From a virus (Duplodnaviria > Caudoviricetes): a stretch of DNA of 64,000 nt. Below the pieces are notes generated by a model. That model did not search any database and was not told the origin of the DNA. It worked only from the letters and a program-made list of their open reading frames with translations. Each line of letters begins with the position of its first letter. Positions within the stretch are counted from its first letter, which is position 1. The stretch covers positions 2,809-66,808 of the IMG/VR virus record IMGVR_UViG_2974753753_000001. The stretch is one strand, 5' to 3'. The position numbers and the translations under genes are program-made. Positions 1-64,000 of this stretch are shown one piece after another.

Positions 1-389
1 AGCTCGCGCTGATCGAGGAGGCTCGGCCCGAGGACCCGCGCGAGATCGACGACAACCAGGTCGCCGAGGCCGCGGCTCTCTACAACGCGATCTGGGACCC
101 GCGGCTGTGGGTCCATCCGCGACCGGACCAGCCAAATCCGGTCAACGACCTGAAGCGCTCGGCGAAGGCCTACATCGGCGGGTACGGCGCCGACGCCGGG
201 AAGATGTTCGTGGTGCCCGAGCCCGAGCACGGCGATTACCGCATGGCCGTGACGAACGACCTGCTGAAGATGGTCGTCGAGCGCATCAACACCCTCACCG
301 AGACGGTCCGACAGATCGTCGGTGCGCCGGTCAAGGTCGAGGACACGACGTTCGACAATGGCCCGAAGACCGGGAGCGACGAGCCGTGA
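1..389 (+). CDS. Hypothetical protein, 5' end outside the window
   Basis: Open frame from base 3 (LALIEEARPEDPREIDDNQ...) runs through ATG204 to TGA389; high-GC codon usage. Confidence 0.75.
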   Translation, partial: LALIEEARPEDPREIDDNQVAEAAALYNAIWDPRLWVHPRPDQPNPVNDLKRSAKAYIGGYGADAGKMFVVPEPEHGDYRMAVTNDLLKMVVERINTLTETVRQIVGAPVKVEDTTFDNGPKTGSDEP

Positions 390-649
390 GCCAGGTCAGG
401 TTTGAGACGGAGTACCAGAAGGCCCGGATGTGCGGCTTCAACGTGCGGGTCGGCGCGGACGTCGCCAACAGTGCGCTGATCGGCGGGCCGGAGATCGGGG
501 TGGTGACCATGACGGCTCCGCTGACCGCTCGGGGATACCTGCGCTTCTACCTGCTGTTGTGCGGGTGGATCTGCGACGAGTGCGGGTCTCGGGTGACCGT
601 GGCGAAGTTCCACGAGCACGCGAGCGGCCGGAAGGCGTGCGGGGGATGA
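386..649 (+). CDS. Hypothetical protein with CxxC (CDECG)
   Basis: GTGA overlap with the upstream stop; in frame with ORF 107..649. Confidence 0.65.
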   Translation: MSQVRFETEYQKARMCGFNVRVGADVANSALIGGPEIGVVTMTAPLTARGYLRFYLLLCGWICDECGSRVTVAKFHEHASGRKACGG

Positions 650-930
650 GCTACAAGACCAAGGTCACGTTCTACTGCGACGCCGTCGACTGCCAGGTGA
701 ACCAGACCTTCGTGCTCGTCGGCATCGGTTACGGCGGGACCTGGCGGGCTCAGAAGGGGAACGGGGTCGTCGAGCCGGTCACGAAGATTCTGACGAAGGA
801 CATGGGGTGGACGATGGGGCTTGGCCGGACCGGGGGCGAGATCTCCCGTCGGCCGGACTCGATCGGCACGTTCTGTCCTAGCCACGGTGGTCGAGAGTCG
901 GTTTCGACTTCCGGGTTGACACCAATCTGA
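646..930 (+). CDS. Hypothetical Zn-finger-like protein (CDxxxC...CPxH)
   Basis: ATGA overlap; MSYKTKVTFYCDAVDC...TFCPSH. Confidence 0.7.
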   Translation: MSYKTKVTFYCDAVDCQVNQTFVLVGIGYGGTWRAQKGNGVVEPVTKILTKDMGWTMGLGRTGGEISRRPDSIGTFCPSHGGRESVSTSGLTPI

Positions 931-944
931 ACGTCACGTACCGT
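916..944 (+). promoter_or_regulatory. SigA-like promoter, probably leaderless for gene 952
   Basis: TTGACA-17 bp-TACCGT with ATG952 7 nt downstream; the -35 lies in operator variant TTGACACCAA. Confidence 0.7.
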
Positions 945-951
945 AGGTGTC

Positions 952-1173
952 ATGAACGAAGACGTGAGAGACCTGGTCGGATCGACAGCCTCGATCGGAA
1001 TGTCGCTGCTGATCACCTTCAGCGTCCTTCGCCTCACCGACGTCATCGACTGGTCCTGGGGATGGGTACTCGCCCCTGCCTGGGCACCGGCCGTTCTCTT
1101 CGGTGGGGCGATGGGCCTGAGCCTCCTTGTGGTGCGGATCCGCACTGCGTTCACCCGGAAAGGACGACGATGA
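952..1173 (+). CDS. Small membrane protein
   Basis: Two hydrophobic stretches and IDWSWGWVLAPAW motif. Confidence 0.75.
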   Translation: MNEDVRDLVGSTASIGMSLLITFSVLRLTDVIDWSWGWVLAPAWAPAVLFGGAMGLSLLVVRIRTAFTRKGRR

Positions 1174-1811
1174 CCGACGAGTTCAAGCGAGCGCAGTTCA
1201 GCATGGGTCGCCAGTGCGGCAAGACCGAGCTGATCCGCCGCGCAGAAGAGATCGGCGACTTCGACGAGGCCGTCAAGGAGTTCGAGACGCTCGGCTACGT
1301 GCCGACTCCGGCGAACCCGATGCTCCCCGCCGACAACTACCCTCGTCGGGTCGACGAGGTGGCCGAGCAGCTCCGGCACGAGGTCGAGGACCGGCCCTGG
1401 GAGATCCCCGATGACCCTCACCCGAGCCGAGGGCACGCGAAGACCGTAGAGTACCTGAATCGGCAGGTCGCCGAGCGCGTGAACCGGGTGCGGCGAGAAG
1501 GTTATGCCGCTCCGGCACCGGCTTTCAGGATCGAGGTCGGGTCCGAGGCGCACCAGCACTTCGAGGACGCGATGGCGAAGTTCGCTCGCGAGGTGCTGCC
1601 GCCGCTCCGCGACTCTTTCCGAGGCCTGTTCCAGCAGGTCGAGACAACCTGGCGGTCGATGAGTCCGGCCATGGAGCTACTGGCAAAGATCGAGGCCGAC
1701 ATGGACGGAAAGCCGGTTCACCCCAAGGACATTCGTGACGATCGAGGGATCAAGCAGCCGTCCGCGGTGCCGCCGTTCTGGGCCGCCCGACCGAACGGAC
1801 GACGTCGATGA
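1170..1811 (+). CDS. Hypothetical protein
   Basis: ATGA overlap, GAAAGGA RBS; starts MTDEFKRAQ. Confidence 0.75.
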   Translation: MTDEFKRAQFSMGRQCGKTELIRRAEEIGDFDEAVKEFETLGYVPTPANPMLPADNYPRRVDEVAEQLRHEVEDRPWEIPDDPHPSRGHAKTVEYLNRQVAERVNRVRREGYAAPAPAFRIEVGSEAHQHFEDAMAKFAREVLPPLRDSFRGLFQQVETTWRSMSPAMELLAKIEADMDGKPVHPKDIRDDRGIKQPSAVPPFWAARPNGRRR

Positions 1812-2086
1812 GCGCGACCGCTTGCGAGAAGGAGAACTGGCGCACCGGAAGCCGGTGTGTGTTGCCTGCGGGACACGCGAACTGGCACACCAACGGGACG
1901 AACGAGAGCTGGTCTCGGCACGACAACTTTGACGTCAACGACTACCCCGACCCCGAAGCCGTCAAGGCGCTGCAAGACCTCGTTGACGAGTTCGGCAACA
2001 CCGTCGGCAGCATGGGGTCGAGCGACTGGGACGGCCAAGAGCTGATCGGCGACTTCCTGGAGAAGTACGAGGTCCGACGCCGATGA
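1808..2086 (+). CDS. Hypothetical protein
   Basis: ATGA overlaps at both ends. Confidence 0.7.
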   Translation: MSATACEKENWRTGSRCVLPAGHANWHTNGTNESWSRHDNFDVNDYPDPEAVKALQDLVDEFGNTVGSMGSSDWDGQELIGDFLEKYEVRRR

Positions 2087-2337
2087 TGCATGAACCCCTC
2101 CCCGGCTCGCGGAAGGCGATGAAAGACCGCGGTGCGAGCCTGGGCAACCGGGAGACCCGCAAGCTCATGCGCAGGCTCATCGCGGCCGGTGGCGAGATCC
2201 GGGCCTCGTCCGGAAAAGGTCACCCACGACTGTTCTACCGAGGCCAGTTCGTAGCCTCGATCTCCCTGTCCCCCTCGGACTCTCGTGCCGAGAAGAACGT
2301 GCTCGCCAAGGCTCGGCGAGCAGGAATGAGTATCTGA
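2083..2337 (+). CDS. HicA-like toxin (dsRBD-fold mRNA interferase family)
   Basis: 84-aa basic protein with HicA-like pattern: LMRRLIAAGG..SGKGHPRL..SPSDSRAEKNVLAKARRAG. Confidence 0.65.
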   Translation: MMHEPLPGSRKAMKDRGASLGNRETRKLMRRLIAAGGEIRASSGKGHPRLFYRGQFVASISLSPSDSRAEKNVLAKARRAGMSI

Positions 2338-2768
2338 TGAGCGACACCGCGCTGAAAGTCGCTGTCGGCGATGTCCTGAAGGTCCGGCGACGCATCCGGG
2401 ACCACGATGCTGAGAACGCCGAGCGGAAGCGTACCGGCCGCCCGTTCGGCTCGAAGCTCTACACCTGGGACTACACCGAGGTCACGGTGACCAGGGTCGG
2501 TCGGGTGTACTTCTACGCCGAGAAGGCCAACGAGTACGGGGGCCAGCCGTGGGAGCGCAAGTTCCGCATCGACAACGGTTGCGAGGTCGGAAACGCGCTG
2601 GAGTGCCAGGCCTTCACCCCCGAGTCGCTCGCCGCGCACCAACGGCGGGAGAGGGCCTCGCGGCAGCTCAACGACCTGACTCGGGACTACTCCTGGCAGA
2701 GCAAGCTGTCCACCGTCGCGATGGAAGGCATCGTCGCGATCCTGCAAGCAGAGGAGGCCGTTCGATGA
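2337..2768 (+). CDS. Hypothetical protein
   Basis: TGATG coupling; VTVTRVGRVYFY motif. Confidence 0.75.
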   Translation: MSDTALKVAVGDVLKVRRRIRDHDAENAERKRTGRPFGSKLYTWDYTEVTVTRVGRVYFYAEKANEYGGQPWERKFRIDNGCEVGNALECQAFTPESLAAHQRRERASRQLNDLTRDYSWQSKLSTVAMEGIVAILQAEEAVR

Positions 2769-3115
2769 GCGAAGCCGAGTACCGGAGTCTGGGGCCGCGC
2801 GATGCGATGCGCGCGCTGCTCCAGCAGTGCCAGACCCAGAGCGGGCCACTGCGCGACAACGATGGTCTGATCGACAACTTCATGGCTCAGTGGGTCGTGA
2901 TGTCGAAGATCGACTACGACGTCGACAACGCTCGCCAGGCCGAGTGGCAGACGGAGGCGAAGCGCGCGTTCGCGGTGATGCTCCAGGCGATCAAGGCCGT
3001 CGGCGGGGACGAGTTCGGCGACACACTGGGTCAGCGGGTGCTCGACGAGGCCACCCGGATCTACGAGTTTCACGGTCTCAGCGCCGAGGACGAGTTCGAG
3101 AGGTTCATGCCGTGA
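2765..3115 (+). CDS. Hypothetical protein
   Basis: GGAGG RBS, ATGA overlap (MSEAEYRS...). Confidence 0.75.
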   Translation: MSEAEYRSLGPRDAMRALLQQCQTQSGPLRDNDGLIDNFMAQWVVMSKIDYDVDNARQAEWQTEAKRAFAVMLQAIKAVGGDEFGDTLGQRVLDEATRIYEFHGLSAEDEFERFMP

Positions 3116-3441
3116 AGCGATTGCTGACGCCGTTTGCAGGCCTGCGATTCCGCCGGGAGTACGCGGTGGAGTGGATCCGGGTCCGGCAGGCGATCGACGG
3201 GGTCGAGATGCCCCTGGAGACCGTCCAATCCGAGGCGACGCGGTCGTATGAGGTCGCCAGGTCGGCGTCGGAGTGGCTCAATGAGCGGCCGGGGATCATC
3301 TGGGCCCGCGTCGTCGAGCGCAGCGTGCGAGAGGAGCGGTCGCACTGGTGGCATCCGTGGCGAACGACCGGCGAGACGCGCTGGTACGAACTGGAACTCG
3401 GAGGGTCGGCCGAGAAGCCGATCTTCCAGATGGAGGACTAA
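3112..3441 (+). CDS. Hypothetical protein
   Basis: GTGA overlap (MKRLLTPF...). Confidence 0.65.
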   Translation: MKRLLTPFAGLRFRREYAVEWIRVRQAIDGVEMPLETVQSEATRSYEVARSASEWLNERPGIIWARVVERSVREERSHWWHPWRTTGETRWYELELGGSAEKPIFQMED

Positions 3442-3635
3442 TGGCGAACAGGGCGAAGGTGACCACGACGAAGGCGATCTCGTTCGGAACCGGCGACGTG
3501 CCGGATCTCGTGGACGAACTCAGCAGTTTCCTTTCGGGGTCCTATGGAACGGTGAACGTGCAGGTCAGTCGCATCGAGCATGACCGGATGCCTGGCAGCT
3601 TCGATACCACGGTCACGCTGACGATCACGGAGTAG
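3441..3635 (+). CDS. Hypothetical protein
   Basis: GGAGG RBS, TAATG coupling (MANRAKV...). Confidence 0.7.
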   Translation: MANRAKVTTTKAISFGTGDVPDLVDELSSFLSGSYGTVNVQVSRIEHDRMPGSFDTTVTLTITE

Positions 3636-3636
3636 T

Positions 3637-3665
3637 TTGACCGGGTTGACGTCAAACCCTACAAT
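3637..3665 (+). promoter_or_regulatory. SigA-like promoter with TTGACGTCAA operator in the spacer
   Basis: TTGACC-17 bp-TACAAT; palindrome at 3646-3655; GAGGAGG RBS before ATG3691. Confidence 0.8.
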
Positions 3666-3690
3666 CGATTGACCTGCACGAGGAGGACAC

Positions 3691-4137
3691 ATGCCCATCG
3701 AACCAGACGGCAAGATGACCGGGATTCCCTGGAGCATCGCCGTCGAGACCGAAGAGCCGAAGACTCGGGCCACCATGAGCCCTACCCAGGCTCGCGGCGT
3801 CGCTGCGCACCTGGTGAACATGGCCAATGAGGCCGAGGGGAAGCCGAATTACCGGGTCGCGCTGAGGAATCGCTGGAAGCCCGGCGGCGCCCGGGACGCC
3901 GAGAATCGGCTCATCGGGTTCGGTCTCGGCGCGGCGCTGCTCTCGGCGGTCAACGCGATCAGCGAGGGAGATCCGGTCTACTGGGTCCTGTTCGCCCTGC
4001 TGACCGCGGCGTCCGGGGTGCTCTACGGGATGCGCCGGGACGGCGACGCCAAGGACCTCAACGACGAGTTCCGCGAGAAGGTCCACGGCACCACGATCGA
4101 CCAGTCCAGCGGCGTTCTGCCGTGGGACGTCCGATGA
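3691..4137 (+). CDS. Membrane protein (2 TM)
   Basis: Strong RBS; two hydrophobic segments. Confidence 0.8.
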   Translation: MPIEPDGKMTGIPWSIAVETEEPKTRATMSPTQARGVAAHLVNMANEAEGKPNYRVALRNRWKPGGARDAENRLIGFGLGAALLSAVNAISEGDPVYWVLFALLTAASGVLYGMRRDGDAKDLNDEFREKVHGTTIDQSSGVLPWDVR

Positions 4138-4364
4138 GTTGGGCCGAGCGCAAAGCGCGCTGGACATCGGGCCACACTCATCCGATAGAGATTCGATTCC
4201 TGGACTGGTTCCTCGTGGTTTACAAGATGGCGTCGAAGGGGCCTGGTCGGTCGTTGAAGAGGTGGTCGGTGCGCCGGAACATCGTCGACGGACAGACGAT
4301 CGGTTTCGCTGTCGTCATCGTCCCGAGGTCGTGGTGCCTGTCGGTGGGGAGGCACACGCTGTGA
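4134..4364 (+). CDS. Hypothetical protein
   Basis: ATGA overlap (MSWAERKARW...). Confidence 0.6.
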   Translation: MSWAERKARWTSGHTHPIEIRFLDWFLVVYKMASKGPGRSLKRWSVRRNIVDGQTIGFAVVIVPRSWCLSVGRHTL

Positions 4365-4666
4365 CCATCGTCGTCGGCCATCGGCCCGGCACGGCACAGG
4401 GAGGGAAGTTCGCACCCCGGGCAACGCTCGTCGGGTGCGACTTTCCCTTGTGCGACAAGGCGATTCACTTCCCGGTGAACCTCCAGTCGAGCAAGTCCCA
4501 GTGCATTCGGGACACCATCCGGTTCATGGAGGCGCACGACCGGCAGGCGTCCATCGCGGGCTGGACCGTCGACACCACCGTGGATCCGGCCAAGTTCTTC
4601 TGCTCAGCACACGCCGACAAGCCCAAGCTCGGCACCGTGATCCTGCAACCGAAACGAGACACATGA
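4361..4666 (+). CDS. Hypothetical Zn-finger-like protein (CDxxxC...CSAH)
   Basis: GGAGG RBS, GTGA overlap; Cys/His pattern similar to gene 646. Confidence 0.65.
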   Translation: MTIVVGHRPGTAQGGKFAPRATLVGCDFPLCDKAIHFPVNLQSSKSQCIRDTIRFMEAHDRQASIAGWTVDTTVDPAKFFCSAHADKPKLGTVILQPKRDT

Positions 4667-5037
4667 GCGAGATCGACCTACCCGAACTGACCACCGAGAA
4701 CTACCTCGAAGCCGCGGACCTGATGCTGAGCATCCAGGAGAAGAAGAAGGCCGGGAGGAAGCTCTCGAAGAAGGACCGCGCGATCATGACCTACGCGGCG
4801 CTGATGACGTCGTCGGACCGATCGGCCGACATGTACCGGCAGCTCTACAAGAACATGCTGTTCGAGATCGGGGAGCCGATGTCGCTCGAAGCGGCGCAGA
4901 AGGCTCGGTCGTTTGAGACGATGCTGACCAACGGCATCCGCGCGGCTGAGAGCGGACTGGAGGTCGGCGAGCCGGTGGCGCTGCGCTCGATACTCGCCGA
5001 CTTCCGCGAGATCTACTCGACGGATCTGATCCGATGA
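4663..5037 (+). CDS. Hypothetical protein
   Basis: ATGA overlap (MSEIDLPEL...). Confidence 0.75.
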   Translation: MSEIDLPELTTENYLEAADLMLSIQEKKKAGRKLSKKDRAIMTYAALMTSSDRSADMYRQLYKNMLFEIGEPMSLEAAQKARSFETMLTNGIRAAESGLEVGEPVALRSILADFREIYSTDLIR

Positions 5038-5132
5038 GCTGGGATCTCGTGTTCCAGATTGGTCTGCTGATCCTGATCGCAGACCTCTCCGTGTTGCTCC
5101 TCGCGGGTGTCGTGAAGGCCTTCCGCCGGTGA
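5034..5132 (+). CDS. 32-aa single-TM peptide (not in the ORF track)
   Basis: MSWDLVFQIGLLILIADLSVLLLAGVVKAFRR fills the gap exactly with 4-nt overlaps at both ends. Confidence 0.65.
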   Translation: MSWDLVFQIGLLILIADLSVLLLAGVVKAFRR

Positions 5133-5392
5133 GCGCCGACGAGCGAGTCGCCGAGCTGAAGGTGCTCAAACGCATCGACGCTGACCGGGTCGGCCGGGTG
5201 CTGAAGCAGACCGAGGCCTCGATGCTCGACATGAGTCAGGCCGAGATCCAGGCCGTCATCGCGCAGGCCGAAGCGGACATGACCCGCTGCTACGAGGCCT
5301 CGGCGACCTTGCGCGAGGTCGGCGGCCAGCTCTCCGACGTGATGATCACGGCGATGGGGGTCGCGAGCGACAGGGGCTTCCGGATCAAGTGA
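5129..5392 (+). CDS. Hypothetical protein
   Basis: GTGA overlaps. Confidence 0.7.
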   Translation: MSADERVAELKVLKRIDADRVGRVLKQTEASMLDMSQAEIQAVIAQAEADMTRCYEASATLREVGGQLSDVMITAMGVASDRGFRIK

Positions 5393-5751
5393 GCATGATG
5401 GAACGGCTCGTCGCCGCGGTCGGCGCCTGGCTGGTGCTGGCCGCCGCGGTGAACGGAGCCGAGCACGACTGGCTCTCGTCGGCGGTGTGCCTGTTCTGGG
5501 CCACCGCGTGCCTGGTCAGCGTCTTCGGCCTGGCATCGGACCGGCGGGCCCGACGAACCCAACGGGAGCACCGCGCGTTGCTGGCCGCGGTCGAACGACA
5601 GCAATCAATCGAGGCCCGCTCCGCGGAATGGGTCCGCAACGAGGAGGGGATCTATGTCAGACTCGGGGATGACGCCGGAGCAGGTCAAGGAAGCGGCGAC
5701 GGACACCATCCGCAACGCGATGAATGCGGAGACCAAGACCAGGTTCGGTGA
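5389..5751 (+). CDS. Membrane protein
   Basis: Two N-terminal hydrophobic segments; 3' end overlaps the next gene. Confidence 0.6.
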   Translation: MSMMERLVAAVGAWLVLAAAVNGAEHDWLSSAVCLFWATACLVSVFGLASDRRARRTQREHRALLAAVERQQSIEARSAEWVRNEEGIYVRLGDDAGAGQGSGDGHHPQRDECGDQDQVR

Positions 5752-5944
5752 GGACTTCTCCGTGCGCCACGGCATCGTCATCGCTCTCGTGGAGAGGCCT
5801 CGCGGGGACCTGGAGAAGCCGAACGCCGAGCGGGTGTCGCTGATGGTCAAGAACCTCGACGCCGTCCACCCGAGCATCGCAGTGAACATGCTGAAGGAGG
5901 CCACGGCGATCTTCCAGGCCGAGGCCGCGAAGAGAGGGAACTGA
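5654..5944 (+). CDS. Hypothetical protein
   Basis: GAGGAGGGG RBS; TGATG coupling to LysB. Confidence 0.7.
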   Translation: MSDSGMTPEQVKEAATDTIRNAMNAETKTRFGEDFSVRHGIVIALVERPRGDLEKPNAERVSLMVKNLDAVHPSIAVNMLKEATAIFQAEAAKRGN

Positions 5945-6714
5945 TGGCGCAGAAGAAGATCGTGCTCCGGTCGCTCCGGGGCACCGGGGAGCCTTTCCAG
6001 GGGTCGATAGACGTCCTCGGGGCACAGCCGGGCATTCACAACCTGCCGAACATGCTGGACGACATCACGCGAGCCTGTGCCGCGGTCGACGTCGCGCACT
6101 ACCCGGTGCCGTACTACGCCTCGATCGCACCGGCCGGTGGGACGAAGATGTTCCACGAGAGCTACGCCGACGGCTACCGGCGGGCACAGCTCGCCGACGC
6201 GCAAGGCCTTCCTTCGATCTGGGTCGGCTACAGCCTCGGCGCGGGGATCCTCGGGGACCTGCTGGCGGCCGGAGACCTGCCGAACTGCATCGGGGCGATC
6301 CTGCTCTCCGATTACGAGCGGCACTCGAAGCAGATCGATCCGGCGTGCAAGGTCAACGCGGCGCACTACGGATGCGTGGACCGGCGCTTCATCACCACCT
6401 CGGCGCAGGTGGTGCAGCTTTCGGCACCGGATGACCCGATCTCTGCGCTTCCGGCGACCAACGGGTTCCGACTGCTCGCGCAGGCCGTCACCGGCATCCG
6501 GCAACCGTGGAACGTCGGCTTCCTCGACCTGTCGGCGACGCTTGACGCTGTTCGGCGCTACCTCGGCACCCCACCGATCGGCAACGCACCCGCGCGAGCG
6601 AGCACCCATGTCGGCTACAACCGAGTTCGGATGCCCGGGTCGACGAAGACCTACACCCAGTACGGCGCCGAGCACGCCGTGCGCATGATCGAGGAGTATC
6701 GCGCCGCCGCGTGA
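5944..6714 (+). CDS. Lysin B-like cutinase/alpha-beta hydrolase
   Basis: LRGTGEP, nucleophile elbow GYSLGA, DDPIS and C-terminal HVGY, giving a Ser-Asp-His triad pattern. Confidence 0.8.
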   Translation: MAQKKIVLRSLRGTGEPFQGSIDVLGAQPGIHNLPNMLDDITRACAAVDVAHYPVPYYASIAPAGGTKMFHESYADGYRRAQLADAQGLPSIWVGYSLGAGILGDLLAAGDLPNCIGAILLSDYERHSKQIDPACKVNAAHYGCVDRRFITTSAQVVQLSAPDDPISALPATNGFRLLAQAVTGIRQPWNVGFLDLSATLDAVRRYLGTPPIGNAPARASTHVGYNRVRMPGSTKTYTQYGAEHAVRMIEEYRAAA

Positions 6715-6763
6715 TACGCTGACGCCGTCTCAACTCGTGCAGGGAGCGGGACAGCCACAGCAG

Positions 6764-6800
6764 CGAAACCCCCGGCTCACAAGGCTGGGGGTTTCGTCTT
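6764..6800 (+). terminator. Intrinsic terminator
   Basis: CGAAACCCCCGGC-loop-GCTGGGGGTTTCG followed by TCTT. Confidence 0.75.
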
Positions 6801-6821
6801 GTCCCGGGGTACGATCGCGCC

Positions 6822-7073
6822 ATGTCGTCCTCGTCGAGTCGTGCCAAGGGGAAGGCCTCTGGTGGCGCGCAACTGAAGGCCTACTGGCTCACCGGCGAGG
6901 GTGCGGCGAAGATCCGCTGGAACACTCCCGGTGACTTCACCAGGTGCGTCCGGCTGGTCCGGAAGTACGCTGCCAAGGAGGGCTTCTCCGCGGAGGGGTA
7001 CTGCTCGCGACTGCACAAGGCGGCCACCGGCGTCTACCCCGGTGACAAGCGCAATGTGGGGAAGAAGGGCTGA
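6822..7073 (+). CDS. Small basic conserved actinophage protein, probably leaderless
   Basis: YWLTGEGAAKIRWNTPGDFTRC...GYC..LH...GVYPG; TACGAT 6 nt before ATG. Confidence 0.75.
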   Translation: MSSSSSRAKGKASGGAQLKAYWLTGEGAAKIRWNTPGDFTRCVRLVRKYAAKEGFSAEGYCSRLHKAATGVYPGDKRNVGKKG

Positions 7074-9382
7074 TGGCACGGAGGGAAGTGCCGCAGCGAT
7101 GGGCTTGGATTTACGGAGAAAACGGAGAAGTAGTGGCGACCGACCCCGGAGCACGTGTCAACCGGCAGCACACCGCGTCCAGGCTCAACCAGCTCAATCC
7201 TCTGCTTCTCGATGGACAGATGGTCCAGGAGCGGGACACCGGGGCGCTAAAGGTCGGAGACGGCAATTCGCGCTGGCAAGACCTGCCGTACTTCGTTGGC
7301 GCGGTGGCTGGACTTTCGGACGAGCAGCTTTCGGAGGCCCTGGATGCCAAGGGGTTACTCACCCAAGCGGACGCTGACGCGGCTTATGCACCGCAGATCG
7401 GCGGCATCTACGTCGCCAACAGCCACGGACTCAAAGGCGACTGGACGGGTGGGGATGCGAATACCGGCACCGGCACCAACGACACCGCCGCGCTGCTCGC
7501 ACTGATCGACGCGATACCGGACGGCTCAACCATCCTGTTCTCTCCCGCGTCTACGTATCGGCTCGATCCAATGGAGATCGTGGGACGGTCGCTGACCTTG
7601 GACTTCCAGGGCGCACACATCATCACCAAACTGATGGATGGGGTGGACTTCGCGACCGCAACCCCGTTCATCTCGTGGTCGTCGGAAGTTACCGCCCCCT
7701 ACAACACCTCATCGGCGGGTGTGGCGCGCGGCGGCATCGAGGTCGTCACCAACCCCTACTCGCTGTCGAATGACTTCGTGCAGGATGAGTACGTGATCGT
7801 GCGTGACCACAAGCCGGTTGCGAAGTGGGATACCGATGTCAACGTGTCCTGGGTCGGGCGCGGTGAGATCAACATCGTGCGGTCAATCTCGCCGTCGTCG
7901 GGCATTGTGCGGATGCAGGTGCCGTTGAGTCACGACTACGAGCCGCATTTCTCGAATTACCCGACGATGCGTCGCATCCTCACCCCCGCGACGCCGATCA
8001 TTCGCAACATCGGACGCATCAGTGACACCAACCCCGGTGGCGAGTACACCGGCGACGTCGAGACCACAGGCGCTCACCTGTTCTACTTCTACGGCTGCAT
8101 CGACCCGCTCGTGCAGAACGTCGCCGCCAACGGCTGGCAGAACCAGATCACCGCATTCAATTCGTGCCTGCGTCCCATCTCTGACAATGTCCGGGGCCGC
8201 AACCCGTTCCAGGTCGGCGGGGGGCATGGATACGGCGGTCGCATGGTCCACTGCGTGGACGGCGAGTTCTACCGGTCGGAGATGTACGGCGTTCGACACG
8301 TCGTGAACTACGTCGGCTCGGCCCGTTGCGGTTCGCGAGAGTGCAAGTCGTTTGTCCCTGCTGGCGTCTCCTACCAGACTCACGGGTTACGGTCGCGCGA
8401 CATCTACTCGATCGACGACACGGTCATCGGCGGCAACGGGGCGGGATGGGCTCATGGAAACGACTCTTTCCGCGCTGACTTCGGATACCGAATCGTCCGC
8501 CCGCGCTACTACGGCGAGAACCGGGCCATTGTCGCTCGATCCCGCTCGACCGGAATGCGTATCGAAGATCCTGAGATTCACACATCTGACACCGGCATCG
8601 CGGTCTCGGGGGCCGCTGGTGATGTGGTGATCGACCTGCGTCAAGGGCTGGTGGAGATTTTCGGGTCCGATGCAGACGCCTACGCGGTGCAGGCATTCGA
8701 CGGCACAGGCACCGGCACGTTCAAGCCAGGTGATGTCACCGTGCGAGGTCCGGGCAGCCTTGTCGGTACTCGCGCACTCGTCAGCCTTGACGTGGACGGC
8801 GCGGCGCGGGTGGATGGCTTCGAGTACGACCAGGGTGACTCTCAGGTGCTGCACTGGGACGGCTCCGCTTGGGTGGAAGTCGAGGGGGGTGGCGGGGTAA
8901 CACTCGACACCGACCAAACGATCACCGGGGCGAAGTCGATGTCCAGGGTTGGATTCTTCGGCACGTCTGCACTCGCCGTAAAGCCGTCCGCTACGGACGA
9001 TCTTGGCACGGTCCTTTCCGCCCTCGGCCTCCGCACTGCCGGGACCGCGTACCCGATCACCACGTCAGGCGCGGTGGCCCTGACGGGCGGGGTCCGGACG
9101 AGTGTCGCAACCCGGACCGCAAACCACACGGTCACCGTGACCAATCCCCCGCATTGCCTCGTGGACGCCACTTCCGGGAACATCACGATCACCTTGCCGA
9201 ATACGGGATCGGCGGGACATAGGTTCCTCATCAAGAAGATTGATGGTTCCGCGAACACGGTTGCGGTGGTCAGCGCCTCGATCGACGGGGCCTCCTCGGT
9301 AATTCTGGACGCGCAATACGAGTGGGTTGAGGTTGTCAGCACCTTCACTGTCGGCATCTGGTTCATCGTCGGTAGAGGCTGA
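7073..9382 (+). CDS. Tailspike/depolymerase-like protein (Mtd_N-like N-terminus, right-handed beta-helix, C-terminal fibre domain)
   Basis: NPLLLDGQ..ERDTGALKVGDG..RWQDLPY; GLKGD..NDTAAL...YRL pectate-lyase-3-like entry; C-terminal DATSGNITITLP..KKIDGSAN. Confidence 0.65.
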   Translation: MARREVPQRWAWIYGENGEVVATDPGARVNRQHTASRLNQLNPLLLDGQMVQERDTGALKVGDGNSRWQDLPYFVGAVAGLSDEQLSEALDAKGLLTQADADAAYAPQIGGIYVANSHGLKGDWTGGDANTGTGTNDTAALLALIDAIPDGSTILFSPASTYRLDPMEIVGRSLTLDFQGAHIITKLMDGVDFATATPFISWSSEVTAPYNTSSAGVARGGIEVVTNPYSLSNDFVQDEYVIVRDHKPVAKWDTDVNVSWVGRGEINIVRSISPSSGIVRMQVPLSHDYEPHFSNYPTMRRILTPATPIIRNIGRISDTNPGGEYTGDVETTGAHLFYFYGCIDPLVQNVAANGWQNQITAFNSCLRPISDNVRGRNPFQVGGGHGYGGRMVHCVDGEFYRSEMYGVRHVVNYVGSARCGSRECKSFVPAGVSYQTHGLRSRDIYSIDDTVIGGNGAGWAHGNDSFRADFGYRIVRPRYYGENRAIVARSRSTGMRIEDPEIHTSDTGIAVSGAAGDVVIDLRQGLVEIFGSDADAYAVQAFDGTGTGTFKPGDVTVRGPGSLVGTRALVSLDVDGAARVDGFEYDQGDSQVLHWDGSAWVEVEGGGGVTLDTDQTITGAKSMSRVGFFGTSALAVKPSATDDLGTVLSALGLRTAGTAYPITTSGAVALTGGVRTSVATRTANHTVTVTNPPHCLVDATSGNITITLPNTGSAGHRFLIKKIDGSANTVAVVSASIDGASSVILDAQYEWVEVVSTFTVGIWFIVGRG

Positions 9383-9448
9383 CTGGTCACCCGCCCATAA
9401 CGTGAAGTCCTGGACCCGTTTGATCGGGGAGGAAGCTACAATCCTGAC

Positions 9449-9631
9449 ATGGCCAGGACACGACGACGCGGCGGATCGCTCAACACCCGGAAGAAGGGAA
9501 AGGCGAAGAACGGGGCCAAGTGGGGGCACGGGTTCGTCCCGAAGAACGCCGCCGCTCGGAAGCTGAAGAAGAAGCTCGACCGAAACGGCAAGCGCCGCAA
9601 GCGGACTTCGCAGGGGTACCCGAAGCGATGA
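9449..9631 (+). CDS. Very basic 60-aa protein, probably leaderless
   Basis: K/R-rich; TACAAT (9437-9442) 6 nt upstream of ATG. Confidence 0.7.
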   Translation: MARTRRRGGSLNTRKKGKAKNGAKWGHGFVPKNAAARKLKKKLDRNGKRRKRTSQGYPKR

Positions 9632-10095
9632 CGGCACGGTCCTCGCGGGCCGACGGTCTCCTTCAGTGGTTCACTGTTCACTCCCCGCGCAAGGAGTTCG
9701 ATGGCGGATTCGTCATGCCGCAGCACTGGTTTCGGGTCAATATCTACGAGACCAACGCGCACCTGAAGGCCTATCGAGCCCGCAACGTCCGGCACGTAGA
9801 GGTCGAGAAGGATCTTGGCGCCGGGGTGATCTGGAAGCACGACGAACTGCCCGCCAACGGATTCCTCGGCACGCTGATCGTCTCAGCCGATTGGCTCAAT
9901 GCCCGGGTCATCATCCACGAGAGCGTTCACCTCGCTGTGCGCGCGCTGAAGGGGCACACCGGGTCGCAGCGGCCGATGCTGAGCAACGGCCCGGTCGGTG
10001 TCGCGAACGAGGAGCTGGTCGCCTACCTTACCGACGGGATCGCGGCGTCGCTGATCAAGGAGCTGGAGCCGTTCTTCTGTGGAGGCCCGGAATGA
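9628..10095 (+). CDS. Protein with HExxH zincin-like motif
   Basis: ATGA overlap; IIHESVHLA...NEELVAY. Confidence 0.65.
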   Translation: MTARSSRADGLLQWFTVHSPRKEFDGGFVMPQHWFRVNIYETNAHLKAYRARNVRHVEVEKDLGAGVIWKHDELPANGFLGTLIVSADWLNARVIIHESVHLAVRALKGHTGSQRPMLSNGPVGVANEELVAYLTDGIAASLIKELEPFFCGGPE

Positions 10096-10523
10096 CCGGC
10101 CGCGCGCCAAAGCTCTGTTCCTGGCGGGACTCGGAGAACCCCTCGATCAAATGCTCGCGCCGGGCCGAACAGGCACCCAACGGCGACGACTTCCGTTGTA
10201 AAGAGCACTGGCGCAAGTCCTTTGGAGCGAAGGTGCCGAGGCGGGTCCGACCGCTCACCGAGGACGAGAAGAACTACATCCGCGAGCGCGACTTCCACGT
10301 ATGCCGCAAGTGTGGCGCTCCGGCGCACCAGGTCGACCACATCGTCGAGGTCGCCGACGGCGGGGGCAACGAGCCGAGCAACCTGCAACTCCTCTGCGAC
10401 GAGCACCACGCCGAGAAGACGCGGCTGAGCCAGGAGGCATGGAAGCCCGACGTCCGACGCGGCACGTCGGCACGAGCGCAGGCGAAGCGACGGGTCCGGG
10501 CTGCCGGGCTCTACCAGCAGTGA
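10092..10523 (+). CDS. HNH endonuclease (packaging-associated)
   Basis: RDFHVCRKCG...VDHIVEVADGGGNEPSNLQLLCDEHHAEKT; directly upstream of terminase. Confidence 0.9.
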   Translation: MTGRAPKLCSWRDSENPSIKCSRRAEQAPNGDDFRCKEHWRKSFGAKVPRRVRPLTEDEKNYIRERDFHVCRKCGAPAHQVDHIVEVADGGGNEPSNLQLLCDEHHAEKTRLSQEAWKPDVRRGTSARAQAKRRVRAAGLYQQ

Positions 10524-10542
10524 CCAGGGGAGGAGGAATCGA

Positions 10543-12219
10543 ATGCTCATCGAGTATCCGGCGGCGCAGGATGACGAGGTCGAGTTCCCGACCCTCGGAC
10601 CCCAGGTTGCGCAGTTCATCGAGAGCCGGTTCAAGTTCGGTCCGGGATCGCTCCAGGGACAGCCCGCGCGACTGAGCGACGACCAGCTCACCGTGCTCTA
10701 CCGGGCCTACGAGTATTACCCCCAGGGGTACAAGCTCTACGGCATCGACATGTCCGGCCGCCGTCGCTTCCAGCGGGTGAGTTGGTCGGTGCGCAAGGGG
10801 TCGGCGAAGACCGAGTTCATGGCCTGGGTCACCGGATGCGAGCTGCACCCCGATGCGCCGGTCCGGTTCACCGCGTACGACGAGAAAGCCGAGGGCGGGC
10901 TCGCGCCGGGACGCGCGGTCAACAACCCCTACATCCCTCTGCTGGCCTACACCAAGGACCAGACCGAGGAGCTGGCGTTCGGCGCTCTCCGCTCGATCCT
11001 GGAGACGAGCGAGGACTCCGACAAGATCTTCGACATCGGCAAGCAGCGCATCCTCCGGCTCAACGAGTTCGGCGCCGAGGACGGGAAGTGCCACGCGCTC
11101 GCCGGTAACCCGAACTCGGCCGACGGCGCGCGCACGACCTTCCAAGGCCTCGACGAGACCCACCGTCTCTACACCGAGACCCACCGCGACGCCATCGAGA
11201 CCATGCTCAACAACCTGCCGAAGCGGCCGATGGAGGACGCCTGGCAGCTCGCGATCACCACCGCGGGGGAGCCCGGGCAGGGGTCCTACGCCGAGGACGA
11301 GTTCCGCGAGGGAAAGGCTTGCGCCGAGGGCAAGAAGAAGTCCGAGGGGTTCTACTTCCTGCATCGGCAGGCGCCGGACAACTCGAAGTTCGACACCATG
11401 GAGCAGCGGATGGCCGCGATCTGGGAGGCCACCAGCCCCTCGGTGCGCGAGTGGTCGCGGCTGGACTCCATCGCTGCCAACTGGGATCGCGAGGGAGCCG
11501 ACAAGCAATACCTGGAGCGGGTGTGGACGAACCGGTGGACCCAGACCGCGGCGCAGGCCTTCGATCGAGACGAGTTCGAGGCGCTTGGCGACCCCCGGTT
11601 CGTGATCCCAGACGGCGCGTTCGTCACCGTCGGGTTCGACGGTGCGAAGTTCCAGGACTCCGTCGGCTTCGTGGTCACCGAGATCAGTACCGGCAAGCAG
11701 AACGTCGTGGGGTTCTGGGAGCGGCCGGAAGACTCGGTGCTTGGCCAGAATGAGGACGGATCGAAGAAGAAGTGGCAGGCTCCGGAAGCCGAGATCAATG
11801 CCAATTTCCACTCTATCATGAAGCGTTTCAACGTGTGGCGTGTCTACGCCGACCCGCCGCACTGGGTCGAGTCGGTCGGCTCGTGGCACGCGATGTACCC
11901 CGACAAGGTCTACGAGTTCTGGACCAAGGACCCGACGCGAATGTACTACGCGGTCAAGGGGTATCGCAGCGCGATCTCCAGCGGTCGGGTCTGCCATGAC
12001 GGCGACCCTGACTTCGTCCGGCACATCGGGAACGCGGGTAAGCGCACGACACGCGGTGTCGACGAGGACGGTCAGCCTCGGTTCATCCTGACCAAGATCG
12101 CCTACGAGCGGAAGTTCGACCTCGCGGTGGCGGGCATTCTATCGTGGGAGGCTCGGATGGACGCGATCAACGAAGGCGCCGAGCCGGAGACCGATGGCGA
12201 GTTCATTCGGGCTCGGTAG
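10543..12219 (+). CDS. Terminase large subunit
   Basis: RKGSAKTE Walker A-like, GLDETH Walker B, ITTAG, nuclease GFDG and KFDLAVA. Confidence 0.9.
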   Translation: MLIEYPAAQDDEVEFPTLGPQVAQFIESRFKFGPGSLQGQPARLSDDQLTVLYRAYEYYPQGYKLYGIDMSGRRRFQRVSWSVRKGSAKTEFMAWVTGCELHPDAPVRFTAYDEKAEGGLAPGRAVNNPYIPLLAYTKDQTEELAFGALRSILETSEDSDKIFDIGKQRILRLNEFGAEDGKCHALAGNPNSADGARTTFQGLDETHRLYTETHRDAIETMLNNLPKRPMEDAWQLAITTAGEPGQGSYAEDEFREGKACAEGKKKSEGFYFLHRQAPDNSKFDTMEQRMAAIWEATSPSVREWSRLDSIAANWDREGADKQYLERVWTNRWTQTAAQAFDRDEFEALGDPRFVIPDGAFVTVGFDGAKFQDSVGFVVTEISTGKQNVVGFWERPEDSVLGQNEDGSKKKWQAPEAEINANFHSIMKRFNVWRVYADPPHWVESVGSWHAMYPDKVYEFWTKDPTRMYYAVKGYRSAISSGRVCHDGDPDFVRHIGNAGKRTTRGVDEDGQPRFILTKIAYERKFDLAVAGILSWEARMDAINEGAEPETDGEFIRAR

Positions 12220-12261
12220 CTGGGCTGATACAGTGAGCGCAATCGATGAGGGGATACTCGG

Positions 12262-13839
12262 GTGAAGGTCGTCAAGTACAACGAGCGGGTCAAGGCCGCT
12301 CGTCCCGAGGGCCACGATGACCCCACTAACGACTGGTTCCTCATCTACCTGCTGAAGGAGCTGTACGCCGGGTTCCCGCGACACAAGCGCCTCACCCAGT
12401 ACGTCGACGGTGACCCGCCGAAGCCGGAAACTCCTGAGAGCGCCAAGGACTCGTGGAAAGAGTACGAGGCGTTCCGGAAGAAGTCGCGCAACAACCTCGC
12501 CGAGCAGATCATCGGCGCCTGCACCGACCGAACCACGGTGCAGGGGTTCCGCACCGCCGCCGAGTACGACACTGACGGCGACCAGCAGGCCCGCGAACTC
12601 TGGGACGAAAATGACCTGGATGTCAAGGGCGACAAGGCCATCAACGACAGCTACACCTACGGCCGGGGCTTCCTGCTGGCCGACCCGATCACGAAGAAGG
12701 CCCGGCACTACCTGCCGTGGCAGGCCACCGTCATCAACGACGTCGCCGAGAATCCTCGCGCCGGTCTCTGCATCGAGCACCGGCCGACCGAGGGCCGCGA
12801 CTACGCCTTCCTCTACCTGCGCGACGTCGACGCCAACGGTCTCGGCACCGGCAAGGTCAGCATCCACATCGCCGTGCGCGACCGGGACACTCGCACGACC
12901 CTGACCGGCGGGCATTTCAGCACCGAGGTCCCGGTCTCGTCCTACCTCCCGCAGCGGTGGGTGTGGTGGAAGACCGTCCCGACCGAGCTGGATCGCATCC
13001 CGCTCGTCGACTTCCCGAACAAGGACGAACTCGGCGAGTTCGAGAAGCACACCGACGTCCTCGACCGGATCAACCACATGATCCTCCAGCGCGTCGTCAT
13101 CGCGACCATGCAGGCCTTCAAGCAGCGCGCGATCAAGGGCAAGTTCCCGAAGTACGACGCCAAGGGTGTCGAGATCGACTACGACAAGATGTTCCCCTCG
13201 GACCCCAACGCGCTCTGGCTCCTGCCGGAGACGGCCGAGATCTGGGAGTCCGGACAGACGTCGATTCAGGACATCCTCTCCGCGGTCAAGGACGACGTCC
13301 GCGACCTCGCGTCGGTCACCCGCACCCCGATGAACTACTTCCAGTCCGACTCGGCGAACCAGTCGGCGGCCGGTAGCGAGCTCCAAAACGACTCCTACCT
13401 GCTGAAGATCCGTGATCGCAAGACTCGGATGTCGGCACGCTGGCGCCGATTCATGTCGCTGATGTTCGAGATCAACGGCGACACCGAGCGCGCGAACATG
13501 AAGAAGCTCGCGGTCATCTGGATGCCGAGCGACAACGTCTCGATCACCGATCGTTACTCCGCGGCGTCGCAGGCGAAGTCGCTGGGACTGTCGCTGCGCA
13601 CCGTCATGCGCGAGGTGCTCAACTACGACCCCGAGACCATCGAGGTCGCCGAGCTGGAGATGATCTCCGAGACGCTGAAGGCTGCGATCCGAGCGCCACA
13701 GGCGGGTGAGACGACCGGGGCGAACCCCGCGCAGCAAACGCCGCTCCAGCAGCGCGCCGCGTCGGCGACAGCGCTCGCCGCGAGCAACGGCGCAACCAGC
13801 CGATCCACCGGGGCCACGGCCGGTAGGAGCGGCCAGTGA
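12262..13839 (+). CDS. Portal protein
   Basis: 525 aa directly after terminase; SPP1 gp6-like features (N.A..I, YGRGF, GEFE, NQSA). Confidence 0.85.
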   Translation: MKVVKYNERVKAARPEGHDDPTNDWFLIYLLKELYAGFPRHKRLTQYVDGDPPKPETPESAKDSWKEYEAFRKKSRNNLAEQIIGACTDRTTVQGFRTAAEYDTDGDQQARELWDENDLDVKGDKAINDSYTYGRGFLLADPITKKARHYLPWQATVINDVAENPRAGLCIEHRPTEGRDYAFLYLRDVDANGLGTGKVSIHIAVRDRDTRTTLTGGHFSTEVPVSSYLPQRWVWWKTVPTELDRIPLVDFPNKDELGEFEKHTDVLDRINHMILQRVVIATMQAFKQRAIKGKFPKYDAKGVEIDYDKMFPSDPNALWLLPETAEIWESGQTSIQDILSAVKDDVRDLASVTRTPMNYFQSDSANQSAAGSELQNDSYLLKIRDRKTRMSARWRRFMSLMFEINGDTERANMKKLAVIWMPSDNVSITDRYSAASQAKSLGLSLRTVMREVLNYDPETIEVAELEMISETLKAAIRAPQAGETTGANPAQQTPLQQRAASATALAASNGATSRSTGATAGRSGQ

Positions 13840-15221
13840 CCACCCCCGGCGCGCTCCCCGCGCGTCCGGCGCTGATGGACGTGCCCCCGGTCCCGCCGGA
13901 CCAGATGACCGCCGAGGAGACCGAAGCCTGGATCGTCGCGCAGGTCGCTGCGATCACCCTCGCCGCCGCGGCGATGCGCACGAACATCACGAACAACATC
14001 GTCATCCAGCTCGTCTCGATGCTGCGAATGATCAACCCCTACAACGAGAATGCCGTCACCCGGTTCGCCGAGGAAGCGGCGCAGCTCGTCACCTCGGGGA
14101 TCGGGGAGGCCGGACGGATCGCCTGGTCGGCGGTTGCATCTCGGCTGGCCGTCCAGGGGCACTCGCTCCGCGGGGAGTACCAGCCGCCGGTTGACGGCCG
14201 GACGACCGACCTCGCGGTGGCCTACAAGCGGGTCGCCGCCGACTACCGGTATCGAGTGTCTCTCGGAACCGAGTCGATCGCCGGGACAATCCAGCAGGCC
14301 GAAGAGGAGCGCTTCCAGGCGATCGGCGGCGCGGTCGTCGCCGAGGGCAGACGAGGGGAGTCGAATGCCAAAGTCGAAGGCACGCAAAGGTCACCGACGA
14401 AAGGTGGCGGCTCGAAGTCGACGAGCGGAGGCGGAAGCGGAGCGGACCGGTCTGGATCCGCGAAAGGCTCCGATGGTTCTTCGGCTGGCGGCTCAGCGTC
14501 ATCGAGCGGCTCGACGGCAGGCTCGTCAGGAGGAGCCGACACCCCTCGGCGTCCCACTAAGACTGATCGACCCGGCAACGTCGAGCCCGACGACTGGGAG
14601 CCCGACACCGAAGCTGCTCCCGGACAGGCCCCAGGAGATGTGGACGACGAAGAGGCGGCCCGTCTCGAAGCCGAGCTTCGTCGTGAAGCAGCCCTGAGCG
14701 ACCAGGAGAAGCAGACGCTCCTGGAACAGGTCGCTCAGCAGGAGATGGAGATTCGTCTGGAGCGGATGGTCAACGACGACATCGGCATGGCGAATCGGTC
14801 GGCGTTCCGCGGCGCGATCAACGCCGTGCCGGGAGACGTCATCATCGGCTACCGGCGGGTGCTGCACCCCGAGCTGGCAGAGTCCGGTCAGTCGTGCGGC
14901 CTGTGCGTCGCGGCGTCAACCCGACTCTACAAGAAGAAGGATCTGCTCCCGATTCACAATCTGTGCAACTGTGAGCCGGTCGAGGTGATCAAGGGTCGCG
15001 ATGTCGGCCAGCAGATCAACGACGAAGATCTGGATACACTCTACGGAGCCGCCGAGGACTCGACGGACCGTCAAGACCTGTCGAACACGAAATGGACGGT
15101 GTTTGACCATCCGGAGCTTGGGCCGGTTCTCCGGTCCGCGCCTCGGAGCCAGAGGAAGAAGCCCGTCGACATCGCGTTCAGTTCGCGGGAGTCAGCTAGT
15201 GACCGGGGAGGTCAATCATGA
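13836..15221 (+). CDS. MuF-like/capsid maturation protein
   Basis: Position after portal; YRRVLHPE..CGLCVAASTRLY..LPIHNLCNC. Confidence 0.7.
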   Translation: MTTPGALPARPALMDVPPVPPDQMTAEETEAWIVAQVAAITLAAAAMRTNITNNIVIQLVSMLRMINPYNENAVTRFAEEAAQLVTSGIGEAGRIAWSAVASRLAVQGHSLRGEYQPPVDGRTTDLAVAYKRVAADYRYRVSLGTESIAGTIQQAEEERFQAIGGAVVAEGRRGESNAKVEGTQRSPTKGGGSKSTSGGGSGADRSGSAKGSDGSSAGGSASSSGSTAGSSGGADTPRRPTKTDRPGNVEPDDWEPDTEAAPGQAPGDVDDEEAARLEAELRREAALSDQEKQTLLEQVAQQEMEIRLERMVNDDIGMANRSAFRGAINAVPGDVIIGYRRVLHPELAESGQSCGLCVAASTRLYKKKDLLPIHNLCNCEPVEVIKGRDVGQQINDEDLDTLYGAAEDSTDRQDLSNTKWTVFDHPELGPVLRSAPRSQRKKPVDIAFSSRESASDRGGQS

Positions 15222-15904
15222 AGCACACCAACAAGTCCCGCATCATCGCCGCCGCCATGCCGCTCGACGGCATGGTGCCGTTCTCCGGCCGACCGGCCCG
15301 CGCCGGTCGAGCGATCCCGCGTCGCGACCCCGACCCCAACGAGCACGGCGGGAAGGGTGGCAAGGGCGGGAAGCCCGGCGAGAACGACGATCCGGATGAT
15401 GATGACGATGACGACCCGAAGCCGATCGTCGTCAAGGACACCGAGGAATACAAGACCCGGGACCGCGAGGCCAAGGCCGAGAAGAAGCGCGCCGATGCGC
15501 TAGAAGCCGAGCTGGACAAGCTGAAGGAGGCCGGGCTCTCCGACGACGAGAAGACCCGAGCCCGTGAGCGCGACGAGGCCGTCCGCGCGGCCGTCTCCGA
15601 CAAGGAGACCGAGCTGACCGACCACTACGAGGGTGTGATCGGCGGTCTTCAGCAGCAGATCATCGACTCCGAGATCGACGGCATCCTCGGGGCCGGTGGC
15701 TTCGAGCGCAAGAAGTTCGAGGACGTCATCGCGAGTTTGGACACCAGCCGATTCATCAAGGACGATGGGTCCGTCGATCGAGAGAAGGTCAAGAAGGTGT
15801 TCACCCCGGTCATCGAGGCGTCCACATCTCGGCCTCCGCGGACTTCGACCACGCGAGTCGCGCGGAACACCGGCTTCGGCCGATACCTGGAAGATCAGGA
15901 CTGA
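15218..15904 (+). CDS. Scaffolding protein
   Basis: Charged coiled-coil protein ahead of the capsid genes. Confidence 0.75.
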   Translation: MKHTNKSRIIAAAMPLDGMVPFSGRPARAGRAIPRRDPDPNEHGGKGGKGGKPGENDDPDDDDDDDPKPIVVKDTEEYKTRDREAKAEKKRADALEAELDKLKEAGLSDDEKTRARERDEAVRAAVSDKETELTDHYEGVIGGLQQQIIDSEIDGILGAGGFERKKFEDVIASLDTSRFIKDDGSVDREKVKKVFTPVIEASTSRPPRTSTTRVARNTGFGRYLEDQD

Positions 15905-15919
15905 GAGAAGGAGAGCCCC

Positions 15920-16339
15920 ATGCCCGGTCTTGTCCCCCAGCGGACGACCAACACGAACATCCGGGACCACACCTGGCTGGCATCCGCCGACGGCCTGGAG
16001 TACGCGCAGAGCGCCACCCTCCATGCCGCGAGCCTGAAGGCCGCCGGTGGTCACCGCGAGCAGAACTGGGTCAAGGGTGGCACGCCGCTCGGCCAGATCA
16101 CCGCCGCGGGTGCGACAAAGGACCAGTACGGCCTCTACGACCCGGCCGCGACCGACGGTCGGCAGAAGCACGTCGCCTTCCTCGTCGACTCGAAGCAGCT
16201 CATCGATCCCGTCACCGGGCAGGACAACGTCCCGCTCTCCGGCGCGATCATCAAGCGGGGCCAGATCCTCGTCAACCAGCTTCCGGTCGACTTCGACGTG
16301 ACCGACGCCGACGTCAGCCCCCATTTCATCTACCGGTAA
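15920..16339 (+). CDS. Capsid decoration protein
   Basis: GTPLG...YGLYDPAATDGRQ..AFL motif; between scaffold and capsid. Confidence 0.7.
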   Translation: MPGLVPQRTTNTNIRDHTWLASADGLEYAQSATLHAASLKAAGGHREQNWVKGGTPLGQITAAGATKDQYGLYDPAATDGRQKHVAFLVDSKQLIDPVTGQDNVPLSGAIIKRGQILVNQLPVDFDVTDADVSPHFIYR

Positions 16340-16380
16340 TCGGCCACCACCGATACCCCTTCACCAGATAGGAGTGGGCG

Positions 16381-17442
16381 ATGCCCATCAATCGCGACTA
16401 CGTCGACCCGGCGGAGATCACGCGACAGGTCCGAGTGGCCCTGGCAGAGCAGGACATCAACGGCCCGAACACTCTCGCGCCGTACCTGCCGTCGGAGACC
16501 ATCGACGACATCGAGTACAGCGCGGACGAGGGTCAGGGTGGCCTGATCGAGGCCGCGATGTACCGCGCGTTCGACGCCGAGCTGCCGCTGGCGAACGACG
16601 AGGCGCTCGGGCAGATGCGTGGTCGCATCCACCCGCTCGGCCAGAAGATCCCTCTCATGGAAGAGGATCGCATCCGGCTCCGCGCCGGGGCCGAGAGCGG
16701 CCTGACCAACTACATCGACCGGGTCGCGCGCCGCATCGCCCGCGCCGTCGCGCTCCAGATCAACCTGAAGCGCGCCGAGGCCCTGGCCCTGGGCAAGCTG
16801 GTCTTCGTCGGCAACGATCAGAACTTCGAGGTGCCGTTCGGGCGTCGCGCGGACTTCACCACCACCGCGGCCGAGCTGTTCACCGACCCGGACTCCGACC
16901 CCATCCAGTACCTCTCGGATCTCAACGAGCTGTACCTGGACGAGAACGGCTTCGAGATCGGCGAGTTCCTCACCTCGACCCAGGTCAAGTCGGCGTTCTA
17001 CCGGCACCCGAAGGTCGTCAACGCGGCCATGGGTCGCGACGCCGCGACCTATGGCCAGCTCGCCCCTGACGCCAACGTCGCGGCGCTGCTCGCGCAGCAC
17101 AATCTGCCCGGCTTCACCGTCAAGGGTGGCCGCGTCAAGGTCCGCGAGGTCGACGGGTCGCGCACGATCAAGGACCTGCTCCCGCGGGACTCGATCATCG
17201 CGCTCCCCGCTGGCGGCGACCCCGCCGTCGCGGGCTCGTCCGAGCTTGGCTCGACCTACTGGGGCAAGACGATCGAGGCCGACAAGCCCGCATGGGGCCT
17301 GTCGGAGGAGGAAGGCCCCGGTATCGTCGCTGCCGTCCACGACAACGACGACGTCCCCGCTCGGATGTGGGTCTCGGCGCACGCGATCGCGATGCCGGTG
17401 CTCATCAACCCGAACTACTCGCTCTGCGCGAAGGTGATCTGA
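16381..17442 (+). CDS. Major capsid protein
   Basis: 353 aa; YRAFDAE, DPI.YL, AIAMPVL (lambda gpE-like); synteny. Confidence 0.85.
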   Translation: MPINRDYVDPAEITRQVRVALAEQDINGPNTLAPYLPSETIDDIEYSADEGQGGLIEAAMYRAFDAELPLANDEALGQMRGRIHPLGQKIPLMEEDRIRLRAGAESGLTNYIDRVARRIARAVALQINLKRAEALALGKLVFVGNDQNFEVPFGRRADFTTTAAELFTDPDSDPIQYLSDLNELYLDENGFEIGEFLTSTQVKSAFYRHPKVVNAAMGRDAATYGQLAPDANVAALLAQHNLPGFTVKGGRVKVREVDGSRTIKDLLPRDSIIALPAGGDPAVAGSSELGSTYWGKTIEADKPAWGLSEEEGPGIVAAVHDNDDVPARMWVSAHAIAMPVLINPNYSLCAKVI

Positions 17443-17443
17443 C

Positions 17444-17878
17444 ATGGCCGACCGTAAGCTCGTCACATATGTGATGCTGCGCGAGCCCGGCGCCACGTCC
17501 ATGTCCACCTTCGGTCCCGGCGACGAGCTGCCGGACTGGGCCGAGAAGATGGTCGAGGGGAAGGACCATCTCTTCGAGGCTCAGGACACGGCCGATCGCG
17601 CTCGCGCGGTCAGTCAGCCGCGTCCGGCCGAGCGAGACCTCGCCGACAAGGACTACGCTCCGGGCATCGGCCCGGGTCGTGAGCCCGCGGCCAGCGAGGA
17701 GGGCGATTCGCAGCTCGTCGACATCGACACGGTGCCGGAGCCGCCGAAGGGCAACGCCTCGCGCGAGGCCTGGGCCCTGTTCGCCGAGCACCCGGCGGTC
17801 GGCGTCCCCGTCACCCCCGACATGGGTCGTGACGACATCAAGGACGCCTGCATCGACGCCGGGTACGTCGAGGCATAG
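17444..17878 (+). CDS. Hypothetical virion-region protein
   Basis: FGPGDELPDWA and PPKGNASREAW motifs. Confidence 0.7.
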   Translation: MADRKLVTYVMLREPGATSMSTFGPGDELPDWAEKMVEGKDHLFEAQDTADRARAVSQPRPAERDLADKDYAPGIGPGREPAASEEGDSQLVDIDTVPEPPKGNASREAWALFAEHPAVGVPVTPDMGRDDIKDACIDAGYVEA

Positions 17879-17917
17879 CACGAACCGAGAGGCCCGACCC
17901 AGGAAGAGGAGGATGGC

Positions 17918-18373
17918 GTGGCCGCACTGGCAAAGTTTGACAACGTACAGCGCGGCTTCGAGAAGCCCATCCCCGCAACTCTAAAACCCAAGGTGGAGGA
18001 GTTCCTCGGTCGGGCCTCTCGGCGTCTGCACTTCCTGGTCCCGAAGCTCGAAGCCTCGCTGGCCAAGTCCTACGCCGAGAGCGACTACGACCCCGAGGCA
18101 CCCGAAAGCGACGACAACGAGATCCCGCTCGTCGCCGGGTTCGTCCGGGACATGGTCGTCGAGGCCGCCGAGGTCAAGCTCCGCAATTTCTCCGGCTACA
18201 GCTCGGAGTCGGCGGGTGTGTTCTCGGTGACTCGCGAGGACTACTGGGCCAAGGGTCGCGTCGTCTTCAGCGCCGAGGATCTGGAGCTGCTTAACCAGCG
18301 CATCGACGAGACCTTCGGCGAGACGATCACCGGACCCATCGCCACGCGCGTCCCGGCCCACCGGTGGCCCTGA
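17918..18373 (+). CDS. Head-to-tail adaptor
   Basis: Synteny; LRNFSGYSSESAGVFS. Confidence 0.7.
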   Translation: MAALAKFDNVQRGFEKPIPATLKPKVEEFLGRASRRLHFLVPKLEASLAKSYAESDYDPEAPESDDNEIPLVAGFVRDMVVEAAEVKLRNFSGYSSESAGVFSVTREDYWAKGRVVFSAEDLELLNQRIDETFGETITGPIATRVPAHRWP

Positions 18374-18777
18374 TGATCGGGATGAACGCCTGGATCGGTG
18401 GCGTCGACGTCGAGGTCTGGTCCGAGCCGAACTCGCAGCAGGGAGACTCCTGGGGCGACAAGAAGGCTCAGGTCAAGCTGTTCACCCTGGAGAGCGTTCC
18501 CTGGGTGCCGCGCACGACCACCATGGCCACCAACGACAGCTTCCGTGAGCGGATCGAGAGCGGCTACACCGCGTACCTCTCCGCTGACGACATCGCGAAG
18601 CTCCGCGAGAACTACGAGTTCCGCGTGACCTTCCCGACCGGCCAGCAGGCGGCGTTCGCGCTCGACGGCTCGCTCGAAGGCCTCATGTGGGACCAGAACC
18701 CGCTCTCCAGCATCGACCTCGGGAACGAGGTCAACTTCAAGTTCCTCCGCAGGATCGGTACCAGAAGTGGCGTCTAG
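18373..18777 (+). CDS. Probable head-to-tail stopper
   Basis: TGATG coupling; synteny. Confidence 0.55.
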   Translation: MIGMNAWIGGVDVEVWSEPNSQQGDSWGDKKAQVKLFTLESVPWVPRTTTMATNDSFRERIESGYTAYLSADDIAKLRENYEFRVTFPTGQQAAFALDGSLEGLMWDQNPLSSIDLGNEVNFKFLRRIGTRSGV

Positions 18778-19117
18778 CAAGCTCTTTCGTACCGGGTACG
18801 AAGAAGACATCAAGGGATTCGGCCAGCTCCTCCGGCGGTCGAAGCCACTCGACCGAGCGCTGCGCTACTCCGCGGTCCAGATCGCCTGGTACTACCGGCG
18901 CAAGTACCCCCGGTCGAACGAGGGAGGCGCCCCGTCGGCCGACCAGGTCACCGTGATCAAGCGCGTGCCCGGAGGCCGGAGGAAAGACCGCATGGAGATG
19001 CGGATCGTTGCGAGGAACCAGAAGAATTGGAAGGAGATGTCGGAGACCTTCCGCGGCGCACTGGTGCATACTTCCGGCGGCCGGAAGATCAGCCGACGAG
19101 GGAGGGTCTCAGGATGA
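18767..19117 (+). CDS. Basic head-tail joining region protein
   Basis: Synteny; overlaps at both ends. Confidence 0.6.
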   Translation: MASSKLFRTGYEEDIKGFGQLLRRSKPLDRALRYSAVQIAWYYRRKYPRSNEGGAPSADQVTVIKRVPGGRRKDRMEMRIVARNQKNWKEMSETFRGALVHTSGGRKISRRGRVSG

Positions 19118-19629
19118 CGTGGACACAGCCGACGCTCGATCAGCTCATCGAGGTCACCAAGGAGCGAGTCCCGGGCTTCAACAGCGACTTCCCCGAGGGA
19201 GTGACCTACCCAGACATCGAGAAGCTGTTCGCCTCGGTGCTGCGCCCCCTGGTCGAGAAGGACAGCCACATCGGCAACTTCGTCATCTCCGACTACGACC
19301 AGGACAAGGTCGACGAGCAGACCGGCGAAGTGGTCGACGGGCCCTTCATCGAGATCCATCGCCGCGGGGGAGAGTATGACCCCGACGACTTTTCGTACTC
19401 CCCGAATGTGGAGGTACTGTTCTGGGGGAAGTCGAGGTCGGTGGCGAACGACACCGCTGGTCTGGGGACGATCCTGCTCCTCGGGTGCGGCGGCGCCGAA
19501 GTCGACGGCATCCAGCTCGATTTCGTCGAGGACGCAACGGGAGACGAAGAGGTCCGTCAGAACAACTTCGACGACCGTTGCGTGACAAGACAATTCCGAA
19601 CCGGATACCGACCCATCTACCCCGACTGA
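19114..19629 (+). CDS. Tail terminator
   Basis: ATGA overlap; PFIEIHRRGG; precedes major tail. Confidence 0.65.
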   Translation: MTWTQPTLDQLIEVTKERVPGFNSDFPEGVTYPDIEKLFASVLRPLVEKDSHIGNFVISDYDQDKVDEQTGEVVDGPFIEIHRRGGEYDPDDFSYSPNVEVLFWGKSRSVANDTAGLGTILLLGCGGAEVDGIQLDFVEDATGDEEVRQNNFDDRCVTRQFRTGYRPIYPD

Positions 19630-19659
19630 GTCGGGACCGAAGATAAAGGAGTAGGGCAG

Positions 19660-20343
19660 ATGCCTTCGTTCCAGACCCTCGCCAAGCGACAGGGTGAGCT
19701 GATCCGCAAGCCGCTCGCAGGCGTCATCGCCACTGCGCCCGAGGACTTTGTCCTGGATGCCGAGTTCAAGCTCACCACGCTGGCCGCTGGCGGCGCGATC
19801 GAGCTGACCGAGCTGGACGATTGGGACCAGCTCGGATGGGTCTCGAAGTCCGACGGCGTCGTGTTCGCCGCCGACACCGAGACCAGCGACATCGAGTCCT
19901 GGGGTGCTCTGGAGCCGACCCGCTCCGACATCACCAAGGACGTCACCTCGGCACAGTTCACCTGCCAGGAGACGAACAAGATCGTCCTGGAGATGTTCTA
20001 CAACGTCGACCTGGAGACGGTCTTCGGCGACTTCGACACCGGTGAGGTCGACTTCAACCAGTCGGCCGAGCCGACCACCACCTACCGCCGGATGCTGTTC
20101 CTCTCGAAGGACGGCAGCGGCAACAAGGAGGTGTTCATCGGCAAGCTCATGCCGCGGGCGAACGTCTCGGCCAAGAGCGATCAGAACTGGAACTCCGAGG
20201 ACGCGCTCGTCCACGGTATGACGGTCAACGCCAAGGTCGACGACGAGCTGGGCTACGCCGTCCGGCACATGTTCGGCGGCGCCGGGTGGAAGGCGCAGCT
20301 CACCAAGATGGGCTTCACCCTCGCGCCCGACCCCACCCCGTAG
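19660..20343 (+). CDS. Major tail protein
   Basis: LGWVSKSDGV...IESWGALEPTRSDIT..F..QETN. Confidence 0.85.
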   Translation: MPSFQTLAKRQGELIRKPLAGVIATAPEDFVLDAEFKLTTLAAGGAIELTELDDWDQLGWVSKSDGVVFAADTETSDIESWGALEPTRSDITKDVTSAQFTCQETNKIVLEMFYNVDLETVFGDFDTGEVDFNQSAEPTTTYRRMLFLSKDGSGNKEVFIGKLMPRANVSAKSDQNWNSEDALVHGMTVNAKVDDELGYAVRHMFGGAGWKAQLTKMGFTLAPDPTP

Positions 20344-20347
20344 GACC

Positions 20348-20390
20348 CCGGCCCGGCTCACTCTTCCTCCCCGGTAGTGAGCCGGGCCGG
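20348..20390 (+). terminator. Strong hairpin after the major tail gene
   Basis: 15-bp inverted repeat CCGGCCCGGCTCACT / AGTGAGCCGGGCCGG; no U-tract. Confidence 0.55.
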
Positions 20391-20428
20391 ACCCCACCGG
20401 GGAGTCAGATTTTCAGAAGGAGAACACC

Positions 20429-20839
20429 ATGTCGTTTAACGCCGTCAAGCTCGTTCACCCGAAGACCGGCGTCGTCGTCACGGCGACCACCGCGGTCGAC
20501 CTCACCAACTTCCGCTTCAACGACGGCTACGTGCCGGTCGACACCGCGAAGGTGCTCGTCGGTTCCGAGGACGGCGAGCGGAAGTACCCCAAGCTCGCCG
20601 AGGGCCTGAAGGTCGTCGAGGAGATGGAGTCCGCGGAGAAGGGCGACGAGCCCGCCGAGGACGCACCCGCTGCCGACGCCGCGGCCACCACCGACACGAC
20701 CGAGACGAAGGGCGACGACACCAAGTCGGCCGACGCCGAGGTAGCCTCGACTTCGTCGAAGACCGGCCGCACGGCCAAGGGCTCGACCGCCGCCAAGAGC
20801 GGCACGGATGCGACCGGCCAGCAGGTCGGCGTCAACTAG
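20429..20839 (+). CDS. Hypothetical protein
   Basis: AAGGAGA RBS; strong codon bias. Confidence 0.75.
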   Translation: MSFNAVKLVHPKTGVVVTATTAVDLTNFRFNDGYVPVDTAKVLVGSEDGERKYPKLAEGLKVVEEMESAEKGDEPAEDAPAADAAATTDTTETKGDDTKSADAEVASTSSKTGRTAKGSTAAKSGTDATGQQVGVN

Positions 20840-20862
20840 TCGAACTACCGGGGAGGTAGACA

Positions 20863-21177
20863 GTGGGAACCAGTTTCGAGTCGCTTGTCTCTCGCGCGCA
20901 GAAGCGCAACAAGGGCAAGAACCGGAAGCCGTTCGTCCTGGAGATCCAGGACGACGATCCGATCACCATCGCGTATCCCGATGCGGTCAAGTCGATGGAG
21001 TACGAGGCGGCCACCACGGTCCGGGAGCAGATCCGGATCCTGGCTGGCGCCGACTACCCCCGGCTGATGGACCTGTTCCGCGGGGAGGACATCTCCGTGG
21101 TCCAGATCCTCCTCACCGAGATGTGGGATCAGTGGAACGACGACTCGCATGACGTGCCAGGGGGAAAAGAGGTCTGA
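20863..21177 (+). CDS. Tail assembly chaperone (short form)
   Basis: GGAGG RBS; ends at slippery GGGGGAAAA. Confidence 0.85.
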   Translation: MGTSFESLVSRAQKRNKGKNRKPFVLEIQDDDPITIAYPDAVKSMEYEAATTVREQIRILAGADYPRLMDLFRGEDISVVQILLTEMWDQWNDDSHDVPGGKEV

Positions 21178-21674
21178 TCGACCTCTTCGACCAGTACGGT
21201 CGAGACATCCTCCTGGACTTTCGTGAGCACTGGAATGGCCTGGACGTCCTGGATTACTTCGACGGCACCCGCTCGTGGTTCGAGTTCTACGAGTTCCTCA
21301 ACGGGTTGCCGCCGCACTCCAGGGTCCAGGCCAAACTGGCTCTCGACCCAGAGATCGCCGCGGTCATCAAGAAGCGTCGCGAGGACGCCGAGGCCGACGA
21401 CGACGAGGATGACGAGGACGACGAGGGCGAAGCAGGCTGGAACCCCCAGACCCGCTCGCAAGAAGGCTTCACACCGGTCATCGCGACGCTCTACACGGTG
21501 CTCGAAGCCATCAACGAGATCCCCCGCACGCTGATCGCGGTCAATGGCCGCAAGCCACCGCGGGCTCAGAAGATCCCCCGGCCGGTCAGCGCGCTGGACA
21601 TCCTCGAACTCGAAGACGAACGAGACGACATGGCCGATCTCTCGTCCAGGTTTGGCCTTCGCAAGCCGAGCTGA
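20863..21674 (+). CDS. Tail assembly chaperone, -1 frameshifted long form
   Basis: GGGGGAAAA at 21160-21168; the -1 frame is open (RGLIDLFDQYGRDILLDF...) to TGA21674. Confidence 0.85.
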
Positions 21675-21699
21675 GCTAGGATCGGAATCGCCTACCGAG

Positions 21700-21735
21700 A
21701 GGGCACCAGGGAACGGAAACCCCTGGTGCCCTTTC
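21700..21735 (+). terminator. Hairpin/attenuator before the tape measure gene
   Basis: AGGGCACCAGGG-loop-CCCTGGTGCCCT followed by TTC. Confidence 0.5.
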
Positions 21736-21761
21736 GCACATTCGGAGAGGGGTGAGACGGC

Positions 21762-24700
21762 GTGGCGAAGACCTTCCTGGTCGGTGAAGGCGCCGTCCGG
21801 CTCATCCCGAACGCTGCCGGATTCCACGTCAAAGCCCGAAAGGCGATCAAGGAGGGTGGCGGCCTCAACGTCGGCGTCGACCTCCGGCCGGAGACGAAGG
21901 CCTTCCGCCAGGAGGCGCGCACCCGGCTCCAATCGGTCAAGCTCACCCACGACGTGAAGCTGCGCGCTGACGTCACCGGGTTCAGCCGAGACGCGCAGGC
22001 CAAGATCGCCGCCACCCGCAATCTCTCGGCCAACGTCAACCTGAAGGCCACCCTCGACAAGGGCTCGCTCCGCAGCGCATACGACGCCGCGCGACTCCTT
22101 CTCGCTTCGTGGGGTCCGCTGCACGTCTCGATCAAGGCCAGCGTGGATGACGCCGACCTCCGGCGGGCCCTGGAGCAGATGCGCGTCCGGGTCGAATCCG
22201 CACGGATCACGGCGAACATCCGGAGTCGCGACCGAGGCGGAATCGGCGGGGGTATCGGTGGCGGTGGCGGTAGCGGAGGCGGTGGTGGGGGCCGACCCCT
22301 GCGCACGGCCGCGCGCACCACCGCGGTGATCGCAGCCCCCATTGTCACCCAGGCCGCGCTCGGCGGTCTCACCGCGCTCGTCGGCGCCGCGTCGCAGGCC
22401 GCCGGAGCACTCGGACTCATCCCCGCGGCGGCGGTCGCCGCCGGAGCGGGCCTCGCCGCGGTGGCCATCGGCGCCGTCGGCATCGGAGGCGCCTTCTCCG
22501 CGCTCAGCGACGCCTCGGAACAGGCCGGGAGCGCGGTCACCCAGAGCGCCAGCCAGCAGGCCTCGGCGCAACGCCAGATCGCGCAGGCCGACCGCGGACT
22601 CGCCACTGCGCACCGCGGGGTCACCCGCGCGCTCGAAGACCTGAACAACGAGCGCCGCAATGCCGTTCGTCGCCTCCGCGACATGAACGACGAGCTGAAG
22701 ATGGCTCCGATCAACGAGCGCGAGGGAGCGCTCGCGATCAAGGAGAGCTACAAGCGGCTCCAAGAGGCCTATGCCTCCGGCGACGTCCTCGAAATCGAGG
22801 GTGCGCAGATCGACGTCGAGAAGTCGAAGCTCCAGTACGACCAGATCCGCAAGCAGAACTCGGACCTGGCCGCAGACGTCGCGATCGCGAACAAGAAGGG
22901 AGTCGAGGGAGACTCCCAGGTCATCGCGGCCAAGGACGGGGTCGTCGACGCCAACAACGCACTCATCGATGCGCAGGACGCGCTCACCTCGGCGATGGAG
23001 TCCGCGGCCGAAGCCACGAAGCAGATGGCCGCCGGGACCGACAAGCTCGCACAGGCGATGGCGAAGCTCTCCCCCAACGCGCAGGACTTCGTCCGGAAGA
23101 TCCACGCGCTCGGCCCGGCATGGACCGAGACGCGAAAGTTCATCCAGGACAACCTGTTTGCTCATCTCGGCGACTCCGTCACCCGACTGGCCGGAGTCCA
23201 GCTCCCGGTGCTCCGGACCGGGCTGGCGGGCATCGCCTCCGAGATCAACCTCGGCGTGCGCGGCGCGCTGGCGACCTTCTCCACCGAGATGGCCGCCGCC
23301 GACTTCACGACCACGCTGGAGAACACCCGACAGATGTGGGCCGGGATCGGGCAGAGCTTCGCCCCGTTCTCGCAGGCCTTCATGAACGTCGCGACCGTCG
23401 GCTCGGAGTTCATGCCCCGGCTCGGCACCGCGGTCGCGAACATGGCCAACGAGTTCAAGCAGTTCACCGACGGAGCCCGGGCCGACGGATCGATGCAGGA
23501 GTTCTTCGAGAACTCCCTGACCATGGCCAAGCAGCTCGGTCGCATTCTGGCCAACGTCGGAGCCATTGTCGGCGAGGTCTTCTCGGCCGGAGCCGAGGTC
23601 GGCGGGGGCTTCCTCAATACCATCGAGACCGCGACCGGCGAGCTGCGCGAGTTCCTCGGGTCGGCCGAGGGCCAGACCGCGCTCACCACCTTCTTCGAGG
23701 GTGTCCGCGTCGCCGTGCAGACTCTCGCTCCCATCATCCAGATCGTCGCGTCGACGATCCTCACCGTGCTCGGGCCCGCACTGACCGACCTCGTCATCGG
23801 GCTCGGCCCGGGCCTGGTCGCCATGTTCGAGGGGCTCTCGGTCGGCCTCGCGGCGATCCAGCCAGTGATGCAGGTCGTCGGCCAGGCCATCGGCACCATC
23901 GGCGTCGAGCTGGGCGAGGTCTTCAAGGTCATCGGCCCGGTCATCGCCGAGACCCTGTCCGCGCTCGCACCGGCGGTCCAGCCGCTCGCGCAGGCATTCG
24001 GCTCCCTGATCACCGCGGTGGCGCCGATCCTGCCGCTGCTCGCGCAGCTCGTCGCGCAGCTCGTCGGCGCGCTGGCGCCGGTCCTAACCACTCTCTTCGA
24101 CGCGCTCGCCCCGGTCATCTCGCAGCTCGTCGAGGCCCTGATGCCGGTCATCCCCCCGCTCGCGGAGGTGCTCGGCCGACTCGCCGGTGTGTTCGGCGAG
24201 ATCATCGCGACGCTGCTCGGCGCGCTCGGACCGGTCCTCGTCGACCTGGTGAACACCTTCATGGACCTGATCGTGCAGGTCATGCCGTTCACCAACCTGC
24301 TCCTCGACCTCGTAGCCGAGGTGCTCCCGGCCTTCGCGTCGATCCTGACCGAGATCCTCCCGCTGCTTCCGGCGCTCGTCCAGCCGCTTGTCGAGCTGGC
24401 CATGGCCGTGCTGCCGAAGCTGCTCCCGGTGTTCCAGGCGCTCGTGCCGATCATCGGCGAGGTCATGAAGTTCATCGCGGGCATCATCTCGTGGGCCATC
24501 CGCGAAGTGATCGTCCCCGTAATCACCTGGCTCTCAACGCCTTTGGAGAACATCGGCCGCGTCTTCGGCTGGCTGTGGAACGAGGCGATCAAGCCAGCCT
24601 GGGACGGGATCACCAACGCGATCTCGTGGGGCTGGGAGAACCTGATCTCCCCGGCTTTCGACGCGCTCCAGACCGGGATTTCGCGCGTCGGCGACTTCTT

Positions 24701-27170
24701 CTCCGATGTCGTCGACGGCATCCAAGTTGCCTGGGGCCGACTGCAATCCGCGGCCTCGACCCCGATCAACTGGGTGATCAACCACGTGATCAACGGCGGT
24801 ATCGGCCGGGCGTGGAAGGCCGTCGACAACTTCCTCGGCGGGCACCTGCCGGACTGGGTCGACGTCAGCCCGATCGGGATGGCCGTCGGCGGCGAGGTCC
24901 CCATGGCCAAGGGTGCCGAGCGGGGCAAGGACTCGGTCCGCATCCTGGGTATGCCGGGCGAGCACATGTGGGACGTCGAAGACGTTCATCGCGCCGGTGG
25001 CCAGAAGGCGATGTACCGGATGCGTGACATGGTCATGCGCGGGGAGCCGTTCACCTGGACCCCCGGCGGCCTGGCCGCGGCGACCGGCGACGGCGCGCTG
25101 CCGCGCTACGCCAAGGGTGGCGAACTGTCGGCGGGTGACAAGCTCTCCCCGCTCCCGGGCGAGGGAGGCCTCCAGCCGATCGCGCAGCTCATGGCGCGCA
25201 TCATCAAGGGCACCTGGCCCAAGACAGTCTCGTCCATCGGCGGGTACCGGCCGCCGGACGGCTACAACGAGCACTCGTCCGGTCGCGCGCTCGACGTCAT
25301 GGTGACCGAGCTGGGAGGCAAGACCGGCGACGAGGTCACCGACTTCTCGATGGCGAACCACAAGAACTACCCGGTGAACTGGACCATCTGGAAGCAGATG
25401 ATGCACTACCCGCCGGACGGTCGCACCGAGGGGATGGACGACCGAGGGTCGCCGACGCAGAACCACATGGACCACCCGCACATCTTCTACTCGGAGAACC
25501 AGAAGGGGCCGATCAACCCCAACGTGATGCCCGACAACATCGCGTTCGGCGGGGTCACCGATGCCGGTGTGCGCAAGGGCATCACGGCCTGGGCCGAGAA
25601 GGCGTTCAACACTGCGCTCGCCCCGGTGAAGAAGCTCCTCGACTCCGCGGCGTTCAACCCGCCGCCGGAGATCAAGGCGACCCCGCGCGAGCTGTACAAG
25701 GGTGTCGTTCAGCCCGCTAAGGAGAAGCTCCTCGACAAGGTGTCGGAGCTGACCTCCATGGAGGGCTGGAAGAACATGCTCGGCGGCGCCGTGGACAAGG
25801 TCCGCAAGGGTGCTGGCGGTCTCCTCGGCGGGATCGCGAAGCTGTTCGACACCGGTGGCGTCGTCCGGCCGGGCACCACCGTGGTCCAGAACGACACCGG
25901 CCAGGACGAGTACCTGCTCAACCCGCTCGACACGCTGATGCTGCGCGGGCTGATCGGCGCGCTCCGCGGCATCGGCATCAACCCGAAGATCGAGCAGCAG
26001 GCGCCGCTGACCCCCGAGGGCACCGGGCCCGCAGACGTCAATATCGCTGGCGTCGGCGGCCAGTCGACGACCCCGGGAGAGCTGCCCGTTCCGCAGCAGG
26101 AGGAGATCAAGCCGCCGACGGCTCAGGATCTCGACGGTGGGCTGGCGGGGACCGGCTCCGGCGCCGCGACGATCCCGCTGAAGCGCAATCCCGACGGCAC
26201 CTACACCTCGACCGACCCCGAATGGGCCAAGCTCATCCAGCGGGAGTCCGGGGGCGACCCCACGGTCACCCAGAAGGTCACCGACGTCAACTCCGGCGGC
26301 AACGAGGCGTCGGGCTTGTTCCAGATCGCCAAGGGCACCTGGGCCTCGAACGGCGGCACGAAGTACGCGCCGACGGCGGGCCAGGCTACCCCCGAACAGC
26401 AGGCCGAGATCGCCGCGAAGATCTTCAACGATCAGGGTGGCTCTCCCTGGGGGTCCGGGGCTGGCCAGAACTTCGGCCGCGAGGACGAGGCGTTGCTGCG
26501 CGCGGGCATCCGCCCCGCCACCCCGGCGGGCACGAAGGACGACCCGGTCGCGGTCACCGTCGACACCCCGTCGGCCGACCCGTCGAAGGACTGGCCGACC
26601 ACCGCGGAGACCGCACCCGGCGACAAGACCGGCTCGGCGTATGGCCAGAACCTCCAGGGTGCGGCGATCGGTCCGGACGGGCAGTACAAGCCGGACCGGA
26701 ACGTCACCCCGGGACCGAGCGGCACAGCGGCGCAGAAGCCGATGTTCATCAACCCCTTCGACACCTTCGAGGGCAAGATCGGGCAGAGCTTCGCCGAGCA
26801 CACCCCGCTCGGGATCGGCGGTCCGCAGGTCTCCAAGCTCGCCGAGAAGGCTCCGGCCATCACCGAGCTGGCCAACGGCGTCGCGCAGAACATCCCGGCC
26901 TACGCCGCCGCGCTGGCAGGCAATCCGGCCATGCTCGCTGAGAAGGTCGCTACGGCCACCGGCGCCTGGGCCACGAAAACCGCGACCGACTTCGCGAGCT
27001 ACATCCCCGAGAACGCCGGGGGCATGGTCGAGTCGCTGCTGTCCGCAGCCGCGGGCCCGCTGATTGGTACGGTGAACACCGGCCTGAGCAAGGATGACTT
27101 GACGTCAACCATGGAGGACGTCCAGAACCGGCAGATCAGGCGAACCAAGACCGGGCGACGGAGGATCTGA
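21762..27170 (+). CDS. Tape measure protein with C-terminal peptidase-like and Rpf/lytic transglycosylase-like domains
   Basis: 1802 aa, Ala/Leu-rich amphipathic repeats; EHSSGRALDV..NHMDHPHI; WAKLIQRESGG..GLFQI..TW..ATPEQQ..QGGSPW. Confidence 0.95.
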   Translation: MAKTFLVGEGAVRLIPNAAGFHVKARKAIKEGGGLNVGVDLRPETKAFRQEARTRLQSVKLTHDVKLRADVTGFSRDAQAKIAATRNLSANVNLKATLDKGSLRSAYDAARLLLASWGPLHVSIKASVDDADLRRALEQMRVRVESARITANIRSRDRGGIGGGIGGGGGSGGGGGGRPLRTAARTTAVIAAPIVTQAALGGLTALVGAASQAAGALGLIPAAAVAAGAGLAAVAIGAVGIGGAFSALSDASEQAGSAVTQSASQQASAQRQIAQADRGLATAHRGVTRALEDLNNERRNAVRRLRDMNDELKMAPINEREGALAIKESYKRLQEAYASGDVLEIEGAQIDVEKSKLQYDQIRKQNSDLAADVAIANKKGVEGDSQVIAAKDGVVDANNALIDAQDALTSAMESAAEATKQMAAGTDKLAQAMAKLSPNAQDFVRKIHALGPAWTETRKFIQDNLFAHLGDSVTRLAGVQLPVLRTGLAGIASEINLGVRGALATFSTEMAAADFTTTLENTRQMWAGIGQSFAPFSQAFMNVATVGSEFMPRLGTAVANMANEFKQFTDGARADGSMQEFFENSLTMAKQLGRILANVGAIVGEVFSAGAEVGGGFLNTIETATGELREFLGSAEGQTALTTFFEGVRVAVQTLAPIIQIVASTILTVLGPALTDLVIGLGPGLVAMFEGLSVGLAAIQPVMQVVGQAIGTIGVELGEVFKVIGPVIAETLSALAPAVQPLAQAFGSLITAVAPILPLLAQLVAQLVGALAPVLTTLFDALAPVISQLVEALMPVIPPLAEVLGRLAGVFGEIIATLLGALGPVLVDLVNTFMDLIVQVMPFTNLLLDLVAEVLPAFASILTEILPLLPALVQPLVELAMAVLPKLLPVFQALVPIIGEVMKFIAGIISWAIREVIVPVITWLSTPLENIGRVFGWLWNEAIKPAWDGITNAISWGWENLISPAFDALQTGISRVGDFFSDVVDGIQVAWGRLQSAASTPINWVINHVINGGIGRAWKAVDNFLGGHLPDWVDVSPIGMAVGGEVPMAKGAERGKDSVRILGMPGEHMWDVEDVHRAGGQKAMYRMRDMVMRGEPFTWTPGGLAAATGDGALPRYAKGGELSAGDKLSPLPGEGGLQPIAQLMARIIKGTWPKTVSSIGGYRPPDGYNEHSSGRALDVMVTELGGKTGDEVTDFSMANHKNYPVNWTIWKQMMHYPPDGRTEGMDDRGSPTQNHMDHPHIFYSENQKGPINPNVMPDNIAFGGVTDAGVRKGITAWAEKAFNTALAPVKKLLDSAAFNPPPEIKATPRELYKGVVQPAKEKLLDKVSELTSMEGWKNMLGGAVDKVRKGAGGLLGGIAKLFDTGGVVRPGTTVVQNDTGQDEYLLNPLDTLMLRGLIGALRGIGINPKIEQQAPLTPEGTGPADVNIAGVGGQSTTPGELPVPQQEEIKPPTAQDLDGGLAGTGSGAATIPLKRNPDGTYTSTDPEWAKLIQRESGGDPTVTQKVTDVNSGGNEASGLFQIAKGTWASNGGTKYAPTAGQATPEQQAEIAAKIFNDQGGSPWGSGAGQNFGREDEALLRAGIRPATPAGTKDDPVAVTVDTPSADPSKDWPTTAETAPGDKTGSAYGQNLQGAAIGPDGQYKPDRNVTPGPSGTAAQKPMFINPFDTFEGKIGQSFAEHTPLGIGGPQVSKLAEKAPAITELANGVAQNIPAYAAALAGNPAMLAEKVATATGAWATKTATDFASYIPENAGGMVESLLSAAAGPLIGTVNTGLSKDDLTSTMEDVQNRQIRRTKTGRRRI

Positions 27171-28087
27171 TGGGGGCTCTGAGCCGCGGAGACAAGACCT
27201 GGGTCATCTACCGCGGGCCGGAGGGCGGCCGGTTCTGGCTGTCCGGGATGCCCGGTCGCGGAAAGCAGGGTGTCGAGCTGGCCAACGGACTCGTCGGACT
27301 CGACCGGCCGCCGACGGAGTTGGTCTGGCTCCAGGAGGCGAAGCAGAACGGCGCCGACCTCGTCGGGTCCAACGTCGACGTCCGCACGGTCAAGGGTGCG
27401 GTGAACATCCTGGGCCGGACCCCGCGGGAGCTGCGTGCGGCTTTCGACGAGTGGCAGCGGAACAACTTCTTCGACCGGTACTCCCGGCTGTTCTTCATCA
27501 ACAGCTACAGCGGCGTCCGGTACCTCGACGTGCTCCTCGGCGAGTCGACGAACCAGTCGATCGACAAGGACCCCGCGCTGCTCCGACGGATTGCCGACTA
27601 CCCCTGGACGTTCGTCAGCCCGAACCCCTACTACAAGGGCTACACCGAGGAGTTCACCGGCAAGGTTCCGGCCAGCGGAGAGTCGACCGTCGAGATCAAG
27701 GTGCGCAACCTCGGATCGGCACCGCGGACCTACCCGCGGATCTATCTGCCCGGGCCCGGCGTCTGGCACATCCCCCGAGGAACGCGCGCAGCGAACTGGC
27801 GCGGCGAGGAAAAGCTCGGCCCGATCGACAACGAGGACACGATCCCGCTCCCCGCGTTGAAGACCGGCGAGGGCATCTGGCTCAATCCGGATCCGCGCAT
27901 CGAGACCATCACCCGGGAGTCGGCCGACGGCAAGGAGAAGAACCTCTGGGCACAGATGAGCGGTCAACGACCGAGGCTCTGGCTCAATCCCCGAAGCGAA
28001 GAGACCTGGAAGTTCCGGGTCACCGGCGGGGTGTCCGGCCGCGAGGTCCGCATGGTCGTCCAGCCCCTCTACCTGACGTTCTGGTGA
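27170..28087 (+). CDS. Minor tail protein (distal tail-like)
   Basis: First gene after tape measure; TGATG coupling. Confidence 0.8.
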   Translation: MGALSRGDKTWVIYRGPEGGRFWLSGMPGRGKQGVELANGLVGLDRPPTELVWLQEAKQNGADLVGSNVDVRTVKGAVNILGRTPRELRAAFDEWQRNNFFDRYSRLFFINSYSGVRYLDVLLGESTNQSIDKDPALLRRIADYPWTFVSPNPYYKGYTEEFTGKVPASGESTVEIKVRNLGSAPRTYPRIYLPGPGVWHIPRGTRAANWRGEEKLGPIDNEDTIPLPALKTGEGIWLNPDPRIETITRESADGKEKNLWAQMSGQRPRLWLNPRSEETWKFRVTGGVSGREVRMVVQPLYLTFW

Positions 28088-28091
28088 GCCG

Positions 28092-29711
28092 ATGACCACC
28101 GCATTCATGGACCCGCCACCCATCTCGATGGACGATCGCGGGATCATCCCCTCGTGGCGCACCGAGGTCGACATCGAGGTCCGTCGCTGGATCGACGACG
28201 ACCCGATGGGCCTGGAGGGGTACTGCAACGACTTCATCGGCGCCGAGTTCGACTTCGCTGAGAACGAGACCGGCCCGGGCCAGATCGAGGTACCCCACAA
28301 CTCCCGGTGGGCCAAGATCTTCGCGAACTGCGACAACGAGAACGTGTTCGTTCATGCCCTGGTCAACGGCAAGTGGTGGACCGGTCGCGTCGACAAGTGC
28401 CGCAAGCGCCGAAAGGGCAAGAAGCGCACCGTCATTGCCGAGCTGGTCAGCGACTACGTCTGGCTCGAATCGATGTTCTGCTGGCCAAACAACTTCACCC
28501 CCTTGGGATTCCAGTGGCCCAAGAAGAACGTGAAGCTGATGCCGACGAAGTCGATGATCGAGAGCTACATCTTCGAGGTCATCTTCCGGCTCCAGGCGTT
28601 CGGCAGCGGGCTCTACCGGTTCCCGATCGGCTTCTTCAACGACCCCGGCAATCACTGGTGGTCGATGAACGTCAAGGACTGGGCGCAGCCGTGCGTGGTG
28701 ATCCCCGGCAACGTCCTCTACGACACGACCCGATGGAACGCACTGCTCGCGCGGATGACCCCGCTCGACGAGCTGTTCAAGGAGGTCGCCTACGACGAGC
28801 ACGTCGTCATCGAGGCGCAGGCCTGGGTCAAGGGTCGAGACCCGCAGCCGTCCAAGGACATCACCCTCGACAAGTCGTGCATCTACTTCCAGGTCAAGGA
28901 CAAACGAGGGGTCACCGGCCGCACCGGCACGCTGCTCGATGGCCTGTTCAACACCATCATCGACACGATCAGTCCGGTCGTGGGGAACGTCGTCGGCGCC
29001 TTCACCGAGAACAGCTCGATGTACTCGCTGTCGAAGTTCTACGGCACCGACCCCAAAGACCCCTGGGTGGTCATCCGCGAGGACGATCTCGACGACGACA
29101 TCGACGAGTCCGAAGTCATCATCAACTCGCCCCAGGCCCACACCGGGATCGTCGGCGGCCAGGCGCCTGAGTGGCTGAACAAGGGCATCGAGATGGTCGC
29201 CAACGCGGCGATCGGCGGGATTCTGGCCATGGCCGGGATCTCGTTCCTGTCGGACCTGATCAGCGGCGAACTCTCCGACATCGTCATGGCCTTCCAGAGT
29301 CAGACGAACGAGCGGCTGCGCGCCAAGTTCGGCATCTTCATGCTCCCGGAGGCCTTCGCGGGCACCGGCACGACGGCGTACACCTTCGACGCGGTCCAGG
29401 CTCTCCGCAAGATCATGTATGAGACCCGGCCGTACCGGTCGTTCTCGGTCACGATCAACGACGGGAAGCCGTTCATTCCGTTCGTCCACTTCGACATCGG
29501 GGACCCGATCGGGTGGGAGGACGAAGGGGAGATTCACGTCGACTACGTGCGCCGGATCACGGTCACGCTCAGCCGCGAGCGCAAGACGAAGATCACGATC
29601 AAGGTCGGTGACGACCAGGGGTTGAAGGACCCCATGGAGGCAGCGATGAAGCGGGTGCAGGGGGTCAAGCAGGCCTTCGACTTCTGGACTTTGTCGGACG
29701 CTGGGTCCTGA
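28092..29711 (+). CDS. Minor tail protein (baseplate hub-like)
   Basis: 539 aa; WTGRV, VGGQAPEWLN, HFDIGD motifs. Confidence 0.8.
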   Translation: MTTAFMDPPPISMDDRGIIPSWRTEVDIEVRRWIDDDPMGLEGYCNDFIGAEFDFAENETGPGQIEVPHNSRWAKIFANCDNENVFVHALVNGKWWTGRVDKCRKRRKGKKRTVIAELVSDYVWLESMFCWPNNFTPLGFQWPKKNVKLMPTKSMIESYIFEVIFRLQAFGSGLYRFPIGFFNDPGNHWWSMNVKDWAQPCVVIPGNVLYDTTRWNALLARMTPLDELFKEVAYDEHVVIEAQAWVKGRDPQPSKDITLDKSCIYFQVKDKRGVTGRTGTLLDGLFNTIIDTISPVVGNVVGAFTENSSMYSLSKFYGTDPKDPWVVIREDDLDDDIDESEVIINSPQAHTGIVGGQAPEWLNKGIEMVANAAIGGILAMAGISFLSDLISGELSDIVMAFQSQTNERLRAKFGIFMLPEAFAGTGTTAYTFDAVQALRKIMYETRPYRSFSVTINDGKPFIPFVHFDIGDPIGWEDEGEIHVDYVRRITVTLSRERKTKITIKVGDDQGLKDPMEAAMKRVQGVKQAFDFWTLSDAGS

Positions 29712-29742
29712 CCGATAGACTGACCGCGACCGAGGGAGAGAG

Positions 29743-30852
29743 ATGCCGGACACTATCAAGGAAGCCATCGTTCAGCTAAAGCTGCGATGGGACGGCGACG
29801 TGATGGACTACGAGTCCACCCGGCGCGCGATCATCGAGGTCACCAACGGTGTCGGCGAGCTGCTCCTCCCCCGCGGACGGCAGGGTGAACCCGGTAACGA
29901 CGGCGAACCCGGACCCAAGCTGGCACCCGACCTCGTCGTCGAGGAAGCCAACGACGCCGACGTCACCCCGCAGCTCCCCCAGGGACTCGCGGAGGGAGAC
30001 CGCGGGTACGTCGTCATCAACGACACCACCAAGACCGCGTGGTTCTGGTCGGGCGAGCAGTGGTTCATCGTCCACGACGTCGTCGGCCTCCAGGGGGAGA
30101 TCGGCCCGTCGGTCGGCTTCACCGTCGGCTCCGTCACCACCTCCCCGTCCGGAGGGCAGGCCTCGGTCTCCATCGATCCGTCGTCCACCCCGACGAACAA
30201 GATCCTCAACTTCACCCTCCCCCGGGGCGACAAAGGGGCTGTCGGCGTCGGTCAGAAGGGCGAGCCCGGCGACGCGATCACCACGGCGGCCGACTTCGAG
30301 ATGCCCGAGGAAGGCCTTCAGGACGGCCAGGTGCCGGTCTGGGACACCACCGCGGGCAAGTTCATCCCGTTGACCATCACTTCGGGACCGGTCGGACCAT
30401 ACGGGCTCGGACCCAACGAGTTCACCGTCGTCACCGACAACAACTGGTCGAACGACTACAAGGTCATCGCTCAGATCGAGATCCCCGCGCAGGCCTTCGC
30501 CTGGCACCCCCGGGTCTTCGCGCAGTGCGACGTCCGGCTCACCGGTATCCAGGCCCGCGTCGACCTCGAAGCCCGACTCGGCTCACCGACCGGACCCGTC
30601 GTCGGCCGAGGGCCCGGCAACACCATCTCGACCTTCATCGACAACTACTACCCGCGCGACCTTTCCCCGGCATTCGAGGGAGGGCCGATCACCCCGGACT
30701 CCTCGGCGTACTCCGTGGCTCGGGGAGCTGTCGGCACGATCTATCTCGTGATCCGGCGCATCGACACTCTGGCCACCTTCGGCGTTTCCACCCGGCGGGA
30801 TCGAGCATCGCTGGCCGTCTACTGCGACCCGATCCCGGGCTCGGAGAGCTGA
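29743..30852 (+). CDS. Minor tail protein with short collagen-like segments
   Basis: GxxGxxG runs; IPAQAFAWHPRV. Confidence 0.75.
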   Translation: MPDTIKEAIVQLKLRWDGDVMDYESTRRAIIEVTNGVGELLLPRGRQGEPGNDGEPGPKLAPDLVVEEANDADVTPQLPQGLAEGDRGYVVINDTTKTAWFWSGEQWFIVHDVVGLQGEIGPSVGFTVGSVTTSPSGGQASVSIDPSSTPTNKILNFTLPRGDKGAVGVGQKGEPGDAITTAADFEMPEEGLQDGQVPVWDTTAGKFIPLTITSGPVGPYGLGPNEFTVVTDNNWSNDYKVIAQIEIPAQAFAWHPRVFAQCDVRLTGIQARVDLEARLGSPTGPVVGRGPGNTISTFIDNYYPRDLSPAFEGGPITPDSSAYSVARGAVGTIYLVIRRIDTLATFGVSTRRDRASLAVYCDPIPGSES

Positions 30853-30853
30853 C

Positions 30854-33220
30854 ATGACCTACCCCGCGGAGGGAAACCGCGGCACTCCGCGCGAGCTGCT
30901 CGAAGCCGGAGCGCAGCTCGCGCTGAAGCGTGACATCTGGGACCCCAAGAGCGTCCAGGAGATCGTTGCCAAGATCTTCGACCTCTTCGACTTCGACATC
31001 CCCAATTGGCAAGACGCCATTGCCAATTGGGAGGCACTGAAGGACGCCTTCGAGGGCACCTATGTCGGAAATGACGTCGCGCTAAACATCATCCAGAACA
31101 CCGTCGGCACGATCCGCCGACTGGTCACCGGCCTCATCGACCCCTCGCGACTCCCGCTGATCCCGTTCAGCCACATCGGGGAGGCCTACCCCAACCTGCT
31201 CGACAACGGCAGCTTCGAGGGCCCGGACTCGCTCGCCGGTGACGACGACTGGGTCTGGGACAACGTCGAGGGGTACACCGCGCTCGGCTCCGCGAGAGCC
31301 ACTGCCGACGGAAGCCGGAAGGTGTTGCTGTCCAACGCAGTTGCCGCCACCCCCGAGCAGAAGTTCAACCTCGCCGGGTGGGTGAAGTGGGCCGGACTCA
31401 CCGCCGGTGCCGCGGCGCTGCGCGTCTCAGCCGTGGCCTACAACGGCACCACCGTGGTCGAGGAGTCGGTGATCGTCAACGCCGACTCGCCGTCTTCCTC
31501 GTCGGACTGGGTCGAGTTCACCGGAACGTATCAGGTCCCCTCCGGAGCCAACAGCGTGCGCGTGCAGGTCGAGGTCGGCGCGTCGGCCAGCGCGGGCACC
31601 GTGTGGTGGGACGACATGAAGATCTCGAAGTACGGCAGCCTCCCGCAGCGCTTCATCAGCGGGTTGCTCGACGCGCTCGGGGACCTCGGAGACGGCATCG
31701 CCGCGGTCGTCGGTCGGATCGGCGACTTCTTCGACAACATCACCGGTCGCGTCGGCGCCACGATCGTCGACATCCAGGAGTGGGTCTCTCAGCTCGGCAC
31801 CATCCTCTCCGGCGGGACCGTCGGCGCCGGGCTCCTTCCGACCTTGTCGAATGGCCTGCGCAACGTCGTCGGTGGCGTTCAGAACTTCATCCAGAACATC
31901 ATCGACACGATCCTTTCCGCGCTGCGCAAGGTGCCCGTCATCGGCGGGCTGCTCTCCGACGTCGAAGAAGACATGACTCAGCTCGGCGACACTGCGCAGA
32001 AGGGTCTGTCGATCGCACAGGACGGCCGCACGCTCGCACAGTCGACGGTCTATAACATCGCGACTTCCCGGCCGCTGTGGTCTGGTCTCGACCCGACCGC
32101 CGAGGTCTCATTCCCGTGGAACGAGCTGTTCTACAACACCGGCGGGGCCATCTCAACGCAGACCGTCACGCCGACGATCGCGCGCATCGCCAAGATCCGT
32201 TGCCAGGTCGACCAGATCATGAATACCGTGGCGTTCCTGGCCTCCAAAAGCGGTACGTCACAACAGGGTTACCTGAACATCTATCGCTACAACCCGGACA
32301 CAGCGATCTGGAATCGGGTCTACGCGAGTTCGGTGAGTTACGCCTCGCTCGTCGGCGCCTCGCTCAACCGGGTCACCGTGAAGTTCTCCGATGAGGGGTT
32401 CCCGGTCAGCGCGCAGGAACTCTACGCTTTCGAGTTCTGGGTCACCGGCGGGAACCTCACCTTCGCTGCGAAGACCGCGCCAGTCGCCCCGATCCCTGGA
32501 GTCGTTCCCGGCGCTATCGGCGGGTCGCGGAACCCGACCAGCGCGAACATGGACCAGATCACGAGCGCCGAGATGGAGGCGATGAACGACGGCAACACGA
32601 TCTATCTGGAGTTTGGATCGGACCTCGGGCAGCTCGAACTGCCGCGCCACTTCTTCATCAACTTCGACAACTTCTCGTGGCAGAACTGGGTCCGTAACAC
32701 CGTCAGCGACAACCAGCTTCAGATCGTCAACGGCCGGGTGCAGTACGGCGGGAACGACGATGGCCTTCAGACCGCGGTCTTCGGCTCCCAGACCCTCACC
32801 GACGAGATGGCGATCATCGGCCGGATCGATGAAGATCCGAAGACGCTGGCGTACTCCATCCTCGGGATCTGTTCGGACAACACCACGAGCAACAACAACG
32901 CGCAGACCGTCCTCATGCGGATCTACCAGGGATCGGTCGCGATCATGACTGGTGCGACCGTGCGCAACAGCGCCGACGGGACCTTCGTTGCCGGGGACTA
33001 CCGGCTGCGCGCCGAGTTCGTTGAGGGCGGGTTCCGGCGCTTCGTCGCCGAGCGATGGGACGGCCAGAACTGGGCCTTCATCGTCGACTGGGTCGACAGC
33101 GGCTCGGTCGCAGGCATCGGACCTGGCCGACGCTACGGCGTCATCGCGATCCATCACGCCTTCTTCAACGATGGGCCCCCGATCGACAACGTCCAGATCC
33201 TCGACATGGCCGCGGCCTGA
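30854..33220 (+). CDS. Minor tail protein (carbohydrate-binding-like domain)
   Basis: 788 aa; NLLDNGSFE...VWWDD. Confidence 0.75.
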   Translation: MTYPAEGNRGTPRELLEAGAQLALKRDIWDPKSVQEIVAKIFDLFDFDIPNWQDAIANWEALKDAFEGTYVGNDVALNIIQNTVGTIRRLVTGLIDPSRLPLIPFSHIGEAYPNLLDNGSFEGPDSLAGDDDWVWDNVEGYTALGSARATADGSRKVLLSNAVAATPEQKFNLAGWVKWAGLTAGAAALRVSAVAYNGTTVVEESVIVNADSPSSSSDWVEFTGTYQVPSGANSVRVQVEVGASASAGTVWWDDMKISKYGSLPQRFISGLLDALGDLGDGIAAVVGRIGDFFDNITGRVGATIVDIQEWVSQLGTILSGGTVGAGLLPTLSNGLRNVVGGVQNFIQNIIDTILSALRKVPVIGGLLSDVEEDMTQLGDTAQKGLSIAQDGRTLAQSTVYNIATSRPLWSGLDPTAEVSFPWNELFYNTGGAISTQTVTPTIARIAKIRCQVDQIMNTVAFLASKSGTSQQGYLNIYRYNPDTAIWNRVYASSVSYASLVGASLNRVTVKFSDEGFPVSAQELYAFEFWVTGGNLTFAAKTAPVAPIPGVVPGAIGGSRNPTSANMDQITSAEMEAMNDGNTIYLEFGSDLGQLELPRHFFINFDNFSWQNWVRNTVSDNQLQIVNGRVQYGGNDDGLQTAVFGSQTLTDEMAIIGRIDEDPKTLAYSILGICSDNTTSNNNAQTVLMRIYQGSVAIMTGATVRNSADGTFVAGDYRLRAEFVEGGFRRFVAERWDGQNWAFIVDWVDSGSVAGIGPGRRYGVIAIHHAFFNDGPPIDNVQILDMAAA

Positions 33221-34597
33221 TGGCCTGGTCACCCACCCCCGGGGTCGATGCCCCGGTCAATCCCGGCCTCGGCTGGTCGGCTGACGGACCCCAGGGACCG
33301 CCGGTCGACCCCATCGTCGGCTGGTGGGTGAAGAAGCAGCTCCTCGCGCTGGCCGAGAGCTACAGCGAGCACACCGCGACCCTCGCGGCCCATCTCCGCG
33401 CCGAGATGGCGGCCACCGGAACCTTCTCCGCAGCGTCGGTCGCGCATCTCGTCGCCACCATCACGGCCGCCGCCACCCATCCGACCTCTCTGGCAGCGCG
33501 ACTTATCGCGACCATGCCGAGCGAGGCCGTCCACAGCGCACGAGCCAGCCTGCCGGTCAGCGGCATCGCCCCGTCTAGCGCGGCCTTCCCCGCGGCCGTG
33601 AGAGCGCAGCTCTTCGCCATGGCGATGGGTCTGTCGGAGCAGTCGGCTACCGTGGTAGCCCATCTCGTCGCGACTTTCGTCTCGTCGGCCTCCTTCCCCG
33701 CCGCGGCGGCGTACAGCCCGGTCGAGCCGACGACCACGACCTACACCACCGTCGGTCGCGCATCTCGTCGCCACCATCACGGCCGCCGCCACCCATCCGA
33801 CCTCTCTGGCAGCGCGACTTATCGCGACCATGCCGAGCGAGGCCGTCCACAGCGCACGAGCCAGCCTGCCGGTCAGCGGCATCGCCCCGTCTAGCGCGGC
33901 CTTCCCCGCGGCCGTGAGAGCGCAGCTCTTCGCCATGGCGATGGGTCTGTCGGAGCAGTCGGCTACCGTGGTAGCCCATCTCGTCGCGACTTTCGTCTCG
34001 TCGGCCTCCTTCCCCGCCGCGGCGGCGTACAGCCCGGTCGAGCCGACGACCACGACCTACACCACCGTCGGCGCCTTCACCTATCCGATCCCGAACTGGT
34101 GCATCTTCATCGACATCATCGGGCTCGGTGGCGGGAAGGGTGGGCAGACCGGCTCCGGTGCCAACGGTCAGCCTGGCTCCGGCGGTCTCCCCGGGGTGTG
34201 GGCCGGGATCACTCTCCAGCGCGGGGTCGACATCCCTTGGAGTGAAACGCAATTCCCCGGGGTTGTCGGTGCCGGAGGAGCGGGAGGCGCCAACTCGGAC
34301 AATGCAGCCGGGCAGAACGGGACGGCGTCGACGATCACCGCGTCAGTCGGCACACTGACGGCGGCGGGAGGGACCGGCGTCAACAGCGGATCGACGAGAC
34401 GCGATGGTCCGGGCCCGGGCAACTACACTTACCTCGGCATCGAGTACGTCGGTGGCGCGCTGTCTGACGGGAGTGGCCTCCCGGGTAATCCGCCCGGCGG
34501 CGGCGGATCTGGCGGTAACGGGGGCGTGTTCGGCAACAGGACCCGCGGCGGCGCGGGAGCGAGGGGACAGGTGTGGCTTCGAGCGCGACAGTCGTAG
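33220..34597 (+). CDS. Gly-rich minor tail protein, frameshifted by a 316-bp tandem duplication
   Basis: ATG33220 is coupled to the upstream stop; removing one repeat copy gives a single 353-aa ORF ending GGAGARGQVWLRARQS. Confidence 0.7.
33434..34071. repeat. 316-bp tandem direct duplication
   Basis: 33434-33749 = 33750-34065, bounded by CGTCGG microhomology at 33434, 33750 and 34066. Confidence 0.95.
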
Positions 34598-34875
34598 AGT
34601 TCGAGACCGAGTTTTGGATCGAGTTCGGCACCCGACAGGTTGTGCCGGTCGGAACGGAGATCCTCGGTCGTCGGCTCGACGAGGGGTATTTGGTTGTCGA
34701 GGCGCGGTGCATCTACGACTACGCCCCCTTTTCCGACGGGTACGCTCCCGCCTTCGACTTCCAGGCGACGGTGCTGGAGGCCACGCTGTTCGGAGAACTC
34801 CTCGACCCGGTCGAGGTCACCTGCACCAGCTCGCCGGACGGCGAGGGTGCGCGCATCACCACGATCAAGGAGTAG
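34573..34875 (+). CDS. Hypothetical tail-region protein
   Basis: Fills the gap; start uncertain. Confidence 0.6.
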   Translation: MASSATVVEFETEFWIEFGTRQVVPVGTEILGRRLDEGYLVVEARCIYDYAPFSDGYAPAFDFQATVLEATLFGELLDPVEVTCTSSPDGEGARITTIKE

Positions 34876-34878
34876 ACC

Positions 34879-35220
34879 ATGGCCGCAACGAACGCCGACA
34901 AGATCGCGATCGCTGAGTACATCGCCAGCCGCGGGAACAAGGTCACCCCGCACAACGGCGATCCCGGGACGACAGGGGCAAGTCGCATCGGAACCCTGGA
35001 AGGCAACACCACCTGGGGCTCCGGCGCGATGGACGGGTCGGTCGCGCAGGTGGTCGGTAGCGCGGTGCCTCTCACAATCCCGGGCAACGCCAACGTGACG
35101 CACTATGGGATCTGGAACGGGACGACCTTCCTCCGTGGGTATCCCCTGGATAACCCCATCACCATCGGCCCCACGGCCACCTCGGTCGACATCACCCCGA
35201 AGGTCCGATATACGAGCTGA
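34879..35220 (+). CDS. Small tail-associated protein
   Basis: AAGGAG RBS; HNGDPGTTGA..VTHYGIW. Confidence 0.75.
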   Translation: MAATNADKIAIAEYIASRGNKVTPHNGDPGTTGASRIGTLEGNTTWGSGAMDGSVAQVVGSAVPLTIPGNANVTHYGIWNGTTFLRGYPLDNPITIGPTATSVDITPKVRYTS

Positions 35221-35278
35221 GTTTCGACCGGCGGTCGTCGCCGGTGCTACCGTCGGGGTACCGGGAGAGGGAGTGAAG

Positions 35279-35911
35279 ATGGCCGCTGGCGACGTCGTAC
35301 TGAAGTTCGACCACGTGATCATTCCGCAGGAGACGTACTACTGGTGCGGACCTGCGACGATGCAGGTTCTCCTGTCGATCCGCGGGATCAAGGTCACCGA
35401 GAAGTACATGGCCGACCAGCTCGGGACCACCGTCAACGGCACCGACACCATCCTCTACCTCACCCGCGAGCTGAACGAGCGCCTCGGCGACATCTACCGA
35501 ACCGTGCAGGTCCCGGGAGCCGGAGACCTCACCCAGTTCCGCAAGCACGTCTTCCACTCGATCGACGCCGGATTCGGTGTCGGCGGGAACATCATGGTCC
35601 CTCCGGCCAACTACCCGCGACCACAACGGGGGGAGCGTGCGAGCTACAGCGGAGGGTGGGTCTACCACTACTGGTCGATCGTCGGGAAGAACGAACGACT
35701 CGACCAGATGGCGATCGCCGACAGCGGGTTTCCCGACTACTTCTACTGGGTCACCAGCGAGCAAGCACTCTCGATGATCTCCGGCAAGGGGTACACCTGG
35801 GCCGCGAACGCCAAGGTCGCCGACGACTTCCTCGGATCGCTGTCCGACGCCGACCAGCGCCGCGTGCTCGCCGCTGCGATCCAGGTCTCCGAGCCCCACC
35901 GAGGAGCATGA
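35279..35911 (+). CDS. Lysin A, C39-like cysteine peptidase half
   Basis: QETYYWCGPA (Cys), YHY (His), IADSGF. Confidence 0.85.
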   Translation: MAAGDVVLKFDHVIIPQETYYWCGPATMQVLLSIRGIKVTEKYMADQLGTTVNGTDTILYLTRELNERLGDIYRTVQVPGAGDLTQFRKHVFHSIDAGFGVGGNIMVPPANYPRPQRGERASYSGGWVYHYWSIVGKNERLDQMAIADSGFPDYFYWVTSEQALSMISGKGYTWAANAKVADDFLGSLSDADQRRVLAAAIQVSEPHRGA

Positions 35912-36933
35912 TGGACGCCGCCACACTGCGCCAGGCGCTCATGCCGACGACCAAGTCGGCCGACGACCTGCGTCCGTTCGTCCCCTTCGTCGAGAACGCG
36001 ATGGAGATCGCCGGAGTCAACACCGTCCGGCGGGCCGCCGCGTGGTTCGCCACCCTCGGCGAGGAGACCGGCGGGTTCGCGAACTTCGTCGAGCTGTGGG
36101 GACCGACCGCACAGCAGCGCGGGTACGAAGGCCGGGCCGACCTCGGCAACAACGTCCGCGGGGACGGATACCGCTTCCGAGGGCGAGGAGCCATCCAGCT
36201 CACCGGCCGGAACAACTACCGAGAGTTCGGAAAGTGGTGTGTCGCACGAGGTCTCGTTGACGACCCCGAGCACTTCACGAAGAATCCGGACCTCGTCGCG
36301 ACGCCGCGATGGGGGTTCCTGGCCGCGGCGAAATACTGGTCGACGACCTCGCGCAAGGGGAAGACGATCAACGAATGGGCCGACGCCGGGGACATCCTGG
36401 CCGTCAGCCGATGTGTCAACGGCTGGGTCGAAGGGGCTGTGCCCTGGGGATGGCCGGGACGACAGCAGCGTTACAAGACATGTCTCGCGCTCGGCGAGGC
36501 AATCCTACCGGGAGGTTTTCTCATGGCACTCGACGACAAGGCTCAGGGGACTATCCTCGGCGCCGCGATCCAGACCGGCGAAGCACAGGTCACCGACGTG
36601 GAGAAGGGTGTGATCGGCCCGCGGCCGCAGCGCAACACCCAGTTCTACAACGTCGACGGCAACCCGTCGCTCGCGGCCAAGGGGAAGAAGCTCGCCTACC
36701 TGCGCGCGATGGTCATGGACCTCTGGAACGAGCTGGTCTACGACGGCTACGTCGCCGACGTCCAGGACCCCGCGCTCGACAGCGGTCGATACGGCTCGCC
36801 GGTGCGATTCATCACCGCGATCCACAAGAACGTCCGCCAGTCCTTCCTCCTGATCAAGGCGATTGCGGAGAAGGTCGGCGTGGACACCAAGGCCGTGCTC
36901 GAACCGGCCCCAACCATCGAGGAGAAGAAGTGA
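35908..36933 (+). CDS. Lysin A, GH19 glycoside hydrolase half plus C-terminal domain
   Basis: ETGG, GDGYRFRGRGAIQLTGRNNY, VNG. Confidence 0.9.
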   Translation: MMDAATLRQALMPTTKSADDLRPFVPFVENAMEIAGVNTVRRAAAWFATLGEETGGFANFVELWGPTAQQRGYEGRADLGNNVRGDGYRFRGRGAIQLTGRNNYREFGKWCVARGLVDDPEHFTKNPDLVATPRWGFLAAAKYWSTTSRKGKTINEWADAGDILAVSRCVNGWVEGAVPWGWPGRQQRYKTCLALGEAILPGGFLMALDDKAQGTILGAAIQTGEAQVTDVEKGVIGPRPQRNTQFYNVDGNPSLAAKGKKLAYLRAMVMDLWNELVYDGYVADVQDPALDSGRYGSPVRFITAIHKNVRQSFLLIKAIAEKVGVDTKAVLEPAPTIEEKK

Positions 36934-37244
36934 CTCTGCCCAACGTGCCCGACGTCCCGTCCAGCGTCGTCATCGACGAACTCCGGGCTACCCTGGAGCG
37001 TCAGCCGTGGTACAAACGGTTCGCCAACACCGTCACGACCGCGGTCGGCGTGCTGTCGCTGGTCATCTGGACCCTGGCGGCCAACGGCTTCGATCTCTCC
37101 GACGCATGGAAGAACGGGATCGGCGCAGCCCTGGCCGTGCTGACCGTGCTCGGCGTGCTGAGAACCCCGAACGGCGTCACCCCGCGCGGAGTGGCGACAG
37201 TCCAGGTTGCCGCCGTCTCCGCCGGTCGCCATCGACAGGAGTAA
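36930..37244 (+). CDS. Holin
   Basis: GTGA overlap; QPWYKRFANTV, two TM helices, GVLRTPNGVT. Confidence 0.75.
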   Translation: MTLPNVPDVPSSVVIDELRATLERQPWYKRFANTVTTAVGVLSLVIWTLAANGFDLSDAWKNGIGAALAVLTVLGVLRTPNGVTPRGVATVQVAAVSAGRHRQE

Positions 37245-37248
37245 CCGA

Positions 37249-37758
37249 GTGCTCGATCGCCTGAAGGACCACCTCCCCGAGAAGGGAGGTTGGGTTCCGC
37301 TGATCCCCCTTCCGGTCCGGATGATCATCCTGATCCTTTGGGCGATCGAGCCTATCTCGCGAGGACTCGACTACATCACTGGCGATGCCCCGAACGTCAC
37401 CCAATCGCTCAACGCGGTCGAGGGGGCGCTTCCCCTTCAAGCCTGGGGTGCCTTCTGCCTCACCGCTGGCGTGCTCATCCTGGCCGGGTTCGCCGGACGG
37501 TGGAAACGGATCGCTATCTCCGGTCTCCACATCGCTGGGGCGACGTACTTCTGCCTGGCCGTCGGCCTGACTGACACAGCCATCGAACGAGGGGGCGACG
37601 GCTTCCGCACCCCGGTGATGTTCTTCATCTTCGCGCTCACATACTGGTGTGCCGCGTTCGGATATGCTCTGGTCCGACGCGAGCAAGTGGTCGTTGTCAC
37701 CGATGACGACCCGGAAGACGCGAAGGTGCCCGATGGAACTGCCGATCCCCACCACTGA
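37249..37758 (+). CDS. 4-TM membrane protein of the lysis cassette
   Basis: AGGAG RBS; four hydrophobic segments; RGLDY. Confidence 0.75.
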   Translation: MLDRLKDHLPEKGGWVPLIPLPVRMIILILWAIEPISRGLDYITGDAPNVTQSLNAVEGALPLQAWGAFCLTAGVLILAGFAGRWKRIAISGLHIAGATYFCLAVGLTDTAIERGGDGFRTPVMFFIFALTYWCAAFGYALVRREQVVVVTDDDPEDAKVPDGTADPHH

Positions 37759-38170
37759 CAACTTCTGGCTGACCCTTCTCGTCTTCGTCCTCTTCGGATC
37801 GCCCGCTCTGTTCTCGAAGGGCATGGCCAAGGTCCCGGGCTTTCTCGGCGCCGGAGCCCGCTGGTGGCAGCGTCGATCCGAGGGGAACTCCTCGGCCGCC
37901 AGGGTGGTCACCGCGGCCAACCTCGACCGCATCATCGATGAGCGGGTGTCGGAGAAGGTCGGTCACATCGAGAAGGAGGTCGAGGAGCTTCGTGAGGACG
38001 TCGACATGTACTCCGAGTACCTGACCTACGACGCGGGCTGGCACCGGAACATCAATATCTTCGCAGCTCAGGCGGGCTTCGACTTCCCTCCACCACCGCA
38101 CATGACCTTCACCCAATGGCGGGATCGCAAGCGCGCGGCACTACTCGACCAGTCAGGCCCCGCCACCTGA
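37733..38170 (+). CDS. Membrane-anchored coiled-coil protein of the lysis cassette
   Basis: N-terminal TM, coiled coil, PPP...F..W C-terminus. Confidence 0.7.
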   Translation: MELPIPTTDNFWLTLLVFVLFGSPALFSKGMAKVPGFLGAGARWWQRRSEGNSSAARVVTAANLDRIIDERVSEKVGHIEKEVEELREDVDMYSEYLTYDAGWHRNINIFAAQAGFDFPPPPHMTFTQWRDRKRAALLDQSGPAT

Positions 38171-40714
38171 GAGGCGGAAGCCGGTGAAGATCGTCTCCGA
38201 GGTCACCTTGCCCGCGCGCCGGACGGTGGCCTTCTTCGTGGCGTAGCCGTTCTCCCGCATCCGCGAGTAGAACTCCCGGCGGGTGAGGGGGTCGGCCTCC
38301 TCGCGCTTGGCCCACTGCCGGTACAGCTCGAAGACCTTCAGCGCGACGACCTTGCCGTCGTCGTCGTCGGTCAGCATCTCGGCGGTGAACATCTGGAACG
38401 TCGACGTCCCGGCGATGAACATGGCTCGGCGCTTCGTCACCTCGGCGGGGAGCGCCGTGTCGAGACCCTCCAGCAGGTAGTCCAGGAGGCCGTCGACGAG
38501 CCACGACAGAACCGCGCGCAGCGCTTCGGGCACCTCGCGGATCGGCGTCACGTCGGCGTTGGATAGCGGGACCTGGCGGTCGAAGGGGAGCACGAGCAAC
38601 CGGCGCCATAGCGCAGCGTCGCCGTCCTCGATCGTCGGCATGGAGTTGGTCGCGATGATCGGGGTGAACATCGGGGTCCGCTGGACCATCACGTTGCTGT
38701 AGAGCGCGCGAGCGGTCACCGAGTCGCCACCGGTGAGGCGCTTGATCACGTCGGAGTGGAGCCGGTTGCGCTGGCCGACCTCGCTGGCGAACACGACCCG
38801 GCGGGGGAAGGCGGCGATGATCTCGGGCATCGGCCCGGCTTCGCGTTTCTGCCGGAACAGCCCGTTGATGTCGATCGACCCGGCGTAGTCACCGAGCGCG
38901 GCCTGGCACGCCTCGATGATCGTCGTCTTGCCGGTCGACGTCCCTCCCTGGAGAAAGATGATGCGGCGCTGTGGGTTTCCACCCATGAAGGCGTATCCGA
39001 AGACCTTGCGCACGTACCGGCGGTATTCGCGGTCGGGGAGGAAGGTGTTCAGATAGCTCTCCCACAGCGGGTGGGTGTAGTTGGGCTCGTAGGCGACCGG
39101 GGTGTGCTGGAGGATCAGGTCTTCGGGTTTGCCCTTGCGGCACAGCGAGTCGTACTCCGCGATCCCGTTGCTGGCGGTGTTCAGATCGAGCACGCCGTTG
39201 CCGACACCCCAGGTGAGCCGGTTGGTGTCGAAGTCCGCAGGGTCGATCGGGTTCTTCGAGAGCACGTGCGCCATCGACATCGAGTGCTCGATCTTCATCC
39301 GGTTCCCGGCTTCGGTCGCGCGCTTCTCGTAGGCTCTGGCGGCCTTGAAGGTGTCCTCGGCCTCCGACATACCCTGCTCCTCCTGAAGCTCGCCGGTGTG
39401 CCAGCAGGCCTCCGCGGCGGCGCGCAGCGATGCCTGGACGGACCGGGACCACAGCAGGCCGTAGGTCTCGGCCTTCGAGAGCTTGACCAGACGACCGATT
39501 TCGTCGTCCCACCAGGCCCACTCGTCGGACCCGCCGCGGATCGGCCGGATGGAGTCACCGAGCGCGTCGAGGAACATGTGCGCGCGGCCGGAGTCGCTGT
39601 CTTCGTACTCCGTCGCGTCGACGATCGTGTTCCGGCGCTCAATCCAGTGCTTCAGCGTTTTCTCGCGGAACACCTCGATGTCGATCTCGCCGTCGGCCGC
39701 GGTGTAACCGCCGACCGTGGAGATCCGGATCAGGCCGTTGGCGATGTCGTCGCGGAGCTTCGAGACTTCCCCGCATAGTGCGCGCCGCCACTCCAGCTTT
39801 GCGCTGGTCAGGTCGCGCCGAGCCTCGCCGTCGACAGCGCCGAGAGTCTCCTCGAAGAAGGCCTTGCGCACCCGGTTGATACCGGTCTCCAGACCGTGGT
39901 GCCCTTCGGCCGCGAGCTGGACGATCTCGTGCAGGCGAGCGATCATCATGTCGTGCGCGCCGACGGTCATCTGGTCGGCGAGCTTGCCGGGGTCCGACGC
40001 GCGGTCCATCTGGCCGGACGGAGCCTCGGTGTACCCGGGGATCTCCTCCTTCAGCCAGGAGAATGCGAGGTCGATGTCGTTGATCTCGTCGAGGATGACC
40101 CGGTTCTCACCGGCGGGACCTTTGTACATCGCCTCGCGCCAGGCCTCGGGGAGGTGAGGGAGGTCGGCGACCGCCGGGGGTTCGCAAGGGATGTCGTCGT
40201 TGTCGTACCAGCGGTAGTGCCGCGGCGGGTCCACGGTGCCCTTGTCCCAGGTGACCACCGACGGCCAGACGACGGCGTACCGGTGGGTCCGCTGGATGAT
40301 CTCGATGTCCGGACCAGGCTTGCCGACCCACTTCGCACCGGCGGGCACGAGGAAGAAGCGGATGCCCGAGGGGTTCTCGGGGTCACGCGACGTCGACCGC
40401 CACGTGCTCGGCAGCGGGCCGTACTGTTCGACGAGGGTGTCGAGGGTCTCGGCGCCGGTCTTGCTGTCGTACTGGTCGACGTCGATGCCGATGACCTCGA
40501 ACTCGTCGCCATCGATCTTCACGACCGGCATCCGGACGCCGAGGTTGCTCTCCGGGATCTCTTCGCACCAGTTCTCGATGTCGATCGCCGAGACGTACGG
40601 CTTGTTGCCGGTGGTGTCGTCCGGTGGGGTCGACTTCAGCCCCTCGGGAATCGGGAGCGGCGAGTGCCAGCCTTGGCGCAGGTACAGACCGGCGTGGTCA
40701 CCGAAGATCGTCAC
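38153..40714 (-). CDS. DNA primase/polymerase-SF3 (D5-like) helicase
   Basis: GTG40714 with AAGGAG RBS; Prim-Pol NLG..IDVD; Walker A GGTSTGKTT; IKRLTGGD, ATN, WRRL. Confidence 0.9.
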   Translation of the reverse strand: MTIFGDHAGLYLRQGWHSPLPIPEGLKSTPPDDTTGNKPYVSAIDIENWCEEIPESNLGVRMPVVKIDGDEFEVIGIDVDQYDSKTGAETLDTLVEQYGPLPSTWRSTSRDPENPSGIRFFLVPAGAKWVGKPGPDIEIIQRTHRYAVVWPSVVTWDKGTVDPPRHYRWYDNDDIPCEPPAVADLPHLPEAWREAMYKGPAGENRVILDEINDIDLAFSWLKEEIPGYTEAPSGQMDRASDPGKLADQMTVGAHDMMIARLHEIVQLAAEGHHGLETGINRVRKAFFEETLGAVDGEARRDLTSAKLEWRRALCGEVSKLRDDIANGLIRISTVGGYTAADGEIDIEVFREKTLKHWIERRNTIVDATEYEDSDSGRAHMFLDALGDSIRPIRGGSDEWAWWDDEIGRLVKLSKAETYGLLWSRSVQASLRAAAEACWHTGELQEEQGMSEAEDTFKAARAYEKRATEAGNRMKIEHSMSMAHVLSKNPIDPADFDTNRLTWGVGNGVLDLNTASNGIAEYDSLCRKGKPEDLILQHTPVAYEPNYTHPLWESYLNTFLPDREYRRYVRKVFGYAFMGGNPQRRIIFLQGGTSTGKTTIIEACQAALGDYAGSIDINGLFRQKREAGPMPEIIAAFPRRVVFASEVGQRNRLHSDVIKRLTGGDSVTARALYSNVMVQRTPMFTPIIATNSMPTIEDGDAALWRRLLVLPFDRQVPLSNADVTPIREVPEALRAVLSWLVDGLLDYLLEGLDTALPAEVTKRRAMFIAGTSTFQMFTAEMLTDDDDGKVVALKVFELYRQWAKREEADPLTRREFYSRMRENGYATKKATVRRAGKVTSETIFTGFRLSGGGA

Positions 40715-41124
40715 ATCATCTCCTTGAAATCCTTTGTCGCAACAAGGATTGACTCCGGTCGCTCGAAGTGAATCCCGCACCCTGGACAGAGGAAGGGGTA
40801 GGTCAGGTAGTCCCGGAAGTAGCTCACGTGAGCGTCGCACAGCACGATCTGATTGACCAGGAGCCCGTCAGCGAAGACGTAGTCCGAGATCGATCGGTTG
40901 CTGTGGATGATGAGCTTGCGGGGATCGTTCCAGCAGGGGCACAGACGGACGGCGTAGAGCGTACTGCCGGTGTTCTGACACCCCCTGGGGTGGTGCTCGG
41001 ACGGCCAGAGATCATCCGGCAGTTCGTTGTTCGTCTCCCGAGTGGTCCACAGCATCCGACGGACCTCGCACTTCAGGCCCTTGGGCTGGAACTCCAGCTC
41101 CGAGAGAACCTTGTCGATGTCCAC
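40711..41124 (-). CDS. Cys-rich hypothetical protein
   Basis: LCDAH and CPGCG; GTGA coupling to primase. Confidence 0.65.
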   Translation of the reverse strand: MDIDKVLSELEFQPKGLKCEVRRMLWTTRETNNELPDDLWPSEHHPRGCQNTGSTLYAVRLCPCWNDPRKLIIHSNRSISDYVFADGLLVNQIVLCDAHVSYFRDYLTYPFLCPGCGIHFERPESILVATKDFKEMM

Positions 41125-41434
41125 GAGAGAGCCCTTCGTTCCGAATGATGAGTTCGCCGCCGTAGATCCCCTCGGCGCGAGGATCGCTGCGCGCGGCGGC
41201 CAGGCAGGCGAGACGCTCGGGGCAGGCCCGGCACACCGTCTTCGCGGCCTCGTGCCGGTCAGCGCGTGCGACCGAACTCTCACCCTTCGCGTTCTTCTCC
41301 CCGCCGCCGTCGAGTTCGGCGTCCCAGAGCCACACTCCCTGGAATCGGTCGGCGCAGCACAATGCGCGGCGCCAATCGACTGCCCGTTGCGCGGGGGACA
41401 ACGGGAAGAGGAGAAGAGGTCCGGCCTTGCTCAC
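41012..41434 (-). CDS. WhiB family transcription factor
   Basis: C...AKTVCRACPERLAC...GIYGG. Confidence 0.85.
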   Translation of the reverse strand: MSKAGPLLLFPLSPAQRAVDWRRALCCADRFQGVWLWDAELDGGGEKNAKGESSVARADRHEAAKTVCRACPERLACLAAARSDPRAEGIYGGELIIRNEGLSRGHRQGSLGAGVPAQGPEVRGPSDAVDHSGDEQRTAG

Positions 41435-41712
41435 TGCTGCTTCAAGGTCCGTTCCGAGGCGGCGATAATGTTCTGCCGCACCACTTCTGGGTTGAAGTAC
41501 ACCAGGACACCTTGCATCTCCAGACGCTCGGCGATCAGGCGCATCATGTTCTCGTTGGAGACGCCGGTCTCGGGGTCCCAGTCGTCGTCGAGGCGCTTGA
41601 CGGGGTGGACCTTCTCCCCCATCTGAAGCTTGCCTGCCTCGTAGTCGTTGGTGATCGACCCGATGGTTGCGACGAGACGCTCGGCCACCTCCAGTGGCTC
41701 CAGGCGCCTCAC
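41431..41712 (-). CDS. Hypothetical protein
   Basis: GTGA overlaps at both ends. Confidence 0.65.
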   Translation of the reverse strand: MRRLEPLEVAERLVATIGSITNDYEAGKLQMGEKVHPVKRLDDDWDPETGVSNENMMRLIAERLEMQGVLVYFNPEVVRQNIIAASERTLKQQ

Positions 41713-42167
41713 GCGCTCACGACCTGGCTGTCGGCGAGCGCCTCGATGCTCTGGCGGTAGTACCGGACCTGCTTCGGACCCAGCGGTCGGGTGCCGACGA
41801 TCTTTCCCTCGCGCTCCCATCGACGCAGCGTCGGACGGGACACCCCCAGCTCCATCGCCGCGGTGTTGGCGTCGACGGTCTCGCGGAGCACCTGGCGCAG
41901 CTTGCCCGACTTGTCCGGATCGATCTCGACCGGCTTGTCCTCCCAGCGGGTGTTCTCCCGGCGCCGCGACAGCTCGCTGACGATCTGGTCGTGGTTGTCG
42001 AGGATCTGGTCGAGGTAGACCCGGCGGTGATTGCCGCTGGTCTGTGCGATCCGAAGACTCTTCATCCCCTCGATGACGGCCCGGCGCAGGGTATAGTCGT
42101 GAACCCCGATCACCTCGGCGGCCTGCTCCAGACTGATGAGCACACCTCGGTTCTTCGTTCGCGCCAT
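41709..42167 (-). CDS. Tandem MerR/excisionase-type HTH DNA-binding protein
   Basis: QAAEVIGVHDYTLRR..TSGNHRR and AAMELGVSRPTLRRWEREGKI..RYY; GAGGGAG RBS. Confidence 0.85.
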   Translation of the reverse strand: MARTKNRGVLISLEQAAEVIGVHDYTLRRAVIEGMKSLRIAQTSGNHRRVYLDQILDNHDQIVSELSRRRENTRWEDKPVEIDPDKSGKLRQVLRETVDANTAAMELGVSRPTLRRWEREGKIVGTRPLGPKQVRYYRQSIEALADSQVVSA

Positions 42168-42187
42168 GACTCCCTCTTCTCGCTTGT

Positions 42188-42934
42188 TCAAGTTGACCTC
42201 AACCCTAGCATATCCCGATTGTTCGCCTCGGCGAGCAGGGGCCACGCCTTGAAGATCTTCGTGCGTTGCTCACGAACCTTACGGACGAACAGCAGCGCGT
42301 GTCGGTCGGCGTCCCGCGCGTGTCGGCCGCCGGGCACCCACATGTCCCAGAGCTTCAGCCGCTCATCGGTGATGGCGGTCTTGGCCTCACTCGGCTGCTG
42401 GCGGGCGATCGGGTAGGGAACGTTCTTCCCCTCCCACAGCAGGTAGTCGAGGATCGCGGTGATGCGCACCGGCGAGAGCGCGTCCCGCTTCTGGTTCTGG
42501 GTGCGCAGGATGAAGTCTTCGACCACGACGGTGCAGTTCAGCGTCCGAGCGTGTCGCTCGACGAGCTTCTCGCACAGGTGCGCACCGGCGGCCTCTCCCT
42601 CTTCCGACGCGCTCAGGTCGTACTGCGACGCCGCGGAACCGAGCTGGCCCGACGCCGCGCCGCAGTCGATTTCGCCGTGCCACCAGTCGGTGATCACCTC
42701 GTGAGCCCGCACGGTCTTATCGAACAGGCGTTCGACATCGAGGGTGAACACCGACCAGCCGGTCGTCCCGCCGGGGTCGAAGGCCACGACGTTCACGCCC
42801 CGCTCCATCCGGCGTGCGATCATCGCGTCGCTCAGCGCGGGCAGGCGCTCCTCCAGCGGGTCCGGGTATCCCTCGTCGGCGTGGAAGATGGCCCGCCGGT
42901 CGAACCAGTGCTTGGGGGTGTCGTGCGGTTTCAC
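42188..42934 (-). CDS. RuvC-like Holliday junction resolvase
   Basis: AFDPGGTTGW, VVEDF, HARDADRH. Confidence 0.8.
   Translation of the reverse strand: MKPHDTPKHWFDRRAIFHADEGYPDPLEERLPALSDAMIARRMERGVNVVAFDPGGTTGWSVFTLDVERLFDKTVRAHEVITDWWHGEIDCGAASGQLGSAASQYDLSASEEGEAAGAHLCEKLVERHARTLNCTVVVEDFILRTQNQKRDALSPVRITAILDYLLWEGKNVPYPIARQQPSEAKTAITDERLKLWDMWVPGGRHARDADRHALLFVRKVREQRTKIFKAWPLLAEANNRDMLGLRST
42193..42211 (-). promoter_or_regulatory. Extended -10 promoter with operator variant upstream of the HTH gene
   Basis: Minus strand TGcTAGGGT overlapping TTGAGGTCAA; same layout as 49027-49045. Confidence 0.55.
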
Positions 42935-45900
42935 AGGTCCTCCAATTCGATGAGATTGACTTCCTCGGCCTGCACAGCGGAGCCGCGGCCGCCGCGGGCG
43001 ATACCGAGCACATGGATGGCCGTGTTGGTCCCGACGTCGGCCAGTTCCTCGGCCAGGTCGGGGTAGAGGAACCGGTGGACATAGACGTGGACCTCGGTGC
43101 CGTCACCGTCCTCCGCGATGACCGTGGCCTTCGTCGAGATCTCCGGCTTGTCGACCTCCTGACGAAGCTGTTCGATCGTCTGGCCGGTGCGCTTGCGAAG
43201 GCCTTCGAGGTGGTCCTTGATCTTCACCTCCCGGATCAGGCCGATGAACACCACTCGATCGCCGTCGCTGTCAGCGAGCAAGTCGGCCGACGTCGAGCCA
43301 CCGAGGAGCGCGAGATCACCGTCGGCGATCGCGGACTCGATGCTGTCAACGGCACGCGCGGCCCGGTTGATACCGAACGGGTCCCGCGACTCGCACATCT
43401 GTTCGATCTTCGCGATGGTCTTGGCGCCGAGGCCCGGCACCCCCCGAGCGGGCTCGTCCGGCTTCGTCTTCCGGCCGGTCTTCGCCGCGACGTAGCGCAT
43501 GTCGGCCCAGGTCTTGCCGAGTGCCTTGAAGTTGATCGGCTTGTCGGTCGGGGGAGTACCCACCTCGCGGTCGCGCCATTCCAGCATCTTCCGGCCGACC
43601 TTCTCGGCGATGCCGGGGATCTGGGTGAACCCGGCTCTCACGGCCCGCTCCGGCCCGCGGCGGGAGGGCTCCCACGTCAACTGGGACCAAACGAGGTGCG
43701 GACCCTGCACACTGATGCCATGTCGCGTTGCATCCTGCATGAGGCCCAGCGCCTTGTTCTCCTTCGGGTCGGTCTTGGCGTAGCGCAGCGCCGCGGCGTA
43801 GAACTCGGTGGGGTGGTAGAGCTTCAGCCAGGCCAGCCAGTAGCCGACGACGGCGTAGCAGGCGGCGTGGGCGATATTGAACAGGTAGCTCGATGACTTC
43901 GCCATGTAGTCCCACAGCTCTCGCGCGTCGGCCTCGGGCATCCCGATCTCGCGCTGCATCCCGTCTCGGAACTCTTCCCAGAATGCCTCGAATGCGCCAC
44001 CCTGCTTCTTCTTCCCGATGATCCGGCGCAGCGCGCCGACCCGGTGCCCGGGCATCCCGGCGACGCGGCCCATTCCCATCACCTGCTCCTGGTAGACCAG
44101 GCTGCCGTTGGTGTAGGCGAGCACCTCGTTGACCTCGGGGTATCCCCAGTCGCGCGGCTCCTCGCGGTCCATCTCGACACCCTCGTAGTGCGCGGTCTGG
44201 CCGGAGATGAGCGCGCCGGGCCGGGAGAGCGCGTTGATGTCGACGAGGTGCTGGAAGGTGAGCTTGGACCCGGTGAGGTTGTTGACGATCCCGCGAGTGG
44301 TTCGGCCGTCGAACTGGAAGATGCCAGTCAGGTCGCCCTTGTCGAAGATCTCCTCGAACACCCGCTGGTCGTCGCGCGGAAGCGCGTACATCTCGGTCCA
44401 GCTCATCCCTATCCAGCCGAGGCAGTCCGAGATCAGGTCCAGGGTCTCCAGGCTCAGGATGTCGAGCTTCAGCATCCCGAGGTACTCGGCGTCGCGCTTG
44501 TCGTAGGCGATACCCCGGCGGGTGACACCCTCCTTCGTCTCGGTGTAAATCGCGCACGTCTCAGCGATCGGCCGGGTCGAGATCACCAACCCGGCGGCGT
44601 GGATGCCGAGCCCGCGGTAGTCGCCTTCGATCTCGGCCGCCATCTTCAGCTCGGGGTACTTCTTCACGATCTGCTTGGCTCGGTCGAACGTGGCGATCGC
44701 GTCGACGACCGAGAAGTCCTCCCGCGGGTCGCCGTCGTCCCGGTCGACGATGAGATCCTTCAGCTCGAAGACCTCGGCGAAGTCTGAGAGCTGGTGTGCG
44801 CGAGCGACATCCTTGATCGCCGACTTCCCGCGGTAGCGGCTGTAGTTGGTGATCTTCGCGGTGCGATCGGCGCCGTACTTCTCGGTGGCGTAGTCGAAGA
44901 TCTCCTGCCGACGGCGGGACTCGAAGTCGATGTCGATGTCGGGGTCGTCCGGTCGTGAGGGGTCGATGAAGCGCTCGAATTGCATGAGCGGGAACTCCAT
45001 CGGGTCGATCTCGGTGATGCGGAGCAGGTAGCAGATCTCCGAACCGGCGGCCGACCCGCGACCGGGCCCGACGCCGATGGGGTTCGGGTGGTCCTTGGCG
45101 AACCGGACGAGGTCGGCGGTGACCAGGAAGTAGTCGCAGAACCCTTTCTCTTCGAGCAGGTCGAACTCGTAATGGATCTGGTCGAGGTACTCCTGGGTGC
45201 GGGTGTCCCAGCGCTCAGCGAACCGAGGATCGGTCTCCGCGCGGAACTCGATCCCGTCGTTGATCCACTGCTTCAGCCGGTCGACCGCGCTCATCGGCTT
45301 GCCGCGGGAGACGAACACGACGCGCTCCGACTTCGGCAGCTCGACGGTGCAGCGGTCAGCGATCTCGCGCGCTCCGTCGAGTGCGGCGTCTGTCTCGGCG
45401 TCGCTCAGGAGGCAGTCGGCGAGCTTCTGCCGGACGGCGTCGTCGGACTCCGGGTAGGTCAGCCGGACGTCGTACTCCCAGTCGGCGTCCTGGGTCTCGA
45501 TCGTGCCGCCGCGGTGCGCAGCGTGCAGCATCCGCTGGATGTGGTTCTGGTCCGGGTAGGGGTAGTGGACGTCGGCGGTGGCCACGAGCGGGACTCCGTC
45601 GGCGGCCGACACGTCGGCGAAGAACTGGTTCAGCAGCACGGTGCGATCCAGCTCGGGGAACATCTGGACTTCCAGGTAGAACCGGTCGCCGTAGCACTTC
45701 ACGTAGCGATGGATCAGCGCGCGGGTCTCGTCGACGCTCTCGTCGTCCCAGTCCTCGCGCCGGTCCCCGAGGCTCTTGCCGCCGAGCAGGGTGCAGGAGA
45801 TCCACGAGTCGGCGCACCCGCTGGTCACGATGAGGCCCTTGGTCAGCTCGGGGTCGAGGAGCTGGCGGGTGTAGAGCCGCGGCACGACGAAGCTCTGCTC

Positions 45901-46212
45901 GTAGGACAGGCCGACGAGCCGGTTGAGGTTGCGGTACCCCTCGGCGTTCATCGCGAGCACGGTCTGGTGGAAGTGCCGCCGGACGCGCAGCTCGGGACCG
46001 GTCGCGACGTCGAACTCGACGCCGAAGATCGGCTTGATGCCGAACTCGTTGGCTGCCTGTTCGAGCTGCACGTGCGAGGATGGGTTCCGGTGCTCGGTGA
46101 GCGCGACAGCGTCCATCCCCAGTTCCTTCACCCGCTGGACGTGCGCCCGGGGCTTTCGGTAGCCGTCGCCGTGGGAGAACGAGCTGTGCGTGTGCAGGGA
46201 GACCCACTTCAT
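42931..46212 (-). CDS. dnaE: DNA polymerase III alpha subunit-like
   Basis: PHP HTHSSFSHGDG; GRGSAAGS, FERFI, PDIDIDF, HAAG, KLDILSL, FNIAHA. Confidence 0.95.
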   Translation of the reverse strand: MKWVSLHTHSSFSHGDGYRKPRAHVQRVKELGMDAVALTEHRNPSSHVQLEQAANEFGIKPIFGVEFDVATGPELRVRRHFHQTVLAMNAEGYRNLNRLVGLSYEQSFVVPRLYTRQLLDPELTKGLIVTSGCADSWISCTLLGGKSLGDRREDWDDESVDETRALIHRYVKCYGDRFYLEVQMFPELDRTVLLNQFFADVSAADGVPLVATADVHYPYPDQNHIQRMLHAAHRGGTIETQDADWEYDVRLTYPESDDAVRQKLADCLLSDAETDAALDGAREIADRCTVELPKSERVVFVSRGKPMSAVDRLKQWINDGIEFRAETDPRFAERWDTRTQEYLDQIHYEFDLLEEKGFCDYFLVTADLVRFAKDHPNPIGVGPGRGSAAGSEICYLLRITEIDPMEFPLMQFERFIDPSRPDDPDIDIDFESRRRQEIFDYATEKYGADRTAKITNYSRYRGKSAIKDVARAHQLSDFAEVFELKDLIVDRDDGDPREDFSVVDAIATFDRAKQIVKKYPELKMAAEIEGDYRGLGIHAAGLVISTRPIAETCAIYTETKEGVTRRGIAYDKRDAEYLGMLKLDILSLETLDLISDCLGWIGMSWTEMYALPRDDQRVFEEIFDKGDLTGIFQFDGRTTRGIVNNLTGSKLTFQHLVDINALSRPGALISGQTAHYEGVEMDREEPRDWGYPEVNEVLAYTNGSLVYQEQVMGMGRVAGMPGHRVGALRRIIGKKKQGGAFEAFWEEFRDGMQREIGMPEADARELWDYMAKSSSYLFNIAHAACYAVVGYWLAWLKLYHPTEFYAAALRYAKTDPKENKALGLMQDATRHGISVQGPHLVWSQLTWEPSRRGPERAVRAGFTQIPGIAEKVGRKMLEWRDREVGTPPTDKPINFKALGKTWADMRYVAAKTGRKTKPDEPARGVPGLGAKTIAKIEQMCESRDPFGINRAARAVDSIESAIADGDLALLGGSTSADLLADSDGDRVVFIGLIREVKIKDHLEGLRKRTGQTIEQLRQEVDKPEISTKATVIAEDGDGTEVHVYVHRFLYPDLAEELADVGTNTAIHVLGIARGGRGSAVQAEEVNLIELEDL

Positions 46213-46463
46213 GCGTGGCCTTTCCAGATGTCCTTGGGTGCGTGGTAGGCCTGGCCGCGGTAGTAGACGTTGCCGCTGGCGTCGTAGCTGGCCCATGGGG
46301 TGTAGAAGTGGTTCCGGTCGGGGTTGCTCGGGTCCAGCCCGGACCGTCGACCCTCGTGTCCCTCGATCAGGGTGCAGCGGATCGTTCGTCCGGTCTTCGA
46401 GGTGGTGGTGTACGGGCAGCGCTTGTGGACGCGCAGGATCGGGACTCGATTCACGATGGTCAT
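46209..46463 (-). CDS. Hypothetical protein
   Basis: GGAGG RBS; ATGA coupling to dnaE. Confidence 0.7.
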   Translation of the reverse strand: MTIVNRVPILRVHKRCPYTTTSKTGRTIRCTLIEGHEGRRSGLDPSNPDRNHFYTPWASYDASGNVYYRGQAYHAPKDIWKGHA

Positions 46464-46511
46464 GGTGTCCTCCGAAAGTTGCTCGAAAATTCGCTGGAAT
46501 GGCTGAGACCC

Positions 46512-46540
46512 AATGTAAGACTTGACGTCAAGAATGTCAA
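46512..46540 (-). promoter_or_regulatory. SigA-like promoter for the dnaE operon with operator in the spacer
   Basis: TTGACA-17 bp-TACATT; CTTGACGTCAAG palindrome at 46521-46532. Confidence 0.85.
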
Positions 46541-46761
46541 GCCCAACTCGCGCCTCGGGAGCCGATTAGCCACTTCTTGAAGGTGATCATGTCGTGCTCC
46601 TCGGCCCACTTCCGCATCTCCTCGGGGTAATCCGAGCACCCGTCCTCCTCGCGCTCGATCTCCTGCCGGTAGCGCTCCTGGCGGTATTCGTCGACCAGGC
46701 GGGCATGGTGAATCGAGCACTGGACGTGGTCGGGGGTGCAGCGGAGGTGCCGCTCGATCAC
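46537..46761 (-). CDS. Hypothetical protein
   Basis: GTGA overlap; ITFKKWLIG. Confidence 0.65.
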   Translation of the reverse strand: MIERHLRCTPDHVQCSIHHARLVDEYRQERYRQEIEREEDGCSDYPEEMRKWAEEHDMITFKKWLIGSRGASWA

Positions 46762-47264
46762 GCCGGATCTGTGCAGTCCGGGCAACCACCGCCGTCGCAG
46801 GTCGCGCAGGTGTGATACTGCGCCTGGGTCCGGTGTGCGGGGAGCACCGGGAAGGCGATCTGCGCCTCGGCCTCGGCGTATGCGTCGAGCAGGCGATCCT
46901 GGGGAGTGTCGGTCATCAGCTCGTCGATCGCGGCGTGCAGCCGGTCGAACGGGATCGCCCCGCTGATGGTCGTCGTCGACTCCCCGCGGCGAACGAGCAT
47001 GATCGTCGGCGTCGAGGAGACCATGTGCTTCTCCAGGAACATCCGCAGCTCGGGGGTGAAGGCGTTGTCGGGGGTCGGCAGCGGCGCACCGGCGAACCCT
47101 AGGTGCCGACGACCCTTCGGATACGCCTCGATCGCGCCGAGCATGTAGTCGAACAGGTGTTCGGTCCGATCGCCGATCAGCAGCACCCAGCGGGTCCGGC
47201 CGGTTCGGCTCTCGATCTCCTCGATGACCTTGGGGTCGCGCAGGTCGAGGAAGTGATAGGTCAT
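46758..47264 (-). CDS. Hypothetical protein, possible degenerate thioredoxin-like fold plus C-terminal CxxC-GGG-CxxC
   Basis: GAAAGG RBS; VSSTPTIMLVRRGE..ISG; CATCDGGGCPDC. Confidence 0.6.
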   Translation of the reverse strand: MTYHFLDLRDPKVIEEIESRTGRTRWVLLIGDRTEHLFDYMLGAIEAYPKGRRHLGFAGAPLPTPDNAFTPELRMFLEKHMVSSTPTIMLVRRGESTTTISGAIPFDRLHAAIDELMTDTPQDRLLDAYAEAEAQIAFPVLPAHRTQAQYHTCATCDGGGCPDCTDPA

Positions 47265-47285
47265 GTGCAGGGCCTTTCAACGGGA

Positions 47286-47324
47286 GAAGCGGGTGGACCG
47301 ACCCCTCATCGGCCCACCCGCTTC
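47286..47324 (-). terminator. Hairpin downstream of the SSB gene
   Basis: GAAGCGGGTGGACCGA / TCGGCCCACCCGCTTC inverted repeat. Confidence 0.6.
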
Positions 47325-47336
47325 GGTGGTGGTGTA

Positions 47337-48212
47337 TCAGAACGCCGGACGGCGCTTCCGGCCAGCGGACGCGGCGGCGGCCTTCTTGGCGGGGGCCTTC
47401 TTCGGCTCCGGCTCGGGCTCGGGCTCGGGCTCCGGATCGTCGTCCGGGTCGTAGACGACCTCTTCCTCCTCGACGTCGGCGTCGATGTCGACCGGCTCCG
47501 AATCGTCCTCCTCGGGGTCCTCGACGACCTCCTCCTCGACGCTGTCCGCGTCGTCGTCGACCACCCCTTCCTCGATGTCGGCGTCATCGACGTCGATGAC
47601 CTCGGTGTCGTCGATGTCCACGTCGTCATCGTCCACGGCGGTGCCCGGGACCTCGTGGTCGGCCGGGTGGACGTCGTTGATGCGCAGCGAGCGCACGTTC
47701 TCGACCTTCACCTTGCCGTCGGCGCCCTTGGACTTGCGCTTGTAGTTGTCGTCGCGAGCGGAGACGACGACCGGTAGGCCCTTGAACTTCTTGCCGGACA
47801 CGACGAGGTTGCCGATCTTCAGGATCTTCTCGCCCTTGTCGTCCATGATCGCGTCGCCACCCCAGAACTTCGCGCGCAGCGAGGTGTCACCGGCGATCGC
47901 GTCGAGCAGACGGTTGATCCGGCCGACGAACAGGTCGGCGTTCTCGTCGCCCATACTCTCGGGGATCACGATGCGCTCGAAGATGGCGTAGCCGTTGTAC
48001 TTCGAGACCGGGTCGTCCTTCGGAGCGTCGAACTCGACGACCGCGACCAGCAGATCCTTGTCCTTGGCCTTGTTCGGCTTGATGGACAGGTTCCGCACCT
48101 TCGCGCGATAGATACCCCGCGGAGGAACCTCGCCGACGTACTGACTGAATCCGGCGGTGGCCTCGACCTTTGCGGCCTCCGCACCGATTTTCAGTTTGAG
48201 CTTTGTGGCCAT
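47337..48212 (-). CDS. Probable ssDNA-binding protein with long acidic tail
   Basis: PPRGIYRAKV; D/E-rich C-terminus ending in F; next to the AAA ATPase. Confidence 0.65.
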   Translation of the reverse strand: MATKLKLKIGAEAAKVEATAGFSQYVGEVPPRGIYRAKVRNLSIKPNKAKDKDLLVAVVEFDAPKDDPVSKYNGYAIFERIVIPESMGDENADLFVGRINRLLDAIAGDTSLRAKFWGGDAIMDDKGEKILKIGNLVVSGKKFKGLPVVVSARDDNYKRKSKGADGKVKVENVRSLRINDVHPADHEVPGTAVDDDDVDIDDTEVIDVDDADIEEGVVDDDADSVEEEVVEDPEEDDSEPVDIDADVEEEEVVYDPDDDPEPEPEPEPEPKKAPAKKAAAASAGRKRRPAF

Positions 48213-48228
48213 TCTGGATTGTCTCCCT

Positions 48229-49008
48229 CTACTCCGAGCCGACGGCGTTCGACGACTCGATGATCTTCGTGATGTCGGCAAGCCCCTTGCCGACGGTCCG
48301 GCGGCCGAGAGCGTCGAAACGGTCCTTGGCCATCCACTTCTTGTTGGGCTGCCACTCGATGACGCGCATCGTCTGGACACCCTTGGTCGTCTTGACGGCG
48401 TCCATGTGCATGTAGCCGACCATGTGCATCTGAGCGGCGATCCAGTTCGCGACCTTGCCGTCGCGACCGTGGAAGTTCGGCATCCGCAGGCCCGGGTCGT
48501 CCTCGGCGAACATGGCGTGCGCGGTCCAGCAGACGTTCACCGGCAGGTCGTTGACCAGGGTGACATAGCGCATGAGGCGCATCTGCTCCTCGCCGTACTC
48601 CTGGAGTTCGACCTTGTCGGGGTTGCGCTCGTCGTCGGCTTCGACGTCAGCGTCGACGATGTCTCGGCGGATGTCGAGCTGAAGCTGTGTCCCGGTGTCG
48701 ATGCAGAGCCAGTCGAACGGGAACTTCTCGTCCCGGGTGGCGTCTTCGAGCCAGTTGTAGGCCTCCAGGAAGTTCGACCACTTCGGGCAGCGCCAGACCT
48801 TCGAGTTGCCCGGGGCCTTCTTCGCTGAGATAGTGCCGTTTTCGATGCCGAGGATCAGCGCCCGCTTCGCGCTGCCGAGGAAGCGGGTCTTGCCAATCCC
48901 GGGGTCCCCGTACAGCAGCATCGTGATGTTCTCGGTGTACTCCTGGATGTCGACGATGTCGTCGGGGAGATCGAACCCCTTCAGATCGTCAGCAGTCGCC
49001 GTGGCCAT
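48229..49008 (-). CDS. AAA_24/Sak4-like ATPase (recombinase-like)
   Basis: LLYGDPGIGKT, IDT, WTAH, AKDR. Confidence 0.85.
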   Translation of the reverse strand: MATATADDLKGFDLPDDIVDIQEYTENITMLLYGDPGIGKTRFLGSAKRALILGIENGTISAKKAPGNSKVWRCPKWSNFLEAYNWLEDATRDEKFPFDWLCIDTGTQLQLDIRRDIVDADVEADDERNPDKVELQEYGEEQMRLMRYVTLVNDLPVNVCWTAHAMFAEDDPGLRMPNFHGRDGKVANWIAAQMHMVGYMHMDAVKTTKGVQTMRVIEWQPNKKWMAKDRFDALGRRTVGKGLADITKIIESSNAVGSE

Positions 49009-49026
49009 GTTCTCCTCTTGTCTGTG

Positions 49027-49045
49027 TTGACGTCAACCCTACCAT
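49027..49045 (-). promoter_or_regulatory. Extended -10 promoter with TTGACGTCAA over the start site
   Basis: Minus strand TGgTAGGGT-TGACGTCAAC, then GAGGAG RBS and ATG49008. Confidence 0.65.
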
Positions 49046-49058
49046 ATGGAGTTGAGGA

Positions 49059-50250
49059 TCAGAAGTCGCCGCGGCGTTCTTCTCGGTGAGCTTCGTAGGG
49101 GTCGCGCACGTGGTAGGCGACGGATTTGAGCAGCTCGGTGTCGCCGTCCTGCTCGTCGGCCAGGCACAGGTCGTAGAAGTCGCAGTCCCACGTACAGTCG
49201 CGCGTCGGGTTCTTGTACAGCGGCAACAGGCCCTCGCGCATGGCGTTCATCGTCTGGATCTCGTCGGCGATGTGCTGGATCTGCTTCCGGCGCTCCTTCG
49301 AGGTCCGGTAGACCGGCTCCCGGTGGAATCGCGGGCTCGGCTGCTTGTTCGAGACGTCGCCGAGCACCGTGAGTCCGTGCTCGTCGGCCTCCTCGATGAG
49401 ATCGGGCAGCTTCGACTTCTGAAGCTCCTTCTCCATCTCCGGCCCGATCGTCTCGACCCAGAGCTTCTCGCCCGATGCGGCCACCTCGCGCTTGGCGTAG
49501 AACTCCATCAGCGCGGCGACGTAGTGCTTCTTCGTCGGCTTGTTCGTCGCCCGACCCTGCTCGTCGACCGGCCGCTCATCCGGCGGGGCTTTCATCAGGA
49601 AGTTGTAGAGAATCCCCGACAGCCGCTCCCGGCCGGTGATGACCCCCTGGCGACGCAGGACGTTGTCGGCGACGGCCCAGTACCCGCCAGCCTGGTCGTC
49701 GAGCGGGAGGTGGTTGGTCTTGATCGAACGGGCCGTCTTGTGGTCCCAGAGCCAGATCTTGCCGGTGCCGAGGTTGCGCGCAACGATGTCGAAGGTGCCA
49801 TGGAACTTGGCCACCGGCGTGCGGTCGGCCGAGTTCCGCGGGATGCGGACACCGAAGGGCTGCTCAGGGGAGAGCACCTCCCACTCCTCGTCCTGGCCGA
49901 ACTCGACGAGGTAGTTCTCCAGCATCGCCTCGCCGACGGCTTCGGCGTCGAGCACGACGTGCTCCTGGTCGGGGTAGAGCGAGCCGGACATGATCTCGAC
50001 CCGGACCAGCTCCATGACCCCCTGGCAATACTCCTTCCACGTCTCGATCGGATCGCGACCGCGGGTGGTGCCCGGGATGTACCAGTGCTCGAAGGCCAGA
50101 TGGATGCCGGTTCCGAACCACAGCGGGAGCTTCTTCCGATTCGACTCCAGACCCTCTCGCCAGGCCCACCACCAACGTTGCGGATCTCGGGCACCGCTTG
50201 AAATCCTTCCGCTCGGAGCCGCGGAGCAGAGGAAGATCAGACGATGCCAT
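49059..50250 (-). CDS. Cas4-like PD-(D/E)XK exonuclease with a 7-nt coding gap after codon 21
   Basis: GGAGGTGA RBS plus ATG50250 gives MASSDLPLLRGSERKDFKRCP; the frame then changes to QRWWWAWREGL...GTFD..DHKT..QAGGY..CTWDCDFYDLC. Confidence 0.85.
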
Positions 50251-50740
50251 TTAGATCACCTCCGTCCGTCACATGAGACCAGTCCTTGCCGGTCTTGATC
50301 CTGCTGATGGTCACCTGGTGGACTCCGTAATCGAGAGCGATGACCCTCTGGGCCTCGCCGTTTTTCAGCCGCCGTCGGATGACGGGGATGTCTTGCTCTG
50401 TGAGCTTCGCCAACCCGTGAGAAGAACCGAGGTGCCGATAGCTTCGAAGACGATCTCCTTGGTTGTCGTAGCGCATGTGACACGACCTGCACCGCGGCGA
50501 GTAGTCCTCATAGACGTCCAGACCGGTAGATCCGGACACCTGCGACCAGTCGACGGCCGGACCTCCGCAGTCGACGCAAGGGAACTGCGAAGCGGACCCC
50601 CGAGCTGCCCGAAGTCGCTGATGCCGAGCCGAGTAACTGGCCCGGCTTCCGGTCCAGTTGTGATGACCGTCCTCGCCAAGCACCCCTCTCGGCCGAGCCT
50701 TGCGCTCGGAACCGCGTAGAAGAGGCAAGTCAGTCGTCAT
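50237..50740 (-). mobile_element. Free-standing HNH-type homing endonuclease gene inserted at the start of the exonuclease gene
   Basis: CVDCG..DW..PRCRSCHMRYD plus C-terminal HTH (AKLTEQD..IALDYGVHQVTISRIKTGKDW); N-terminus duplicates that of the exonuclease; atypical codons. Confidence 0.75.
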
Positions 50741-51065
50741 CGTTCACAAGCCAGGTCTCGACCACGATCATCACGATGCGGTCCTTGTTCAGCGCGAACA
50801 CGGTCCCCTTTTCGCCGGAGTTCCCCTCGGCGATCGGGCCGATGTTGTACCAGTCATCGTCCTTGGTGGTTCCGTCGACCTTCAGCGGGAGGACGTAGAG
50901 AAGACCCGGGACCGGGGTCCGCGGCTCCACCTCGTGCCCGATGACCTTGAAATGGTGTCCTCCGACACCGTTTTCGACGGTGACGGTTGAGAGGAGCGGC
51001 GAGACCCGGCCGATCAAGCCGGTGCTCCACTCCTGAACGCGGGGAGACAGGGACTTTTTGCCCAT
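50730..51065 (-). CDS. Hypothetical protein
   Basis: GAAAGGA RBS before ATG51065. Confidence 0.65.
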   Translation of the reverse strand: MGKKSLSPRVQEWSTGLIGRVSPLLSTVTVENGVGGHHFKVIGHEVEPRTPVPGLLYVLPLKVDGTTKDDDWYNIGPIAEGNSGEKGTVFALNKDRIVMIVVETWLVNDDD

Positions 51066-51102
51066 GTTAGTTTTCCTTTCCACAGCAGCGTCGTCGACGG
51101 TA

Positions 51103-51279
51103 TCAGGTCATGCGGACAGGGGTGGGGTTCTCCCGACCGCAGTCCAGGCAGACCTTCACCCCGAGATGCACGACCCCGGCGGGTTCGCCGTTCACGGTCG
51201 CGGGGTTCGTGCGCAGGTATTTCACCTGGGTTCGGGGGTGTTTGCAGCGCCGGGATGCGCGGCGCTCGGCCCGGTTCAC
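51103..51279 (-). CDS. Small Zn-ribbon-like protein
   Basis: MNRAERR..CKH..CLDCG; GTGA overlap. Confidence 0.6.
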   Translation of the reverse strand: MNRAERRASRRCKHPRTQVKYLRTNPATVNGEPAGVVHLGVKVCLDCGRENPTPVRMT

Positions 51280-51644
51280 TGCGCCACCGGCGGGAACGCG
51301 CCGCGGAACACGTGCCAGACGAGCCCGCCGTCCCGGATCGTCGCGATGTGGGACTCCATCGCCATGTAGACGTTTTCGTACCCCGGCGACTCGCGTCCCT
51401 CTGGAACCGCCGTCGGATCGACACACCCTCGGATGCGATTCTCGTGCAGCGGGTGACCGGTCCCGCGGATCTCGATCGGAACGTACTCAAACGAGTCCGG
51501 GTGGGTCTCGACGATCATCCAAATGTCGAGAAGCCCGGAGGTTGGCTGCATCTGCGCATCGAGGATGCCGATGACGGTGGCGCCGACGACTTTGATCTGC
51601 TGGCTGTCGGTGACGGGGACGGTGAACTTCCAGATGGTTCTCAT
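51276..51644 (-). CDS. Conserved hypothetical phage protein
   Basis: MRTIWKF..GTGH..GLVWHVF. Confidence 0.75.
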   Translation of the reverse strand: MRTIWKFTVPVTDSQQIKVVGATVIGILDAQMQPTSGLLDIWMIVETHPDSFEYVPIEIRGTGHPLHENRIRGCVDPTAVPEGRESPGYENVYMAMESHIATIRDGGLVWHVFRGAFPPVAQ

Positions 51645-51979
51645 TTGTCTAATCCTTCAGGTAGAGAAAGGGTTTCGGCTAGCTGTTCGACTCTTTCGGC
51701 CAGCTCGGGGCTCTGTCGGCGCAGCTCCTCGATCTTGGTCTCGACGTCCCCGAGGAGCCAGGTGTTGCGTTTCCCGGGCTCCCCGTTCTTCTTGATCATC
51801 GGGCCGCTGACCGAGAAGTGAGTGAATCGTCGGATCGGGTCGTCTGGATGCCGCTTCCGGTAGGTCAATCGACTCACCTGAAGGCGCTCGGGTGCTAGGT
51901 CGCACCCATAGCTCCCTCGAAGTCGAGGTACGTCGTAGAGCCTGCACTCCACCGTGGTTCGGTGCGTCACGATCTTCAT
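51641..51979 (-). CDS. Hypothetical protein
   Basis: ATGA overlaps; VSGPMIKKNGEPG. Confidence 0.65.
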   Translation of the reverse strand: MKIVTHRTTVECRLYDVPRLRGSYGCDLAPERLQVSRLTYRKRHPDDPIRRFTHFSVSGPMIKKNGEPGKRNTWLLGDVETKIEELRRQSPELAERVEQLAETLSLPEGLDK

Positions 51980-54033
51980 GCGGCCTTCTCTCGGGCGATG
52001 GGGGTGAGCAGCGAGCGCACGAAGTTGACGCCGCGCTGCCCGTCGATGATGAGCTTGGTCAGGCGCTCGCGGCCGCCGGAGACGAACGCGATGTTCTCCT
52101 CGACGGTCTCCAGCGTGCGGAGGTAGTGGATCGTGACCTGGTGTAGCCGGGAGACGCGGTGAATCCGGTCCTCCACCTGCTCCTGGTCGTCGGGAATCCA
52201 GGTCTCGTCGAGGAACACCAGGTCGTCGGCCGCGTCGAGGGTCAGCGACACACCACCGGCGTTGGTGTTGAGCAGGAACACCCGGGGGCCTCCGGCCTCC
52301 TGCCAGCGGTCCTTGTTCTCCTTCCGCTGGCTCTGCTTCACCCCGCCGGTGATCTTCAGGACCGGGATGCCGAGCTTCACCAGCTCGCGCTCGTACATGT
52401 CGAGGATCGCGGTGAACTGGCTGGCCACGACGACCTTGCGCTCCTGGCCTTCCTCGTCGGGTTCCATCGAGGTGTGCCGGTTGATCCCGAGGCCGTCGAG
52501 GAACTCGACCAGCCAGTCGAACTTCACCGACGGCATCTTCGGCAGGAAGCGGTAGGCCTCTTCACCCTCGGCGTCGAGGTAGGTCTCGACGTCGCCGTGG
52601 CAGATCGCAAACTGCTTCAGTCGGACCAGCTCGGCGAGCACGCCGTTGGCGGTCAGCACGCCGGACTCCAGGATCGTCTCGGCCTCGTCGCGGATCTCGG
52701 CGTAGGCCTTCGCCTGCTTCGGGCTCATCGTGAGCCAGTGGCCGATTGGGCTGTGCTCGTCGGTGGTGCCGTCGTCGTAGGGCAGCGCGGTCCCGGCGTA
52801 GAGCTTCGGCGGGAGTTCCGGGTAGACCTCGGCCTTCGTGCGGCGCAGCATGATCGGCGCGATGTCCTCGTAGAACATCTTCACCTTCGTCTCGTCGAGA
52901 CCGGCGATCTCCATTTTCGACTTCTGGCCCTTGATGTCGCCGAGCACGTGGAACCACTGCTGAGCCCAGGACCAGTAGGCGTGGTACTTGTCCGGGTAGA
53001 GCCAGTTCAGGGTGCCCCAGAGGTTCTCCGGCTTCCCGCGGAACGGCGTCCCCGAGAGCGCGATCTTCAGGCCGTGCTCGGCGACCGGGATCATGCCCGC
53101 ACCGGCGCGCACCTGGGTCTGGCTCTGGGGAGTCGCGGAGTGGCAGATCATGAACCGGTGGCTCTCGTCGGCGACGAACGCGCTCCACTCCCGCTCAAAG
53201 AGCGCGGGGTACTTGCGATCCCACCAGCCGGGCTCCTTGAACATGCCCATCTTGCCGGTGCGCTTGTGCTTGCGCCGGACCAGGCTCGGTTTGACCCACT
53301 CGGCGCGAAGCATCTCGATGTTCACGATGACCCACCGGCGGCGGTCGCCCGGCGGAGGGCCGAGCCGGTCGAGGATGTTCCGGCGCGCGGGCCCGGTCCC
53401 CATGACCGTGACGACCTCGTCGCCGGGCACCCAGGCCTCCAGCTCGTCGGGCCAGGTGGTTGCCACGGCGGCCGAGGGAGCCGCGACAAGGATGTCGCCG
53501 ACGATCCCCGAGCTGATCACCGCGCCGAGGGTCTGGAGCGTCTTGCCCAGGCCCGGCTGGTCGGCCAGGAGCCCGCGGCGGGTGTGGGTGAGGAAGGCGA
53601 TCCCGGCGCGCTGGTATGCGCGGGCCAGCTCGGCGATCTTCGGTGCGTGCTCGGCGACGGCCGGATCTAGTTCGGCGTCGCTGCTCGCGCTGGAGAAGTT
53701 CTTGATGTTCCCGAGCCGGTCGCTCTCCTCCCACGACCACTCGATGAGACCCTCGGATGTCAGCAGGTTGTCGCCGAAGACTCGGCGCAGCTCCTTGCAG
53801 TTCGTCAGGGTCAGCGGGAGAGAGCCACCACCGGCGTCGACACCGACAGCCCCAAGCTCTTTCAGCAGCTCACGGTATCGCTTGCTTCGAGCGGTGCCGG
53901 TCGGCCACCAGACGTCGATGGTGGAAGCGGAAGTGTCGTCATCGGCGAGTTCGACCCAGACGTGTCCGTCTCGCAGAGCGGCGATTCGCTCGGCGGCTGC
54001 TGGACTGTCGGATTCGAGTTCGATGGCTCCCAC
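51976..54033 (-). CDS. SNF2-family DNA helicase
   Basis: LADQPGLGKT, DESH, SGTP, GGVSLTL, QVEDRIHR; start GTG54033 with GGGGAG RBS. Confidence 0.9.
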   Translation of the reverse strand: MGAIELESDSPAAAERIAALRDGHVWVELADDDTSASTIDVWWPTGTARSKRYRELLKELGAVGVDAGGGSLPLTLTNCKELRRVFGDNLLTSEGLIEWSWEESDRLGNIKNFSSASSDAELDPAVAEHAPKIAELARAYQRAGIAFLTHTRRGLLADQPGLGKTLQTLGAVISSGIVGDILVAAPSAAVATTWPDELEAWVPGDEVVTVMGTGPARRNILDRLGPPPGDRRRWVIVNIEMLRAEWVKPSLVRRKHKRTGKMGMFKEPGWWDRKYPALFEREWSAFVADESHRFMICHSATPQSQTQVRAGAGMIPVAEHGLKIALSGTPFRGKPENLWGTLNWLYPDKYHAYWSWAQQWFHVLGDIKGQKSKMEIAGLDETKVKMFYEDIAPIMLRRTKAEVYPELPPKLYAGTALPYDDGTTDEHSPIGHWLTMSPKQAKAYAEIRDEAETILESGVLTANGVLAELVRLKQFAICHGDVETYLDAEGEEAYRFLPKMPSVKFDWLVEFLDGLGINRHTSMEPDEEGQERKVVVASQFTAILDMYERELVKLGIPVLKITGGVKQSQRKENKDRWQEAGGPRVFLLNTNAGGVSLTLDAADDLVFLDETWIPDDQEQVEDRIHRVSRLHQVTIHYLRTLETVEENIAFVSGGRERLTKLIIDGQRGVNFVRSLLTPIAREKAA

Positions 54034-54485
54034 TGGATCTCCCCGTCGTTCATGACCTCGAACAGGTGTTCGAGCTTGCGGATGTAGCTTCTCTTGCTCT
54101 CGGCGCCGGTGAACTGGAGGCCTGCCCAGATCCCGTTCAGCCTGGTGATCTCGTGCGCGGTCTCGATTCCCCGGCGTGCGCACAGTTGCCGGACCGGGCA
54201 CGATTCGCAGATCCGCATGGCCATCCGATCCTGCTCGCGCAGTTCCTCGCGACCCTCGGGACCGGTGCGCTGGCGCTCCTGCATGTCCGGGATGAAGGCG
54301 TCGCCGAGCCCGCCACACGCGGCGTCGGCGAGCCAGTTCTGGTGCTCATCGGGCTCCGGCGGGATCACGAACGCGGCGGCCGGTCGCGGCGGCCCGGATG
54401 CGGGCTTCGGCTGGCCCTTGGCTGGTCGGGGACCATTCAGGACGTTTGTCCCTCGGATGACGAGGGAGCCTCGACGGACCTTCAC
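53862..54485 (-). CDS. Second WhiB family transcription factor
   Basis: WLADAAC...ICESCPVRQLC...GIWAG. Confidence 0.8.
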   Translation of the reverse strand: MKVRRGSLVIRGTNVLNGPRPAKGQPKPASGPPRPAAAFVIPPEPDEHQNWLADAACGGLGDAFIPDMQERQRTGPEGREELREQDRMAMRICESCPVRQLCARRGIETAHEITRLNGIWAGLQFTGAESKRSYIRKLEHLFEVMNDGEIQWEPSNSNPTVQQPPSESPLCETDTSGSNSPMTTLPLPPSTSGGRPAPLEASDTVSC

Positions 54486-54646
54486 TCCTCGTCCATCCCG
54501 ACGAACGCGGGCTCGCTGCGCTCGTGTTCGGAGTGGATGGGCACTCCGACCTCGGGATACCGGTTCTTGGCCTCCTGCTCGCTCTCAGCGCGCACGGAGA
54601 AGGTTGTGGTCTTGGTCTCCTGGACCTCGATCAGGTAGGTCTTCAC
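54482..54646 (-). CDS. Hypothetical protein
   Basis: AAGGAG RBS; MKTYLIEV..VRAESEQEA. Confidence 0.65.
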   Translation of the reverse strand: MKTYLIEVQETKTTTFSVRAESEQEAKNRYPEVGVPIHSEHERSEPAFVGMDEE

Positions 54647-54828
54647 TGGGTCTCCTTCGGGGCGGGCTTCTCGACCACCCATCGTCGTGTCATGAGTGTC
54701 TGATGGCATTTTGCGCACCCCAGGCCGTCGTAGATCCCGCCGATCCAGAACACGCTGACATCGATTAGCGGGCCGACGTGTCCGCAGTTGCAACAGTCGC
54801 CGTGCGGAGTCGCGACCAGATCGGACAC
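54643..54828 (-). CDS. Small Cys-rich protein
   Basis: CCNCG..CAKC; GAGAGGA RBS. Confidence 0.6.
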   Translation of the reverse strand: MSDLVATPHGDCCNCGHVGPLIDVSVFWIGGIYDGLGCAKCHQTLMTRRWVVEKPAPKETQ

Positions 54829-54871
54829 GGATGATCCTCTCGTGCAGGGGTGACAGCCACGGTAGCGCGAG

Positions 54872-54997
54872 CTACAGGTGGTAGAAGTGGTTCGGGCTGA
54901 CCAGGTAGTAGAACGACGGAATCCAGAGCAGGAAGCCGCCGAACAGGATGTGCAGGGTGGCCGAGTGGCCGCGCTGCACGCGGGTGTACTTGCTCAT
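54872..54997 (-). CDS. 41-aa membrane peptide (not in the ORF track)
   Basis: MSKYTRVQRGHSATLHILFGGFLLWIPSFYYLVSPNHFYHL; ATGA overlap. Confidence 0.6.
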   Translation of the reverse strand: MSKYTRVQRGHSATLHILFGGFLLWIPSFYYLVSPNHFYHL

Positions 54998-55323
54998 GAT
55001 TCTCGCTCGTCCTTCCAGAACGGTTTGGCCCGCTCGTCGTCGTGCCAGATCTTGATCCCCTGGAGCACCTCGATCGGCATCGCCTCGATGATCTCGCGGA
55101 CCTTCTTGTCGGTTCCGACCCCTCGCTGACCGAGAAAACCGAGGAAGGCTCGGATGTCGTCGCTGTAGGCCTTTTCAAGCCCTCGGCGCTCGATCTCTTC
55201 GGAGATCCCGGTGAGCACCATGTGCTCGGCCGTCCCGGCGACGTGCGCGTCCGGGTCCTCGGTCAAGCTCTGCTGGAGGACGTCGAGCGCCTCGTCGTCG
55301 AGCGAGGCGTAGTTGCTGGTCAT
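54994..55323 (-). CDS. Hypothetical protein
   Basis: GGAGGT RBS; ATGA overlap. Confidence 0.7.
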   Translation of the reverse strand: MTSNYASLDDEALDVLQQSLTEDPDAHVAGTAEHMVLTGISEEIERRGLEKAYSDDIRAFLGFLGQRGVGTDKKVREIIEAMPIEVLQGIKIWHDDERAKPFWKDERES

Positions 55324-55784
55324 CGCGGTACCTCCGATTGAGTGCCGTGGTTCTGGTTGTCGACGAGCCGATCTTCGGAGAGGAAGACCTGGTCGAGAAT
55401 GACGTCTCGGCCATAGAGGGTGACCAGGTCGTAGTGCCGGAACGAGTACTCCTCGGCCGCACCGGCACCGACGTTCAGATGAACCTCCCCGCCGTCCATG
55501 CTGATCTGGCGCAGCTCGGCGATCACGATCTTGACCGACATCTCGTCCTGACCGAAGCGCTTCGGGAAGCGGATGTACCGGCCGATGTCGCGAGCCATCA
55601 ACTCGCAAGCGTAGACCTGGACAGCACCGTCGCCGAGCGAGCGCGCAGGTTCCTGGCGGGCAACCCACCCACTACCTCGCGCCGTCGCCGCGGAGAGCGT
55701 GACGGAAGTGTCGTCATCGGCGTCCATCATATTGAGCTGGTACGCCATCCGGTCTCGGTCGGCGATCTTCTTGCGTGTTGCCAT
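55320..55784 (-). CDS. Hypothetical protein
   Basis: Operon packing; codon usage. Confidence 0.7.
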   Translation of the reverse strand: MATRKKIADRDRMAYQLNMMDADDDTSVTLSAATARGSGWVARQEPARSLGDGAVQVYACELMARDIGRYIRFPKRFGQDEMSVKIVIAELRQISMDGGEVHLNVGAGAAEEYSFRHYDLVTLYGRDVILDQVFLSEDRLVDNQNHGTQSEVPR

Positions 55785-55787
55785 GTG

Positions 55788-56780
55788 TCAGCCGATCTTC
55801 TTGATGCGAGCGACCGCGACGGAACGGAAGCCGCCGCCGGTCTGGATGAAGTGGAGGATGCGCAGGTCTTCGCCGTTCTCCTCCGGGTCGAAATCCGCCG
55901 GGGTGATGTGCGGCGGGTACTTCTCGGCCGCGCCGTCGACAATCGCCGAGTCCAGCGCGCCGGACAGCGAGTTGAGCCACGAGATCTCGACCTTGTTGTT
56001 GGTCTTCCGGTTCACCCCGAGCTTGGTCAGGATTTCCTCCGAGGTCAGCGGGGAGGCTACGGCCGACCAGTTCCGGTGTGGGTTCGTGTGCTGCTGTCGG
56101 ACCGCGGCGTAGGTGTCCTGCTGGCTCCATGTCGGATGGACGGCGTCCTTCGGCTTCGCCTTCTCCGCGGCGGCCTGGTGCCCCATGGCGTCTCTCGCCA
56201 CGGCGCCGGGCTCGGCCTCGGGCACGATCCCGAAGTGCTCGGGGACGGTGCGCTGGTCCAGATGGGCGGCACTGTCGTCATCCTCGGTGGGCGGCACGGT
56301 CTCCCAGTGGGCGGCACCCTCGCTCACGCTATCCGTATGGGCGGCATCAGTGGGCGGCACGTCCTGGTGGGCGGCACTATGGGCGGCACTGGTGGGCGGC
56401 ACTGCGTCGACGTCGGTGCCGTGGGTGAGCACGTGCTCGGTGAAGCCGTCGCCGACCGGCGCGTCGGCCGGGCCCACCACGCGGAACTCGTTCTCGATCA
56501 CCTCGCGCACGTCGCCACTGTCGGGGTCCAGCACCCGCGTCACGCCGTCGTTGCCGGTGTAGCTGACCTGGTCGCGGTCGGTGTCCGGGTCGATCGCGTA
56601 GAAGGCCTTCAGCTCCTCCTGGTACTCCGCATCCAGCTCGCGGCGCAGGGTCACGAAGCCGAACTTGCGATTGACCTTCGGCGCGACGACGGGCTTCCAG
56701 CCGTAGTTCTTGGCGTGAGCGGTGATCTGCTCAGCGAGGTCGAGTGCATCCGCAGCTTCCTGCGACATCTCTTGGGGCAT
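55788..56780 (-). CDS. Hypothetical protein containing an internal DNA repeat cluster
   Basis: AAGGTGG RBS; 330 aa; C-terminal GGFRSVAVARI. Confidence 0.75.
   Translation of the reverse strand: MPQEMSQEAADALDLAEQITAHAKNYGWKPVVAPKVNRKFGFVTLRRELDAEYQEELKAFYAIDPDTDRDQVSYTGNDGVTRVLDPDSGDVREVIENEFRVVGPADAPVGDGFTEHVLTHGTDVDAVPPTSAAHSAAHQDVPPTDAAHTDSVSEGAAHWETVPPTEDDDSAAHLDQRTVPEHFGIVPEAEPGAVARDAMGHQAAAEKAKPKDAVHPTWSQQDTYAAVRQQHTNPHRNWSAVASPLTSEEILTKLGVNRKTNNKVEISWLNSLSGALDSAIVDGAAEKYPPHITPADFDPEENGEDLRILHFIQTGGGFRSVAVARIKKIG
56263..56402. repeat. Eight copies of TGGGCGGCA(C/T)
   Basis: Copies start at 56263, 56288, 56308, 56338, 56351, 56368, 56380 and 56393. Confidence 0.9.
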
Positions 56781-56912
56781 TTTTCCACCTTGTTATCGGG
56801 TAATACCTGCATATATAACGGCGAAATCGGGTAATCGGCTGTACCGGGGTACCGGGGTGGCGCGGCGCGGGGTGCGCGGGGCCTGGCGTGCGGGTCGCGT
56901 GGGTCGCTGCTG

Positions 56913-56981
56913 TCGAATGTGCGTGCGATCGAAAGTCTGTTCGATGTGATCGAAAGCCTGTTCGATCGAACGTGTGTTCGA
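56913..56981. promoter_or_regulatory. Tandem array of four actinobacterial LexA (SOS)-box-like sites
   Basis: TCGAATGTGCGTGCGA, TCGAAAGTCTGTTCGA, TCGAAAGCCTGTTCGA, TCGAACGTGTGTTCGA versus consensus TCGAAC-N4-GTTCGA. Confidence 0.75.
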
Positions 56982-57112
56982 TGCCGGTTACTCTGTCGCC
57001 GTACTCCGTCCCGGTGGACGTTCACCGCTAGGCCGCGGTGGCTTCCTGCTCTAACCGGTGCGCGCTAACCCTGTCGCCCCGCTTCGCCGCTGTGTACTTG
57101 TCAACTGCCATC

Positions 57113-57142
57113 AATGTACCGGTTGACGTCAACCGGTGTCAA
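57113..57142 (-). promoter_or_regulatory. Main leftward promoter with a 20-bp palindromic operator
   Basis: TTGACA-18 bp-TACATT; ACCGGTTGACGTCAACCGGT at 57118-57137. Confidence 0.8.
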
Positions 57143-57260
57143 CTCCAGCCGTGCCGGTGTGTCCGGCCGTGGTGCCTACTGTGCTCATGGGCCACACCCT
57201 ACGGCATGTCAGCGCTGACACGCAACCCCTACATGCTCCAGCCGTGCCCTTAAATGCGAC

Positions 57261-57290
57261 TTGACGTCAAACCTCACATGTGGTTACTGT
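57261..57290 (+). promoter_or_regulatory. Rightward promoter, operator on the -35
   Basis: TTGACG-18 bp-TACTGT. Confidence 0.75.
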
Positions 57291-57338
57291 GCTCTCACCG
57301 GGCCTGAAACGCTGGCCCGCAACACGAAAGGCCACACC

Positions 57339-57755
57339 ATGAGCTACCGAAAGGTGTACGCACCCGACGACGCCGACATGCTGACCGAAGCGCTGGACCG
57401 CTTGCGGGAAATCCTTCCCCCGGGAAGTACCGTCGTGACGATCGTCAAGCATGTCACAGCGTCGGGTATGGGCCGGACGATTCAGCCGGTCACGGTGTAC
57501 AACGGCGCCGTATTCGATCTGACCGGCTACGTCGCCCGCGTCGTCGGGTGGAAAGTCGACACCGACCGCGGCGGCGTTTACGTCCAGGGTTGCGGTATGG
57601 ATATGGGTTTTCACCTCGTCTACACACTGGCCCGAACGATTTACGGCCACCTCACACCTGAGCAGATCCGCGACACCCGTCCCGGGGATAAGCTCCCCCA
57701 CCCGTGGGAGTCGACGACAGACGCCGGTTACCTGCTCACTCACCGGGGGATCTGA
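57339..57755 (+). CDS. Conserved hypothetical phage protein
   Basis: GAAAGG RBS; HVTASGM.R..GCGMDMGFHLVY motif. Confidence 0.8.
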   Translation: MSYRKVYAPDDADMLTEALDRLREILPPGSTVVTIVKHVTASGMGRTIQPVTVYNGAVFDLTGYVARVVGWKVDTDRGGVYVQGCGMDMGFHLVYTLARTIYGHLTPEQIRDTRPGDKLPHPWESTTDAGYLLTHRGI

Positions 57756-57760
57756 CCGAC

Positions 57761-58168
57761 ATGCTGACGACGCTTCTCACCGAAACCGTGATGACCGGCC
57801 GTCTAGACGTTGAAATCCGCTTGCCCGCCGTGCAAGCGCGCGGCGCGATGGCCACGGCCGCGGGGTATGCGTGGCAGATCATCGCCGACGACGACGCTGC
57901 TGGAGATCCCCGGGTGCGGGTGATCTGCCACGGTCGCCGGATCTCGGCTGTGTTCGATCGCTGGCAGTATCCCCGCGGCGGCGTCTACGCCGCCGTTGGC
58001 CGCGCCGGTGTGGCTGCACTGACCGGCGCGCGCACGGTATCGCTGGCCCACGTTCCCGCCGGGCCAGACATGTCGGGGTATGTCGGCCGGGCACCGGTCG
58101 CCGATAGCGCGCGGCCGTACGGCGACACACACGCACGGTTTTACGCCGTGACCGATCTCGAAATCTGA
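57761..58168 (+). CDS. Hypothetical protein
   Basis: Operon packing. Confidence 0.6.
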   Translation: MLTTLLTETVMTGRLDVEIRLPAVQARGAMATAAGYAWQIIADDDAAGDPRVRVICHGRRISAVFDRWQYPRGGVYAAVGRAGVAALTGARTVSLAHVPAGPDMSGYVGRAPVADSARPYGDTHARFYAVTDLEI

Positions 58169-58179
58169 AAGGCTGGACC

Positions 58180-58413
58180 ATGAGTCACTACGTTCACACG
58201 CTGACCGAAATCGAAACGGAGTGTGGGGTAACCCTCGACACCGTCGCGGCCGAACTGCCCCGGGTGGCCATCCGGGACAACGGCGCCGTGTGGATCTCGG
58301 CGGATCTGCCTCCGGCCGTCGCCGGTTCGGTTGCCCGCGCGGCCGTCGGCGGCCCTGTCCGGTTCTCTCATCTGTCTCTCGGCGCGACGATCGCCGTTTA
58401 CTACCCCGCATAA
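58180..58413 (+). CDS. Hypothetical protein
   Basis: GAAAGG RBS. Confidence 0.65.
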   Translation: MSHYVHTLTEIETECGVTLDTVAAELPRVAIRDNGAVWISADLPPAVAGSVARAAVGGPVRFSHLSLGATIAVYYPA

Positions 58414-58428
58414 CCCGAAAGGCTTGTC

Positions 58429-59160
58429 ATGCTGCACACCCTCACTCACCGCTTCGGATCTCGGACCGCTGGCCACACGGCGCGAACGTGCGTCATCTTC
58501 CAGCGATCGGGATACGGCCACGCCACGCCGAAAGTCGCCGACGACGCTGGAGGTCGGTTCGGCGGTCAGCCGATACCGTGGTTTCACGTCGCCGGGGATG
58601 GCCGCGGGCCGAACGTCGATCGCTCCAGGTGGCTCGGCTTCTACACACCGGCCGGGGCACGTAATGCGCTGGCAGAACTGCGCAACCGGGCCACGCATTC
58701 CCGACAGCGGCCGTCGGCGGGTGAGATCATCACCGACCCGCTGGCCTTGCACGTTCACGACGACGGCGCCACGCGCGTAACCGTCGACTGGAGATCCCGC
58801 GACGGTGTCGAGTATTTCGATGATCTCGTGGTGATCGACTTCGCGCGGTCCGGTTTCGTCCACCACAACGGCGTTGTGGAAGTCGGGAATGCGCTGGAGT
58901 ACCTGAGCAGGATCGACAACGCCGCGCGACGTGAACCGGGATACCCCGAAATCCGCTGGAGCGCTGGCCACGACAACGCCGGATGGATCGACACCGGCGA
59001 CGTCTGGTCAGACGGCCGATTGATCTCGTCGGTCGTCCGGTGCGGGGAATGCGGCCGCTCGTGGGACGACGCCATCGCGACGAGCTGGACACCGACACCG
59101 TCGGGCCGGTGCCCTTTCGAGTACGACCATGGCCGCTCACTCGTGGCCATGTACACCTGA
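58429..59160 (+). CDS. Hypothetical protein with C-terminal CGECG..WDD..TPTPSGRCPFEY
   Basis: GAAAGG RBS. Confidence 0.7.
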   Translation: MLHTLTHRFGSRTAGHTARTCVIFQRSGYGHATPKVADDAGGRFGGQPIPWFHVAGDGRGPNVDRSRWLGFYTPAGARNALAELRNRATHSRQRPSAGEIITDPLALHVHDDGATRVTVDWRSRDGVEYFDDLVVIDFARSGFVHHNGVVEVGNALEYLSRIDNAARREPGYPEIRWSAGHDNAGWIDTGDVWSDGRLISSVVRCGECGRSWDDAIATSWTPTPSGRCPFEYDHGRSLVAMYT

Positions 59161-59189
59161 GATCGACTGACACGAAAGGCAATAGAGAT

Positions 59190-59876
59190 ATGCGCATCAC
59201 TACCCCCGACGGCCGGATCCTCGGGCACGTAACACTCACCGGCGACGACGTCGCCACGCTGGCCGCGGGTGTGGCCGACACCGTCGACGACCGTGCCCGG
59301 CGATTGATCGCCGACACCCGGCGCGCGGCCATCGCTTCGGCGGGTGGCTGGACACCCGGCCCGCGCCGACAGACAACGCCGCTGGAGGTACCCGACCGGC
59401 CGCGCCGTCGGCGGCCGTGGTGGCTGTATCTCGTCGGTGTGCTCGTGGCCGTCGGTGTGCTCGTGGCCATCGCCGACGGCGACGACGCTGCACCGATCTC
59501 GGCACCGTCGGCGGGTACGACGACGATCGCACCGCAACCGATCAACGCGCCGCGGGCCATCCCCGGGCCGGATGGATCGATCGTTATCGGATCGACGGTC
59601 GTCGACAACGTCTATCGGGACGGTTCACCGTTGCGTAAGCGCTTCGCTGCTTCGCTCATCGCCGACGGCGTCGCCGGGACGGTCGGAACGGAGCTGGACG
59701 CCAACGTGCGCGCGGGGATCGCCTTCTGTCACGCGATGGCCCGCGGCGACTTGCACGCTATGCGGCAGATGGCCGTTGTGACCGGTACGGCGGCCGGTGC
59801 CGAAAGCTACGGTGTCGGCAAACAGCAACGCGCGATAGTCACTGGAGCGCTGGCCGCATTGTGCCCGGCGTTGTAG
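59190..59876 (+). CDS. Membrane-anchored protein with C-terminal C...LCP (DUF732-like) domain
   Basis: GAAAGG RBS; TM segment WWLYLVGVLVAVGVLVAI; GIAFC..ALCP. Confidence 0.65.
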   Translation: MRITTPDGRILGHVTLTGDDVATLAAGVADTVDDRARRLIADTRRAAIASAGGWTPGPRRQTTPLEVPDRPRRRRPWWLYLVGVLVAVGVLVAIADGDDAAPISAPSAGTTTIAPQPINAPRAIPGPDGSIVIGSTVVDNVYRDGSPLRKRFAASLIADGVAGTVGTELDANVRAGIAFCHAMARGDLHAMRQMAVVTGTAAGAESYGVGKQQRAIVTGALAALCPAL

Positions 59877-59879
59877 CGC

Positions 59880-59908
59880 TTGACGTCAACCCTCACATGC
59901 CGTAACGT
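59880..59908 (+). promoter_or_regulatory. Rightward promoter, operator on the -35
   Basis: TTGACG-17 bp-TAACGT. Confidence 0.8.
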
Positions 59909-59948
59909 CATCGGTGTCAGCAGGAAACCCACACCGAAAGGCCCCGTC

Positions 59949-60275
59949 ATGTTCGATCGCATTGCCGCCAACCTCGAAACCATCACTCGCGTCCAGGCCG
60001 CGGCCGGTCTGACCGCAAAAGAACGCAACGTTGCCGGTCCGGCGGTGATGGACGCACGCGAAGCATCACGCAACGGCTGGACGATCACACATCTCAGCCC
60101 GTATGCGCTGGCCGTCGTCGACGCCGACGGCGACACGCTGACCGCGGAGTACATCCGGGCCACCAACGGCGTACTGACCGCTCATATGACGATCGGCGGC
60201 CGTCGACGTCAGATCACTCACAAGCATGACTATTCACTTCGTGAGCAGGTCCGTTCGATCATCGTCGCGCGCTAA
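59949..60275 (+). CDS. Hypothetical protein
   Basis: GAAAGG RBS. Confidence 0.7.
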   Translation: MFDRIAANLETITRVQAAAGLTAKERNVAGPAVMDAREASRNGWTITHLSPYALAVVDADGDTLTAEYIRATNGVLTAHMTIGGRRRQITHKHDYSLREQVRSIIVAR

Positions 60276-60355
60276 CCGATCTCGGCACCGGCGTCGACGT
60301 GGCGCCGGTGCCATCCTTCCCGACCTACCCCGACCTACCTCGAAAGGCTCCAGCC

Positions 60356-60925
60356 ATGAAACTGCACACCGACACGCTGACGATCTCGGATCTGTACGAC
60401 GCCGTCGATTTCGTAAATGAGCACATCATCCGCGACGTGACACACCGGCCGATCGTCCCGGTTGGCCTACACCGCGACTCGCAGCACAACAGCCGGTCAC
60501 GGCGCCGATCGTTCGATGTGATCCTGACCGGCGACGCCTCCAGCCGCATCAATACCGGTTGGCGCGGCGGCCCGGCCAATGAGCCACACGCGGCGACGTG
60601 GGATCAATGGGGTGCCTTCCTGTCGCGGCTATTCGACGCCGACGACACGCTGACCATTCCCGGGACCTACGTCGACGCTGACCACTTCCGATGGGCCACG
60701 TGCGAGCACTACAGCCCGGTAATCGGTCTGGCACCGGGTGCGCACTATCACCGGCGCCACGGCTGGACGCCGGTCGGTCACTCGGCGGGTGGCAGTTACG
60801 GCGTGTGGGTATGCGGCGACGGCGCGAAAGTCGGTCGCGACAGTTGCGGCGCGGGTATGCGGCGGCTGTACACCCGACGCTCGTGGGCAGACGTTCGCGA
60901 AGGATGGAAGGCCCTCAACTCGTGA
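60356..60925 (+). CDS. Conserved hypothetical protein
   Basis: GAAAGG RBS; MKLHTDTLT..SRSR..FDV.L.G..AATWDQWG.FL..LF. Confidence 0.75.
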   Translation: MKLHTDTLTISDLYDAVDFVNEHIIRDVTHRPIVPVGLHRDSQHNSRSRRRSFDVILTGDASSRINTGWRGGPANEPHAATWDQWGAFLSRLFDADDTLTIPGTYVDADHFRWATCEHYSPVIGLAPGAHYHRRHGWTPVGHSAGGSYGVWVCGDGAKVGRDSCGAGMRRLYTRRSWADVREGWKALNS

Positions 60926-61092
60926 TCCGCGCGGCCGAACGGCGCGCGCTGGCCCGCATCACCGCCGACGCACTATCCGGCGTCGTGCGCATCCCCAACG
61001 GCACACCGGCCTACTTCCAGGCACTAGCAGAACTGCACACGGCACGCGCACACCGGCGCGCGCTGACACCGACGAAAGGATCGAAACCATGA
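60922..61092 (+). CDS. Small hypothetical protein
   Basis: 4-nt overlaps at both ends. Confidence 0.55.
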   Translation: MIRAAERRALARITADALSGVVRIPNGTPAYFQALAELHTARAHRRALTPTKGSKP

Positions 61093-61646
61093 GCAGCACA
61101 CCGAAGCGCAGCGGGCCCGATTGGATCACCCGAGACGCCGAATTGATCGGGATGGACGTCGACGAATACCGGACGGCCACGGCACTAGAAGCGGCGTGTG
61201 GACCGGGCCACGCCGTGACCTACATCGATCGTGTTCGGTCGATCGTCGACGGTTACCTCATGGCGTTGATCTGGACACAGTTCACCGATCACGACCCCCG
61301 CGAAGACGCCACACTGATGGATGTCGGTTACACCATCGATGATGTCGACGACGCCACGCGCGGCCGGATCACCGCCGAAGTGATGGCGATCATCACCGCA
61401 CACCCGTTGGCCGTGCGCATGTACGCCGCACAACGTCGCTACAACGCCGGGGATGGCAACGTGTGGGAACACTTCGGCCATGATTTCCTGCTCACCCGGG
61501 ACGGCCACGGCGCCGGTTTCTGGGATCGTGGCCTAGGGGATCTCGGCGACTACCTGACGACGATCGCGGACGGCTACGGCGACCATGACGAGCTGTATCC
61601 GGCGACGATCGGCGGCCGCGACGTACTGACCGACGGCGCGGAGTAA
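61089..61646 (+). CDS. Conserved hypothetical phage protein
   Basis: GAAAGGA RBS; GHDFLLTRDGHGAGFWDRG motif. Confidence 0.8.
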   Translation: MSSTPKRSGPDWITRDAELIGMDVDEYRTATALEAACGPGHAVTYIDRVRSIVDGYLMALIWTQFTDHDPREDATLMDVGYTIDDVDDATRGRITAEVMAIITAHPLAVRMYAAQRRYNAGDGNVWEHFGHDFLLTRDGHGAGFWDRGLGDLGDYLTTIADGYGDHDELYPATIGGRDVLTDGAE

Positions 61647-61713
61647 CCGATCTGACAACACGTGTTCTCACATAGTGCCCCGACGCTGGCAACGGCGCCG
61701 GGGCACTAGTGTA

Positions 61714-61742
61714 TTGACGTCAACACTTACATGCCGTAATGT
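61714..61742 (+). promoter_or_regulatory. Rightward promoter, operator on the -35
   Basis: TTGACG-17 bp-TAATGT. Confidence 0.8.
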
Positions 61743-61780
61743 CTCTCGTGTCAGCAGGAAACACTACGAAAGGCCACGTC

Positions 61781-62296
61781 ATGAGCTTCATCACCACTAT
61801 CGGACCGGTTGCCCCTACCGTCGTCGACTCCATCCGCGCCGAGATCGTCGCCGCCGATCGCGCGTACTCGAATAGCCTGGACACCCGGGTGCGCTGGAGC
61901 AATTTGGTTGCGGCCTACCGGACCGCCTACGCCGCGGCCGTCGACGCCGCCAACTCACTCGCACCCGGCGCCGACGATCTCGTCGACGAGCTGGAGCGCT
62001 GGAGCGAAGAGATGGACGTCCAGCTAGCGTGGCCGCTCACCATGGGGATGGTGTACCGGGCACTGGCCGCCGATGAGCGGATCACCGATCTGACGCTGCA
62101 CACGGCCGCCACCGGCGCGCGGTGGATCGCTATCGACGTCGACGATAACGGCACGTTCGATGGATGGATCGACGCGGCGCCGTCCGACCCCGGCGCGGTC
62201 GTCGTCCGCGGTCTCGGCTCACTCCAGGATCGACGGTTCATCGCTGAGACGCTGGCCGATCTCGTCGACTACGTCGCGGGCCGGTTGGCCATCTGA
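61781..62296 (+). CDS. Hypothetical protein
   Basis: GAAAGG RBS. Confidence 0.7.
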   Translation: MSFITTIGPVAPTVVDSIRAEIVAADRAYSNSLDTRVRWSNLVAAYRTAYAAAVDAANSLAPGADDLVDELERWSEEMDVQLAWPLTMGMVYRALAADERITDLTLHTAATGARWIAIDVDDNGTFDGWIDAAPSDPGAVVVRGLGSLQDRRFIAETLADLVDYVAGRLAI

Positions 62297-62352
62297 CAAC
62301 GCCGGTAGTCGGTTGCCCCGGTCGGCGGTCAGCGGGCCGGGGCAAGCTCGTG

Positions 62353-62381
62353 TTGACACCAACTCTTACTTGCCGTAATGT
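62353..62381 (+). promoter_or_regulatory. Rightward promoter
   Basis: TTGACA-17 bp-TAATGT; operator variant TTGACACCAA. Confidence 0.8.
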
Positions 62382-62420
62382 CTCTCTTGTCAGACACCGA
62401 CACCGACGAAAGGCCCGACA

Positions 62421-62534
62421 ATGTACCTGCTCCAGACCGCAACCGAGACCGTCGCCTACGCCACTTACGAGCTGGCCCGCGCCGCTCAGCTCGCACACCC
62501 GGACCGCGCCGGATCGTCCATCACCCCGGCCTGA
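62421..62534 (+). CDS. 37-aa peptide (not in the ORF track)
   Basis: GAAAGG RBS; MYLLQTATETVAYATYELARAAQLAHPDRAGSSITPA. Confidence 0.6.
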   Translation: MYLLQTATETVAYATYELARAAQLAHPDRAGSSITPA

Positions 62535-62634
62535 CCGGCCGGGCCGGGTGGCCGCTGCACCGGCGGCCACCCGCACACCCTCACATCTGACCACAACCGT
62601 AGTCAGATCGGTTATCCCCGAAAGGATTTCAGCC

Positions 62635-63135
62635 ATGAAAGAAACCGGCAACGCTCCAGCGGCCACGCGGCAACCGATGGCCCGGCACCGGCGGGCCACG
62701 CACACCTACCGGGACACGCTCATCGGGCCGAATAAGATCCCGATCACCCGCGGCTACACCGGCGCGTACGTCTGGAGCAGGTGTCACGACGACACGCACC
62801 ACGGCCACGTTTCACGGCGGCCCGGCCGAAGCGCTAGCCCAACTGGACGCCGCGCGCATCGCACTATCGGCCTGCTTCAGCACGCGCGGCCATCCGGTCG
62901 CCTCACTTTCGGCCGTCCGACGAAAGCTCGTCGCGGCGCGGGATGGCCAGCGATGAGCGGCCACGAGGACACCGGCCCGCTCGTCAAGCCACTACCGGCG
63001 ACCGGGCTGTATCGAGCGATGGATAGCGGCCATCGCAACCGGCACGGCCACGGCCTACTCGCACACCTGGAGTCGACCGACGGCGGCGCGTTGTGGTCTG
63101 TCGTGACCGACTGTTGCCGTCCGGCCGCTGACTGA
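62635..63135 (+). CDS. Hypothetical protein(s); may be two genes joined by a frameshift
   Basis: GAAAGGA RBS at ATG62635; internal ATG62953 overlaps a +1-frame TGA. Confidence 0.5.
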   Translation: MKETGNAPAATRQPMARHRRATHTYRDTLIGPNKIPITRGYTGAYVWSRCHDDTHHGHVSRRPGRSASPTGRRAHRTIGLLQHARPSGRLTFGRPTKARRGAGWPAMSGHEDTGPLVKPLPATGLYRAMDSGHRNRHGHGLLAHLESTDGGALWSVVTDCCRPAAD

Positions 63136-63146
63136 CGATCTGCCAC

Positions 63147-63186
63147 GAGATCCCCGGGACACCCTCACACGGTGCCCGGGGATCTC
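63147..63186 (+). terminator. Hairpin ending the rightward operon
   Basis: GAGATCCCCGGG...CCCGGGGATCTC. Confidence 0.6.
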
Positions 63187-63283
63187 TGCTGTGTACGTGG
63201 CGGCCGTCTGGCGGCCGTTGGCATGTGCTCTCGTCGGTGTCTCGTCGGGGTGTCGGCGGGATCTCGTGTCGGCGCGCGTGTGC

Positions 63284-63673
63284 GGGTAGGGGTGTCCAGG
63301 GATAGGGGTCTCTCAGGACACTCGAATATGTGTTCGACGATTTTTTGAAACGTTTCAATTTTCTGCCATAGGGAAGGCCCTAGGGGATATGTATATGAAT
63401 GGAAAGATTTATTTACGTGGATTTATTTATGTGTGCAGATGGGTATATGTGGGGATATATAAGGGGATGGGGTAGGGGTCTTATATAGGGGTATATGTGA
63501 GCAATTGATTAATATATGCATATCTATTTATATATTCATAATAAATGTTGAGAGAATAAATTATTGAAACGTTTCAATTGACGCCAATAGATACATGCAT
63601 GTGCATTGATTGATATGTGTATTCCCATTCATTCATTCATTCATCAATATGACCATGGGGTAGGGGTGTCCAG
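63284..63673. other. AT-rich non-coding island flanked by 16-bp direct repeats
   Basis: GGGTAGGGGTGTCCAG at 63284-63299 and 63658-63673; AT-rich interior. Confidence 0.85.
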
Positions 63674-63990
63674 CGCTGTAATCCGTTGCGACGGCGATAC
63701 ATAGGGGGATGGCATGACATCGATGTGTGACGAGAGGAACGATCGGCGGTGTGCAGCGGTGCGACGATATCGGTTGTGCGCCTGCACATGTGGCGTGGCG
63801 TGTGACTGGTGGGACATGGCCGTATCGGTGGCTCAGATGGACGTGTGCGGCGTGTGCTGTGCTCGTGGTGTGTCGGTGTGGATCTCGGCGTACGGCGGCG
63901 TGTGCGTGTCCCTGAGCTGGCAGTATGGCGTGGCGTGGACGACGGACACCCCGGGGGTCTACCCCTCCCCCGGCCTGACGACCGGGGGCC

Positions 63991-64000
63991 CGCCGCGTAC
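63991..64000 (+). other. Probable right genome end / 3' cos overhang
   Basis: Window ends CGCCGCGTAC after a G/C-run tract; matches my recollection of the cluster CR overhang (unverified); the HNH-terminase pairing fits cos packaging. Confidence 0.55.

Follow-up and report, generated by a model that had tools for sequence, protein, structure and literature searches.

A putative homing-type mobile cassette with a frame-breaking 7-nt insert at the 5' end of a Cas4-family exonuclease gene in Gordonia phages

To our knowledge, programmed bypassing tied to a homing endonuclease is known from one element family, MobA/gene 60 of T4-like phages, whose bypass cassette is reportedly the subject of work by Bonocora et al. 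from 2011. The cassette has also been reviewed (PMC5009743, the part available). According to the accessible sections of a preprint (bioRxiv 10.1101/2022.08.31.505936), the MobA element has a homologous region and bypass at its 3' end, the bypass is retained after loss of the nuclease, and both the origin of the element and the purpose of the coding gap are still debated. Detachment of peptidyl-tRNA and its re-pairing a few bases downstream are established for short hops and hungry-codon frameshifts in E. coli, and the 'savior indel' of herpesvirus thymidine kinase is accompanied by compensatory frameshifting (both in the accessible part of PMC5009743). The Cas4 exonucleases of actinophages are a frequent landing site of inteins, as reported in bioRxiv 10.1101/2025.01.02.630785; that preprint mentions neither Gordonia nor frameshifting and does not describe the cassette examined here. 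The combination of an endonuclease, a rebuilt start and a 7-nt insert is kin in kind to T4 MobA/gene 60, and no published description of it was found in full-text searches that covered main articles (supplements may list related cases).

We analyzed a 64,000-nt stretch of Gordonia phage DNA, here called the window, from the IMG/VR record IMGVR_UViG_2974753753_000001; all coordinates are window positions. A reading of the letters by themselves (the sequence-only reading) had taken 50181..50740 for a mobile cassette that interrupts an exonuclease gene. The sequence features it listed were confirmed to the base, and comparison with relatives bore out most of its interpretation. The gene belongs to the Cas4 family, and the cassette occupies its 5' end. 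The cassette, both of its open reading frames (ORFs), the duplicated block and the insert all lie on the minus strand. The cassette is approximately 500 nt in size and has three parts, i.e. a nuclease-like ORF, a new ribosome-binding site with an ATG and 21 codons, and a 7-nt insert. Its target group is the Gordonia cluster CR phages (Zierdtviridae, Emilbogenvirinae). Five carriers were compared (the window phage, GTE5, HubbaBubba, Skysand, and Float294), and 10 relatives without the nuclease ORF were inspected at the insert site. The features of the locus are as follows.

50237..50740, minus strand: nuclease-like ORF of 167 aa, beginning MTTDLPLLRGSERK (from the ORF list)
50699..50740, minus strand: resident (ancestral) exonuclease start, codons 1–14, now the N-terminus of the nuclease ORF (from the match to nuclease-less relatives)
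50731..50699, minus strand: duplicated block, upstream copy (read from the sequence)
50181..50697, minus strand: cassette-specific DNA, i.e. nuclease body, ribosome-binding site, ATG, 21 codons and 7-nt insert (from comparison with relatives)
50259..50263, minus strand: GGAGG, the ribosome-binding site that serves the rebuilt exonuclease start, within the 3'-terminal part of the nuclease ORF (read from the sequence)
50188..50250, minus strand: replacement exonuclease 5' end of 21 codons, MASSDLPLLRGSERKDFKRCP, cassette-borne
50238..50206, minus strand: duplicated block, downstream copy (read from the sequence)
50190..50188, minus strand: candidate take-off codon CCG, the last of the 21 replacement codons (read from the sequence)
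50181..50187, minus strand: 7-nt insert AGATCCG, i.e. AGA + T + CCG (from alignment with relatives)
50183..50181, minus strand: candidate landing codon CCG (read from the sequence)
49059..50180, minus strand: exonuclease body in the +1 frame, from QRWWW to the stop, a Cas4-family PD-(D/E)XK nuclease by profile

The second ORF starts with the ATG at 50250 and begins MASSDLPLLRGSERKDFKRCP. The stop codon of the nuclease ORF (TGA, 50239..50237) lies 11 nt inside this ORF and the GGAGG (50263..50259) 8 nt ahead of its ATG, in agreement with the overlap and the internal Shine-Dalgarno sequence described earlier. The 7-nt gap that had been placed six codons past the duplicated block was found there, after DFKRCP: the carrier sequence is TGC CCG AGATCCG CAA, whereas the 10 non-carriers have TGC CCG CAR. 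The extra bases (50187..50181, with the flanks CCG-AGAT-CCG) separate the codon for Pro from that for Gln in the conserved motif KRCP|QRWWW, and the frame of the exonuclease body is +1 relative to ATG 50250. Since four other independently sequenced phages carry the identical 7 bases, so that the insert is common to five such genomes, sequencing error was ruled out as its source. The comparison with nuclease-less relatives that the sequence-only reading had proposed also mapped the edges of the cassette. The sequence just past the insert is resident-like again, and the insert is the right-hand edge; the left junction of the cassette-specific DNA (50697..50181) is ambiguous by 1 nt. By length arithmetic, the cassette swaps out 17 nt of target and makes the allele 500 nt longer, net, than the native one.

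Both copies of the duplicated block encode the same 11 residues, DLPLLRGSERK, and exactly six of the 11 codons differ synonymously, in the same codon pairs as had been listed. The copy in the nuclease ORF is the resident gene's own start, as first proposed: together with its upstream bases (59 nt), that of HubbaBubba is identical to the native start of the nuclease-less phage BiPauneto, and that of Skysand differs by 1 nt from Patio. The resident copy is thus lineage-specific, whereas the working copy of the exonuclease is imported and of one cassette type in three genera, in line with the earlier view that the host 5' end has been rebuilt. Because the downstream copy came in with the cassette, the synonymous differences would mainly reflect divergence that already existed in the imported copy, and designed recoding was dropped as their main explanation. 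The longest stretch over which the two copies match is no more than 6–8 nt in any carrier, and selection against recombination between the repeats may therefore also have acted.

The identity between GTE5 and HubbaBubba is 90–98% across the cassette only and 30–80% in the flanks, and their synonymous divergence is 0.145 in the nuclease ORF versus 0.48 in the adjoining exonuclease. When HubbaBubba was compared with BiPauneto and Skysand with Patio, both flanks were 95–100% identical around a clean gap (approximately 500 nt for HubbaBubba/BiPauneto). The GC3 is 0.66–0.70 for the nuclease ORF versus 0.91 for the exonuclease. Judged from these alignments, the results showed that the parts of the cassette were co-transferred as one unit between genera.

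The nuclease-like ORF comprises a Cys4/His nuclease-like domain (residues ~17–95) and a helix-turn-helix domain (~100–158), the latter also occurring in PF13392-bearing proteins. It matches PHROG 4160 (function unknown) with an E-value of 2e-30, and the pN/pS of the three intact copies is 0.08–0.14; the window and GTE5 cassettes differ by a pS of 0.50. The ORF had been called HNH, a claim that found no Pfam support: no family matched at E 0.01, the weak matches (E 0.02–0.2) were to helix-turn-helix or unrelated families, and there was no HNH family among the matches up to E 10. A search of NCBIfam gave nothing relevant. One of the 45 members of the nuclease family matched the Pfam HNH entry PF01844 (E 0.0025), and the family profile matched the HNH domain of Cas5-HNH 8yb6 (E 0.0036) in an alignment that takes in both Cys pairs and the final His. 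H40, C58, W65, C84, and H88 are invariant across the 45 sequences. The position aligned near the catalytic His of the solved HNH domain is His in 34 of the 45 members, but the window has Ser there, and GTE5 and HubbaBubba have Thr. In Skysand and Float294 the ORF has decayed to 68 aa.

The nuclease family repeatedly uses the exonuclease gene as a target. Three other members (P0005, P0007, and P0027) are fused to exonuclease N-termini at differing junctions, and more distant members are fused after ...FKRC or ...FKR, which suggests that the ancestral insertion point was the site of the 7-nt insert rather than codon ~14, where the sequence-only reading had placed it. A mirror-image cassette was also observed at the 3' end of the Xenia2 exonuclease gene, where the rebuilt end is recoded in 14 of 15 codons.

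The exonuclease body matches PHROG 1218 'exonuclease' (E 1.8e-127), and the full-length uninterrupted orthologue of Flapper matches PF12705 (E 5e-13). The rebuilt start contains KRC, and CTWDCDFYDLC is found near the C-terminus. We take the Cys of the N-terminal SERKDFKRC to be one of four iron-sulfur ligands, as in the Cas4/AddB nucleases. A Cys followed by a Trp three residues on was scored in 88 of 120 clusters of exonuclease homologues, and most of the remaining 32 have the same spacing by eye, outside the scoring pattern. The body frame is open for 374–381 codons in the four carriers in which it reaches a stop (374 in Skysand) and for 344 codons to the end of the locus in Float294. No ATG, GTG or TTG precedes QRWWW in the body frame of the window, GTE5 or HubbaBubba, and the first Met of these three is approximately 55 codons further in; in Skysand and Float294, a GTG is available as a possible start of the body frame.

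The first 56 codons of the body differ by zero to one nonsynonymous and six to 10 synonymous changes in three pairs (synonymous/nonsynonymous: 10/0 for window–GTE5, 7/1 for HubbaBubba–BiPauneto, and 6/0 for Skysand–Patio). Among the five carriers, the 63 cassette-borne nucleotides vary at 13 sites, of which 10 are third codon positions in the start frame (binomial P 0.0016), and three of the 21 residues of the replacement 5' end vary in the start frame versus 10 of 20 in the body frame. The results showed, as judged from these substitution patterns, purifying selection on the start frame before the insert and on the +1 frame after it. The signal of the body could partly predate the arrival of the cassette if the insertions are recent. 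The signal of the 21 cassette-borne codons, which rests on 13 sites and three lineages, is immune to this problem.

Since selection acts on two frames and an ordinary start in the body frame is lacking in three of the five carriers, ribosomal recoding at CCG-AGA-T-CCG appears to be the best explanation. In crude gene calls, 16 of 14,335 codons are AGA (1.6% of the Arg codons), which makes it the fourth rarest sense codon, and the window contains no tRNA genes. The take-off and landing codons are matched (CCG at 50190..50188 and at 50183..50181), the chance of such a match being approximately one in 64 for a random 7-mer. The codon after the take-off CCG is a sense codon, AGA, rather than a stop, and readthrough in the start frame without a shift could proceed for 58–120 codons. 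A CCG slipped by +1 reads CGA, which allows no re-pairing by tRNA-Pro, and no GGAGG-like stimulator was found just upstream of the site; a Ty3-type +1 shift without re-pairing is possible. When three carrier alleles and one native allele were folded, there was no indication of a stimulatory RNA structure (z -0.3 to +1.2 versus shuffled controls); an Rfam search gave no match at E <= 1, and a scan for promoters and terminators yielded no relevant hit on the coding strand.

Three related sequences are known as proteins, and their inserts are therefore given at that level. The N-terminus of P0201 fits a +1-frame reading of ...RTSERKDFKRCPR, implying a 7-nt insert NGG-N-CCN. P0202 and P0174 start exactly at the GTG within CGG-TGC-CCG, with the body in that frame, which is consistent with 8-nt inserts. 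P0202 fits an 8-nt insert AGG-GN-CCN with a Pro codon just before the resumption codon; P0174 has no Pro codon at the landing position and is a poor fit to a hop. It is conceivable, although we consider it doubtful, that the 7-nt insert is a natural minimal bypass element and that short inserts starting with AGR and ending in a Pro codon are the standard module for immunity plus recoding in a family of homing cassettes of actinophages, an idea that P0201 and P0202 would fit. In such an element, peptidyl-tRNA-Pro would stall before the rare AGA and move from its CCG to the same codon 7 nt further on, and the product would be an exonuclease colinear with the uninterrupted allele. As a hop tolerates 7- and 8-nt inserts and a +1 shift only 7 nt, this would, if true, be a second and by far the shortest class of natural bypass linked to a homing endonuclease.

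The sequence-only reading held that an independent distribution of insert and nuclease among relatives would speak against a single cassette. AGATCCG was identical in all five carriers and absent from all 10 inspected non-carriers (Fisher P 0.0003 by phage and 0.012 by lineage), and it is kept in Skysand and Float294 despite the reduction of the nuclease ORF to 68 aa. The distributions of insert and nuclease are not independent, an outcome in favour of the single cassette. Among the matches listed, the span of the non-carrier record was 7 nt shorter than the query in 54 of 54 rows (8 nt in six rows, all of the Patio group, for which Patio was also inspected directly). The most conserved DNA block of the exonuclease gene has the insert in its middle and does not vary among the 10 non-carriers (on the 5' side, 24 of 25 nt).

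A 15-mer scan of IMG/VR for further carriers (at least 118 stretches) gave one relevant contig among the matches listed. A longer degenerate pattern returned the same single IMG/VR contig and nothing from the metagenome or genome collections. The protein profile of the nuclease found only this contig in IMG/VR, none among genome contigs, and 17 distant loci among metagenome contigs, none adjoining an exonuclease in the two that were examined. Scans with P0005, P0007, P0027, P0201, and P0174 gave only ordinary in-frame exonucleases or unrelated contexts; the one frame-split locus among 28 from the individual-protein scans was again the same IMG/VR contig. The DNA encoding P0201, P0202, and P0174 was not found by tblastn against the phage collection (best identities 53–74%), and a start-frame peptide search for other carriers found nothing.

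We consider it probable, given the sequence comparisons, that the locus represents a homing-type mobile cassette in the 5' end of the exonuclease gene, with recoding over the insert and insert-borne immunity. The cassette would target the most conserved stretch at the exonuclease 5' end. The nuclease-like ORF reads in frame from the resident exonuclease start, and would therefore borrow the translation signals of the exonuclease, whose N-terminus is rebuilt from the ribosome-binding site, ATG, and 21 codons that the cassette brings. After initiation at ATG 50250, ribosomes would pause with peptidyl-tRNA-Pro on CCG in the P site and AGA in the A site, and a fraction of them would change frame, either by a 7-nt hop, giving the native protein sequence, or by a +1 shift, giving two extra residues; either event would yield full-length exonuclease. 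The insert, helped by the differences in the 21 imported codons, would break the recognition site of the nuclease, so that carrier genomes would be immune and nuclease-less alleles would be cut and converted.

We regard it as improbable that the cassette is purely parasitic and has knocked out the exonuclease, with the frame and the synonymous pattern left over from a recent insertion and no recoding. In GenBank the gene does count as truncated (GTE5, 318 aa; HubbaBubba, 326 aa), neither a stimulatory structure nor a classic slippery site was found, and HubbaBubba and Skysand, with their flanks 95–100% identical to those of non-carriers, resemble recent acquisitions; however, the 21 codons found only in the cassette still have 10 of 13 changes at third positions and three of 21 residues variable, and the window and GTE5 cassettes, at a pS of 0.50, yet have both body frames open. 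These two phages also differ by 10 synonymous and no nonsynonymous changes over 56 codons that a downstream start would leave untranslated, and in Skysand (374 codons) and Float294 (344 to the end of the locus) the open frame has outlived the nuclease. The lack of ATG, GTG or TTG before QRWWW in the window, GTE5, and HubbaBubba, with the first Met approximately 55 codons in, argues against another explanation, in which a non-canonical or downstream start serves the exonuclease body independently, the first 21 residues are dispensable, and the rebuilt start serves coupling or a short product. This explanation could draw on the body-frame GTG of Skysand and Float294 and on P0202 and P0174, which begin at the GTG inside CGG-TGC-CCG. 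We find it rather unlikely: the body-frame reading upstream of the insert is unconserved (10 of 20 residues vary), and the segment lost would hold the conserved SERKDFKRC motif, its Cys-to-Trp spacing being the one scored in 88 of 120 homologue clusters.

The 7 bases might also be a neutral insertion scar (e.g. of imprecise end-joining), linked to the cassette and non-protective, the frame being saved by background frameshifting only. The insert sits exactly at the cassette edge, CCGAGA is common to both cassette ends, suggesting a repeat made at insertion, and 7 nt is too short for invariance alone to be significant. A frame-breaking scar should, however, be lost or repaired where the gene is under constraint, yet this one is present in five of five carriers including two with a dead nuclease, and its position in the middle of the most conserved block is where a recognition site is expected. 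In the case of MobA, the insert and not the nearby polymorphisms gave protection, according to the available sections of bioRxiv 10.1101/2022.08.31.505936. A mere scar is thus very unlikely.

If the homing-type cassette with recoding is the correct reading, this would suggest that a nuclease with a rebuilt target and a frame-breaking insert is a general way into conserved coding sequence that spares both the gene and the invader. The recoding signal would be at most approximately 10 nt long, and natural alleles with and without it occur at 92–100% flank identity. The phages can be propagated on laboratory strains of Gordonia that are non-pathogenic. At least five deposited or assembled genomes probably mis-annotate the exonuclease as truncated or with a wrong start.

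The inteins of Cas4 exonucleases and the present cassette are homing elements that hit the same host gene family in actinophages; unlike the cassette, the inteins restore the protein by protein splicing and occupy other sites in the gene (bioRxiv 10.1101/2025.01.02.630785, accessible portion). As with the savior indel, an indel would be kept for protection while low-level frameshifting gives enough product. For the savior indel the protection is from a drug, with frameshifting in a homopolymer run (PMC5009743), whereas the Gordonia insert is presumed to protect against a homing nuclease and contains no homopolymer. The matched codons around a slow-to-decode A-site codon resemble the short hops of E. 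coli, which, in the part of PMC5009743 available, are synthetic, starvation or over-expression cases and mostly inefficient; the Gordonia case would be natural, evolutionarily maintained, and required for a conserved protein. The slow A-site codon, AGA, is also shared with hungry-codon +1 sites of the prfB/Ty-like kind, but P-site re-pairing and a close Shine-Dalgarno-like stimulator are lacking here.

The T4 MobA-like architecture claimed by the sequence-only reading matched the description of the MobA element in the accessible sections of bioRxiv 10.1101/2022.08.31.505936. In both, a free-standing homing-type endonuclease lies inside a conserved gene of DNA metabolism, and the element brings its own copy of the displaced target region and has, at its 3' edge, a non-coding, frame-breaking insert with matched flanking codons. 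The insert is present in every carrier and kept after decay of the nuclease, and one site is occupied in several phage lineages, each with near-identical element-free relatives. The Gordonia insert differs in being 7 nt rather than 50 nt long, in having the rare sense codon AGA instead of a stop after the take-off codon, and in that the take-off stem-loop of T4 gene 60 was not detected by folding (z -0.3 to +1.2). Unlike in MobA/gene 60, the exonuclease gene has its 5' end replaced instead of being divided over two polypeptides, its resident start leads in frame into the nuclease ORF, and a +1 frameshift is viable as an alternative to bypassing. A further difference is that the nuclease domain is not recognized by Pfam as HNH. 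With an actinophage as host and a Cas4-family exonuclease as target, the Gordonia cassette appears to be unrelated to MobA, having the same architecture in another phage group, another host phylum, and another target gene.

In the window, which covers bases 2809-66808 of the 66,808-bp viral record, all genes of the cassette region lie on the minus strand, and we observed the following arrangement:

50740..50237, minus strand: nuclease-like ORF, 167 aa, N-terminus MTTDLPLLRGSERK
50239..50237, minus strand: stop of the nuclease-like ORF, overlapping the second ORF
50263..50259, minus strand: GGAGG ahead of ATG 50250
ATG 50250, minus strand: start of the second ORF (rebuilt exonuclease start), N-terminus MASSDLPLLRGSERKDFKRCP
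50190..50188, minus strand: Pro codon CCG, directly before the 7-nt insert
50187..50181, minus strand: 7-nt insert AGATCCG, followed by CAA CGT TGG TGG TGG
from that CAA to the stop at 49059, minus strand: exonuclease body QRWWWAWREGL..., frame +1 to that of ATG 50250, open throughout

The ORF overlap, the SD before the new start and the 7-nt gap described in the sequence-only reading were thus found directly in the window sequence, and the two copies of the 11 shared residues differ at six of the 11 codons, all synonymously and in exactly the pairs given there. A 122-aa gene at 51276..51644 (minus strand) matches DUF7352 (E 5.6e-18).

The gene downstream of the nuclease-like ORF encodes a Cas4-family exonuclease, as the window body frame matched PHROG 1218 (E 1.8e-127) and the uninterrupted Flapper orthologue matched PF12705 (E 5e-13). 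The window is close to Gordonia phage GTE5 (92% identity over the cassette region), which PMC5559632 assigns to Gruunavirus, Zierdtviridae and to cluster CR1. In the deposited GTE5, HubbaBubba, Skysand and Float294 loci, the annotation for the nuclease ORF is 'hypothetical protein' and that for the exonuclease is truncated or out of frame at the start:

GTE5, locus L001, 1586-2542: 318 aa, internal start
HubbaBubba, locus L005, 1218-2198: 326 aa, internal start
Skysand, locus L006, 689-1852: body-frame GTG start
Float294, locus L008: body-frame GTG start

GTE5 and GRU1 were reportedly described by Petrovski et al. in 2012.

For HubbaBubba and BiPauneto, and likewise for Skysand and Patio, the sequences flanking a clean gap are 95-100% identical on either side. 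GTE5 and HubbaBubba share 90-98% identity across the cassette only, compared with 30-80% outside it, and their synonymous divergence is 0.145 in the nuclease ORF versus 0.48 in the adjoining exonuclease. GC3 is lower in the nuclease ORF (0.66-0.70) than in the exonuclease (0.91). Judged by these sequence comparisons, the cassette (net size 500 nt) is one mobile unit. The exonuclease-start copy heading the nuclease ORF is identical over 59 nt to the native BiPauneto start region in HubbaBubba, and the Skysand copy retains VTSDVVD..., the lineage-specific start seen in Patio, with a single mismatch to it; by this match it is the resident copy, and the proposal that the nuclease ORF uses the ancestral exonuclease start held. 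The working start (MASS... or MAPT...) belongs to a single type across all three genera and is therefore imported, and since the sequence directly past the 7-nt insert is resident-like again, the insert forms the right-hand edge of the cassette. In every carrier, 5-7 of the 11 codons differ between the two start copies, with a longest identical run of at most 6-8 nt. The codon differences and the rebuilt 5' end of the 'recoded start duplicate' stand, and an imported downstream copy and a resident upstream copy explain them without recoding by design. CCGAGA occurs at both cassette ends (left, 50697..50684, ...CGGCCGAGAGGG; right, 50190..50181, ...TGCCCGAGATCCG; both minus strand). Together with the longer fusion in the nuclease-family protein P0005 (...AFKRC-RKPRG), this suggests that the left end is what remains, in shortened form, of an older target copy.

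When searched against Pfam, the 167-aa ORF matched no family at E 0.01, leaving its earlier HNH label without Pfam support at that threshold; it corresponds to PHROG 4160 (function unknown). It belongs to a large family defined by the N-terminal Cys4/His domain, and its C-terminal helix-turn-helix domain is common to proteins bearing the HNH_3 domain PF13392; the family profile search yielded 23,196 proteins (E <= 0.001), many of which matched via the helix-turn-helix domain. Against PDB, a profile of close relatives gave a sole match, to the HNH domain of Cas5-HNH (E 0.0036). H40, C58, W65, C84 and H88 are invariant in an alignment of 45 family sequences, 34 of which have a His nearest the canonical general-base position (Ser in the window, Thr in GTE5 and HubbaBubba), and Pfam HNH touches only one of the 45. 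Some relatives, e.g. Abrogate gp1, are labelled 'HNH endonuclease' in GenBank, and a NUMOD3 motif scores below threshold in the relative Xenia2 gp64. The nuclease ORF is under strong purifying selection (pN/pS 0.08-0.14). On the profile, the conserved residues and the relatives' labels, we name its product a nuclease-like homing protein, probably of His-Me type.

The cassette was found in four phages of the phage collection, intact in GTE5 and HubbaBubba and with an internal deletion leaving a 68-aa nuclease ORF in Skysand and Float294. Among the matches listed, all 54 non-carrier rows aligned only within the exonuclease 5' end, and the record span was shorter than the query span by 7 nt in 48 and by 8 nt in six; these six are the Patio group, and the Patio sequence, read directly, has no insert. 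An exonuclease-query search of IMG/VR gave 28 loci scored for N-terminal motif and body frame, of which 22 had both in one frame, one was frame-split and five lacked one or both motifs. Nuclease and insert are co-distributed, as expected on the sequence-only reading of a MobA/gene 60-like mobile cassette, which is supported on architecture and co-distribution.

Both frames appear to be translated. Across the five carriers, 13 of the 63 cassette-borne bases are variable, and 10 of these 13 sites are third positions in the start frame (binomial P 0.0016); 3 of 21 residues vary when the stretch is read in the start frame, compared with 10 of 20 when it is read in the body frame. In the 56 codons past the insert, which would go untranslated from a downstream Met start, synonymous/nonsynonymous differences were 10/0 (window-GTE5), 7/1 (HubbaBubba-BiPauneto) and 6/0 (Skysand-Patio). 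This body-frame signal could be partly older than the insertions; that in the cassette-borne codons cannot predate them, but few sites lie behind it. In the window, GTE5 and HubbaBubba, the body frame lacks any ATG, GTG or TTG upstream of QRWWW; a body-frame GTG is present in Skysand and Float294, where two changes synonymous in the start frame created it.

The frame change must be confined to CCG AGA TCC G. Peptidyl-tRNA-Pro may hop 7 nt from CCG to the matching CCG, and because these flanking codons match, the hop would restore the native protein. Alternatively, a +1 shift, without re-pairing (in the manner of Ty3) or at AGA-T, would give a product with two additional residues. Of 120 exonuclease homologue clusters, 88 scored for a Cys with a Trp three residues on, and most other clusters have the same spacing by eye outside the pattern; this conserved spacing speaks slightly for a product that lacks the two additional residues, as the 7-nt hop would yield. 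Only three sense codons are rarer than AGA (16 of 14,335 codons in crude gene calls of the window). One such call, 47337..48380 (minus strand), has six AGA in its first 56 codons and overlaps an AAA_24 ATPase gene (48229..49008); its start or frame is probably wrong, so that the count is slightly inflated. The window encodes no tRNA genes, no structure stood out on RNA folding around the site, and no Rfam family matched. For unshifted ribosomes, the start frame stays open for another 58-120 codons in the carriers.

Exonuclease N-termini are also fused to other nuclease-family members at differing junctions, after ...SERKAFKRC in P0005, ...ERKDFKR in P0007 and ...TSER in P0027, and IMG/VR holds an ordinary exonuclease with an AFKRC-type start, suggesting that the family has long been associated with this site and that the ancestral junction is the insert position. 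In Gordonia phage Xenia2 (locus L007, 1950-2432), a distant relative lies in mirror image at the exonuclease 3' end: the last 15 codons of the Cas4 exonuclease are supplied by the cassette as an AT-rich copy in which 14 codons are recoded, and the nuclease ORF runs into the resident exonuclease 3' end and uses the resident stop. Only one base separates this resident end from that of nuclease-less DumpTruck (L154).

Eight of the 120 exonuclease clusters have an N-terminus that is out of frame or truncated at the insert region (P0201, P0202, P0174, P0180, P0190/P0196, P0215 and P0255). The P0201 N-terminus, available as protein only, is consistent with an out-of-frame reading ...RTSERKDFKRCPR and a 7-nt insert NGG-N-CCN; only 4 of 200,000 random windows were equally consistent. 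P0202 and P0174, also protein only, start at a GTG inside CGG-TGC-CCG and fit 8-nt inserts beginning AGG or AGA. As protein-level fits, these three are leads only for further insert alleles. All the fitted inserts would place a rare AGR codon right after CCG. The window has a 199-aa third-frame ORF from its own GTG inside CGG-TGC-CCG (49595..50194, minus strand); the ORF is nonsense in the window phage, but an 8-nt insert would bring the exonuclease body into its frame.

A full-text literature search and passages of the cited papers gave no description of the cassette; the PRFect paper makes no mention of exonuclease or Gordonia, and the terms HNH, exonuclease and frameshift are absent from Pope et al. 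2017.

At the DNA level, no block of the gene is more conserved than the one that holds the insert, with 24 of 25 bases 5' and 14 of 16 bases 3' of it invariant among ten non-carriers. Such conserved blocks are the kind of site chosen by homing enzymes. In the MobA system, the insert and not nearby polymorphisms is reported to block nicking, and it persists past nuclease decay (bioRxiv 10.1101/2022.08.31.505936); likewise, Skysand and Float294 keep the insert despite a decayed nuclease. Since the MobA insert reportedly blocks nicking and the insert outlasts the nuclease in both systems, it is reasonable to infer by analogy that the insert would protect the carrier allele from cleavage. The cassette follows the same logic as MobA/gene 60, but its parts are unrelated and its coding gap is much shorter; it is best classed as a variant of that kind.

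Follow-up and report, generated by a model that had tools for sequence, protein, structure and literature searches.

Organization of the Locus

The window, meaning the whole 64,000-base stretch of viral DNA that was analyzed, carries on its minus strand a single nuclease gene that is split over two reading frames by a 7-base insert, and intact homologues are without this insert. The first part of the gene starts at ATG50250 and comprises 21 codons, MASSDLPLLRGSERKDFKRCP (50188..50250, minus strand), which hold an invariant Cys and are referred to here as frame A. These codons end at CCG-AGAT-CCG (50190-50181), and the nuclease then runs in the +1 frame, frame B, to 49059. Frame B (49059..50180, minus strand) encodes the body of a Cas4-family PD-(D/E)XK nuclease, QRWWW...RGDF*, with 373 codons and a stop. 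A Shine-Dalgarno-like motif, GGAGGTGA, lies upstream of ATG50250 (50263-50256, minus strand), and the corresponding motif of the remaining carriers of the insert is either GGGGGTGA or GGAGGTGA. An earlier note on this DNA had recognized the split gene and the Shine-Dalgarno motif, and had placed ...DFKRCP and QRWWWAWREGL... in different frames; all of this is correct.

Within the site, the candidate take-off codon is the CCG of Pro21 (50188..50190, minus strand), which is the final codon with frame-A constraint. The gap that follows, AGA+U (50184..50187, minus strand), is made up of the rare Arg codon AGA (50187-50185) and U (50184), and AGA is the A-site codon when the P site holds the take-off CCG. 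The candidate landing codon, a second CCG (50181..50183, minus strand), is in frame B and abuts the resume codon CAA (50180-50178). These positions had been given correctly before, as had the consequence of deleting 7 nucleotides: with the 7 bases skipped, 21 and 373 codons join into a protein of 394 aa, in which CP|QRWWW is the exact junction of the homologues.

The ORF made from frame A without recoding (49864..50250, minus strand) is 128 aa long with an unconserved tail, and its length in the five carriers is 128, 141, 79, 102, and 102 aa. Frame B of the window contains no ATG, GTG, or TTG from its upstream stop (50258-50256) to ATG50015, a claim of the earlier note that is borne out in the window sequence, and three of the five carriers have no canonical frame-B start from the upstream stop to codon +55/56. 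As a practical consequence, the nuclease genes of carriers are misannotated in four deposited genomes, where they are truncated or mis-started. A second copy of the nuclease was not found within the window by tblastn with the intact homologue P0018 as query. One public read run held a small part of the window, and its lone contig of 187 bases corresponds to 49926-50108, short of the site.

The Cassette and the HNH-like ORF

The 5' end of the nuclease gene is the insertion site of a mobile cassette, whose approximate extent (50181..50697, minus strand) is taken from the identity profile of the phages GTE5 and HubbaBubba. The cassette contains the body of an HNH-like ORF, a new ribosome-binding site, a recoded copy of the nuclease N-terminus, and the 7-base insert. 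The HNH-like ORF (50237..50740, minus strand) encodes a protein of 167 aa that has a zinc-finger-like core, CxxC...CxxCH, and a helix-turn-helix at the C-terminus. Its beginning, MTTDLPLLRGSERK (50699..50740, minus strand), is the first copy of the nuclease N-terminus, that is, the original start of the resident gene fused in frame to the HNH-like ORF, and residues 1-14 of P0018 match this copy at 92.9% in tblastn. The upstream gene (50730..51083, minus strand, 117 aa, phrog_13499) has a stop that overlaps the start of the HNH-like ORF by 11 bases; in cassette-free phages, which have the layout of Flapper, it overlaps the start of the nuclease instead. The second copy of the N-terminus, the 21 codons of frame A, is found in the cassette alone and is synonymously recoded. 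The 7-base insert interrupts the conserved Cys-Pro|Gln-Arg, and 20 bases separate it from the large-insertion junction upstream. The earlier note had overlooked that the HNH-like ORF opens with the nuclease's original first 14 codons, that ATG50250 heads a recoded N-terminus copy moving with the cassette, and that the whole unit is a horizontally moving element paralleling the T4 MobA/gene 60 cassette.

No Pfam or NCBIfam HNH model matches the HNH-like ORF of the window, its matches to HNH families in PHROG are restricted to the C-terminal helix-turn-helix, and the family that it matches best, phrog_4160, has no known function. PF13392 is present in distant relatives (28-36% identity), and tblastn with the protein leads to genes that bear an HNH endonuclease annotation (34-40% identity). 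Among metagenomes, 17 loci hold relatives, which are distant (31-58% over parts of the protein). The sole solved HNH domain that aligned, Cas5-HNH, did so weakly (E 0.11), with its chain VQH opposite VDW of the query; the His of VQH is presumably the catalytic His, and the Trp of VDW is invariant in 8 close homologues. The model of the ORF is of low confidence (mean pLDDT 57), and its best Foldseek match is Cas5-HNH at E 0.016, with nothing at E 0.001 or better. The HNH-like ORF evolves under purifying selection. Its alleles are separated by a dS of 0.86-1.07 and, to judge from these values, the cassette is old. The phages Float294 and Skysand share a decayed HNH remnant (52 residues, counted from the Lys of the left junction) together with the insert.

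The Nuclease and its N-terminus

When the insert is read through, residues 4-395 of the product match the exonuclease family phrog_1218 (E 1.7e-133). The intact nuclease of Flapper matches PF12705 (E 5e-13), and the window's own nuclease translation, with or without the N-terminus, has no Pfam match. The translation with a +1 shift at the insert (P0002) is 98% identical to the intact Flapper enzyme, and the product of a hop over the 7 bases matches that enzyme as well. The residues C19, C349, C353, and C359 are invariant in 38/38 homologues and are the predicted ligands of an Fe-S cluster. This arrangement, with one N-terminal and three C-terminal Cys, had been proposed from the sequence, and the proposed motif CTWDCDFYDLC, which holds the C-terminal triad, is found at the nuclease C-terminus (49164..49196, minus strand). 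Besides C19, the residues R9, S11, E12, R13, R18, and W23 are invariant in all 38 homologues.

The model of an intact homologue has a pLDDT of 89, with a mean of 92-94 for residues 11-30. Its top Foldseek matches are AdnAB chain A (2.8e-5) and the Cas4-family ACE1 (8.9e-4), and further matches include Exo5, AddAB, and the SSO0001 Cas4, all with modest TM-scores of at most 0.45 by query length. Solved structures searched by sequence with the intact nuclease gave chance-level matches only. Judged by its family matches and its modeled fold, the gene is a Cas4-family or RecB-like PD-(D/E)XK nuclease, with a predicted Fe-S cluster. Together with the neighboring Sak4/RecA-like protein, it would presumably form a phage recombination module. 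Homing depends on such a module, and this would account for the preservation of the nuclease gene by the cassette.

Distribution and Mobility

The comparison covered 19 related phage alleles, the window included. The 7-base insert is present in five of them (the window, GTE5, HubbaBubba, Float294, and Skysand), where the 7 bases are identical, and absent from 14. All five carriers have the HNH-like gene or a decayed remnant of it in the 5' end of the nuclease, and the other 14 have neither, which agrees with the earlier prediction that the insert tracks the HNH gene (0/14 alleles without it, 5/5 with the gene or remnant). The 14 cassette-free alleles all read TGC CCG/CCA CAR without interruption, and 29 to 30 bases around the site are near-identical across them.

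Between GTE5 and HubbaBubba, 473 of 500 columns match within the cassette (94.6%), versus 101 of 250 upstream of it (40%) and 245 of 350 in the nuclease body downstream (70%). The cassette spreads horizontally, because it is more alike between phages than are its flanks. Three lineages are represented among the carriers: Gruunavirus, Skysandvirus, and HubbaBubba, the last with a Sukkupivirus-like backbone. The host given in the records of carriers and cassette-free relatives is Gordonia terrae, in the form of laboratory strains. An exact DNA pattern search for further carriers returned 0 matches in viral, genome, and metagenome contigs, and the 128-aa frame-A ORF as a protein query revealed no further carrier among 738 candidates. 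Three more N-terminally short ORFs of the nuclease family were found in metagenomes, namely P0031, P0033, and P0092. The P0031 protein begins MPETQTRWWW, its closest phage record is 73.8% identical, and DNA pattern searches for it gave 0 matches. A literature search over titles and abstract openings found no paper on this Gordonia phage site.

Selection on the Two Frames

The frame-A test used the cassette alleles of the N-terminus copy from the window, HubbaBubba, and Float294. Only these three are independent, and therefore the statistics rest on about 13 substitutions, an event count derived by hand from the pairwise counts. In frame A of the cassette-borne copy, 10 changes are synonymous and 3 non-synonymous, and the probability of at least 10 synonymous changes among 13 under neutrality is 3.5e-4 to 1e-3. 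Expressed as synonymous to non-synonymous changes, the window and HubbaBubba differ by 6:3 in frame A, 2:7 in frame B, and 0:9 in the third frame; the corresponding counts are 5:0, 0:5, and 0:5 for the window and Float294, and 9:3, 2:10, and 0:12 for HubbaBubba and Float294.

The frame-B test used the first 55 codons after the insert, which lie upstream of any canonical start. Here the counts are 10:0 for window-GTE5, 9:0 for window-Flapper, 6:0 for Float294-Patio, 2:0 for HubbaBubba-Marietta, and 6:0 for HubbaBubba-BiPauneto, and even the first two codons after the insert vary synonymously (CAA CGT, CAA CGC, CAG AGG). Protein-level selection passes from frame A to frame B inside a stretch of 16 bases. 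The comparative data confine the shift of frame to these 16 bases, and a hop and a +1 shift fit them alike.

The nuclease body is open in all five carriers, with 373 or 380 codons, and the bodies of Float294 and Skysand differ by 13 synonymous and 0 non-synonymous changes; on these observations, the nuclease gene is kept under selection after insertion. The body of the window is nearer to that of the cassette-free Flapper (dS 0.196) than to that of GTE5 (dS 0.238). Much of the divergence between nuclease bodies may predate each invasion, and for this reason the body counts alone do not prove selection after insertion. The halves of the gene evolve like a working protein, and therefore ribosomes probably skip the insert.

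One alternative is that nothing is recoded at all, a view we consider unlikely, though one to be reckoned with. The cassette would have damaged the nuclease gene, leaving the phage without the enzyme or with a truncated product from an internal start, and the intact frames would be the outcome of recent homing into working genes and of recombination with intact alleles. The cassette does move horizontally, so that each invasion may be young, and the closeness of the window's nuclease body to that of a cassette-free phage, rather than to GTE5, is in keeping with this. Annotators call truncated genes in these phages (318 aa in GTE5, 326 aa in HubbaBubba), the three metagenome ORFs mentioned above are N-terminally short, and in a discussion of MobA homing elements are treated as mildly harmful to their hosts (10.1101/2022.08.31.505936). 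However, the N-terminus that exists only in the cassette is constrained (10:3), which would be pointless for a 128-aa junk product, and the cassette appears old by its dS, yet both frames are open in every carrier. Float294 and Skysand, with their shared remnant, nonetheless differ by 13 synonymous and 0 non-synonymous changes. The internal start is also unconserved, being M in the window, R in HubbaBubba, and T in Float294; its product from ATG50015 would be without at least 14 invariant residues, and the window contains no second nuclease copy.

Proposed Crossing of the Insert

We favor, at about an even chance, the reading that peptidyl-tRNA-Pro hops from CCG to CCG over the insert of a mobile cassette, giving the 394-aa enzyme. 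The cassette has entered the 5' end of a Cas4-family recombination nuclease gene, where the HNH-like ORF now uses the start and first 14 codons that were originally the nuclease's, and a new ribosome-binding site and ATG head a recoded copy of the first 21 nuclease codons. By analogy with T4 MobA, the most likely role of the insert is to disrupt the site that the endonuclease itself would cut, which would spare carriers from cleavage. Ribosomes would initiate at ATG50250, decode 21 codons, and pause, with the P-site CCG paired to peptidyl-tRNA-Pro and the A site occupied by the rare AGA. This peptidyl-tRNA would then detach and re-pair with the next CCG, 7 bases downstream, and decoding would restart at CAA to yield a 394-aa protein with the wild-type CPQRWWW junction. 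The hop, its efficiency, and the self-protecting role of the insert are what we infer from the arrangement of the site. The earlier note had proposed a programmed bypass; the comparative data favor translation across the insert, and the choice of a hop over a +1 shift, its efficiency, and the word programmed go further than these data do.

The take-off and landing codons are a matched CCG pair in all five carriers. As had been claimed, AGA is rare, at 20 of 14,549 codons (1.4 per 1000) and 1.9% of Arg codons, which makes it the fifth-rarest sense codon in the codon usage of the phage (47 crude ORFs). tRNA genes were found neither in the window nor in the genome as a whole (66,808 bases). The suggestion that nuclease output is tied to the supply of tRNA-Arg(UCU) is pure speculation.

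A hairpin is predicted in which the Shine-Dalgarno/AUG region pairs with the take-off region. The fold around the site has a z of 0.34 relative to shuffles, with 128 of 200 shuffles folding at least equally well, and of the 47 pairs in the alignment fold 1 is compensatory. The hairpin was dropped as a candidate stimulator, being no better than shuffles and showing almost no covariation. The stimulators of the gene 60 type (mRNA structure, gap Shine-Dalgarno, and nascent-peptide signal) were not found at the site. Such stimulatory signals define the efficient gene 60 type and not hops generally. With a gap too short for structure and a nascent chain of only 21 residues, the efficiency of a hop here may be low.

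A Ty3-style +1 frameshift at CCG-AGA-U would also give a full-length nuclease, with two extra residues, either because GAU is read out of frame (CP-DP-QRWWW) or because AGA is read and the U skipped (CP-RP-QRWWW). It would bring about the same frame change as the hop, with the same rare codon in the A site and an equally good fit to the selection counts, and the +1 reading is open over 396 aa, its residues 4 to 395 giving the phrog_1218 match. Ty3 is said to shift at GCG-AGU-U without slippage, in a similar XCG-AGN-U context. From the sequence, however, peptidyl-tRNA-Pro would keep 1/3 pairs on CGA, and the nearest Shine-Dalgarno-like sequence, AAGGA, stops 13 bases short of the P-site codon; in the prfB frameshift the Shine-Dalgarno spacing is 3 bases. 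The product would have extra residues at a junction where 14/14 cassette-free phage alleles have none and where no insertion was seen in the seven full-length database homologues inspected. The duplicated CCG would be left unexplained as well. In the Hau3 precedent, a published test favored bypass over a +1 shift (PMC10732093). On this balance the +1 shift seems to us rather improbable.

It is considerably less probable still that frame B is initiated upstream of the insert, at GTG in Float294 and Skysand or at near-cognate CTG, ATC, or ATT, to give a product that begins with an unrelated peptide and is without the N-terminal Cys. Each of the five carriers does have 24 open frame-B codons ahead of the landing codon, near-cognate codons occur there in all five, and in Float294 and Skysand a GTG 13 codons upstream of the landing codon was taken as the start by annotators. 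In the sequence inspected no Shine-Dalgarno-like motif precedes these candidate start codons, however, only 2 frame-B changes between cassette alleles are synonymous, and the product would be without six invariant residues, C19 included.

Removal of the insert before translation, whether by RNA excision or editing or through a DNA subpopulation without it, strikes us as very improbable: the 3-base direct repeat (CCG) that flanks the insert could in principle permit a rare slippage deletion, but the insert is present in all four deposited genomes, and transcriptional slippage needs a homopolymer run, of which there is none at the site. We know of no RNA processing system for 7-base gaps in bacteria. 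Transcriptional slippage was ruled out on the missing homopolymer run, an intron or intein because 7 bases are too short and carry no splicing elements, and read-through from the HNH-like ORF because that ORF is read in the third frame and stops at 50237. A sequencing or assembly error is refuted by the records themselves: the same 7 bases recur in the window and in four genomes that were deposited independently, by different laboratories in different years.

Comparison with Known Systems

Very few natural systems are known to use translational bypassing, and gene 60 with all its relatives represents one homologous element. A second and unrelated cassette, if true, would mean the convergent evolution of an endonuclease gene, an insert at its presumed target, and ribosome skipping, and a hop would need little beyond matched codons and a hungry codon. 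A saving insert combined with ribosome hopping would then be a general and easily evolved route for homing elements into essential coding sequence, and further cases would be hidden among "truncated" genes that adjoin free-standing endonuclease genes.

MobE in nrdA of phage Aeh1 is an example of split-gene insertion by a free-standing homing endonuclease (10.1101/2022.08.31.505936). As in the account given there, a free-standing endonuclease gene within the host ORF adds translation signals and the host function survives; in nrdA, however, the host protein consists of two assembling chains, whereas in the Gordonia gene the downstream part is without a start codon and depends on a change of frame. 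Non-programmed hops at hungry or stop codons have been described in E. coli constructs (Atkins et al. 2016, PMC5009743). The hop proposed here resembles them as reported, in that peptidyl-tRNA would re-pair at a nearby matching codon next to a slow A-site codon, with no elaborate signal. Those hops are described as synthetic or starvation-induced and low-level, whereas the Gordonia site is natural and conserved in five phages, and a hop there appears to be required for a conserved enzyme.

The terminase genes of Streptomyces phage Hau3 and a prophage have 7- and 10-base gaps after the rare UUA, and the junction peptide was seen by mass spectrometry (Antonov et al. 2023, PMC10732093). In both settings an actinobacterial phage or prophage has a gap of 7 to 10 bases that comes after a codon of great rarity, at a point where the protein is highly conserved. 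Homologues with an intact gene are gapless, and a frameshift would add residues at an invariant junction. The rare codon of Hau3 is the bldA-dependent UUA and the one here is AGA, and therefore no developmental switch is implied. The gap in Gordonia phages is tied to a mobile endonuclease-like cassette, whereas the words 'homing' and 'HNH' are absent from the main text on Hau3 (PMC10732093). The Hau3 case is backed by mass spectrometry, and the Gordonia case is known from sequence alone.

A close parallel in arrangement is the T4 MobA/gene 60 system. Its 50-nucleotide bypass cassette was reportedly described by Bonocora et al. in 2011. In both systems, as far as the accounts of T4 go, an endonuclease-type gene and a short frame-breaking insert form one mobile unit, which carries its own diverged copy of the flanking host coding sequence, and the T4 insert is given as 20 bases downstream of the nick site, as the Gordonia insert is 20 bases downstream of the large-insertion junction. 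The MobA bypass insert is described as protecting against MobA and outliving it, and some MobA variants as using a hungry AGG (Manning and Atkins 2022, 10.1101/2022.08.31.505936). Here, too, the insert outlasts the decay of the endonuclease, in Float294 and Skysand, and, as reported for gene 60, a matched pair of take-off and landing codons goes with an A-site codon that is decoded slowly. Unlike in gene 60, the gap is 7 bases rather than 50, and the site yielded neither a take-off hairpin nor a gap Shine-Dalgarno nor a long nascent-peptide signal. The host gene is an unsplit Cas4-family nuclease here and a topoisomerase in T4, and the phages are Gordonia siphophages in contrast to the T4-type myophages. 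The Gordonia cassette is likened to MobA by its arrangement and not by its sequence, and a self-protecting role is ascribed to its insert by analogy. With this in mind we suggest, tentatively and at somewhat less than even strength, that the Gordonia cassette is an independently evolved counterpart of T4 MobA/gene 60, in which a self-protecting 7-base insert would be crossed by a bare hop at a hungry AGA.

Layout of the nuclease locus

The window covers 64,000 of the 66,808 genome bases, and three successive reading frames cross the nuclease locus on its minus strand. A 2-kb query matched 53 phage records, all from Gordonia phages, with GTE5 the closest (92.0% identity over the query). The first frame is an HNH-like ORF of 167 aa (50740-50237, minus strand), which starts MTTDLPLLRGSERK and continues into a CxxC...CxxCH core and a C-terminal helix-turn-helix. 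Frame A (MASSDLPLLRGSERKDFKRCP, minus strand) opens at ATG50250, 11 bases ahead of the stop of this ORF, and is preceded by GGAGGTGA. Frame A meets the nuclease body, QRWWWAWREGL..., at CCG AGAT CCG (50190-50181, minus strand); the body lies in the +1 frame, frame B, after 50181 to 49059 (minus strand). The split of the nuclease gene between two frames, described in an earlier note, is confirmed, as frame A, CCG AGAT CCG and frame B follow in that order and tblastn of the window with an intact homologue (P0018) agrees. Its residues 1-14 match 50740-50699 in one frame, residues 2-33 give a match starting at 50244 in a second, and residues 18-393 match 50189-49062 in a third at 98.9% identity; no second nuclease copy was found elsewhere in the window.

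Past the end of the nuclease gene, positions 49000-49058 lead into a 259-aa ORF (48229-49008, minus strand); at this position relatives have a gene whose annotation is Sak4-like ssDNA annealing protein or RecA-like recombinase. The cassette described below would therefore sit in the phage's recombination module.

The nuclease and its conserved residues

The read-through product matches phrog_1218 (exonuclease) over residues 4-395 (E 1.7e-133), and the intact protein of the cassette-free phage Flapper, 98% identical, matches PF12705 (5e-13); the window's own nuclease translations had no match in Pfam. The structure modelled for the intact homologue, with a pLDDT of 89, is similar to AdnAB entries (chain A), ACE1 (Cas4-family), Exo5, AddAB and SSO0001. 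In 38 homologues with identities as low as 44%, R9, S11, E12, R13, R18 and C19 are invariant within the first 20 residues, as are C349, C353 and C359, so that the claimed pattern of one N-terminal and three C-terminal cysteines is borne out. W23, W41, F42, G43, H47, Y54, G57, R60 and G61, between the insert and ATG50015, are also invariant in these homologues. The annotated 318-aa GTE5 ORF would be without the N-terminal six and the W23-G61 residues.

Among metagenome sequences, P0031 (ENA, 378 aa, seven member sequences) is a 71%-identical nuclease ORF starting MPETQTRWWW. Back-translated, it places AGA directly after the Cys-Pro codons, and by our own reckoning the insert length needed differs, at about 8 bases; it may represent a different type of insert at this site. 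Two further proteins, P0033 and P0092, likewise have short N-termini.

A seven-base insert linked to a mobile cassette

Nuclease gene starts of the window and 18 fetched phage loci were aligned. An identical 7-base insert is present in 5 of the 19 alleles, those of the window, GTE5, HubbaBubba, Float294 and Skysand (the carriers). In the other 14, TGC CCG (CCA in one) runs straight into CAA or CAG, encoding a continuous ...DFKRCPQRWWW.... The proposed tie between insert and HNH-like gene holds throughout. In all five carriers an extra ORF separates the nuclease from the gene upstream, at full length in the window, GTE5 and HubbaBubba and as an internally deleted remnant (52 residues past the junction) in Float294 and Skysand, and it is absent from the annotation tables of all 14 insert-free phages. 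None of the four deposited carrier annotations records the frame change, and all four call the HNH-like ORF a 'hypothetical protein'. The nuclease call is truncated in GTE5 (L001 1386-2342, 318 aa) and HubbaBubba (L005 1318-2298, 326 aa), and in Float294 (L006 789-1952) and Skysand (L007 1698-2861) it begins within the N-terminal copy, at a GTG in frame B, giving 387 aa in each.

In cassette-free phages, the nuclease start overlaps the upstream gene by 11 bases. In carriers, it is the HNH-like ORF that begins with the original start and first 14 codons, and the nuclease has gained a fresh ribosome-binding site and ATG along with a duplicate of its own first 21 codons; this copy differs from Flapper at six third codon positions from Asp to Pro, all synonymous as read by eye from the alignment. 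Between GTE5 and HubbaBubba, 473 of 500 cassette columns are identical, against 101 of 250 upstream, which is barely alignable, and a nuclease body 70% alike. The high-identity block starts at the ...GAGCGCAAGG junction and ends a few bases past the landing CCG. The HNH-like ORF unit behaves as a mobile element. Its ORF is under purifying selection (dN/dS 0.04-0.09) and is old, given a dS of 0.86-1.07 between the window allele and the other two.

The window cassette is a mosaic relative to GTE5, divided on the minus strand into 50407-50697 and 50181-50406. Over most of its HNH-like ORF the two have diverged strongly, with 33-44 matching columns per 50-column bin (ORF-wide dS 0.86); the 3' end is near-identical (48/50 and 44/50 in bins 50357 and 50307), and the second N-terminal copy is nearly or fully identical.

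Family members from metagenomes (P0004, P0007 and P0009) also open with nuclease-derived residues, and relatives of the element therefore occupy the same place in other phages. In P0007 and P0009 (65% and 56% identity to the HNH-like protein in alignment) the nuclease stretches are longer, reaching ...SERKAFKRC... and ...TERKDFKR..., which puts the fusion point at or beside the Cys-Pro position occupied by the 7-base insert in the carriers.

Sequence comparison weakly supports the extra ORF as an HNH endonuclease. It has no HNH match in Pfam or NCBIfam, its best family is phrog_4160 (function unknown), and PHROG families called HNH endonuclease match only its helix-turn-helix part. PF13392 occurs in distant relatives, and many tblastn matches at 34-40% identity are annotated HNH endonuclease. 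The sole alignment to a solved HNH domain, Cas5-HNH, is weak (E 0.11) and sets a Trp, invariant among close homologues, opposite the His of the chain's VQH, which we take to be the catalytic His. The structure model is poor (pLDDT 57), with no fold match at E <=0.001.

Selection changes frame at the insert

The second N-terminal copy has three alleles (window and GTE5; HubbaBubba; Float294 and Skysand), and since it exists only in the cassette, their differences arose after the cassette formed. Synonymous to non-synonymous counts in frame A, frame B and the third frame are 6:3, 2:7 and 0:9 for window-HubbaBubba, 5:0, 0:5 and 0:5 for window-Float294, and 9:3, 2:10 and 0:12 for HubbaBubba-Float294. 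About 13 events derive from these pairwise counts, 10 of them synonymous in frame A (neutral probability 3.5e-4 to 1e-3). The three non-synonymous frame-A changes affect residues 3, 4 and 8, which also vary among cassette-free phages; Leu8Met is found in RedRaider and Fury. Past the insert, differences in the resume codons are synonymous in frame B (CAA CGT, CAA CGC, CAG AGG), and the 55 codons to the window's first frame-B start give 10:0 for window-GTE5, 9:0 for window-Flapper, 6:0 for Float294-Patio, 2:0 for HubbaBubba-Marietta and 6:0 for HubbaBubba-BiPauneto. Frame-A constraint before the insert and frame-B constraint after it therefore place the frame change within the 16 bases CGG TGC CCG AGA TCC G. 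This switch is the key evidence for recoding, which is the best overall explanation of the gene and a probable one; damage to the nuclease gene by the cassette, with no recoding, is an unlikely reading.

Frame B lacks an early start, as had been stated for the region upstream of ATG50015: from the upstream stop to codon +55/56, no ATG, GTG or TTG occurs in the window, GTE5 or HubbaBubba. The internal frame-B Met is not conserved, and the frame-A ORF with its tail varies in length (128, 141, 79, 102 and 102 aa in the five carriers). In Float294 and Skysand, two synonymous frame-A changes created the frame-B GTG, 13 codons upstream of the landing codon, that annotators chose as the start; no Shine-Dalgarno-like motif was found ahead of it in the printed sequence. 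Whole-body dN/dS is 0.02-0.04 in close pairs. Alone, this is not evidence of post-insertion selection, because the cassette moves and the window body resembles that of cassette-free Flapper more than that of GTE5. The cleanest pair, Float294-Skysand, shares the same decayed remnant and shows 13 synonymous and no non-synonymous changes; all 13 fall within codons 203-372, which are 3' of possible internal starts.

Probable recoding and its proposed mechanism

With CCG in the P site, AGA would be the A-site codon. AGA is rare, as the earlier note stated: in a crude set of 47 ORFs it accounts for 20 of 14,549 codons and for 1.9% of those for Arg. No tRNA genes were found in the window or whole genome. 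Exactly 7 bases further along is another CCG, which is in frame B and immediately 5' of the resume codon; peptidyl-tRNA re-pairing there would keep three G:C pairs and yield the wild-type junction. Neither fold energy against shuffles nor covariation revealed a helper signal. The bypass interpretation thus stands in part, with recoding probable and a simple hungry-codon hop across the insert, possibly at low efficiency, having roughly an even chance. The hop is favoured by the matched CCG, the rare AGA, and the poor re-pairing and two added residues of a +1 shift. Given recoding, a hop is considerably more probable than a +1 shift. The shift, quite unlikely overall, would cross the same site but needs re-pairing on CGA (one of three pairs) or out-of-frame A-site binding, and its product would carry two extra residues at the junction, where examined homologues show no insertion. 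Sequencing error as the source of the seven bases is ruled out, because four independent records carry them.

A hairpin is predicted at 50181-50270 (minus strand). One arm comprises the SD/AUG region and codons 1-5, the other codons 17-21 and the insert, through the pairings GAUCU/GAGAU and GGCAUCG/CGGUGCC; it folds no more stably than shuffled sequence does and shows hardly any covariation. The 10-mer CCGAGATCCG has four minus-strand copies (58464, 57947, 52700 and 50190) where base composition predicts 0.13. At 52700 it encodes an ordinary in-frame Ala-Glu-Ile-Arg in a helicase-like gene, and the recurrence is probably a codon-usage effect.

Comparison with known systems

According to Manning and Atkins (10.1101/2022.08.31.505936), the MobA element of T4-like phages is a single mobile unit of endonuclease and bypass insert; the insert prevents self-cleavage and persists after endonuclease loss, and some variants use a hungry AGG. 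The Gordonia cassette follows the same logic, with an endonuclease-type gene and a candidate bypass insert as one mobile unit. By analogy with the T4 case, the insert would shield the cassette from its own endonuclease. Self-protection fits the strict insert-cassette linkage, a transferred block that stops at the insert, and the near-identity of about 30 bases around the site in the 14 cassette-free alleles.

Nearest in size and host group are the terminase genes of Streptomyces phage Hau3 and two prophages, reported with 7- and 10-base gaps after rare UUA, a junction peptide supporting bypass there; the main text of that paper mentions neither homing nor HNH (PMC10732093). A review (PMC5009743) describes E. 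coli constructs in which ribosomes hop over a single slow codon. A literature search at title and abstract level found no description of the Gordonia phage site. The Gordonia case would unite the MobA and Hau3 themes in a new gene and a new host group, with an apparently unrelated element.
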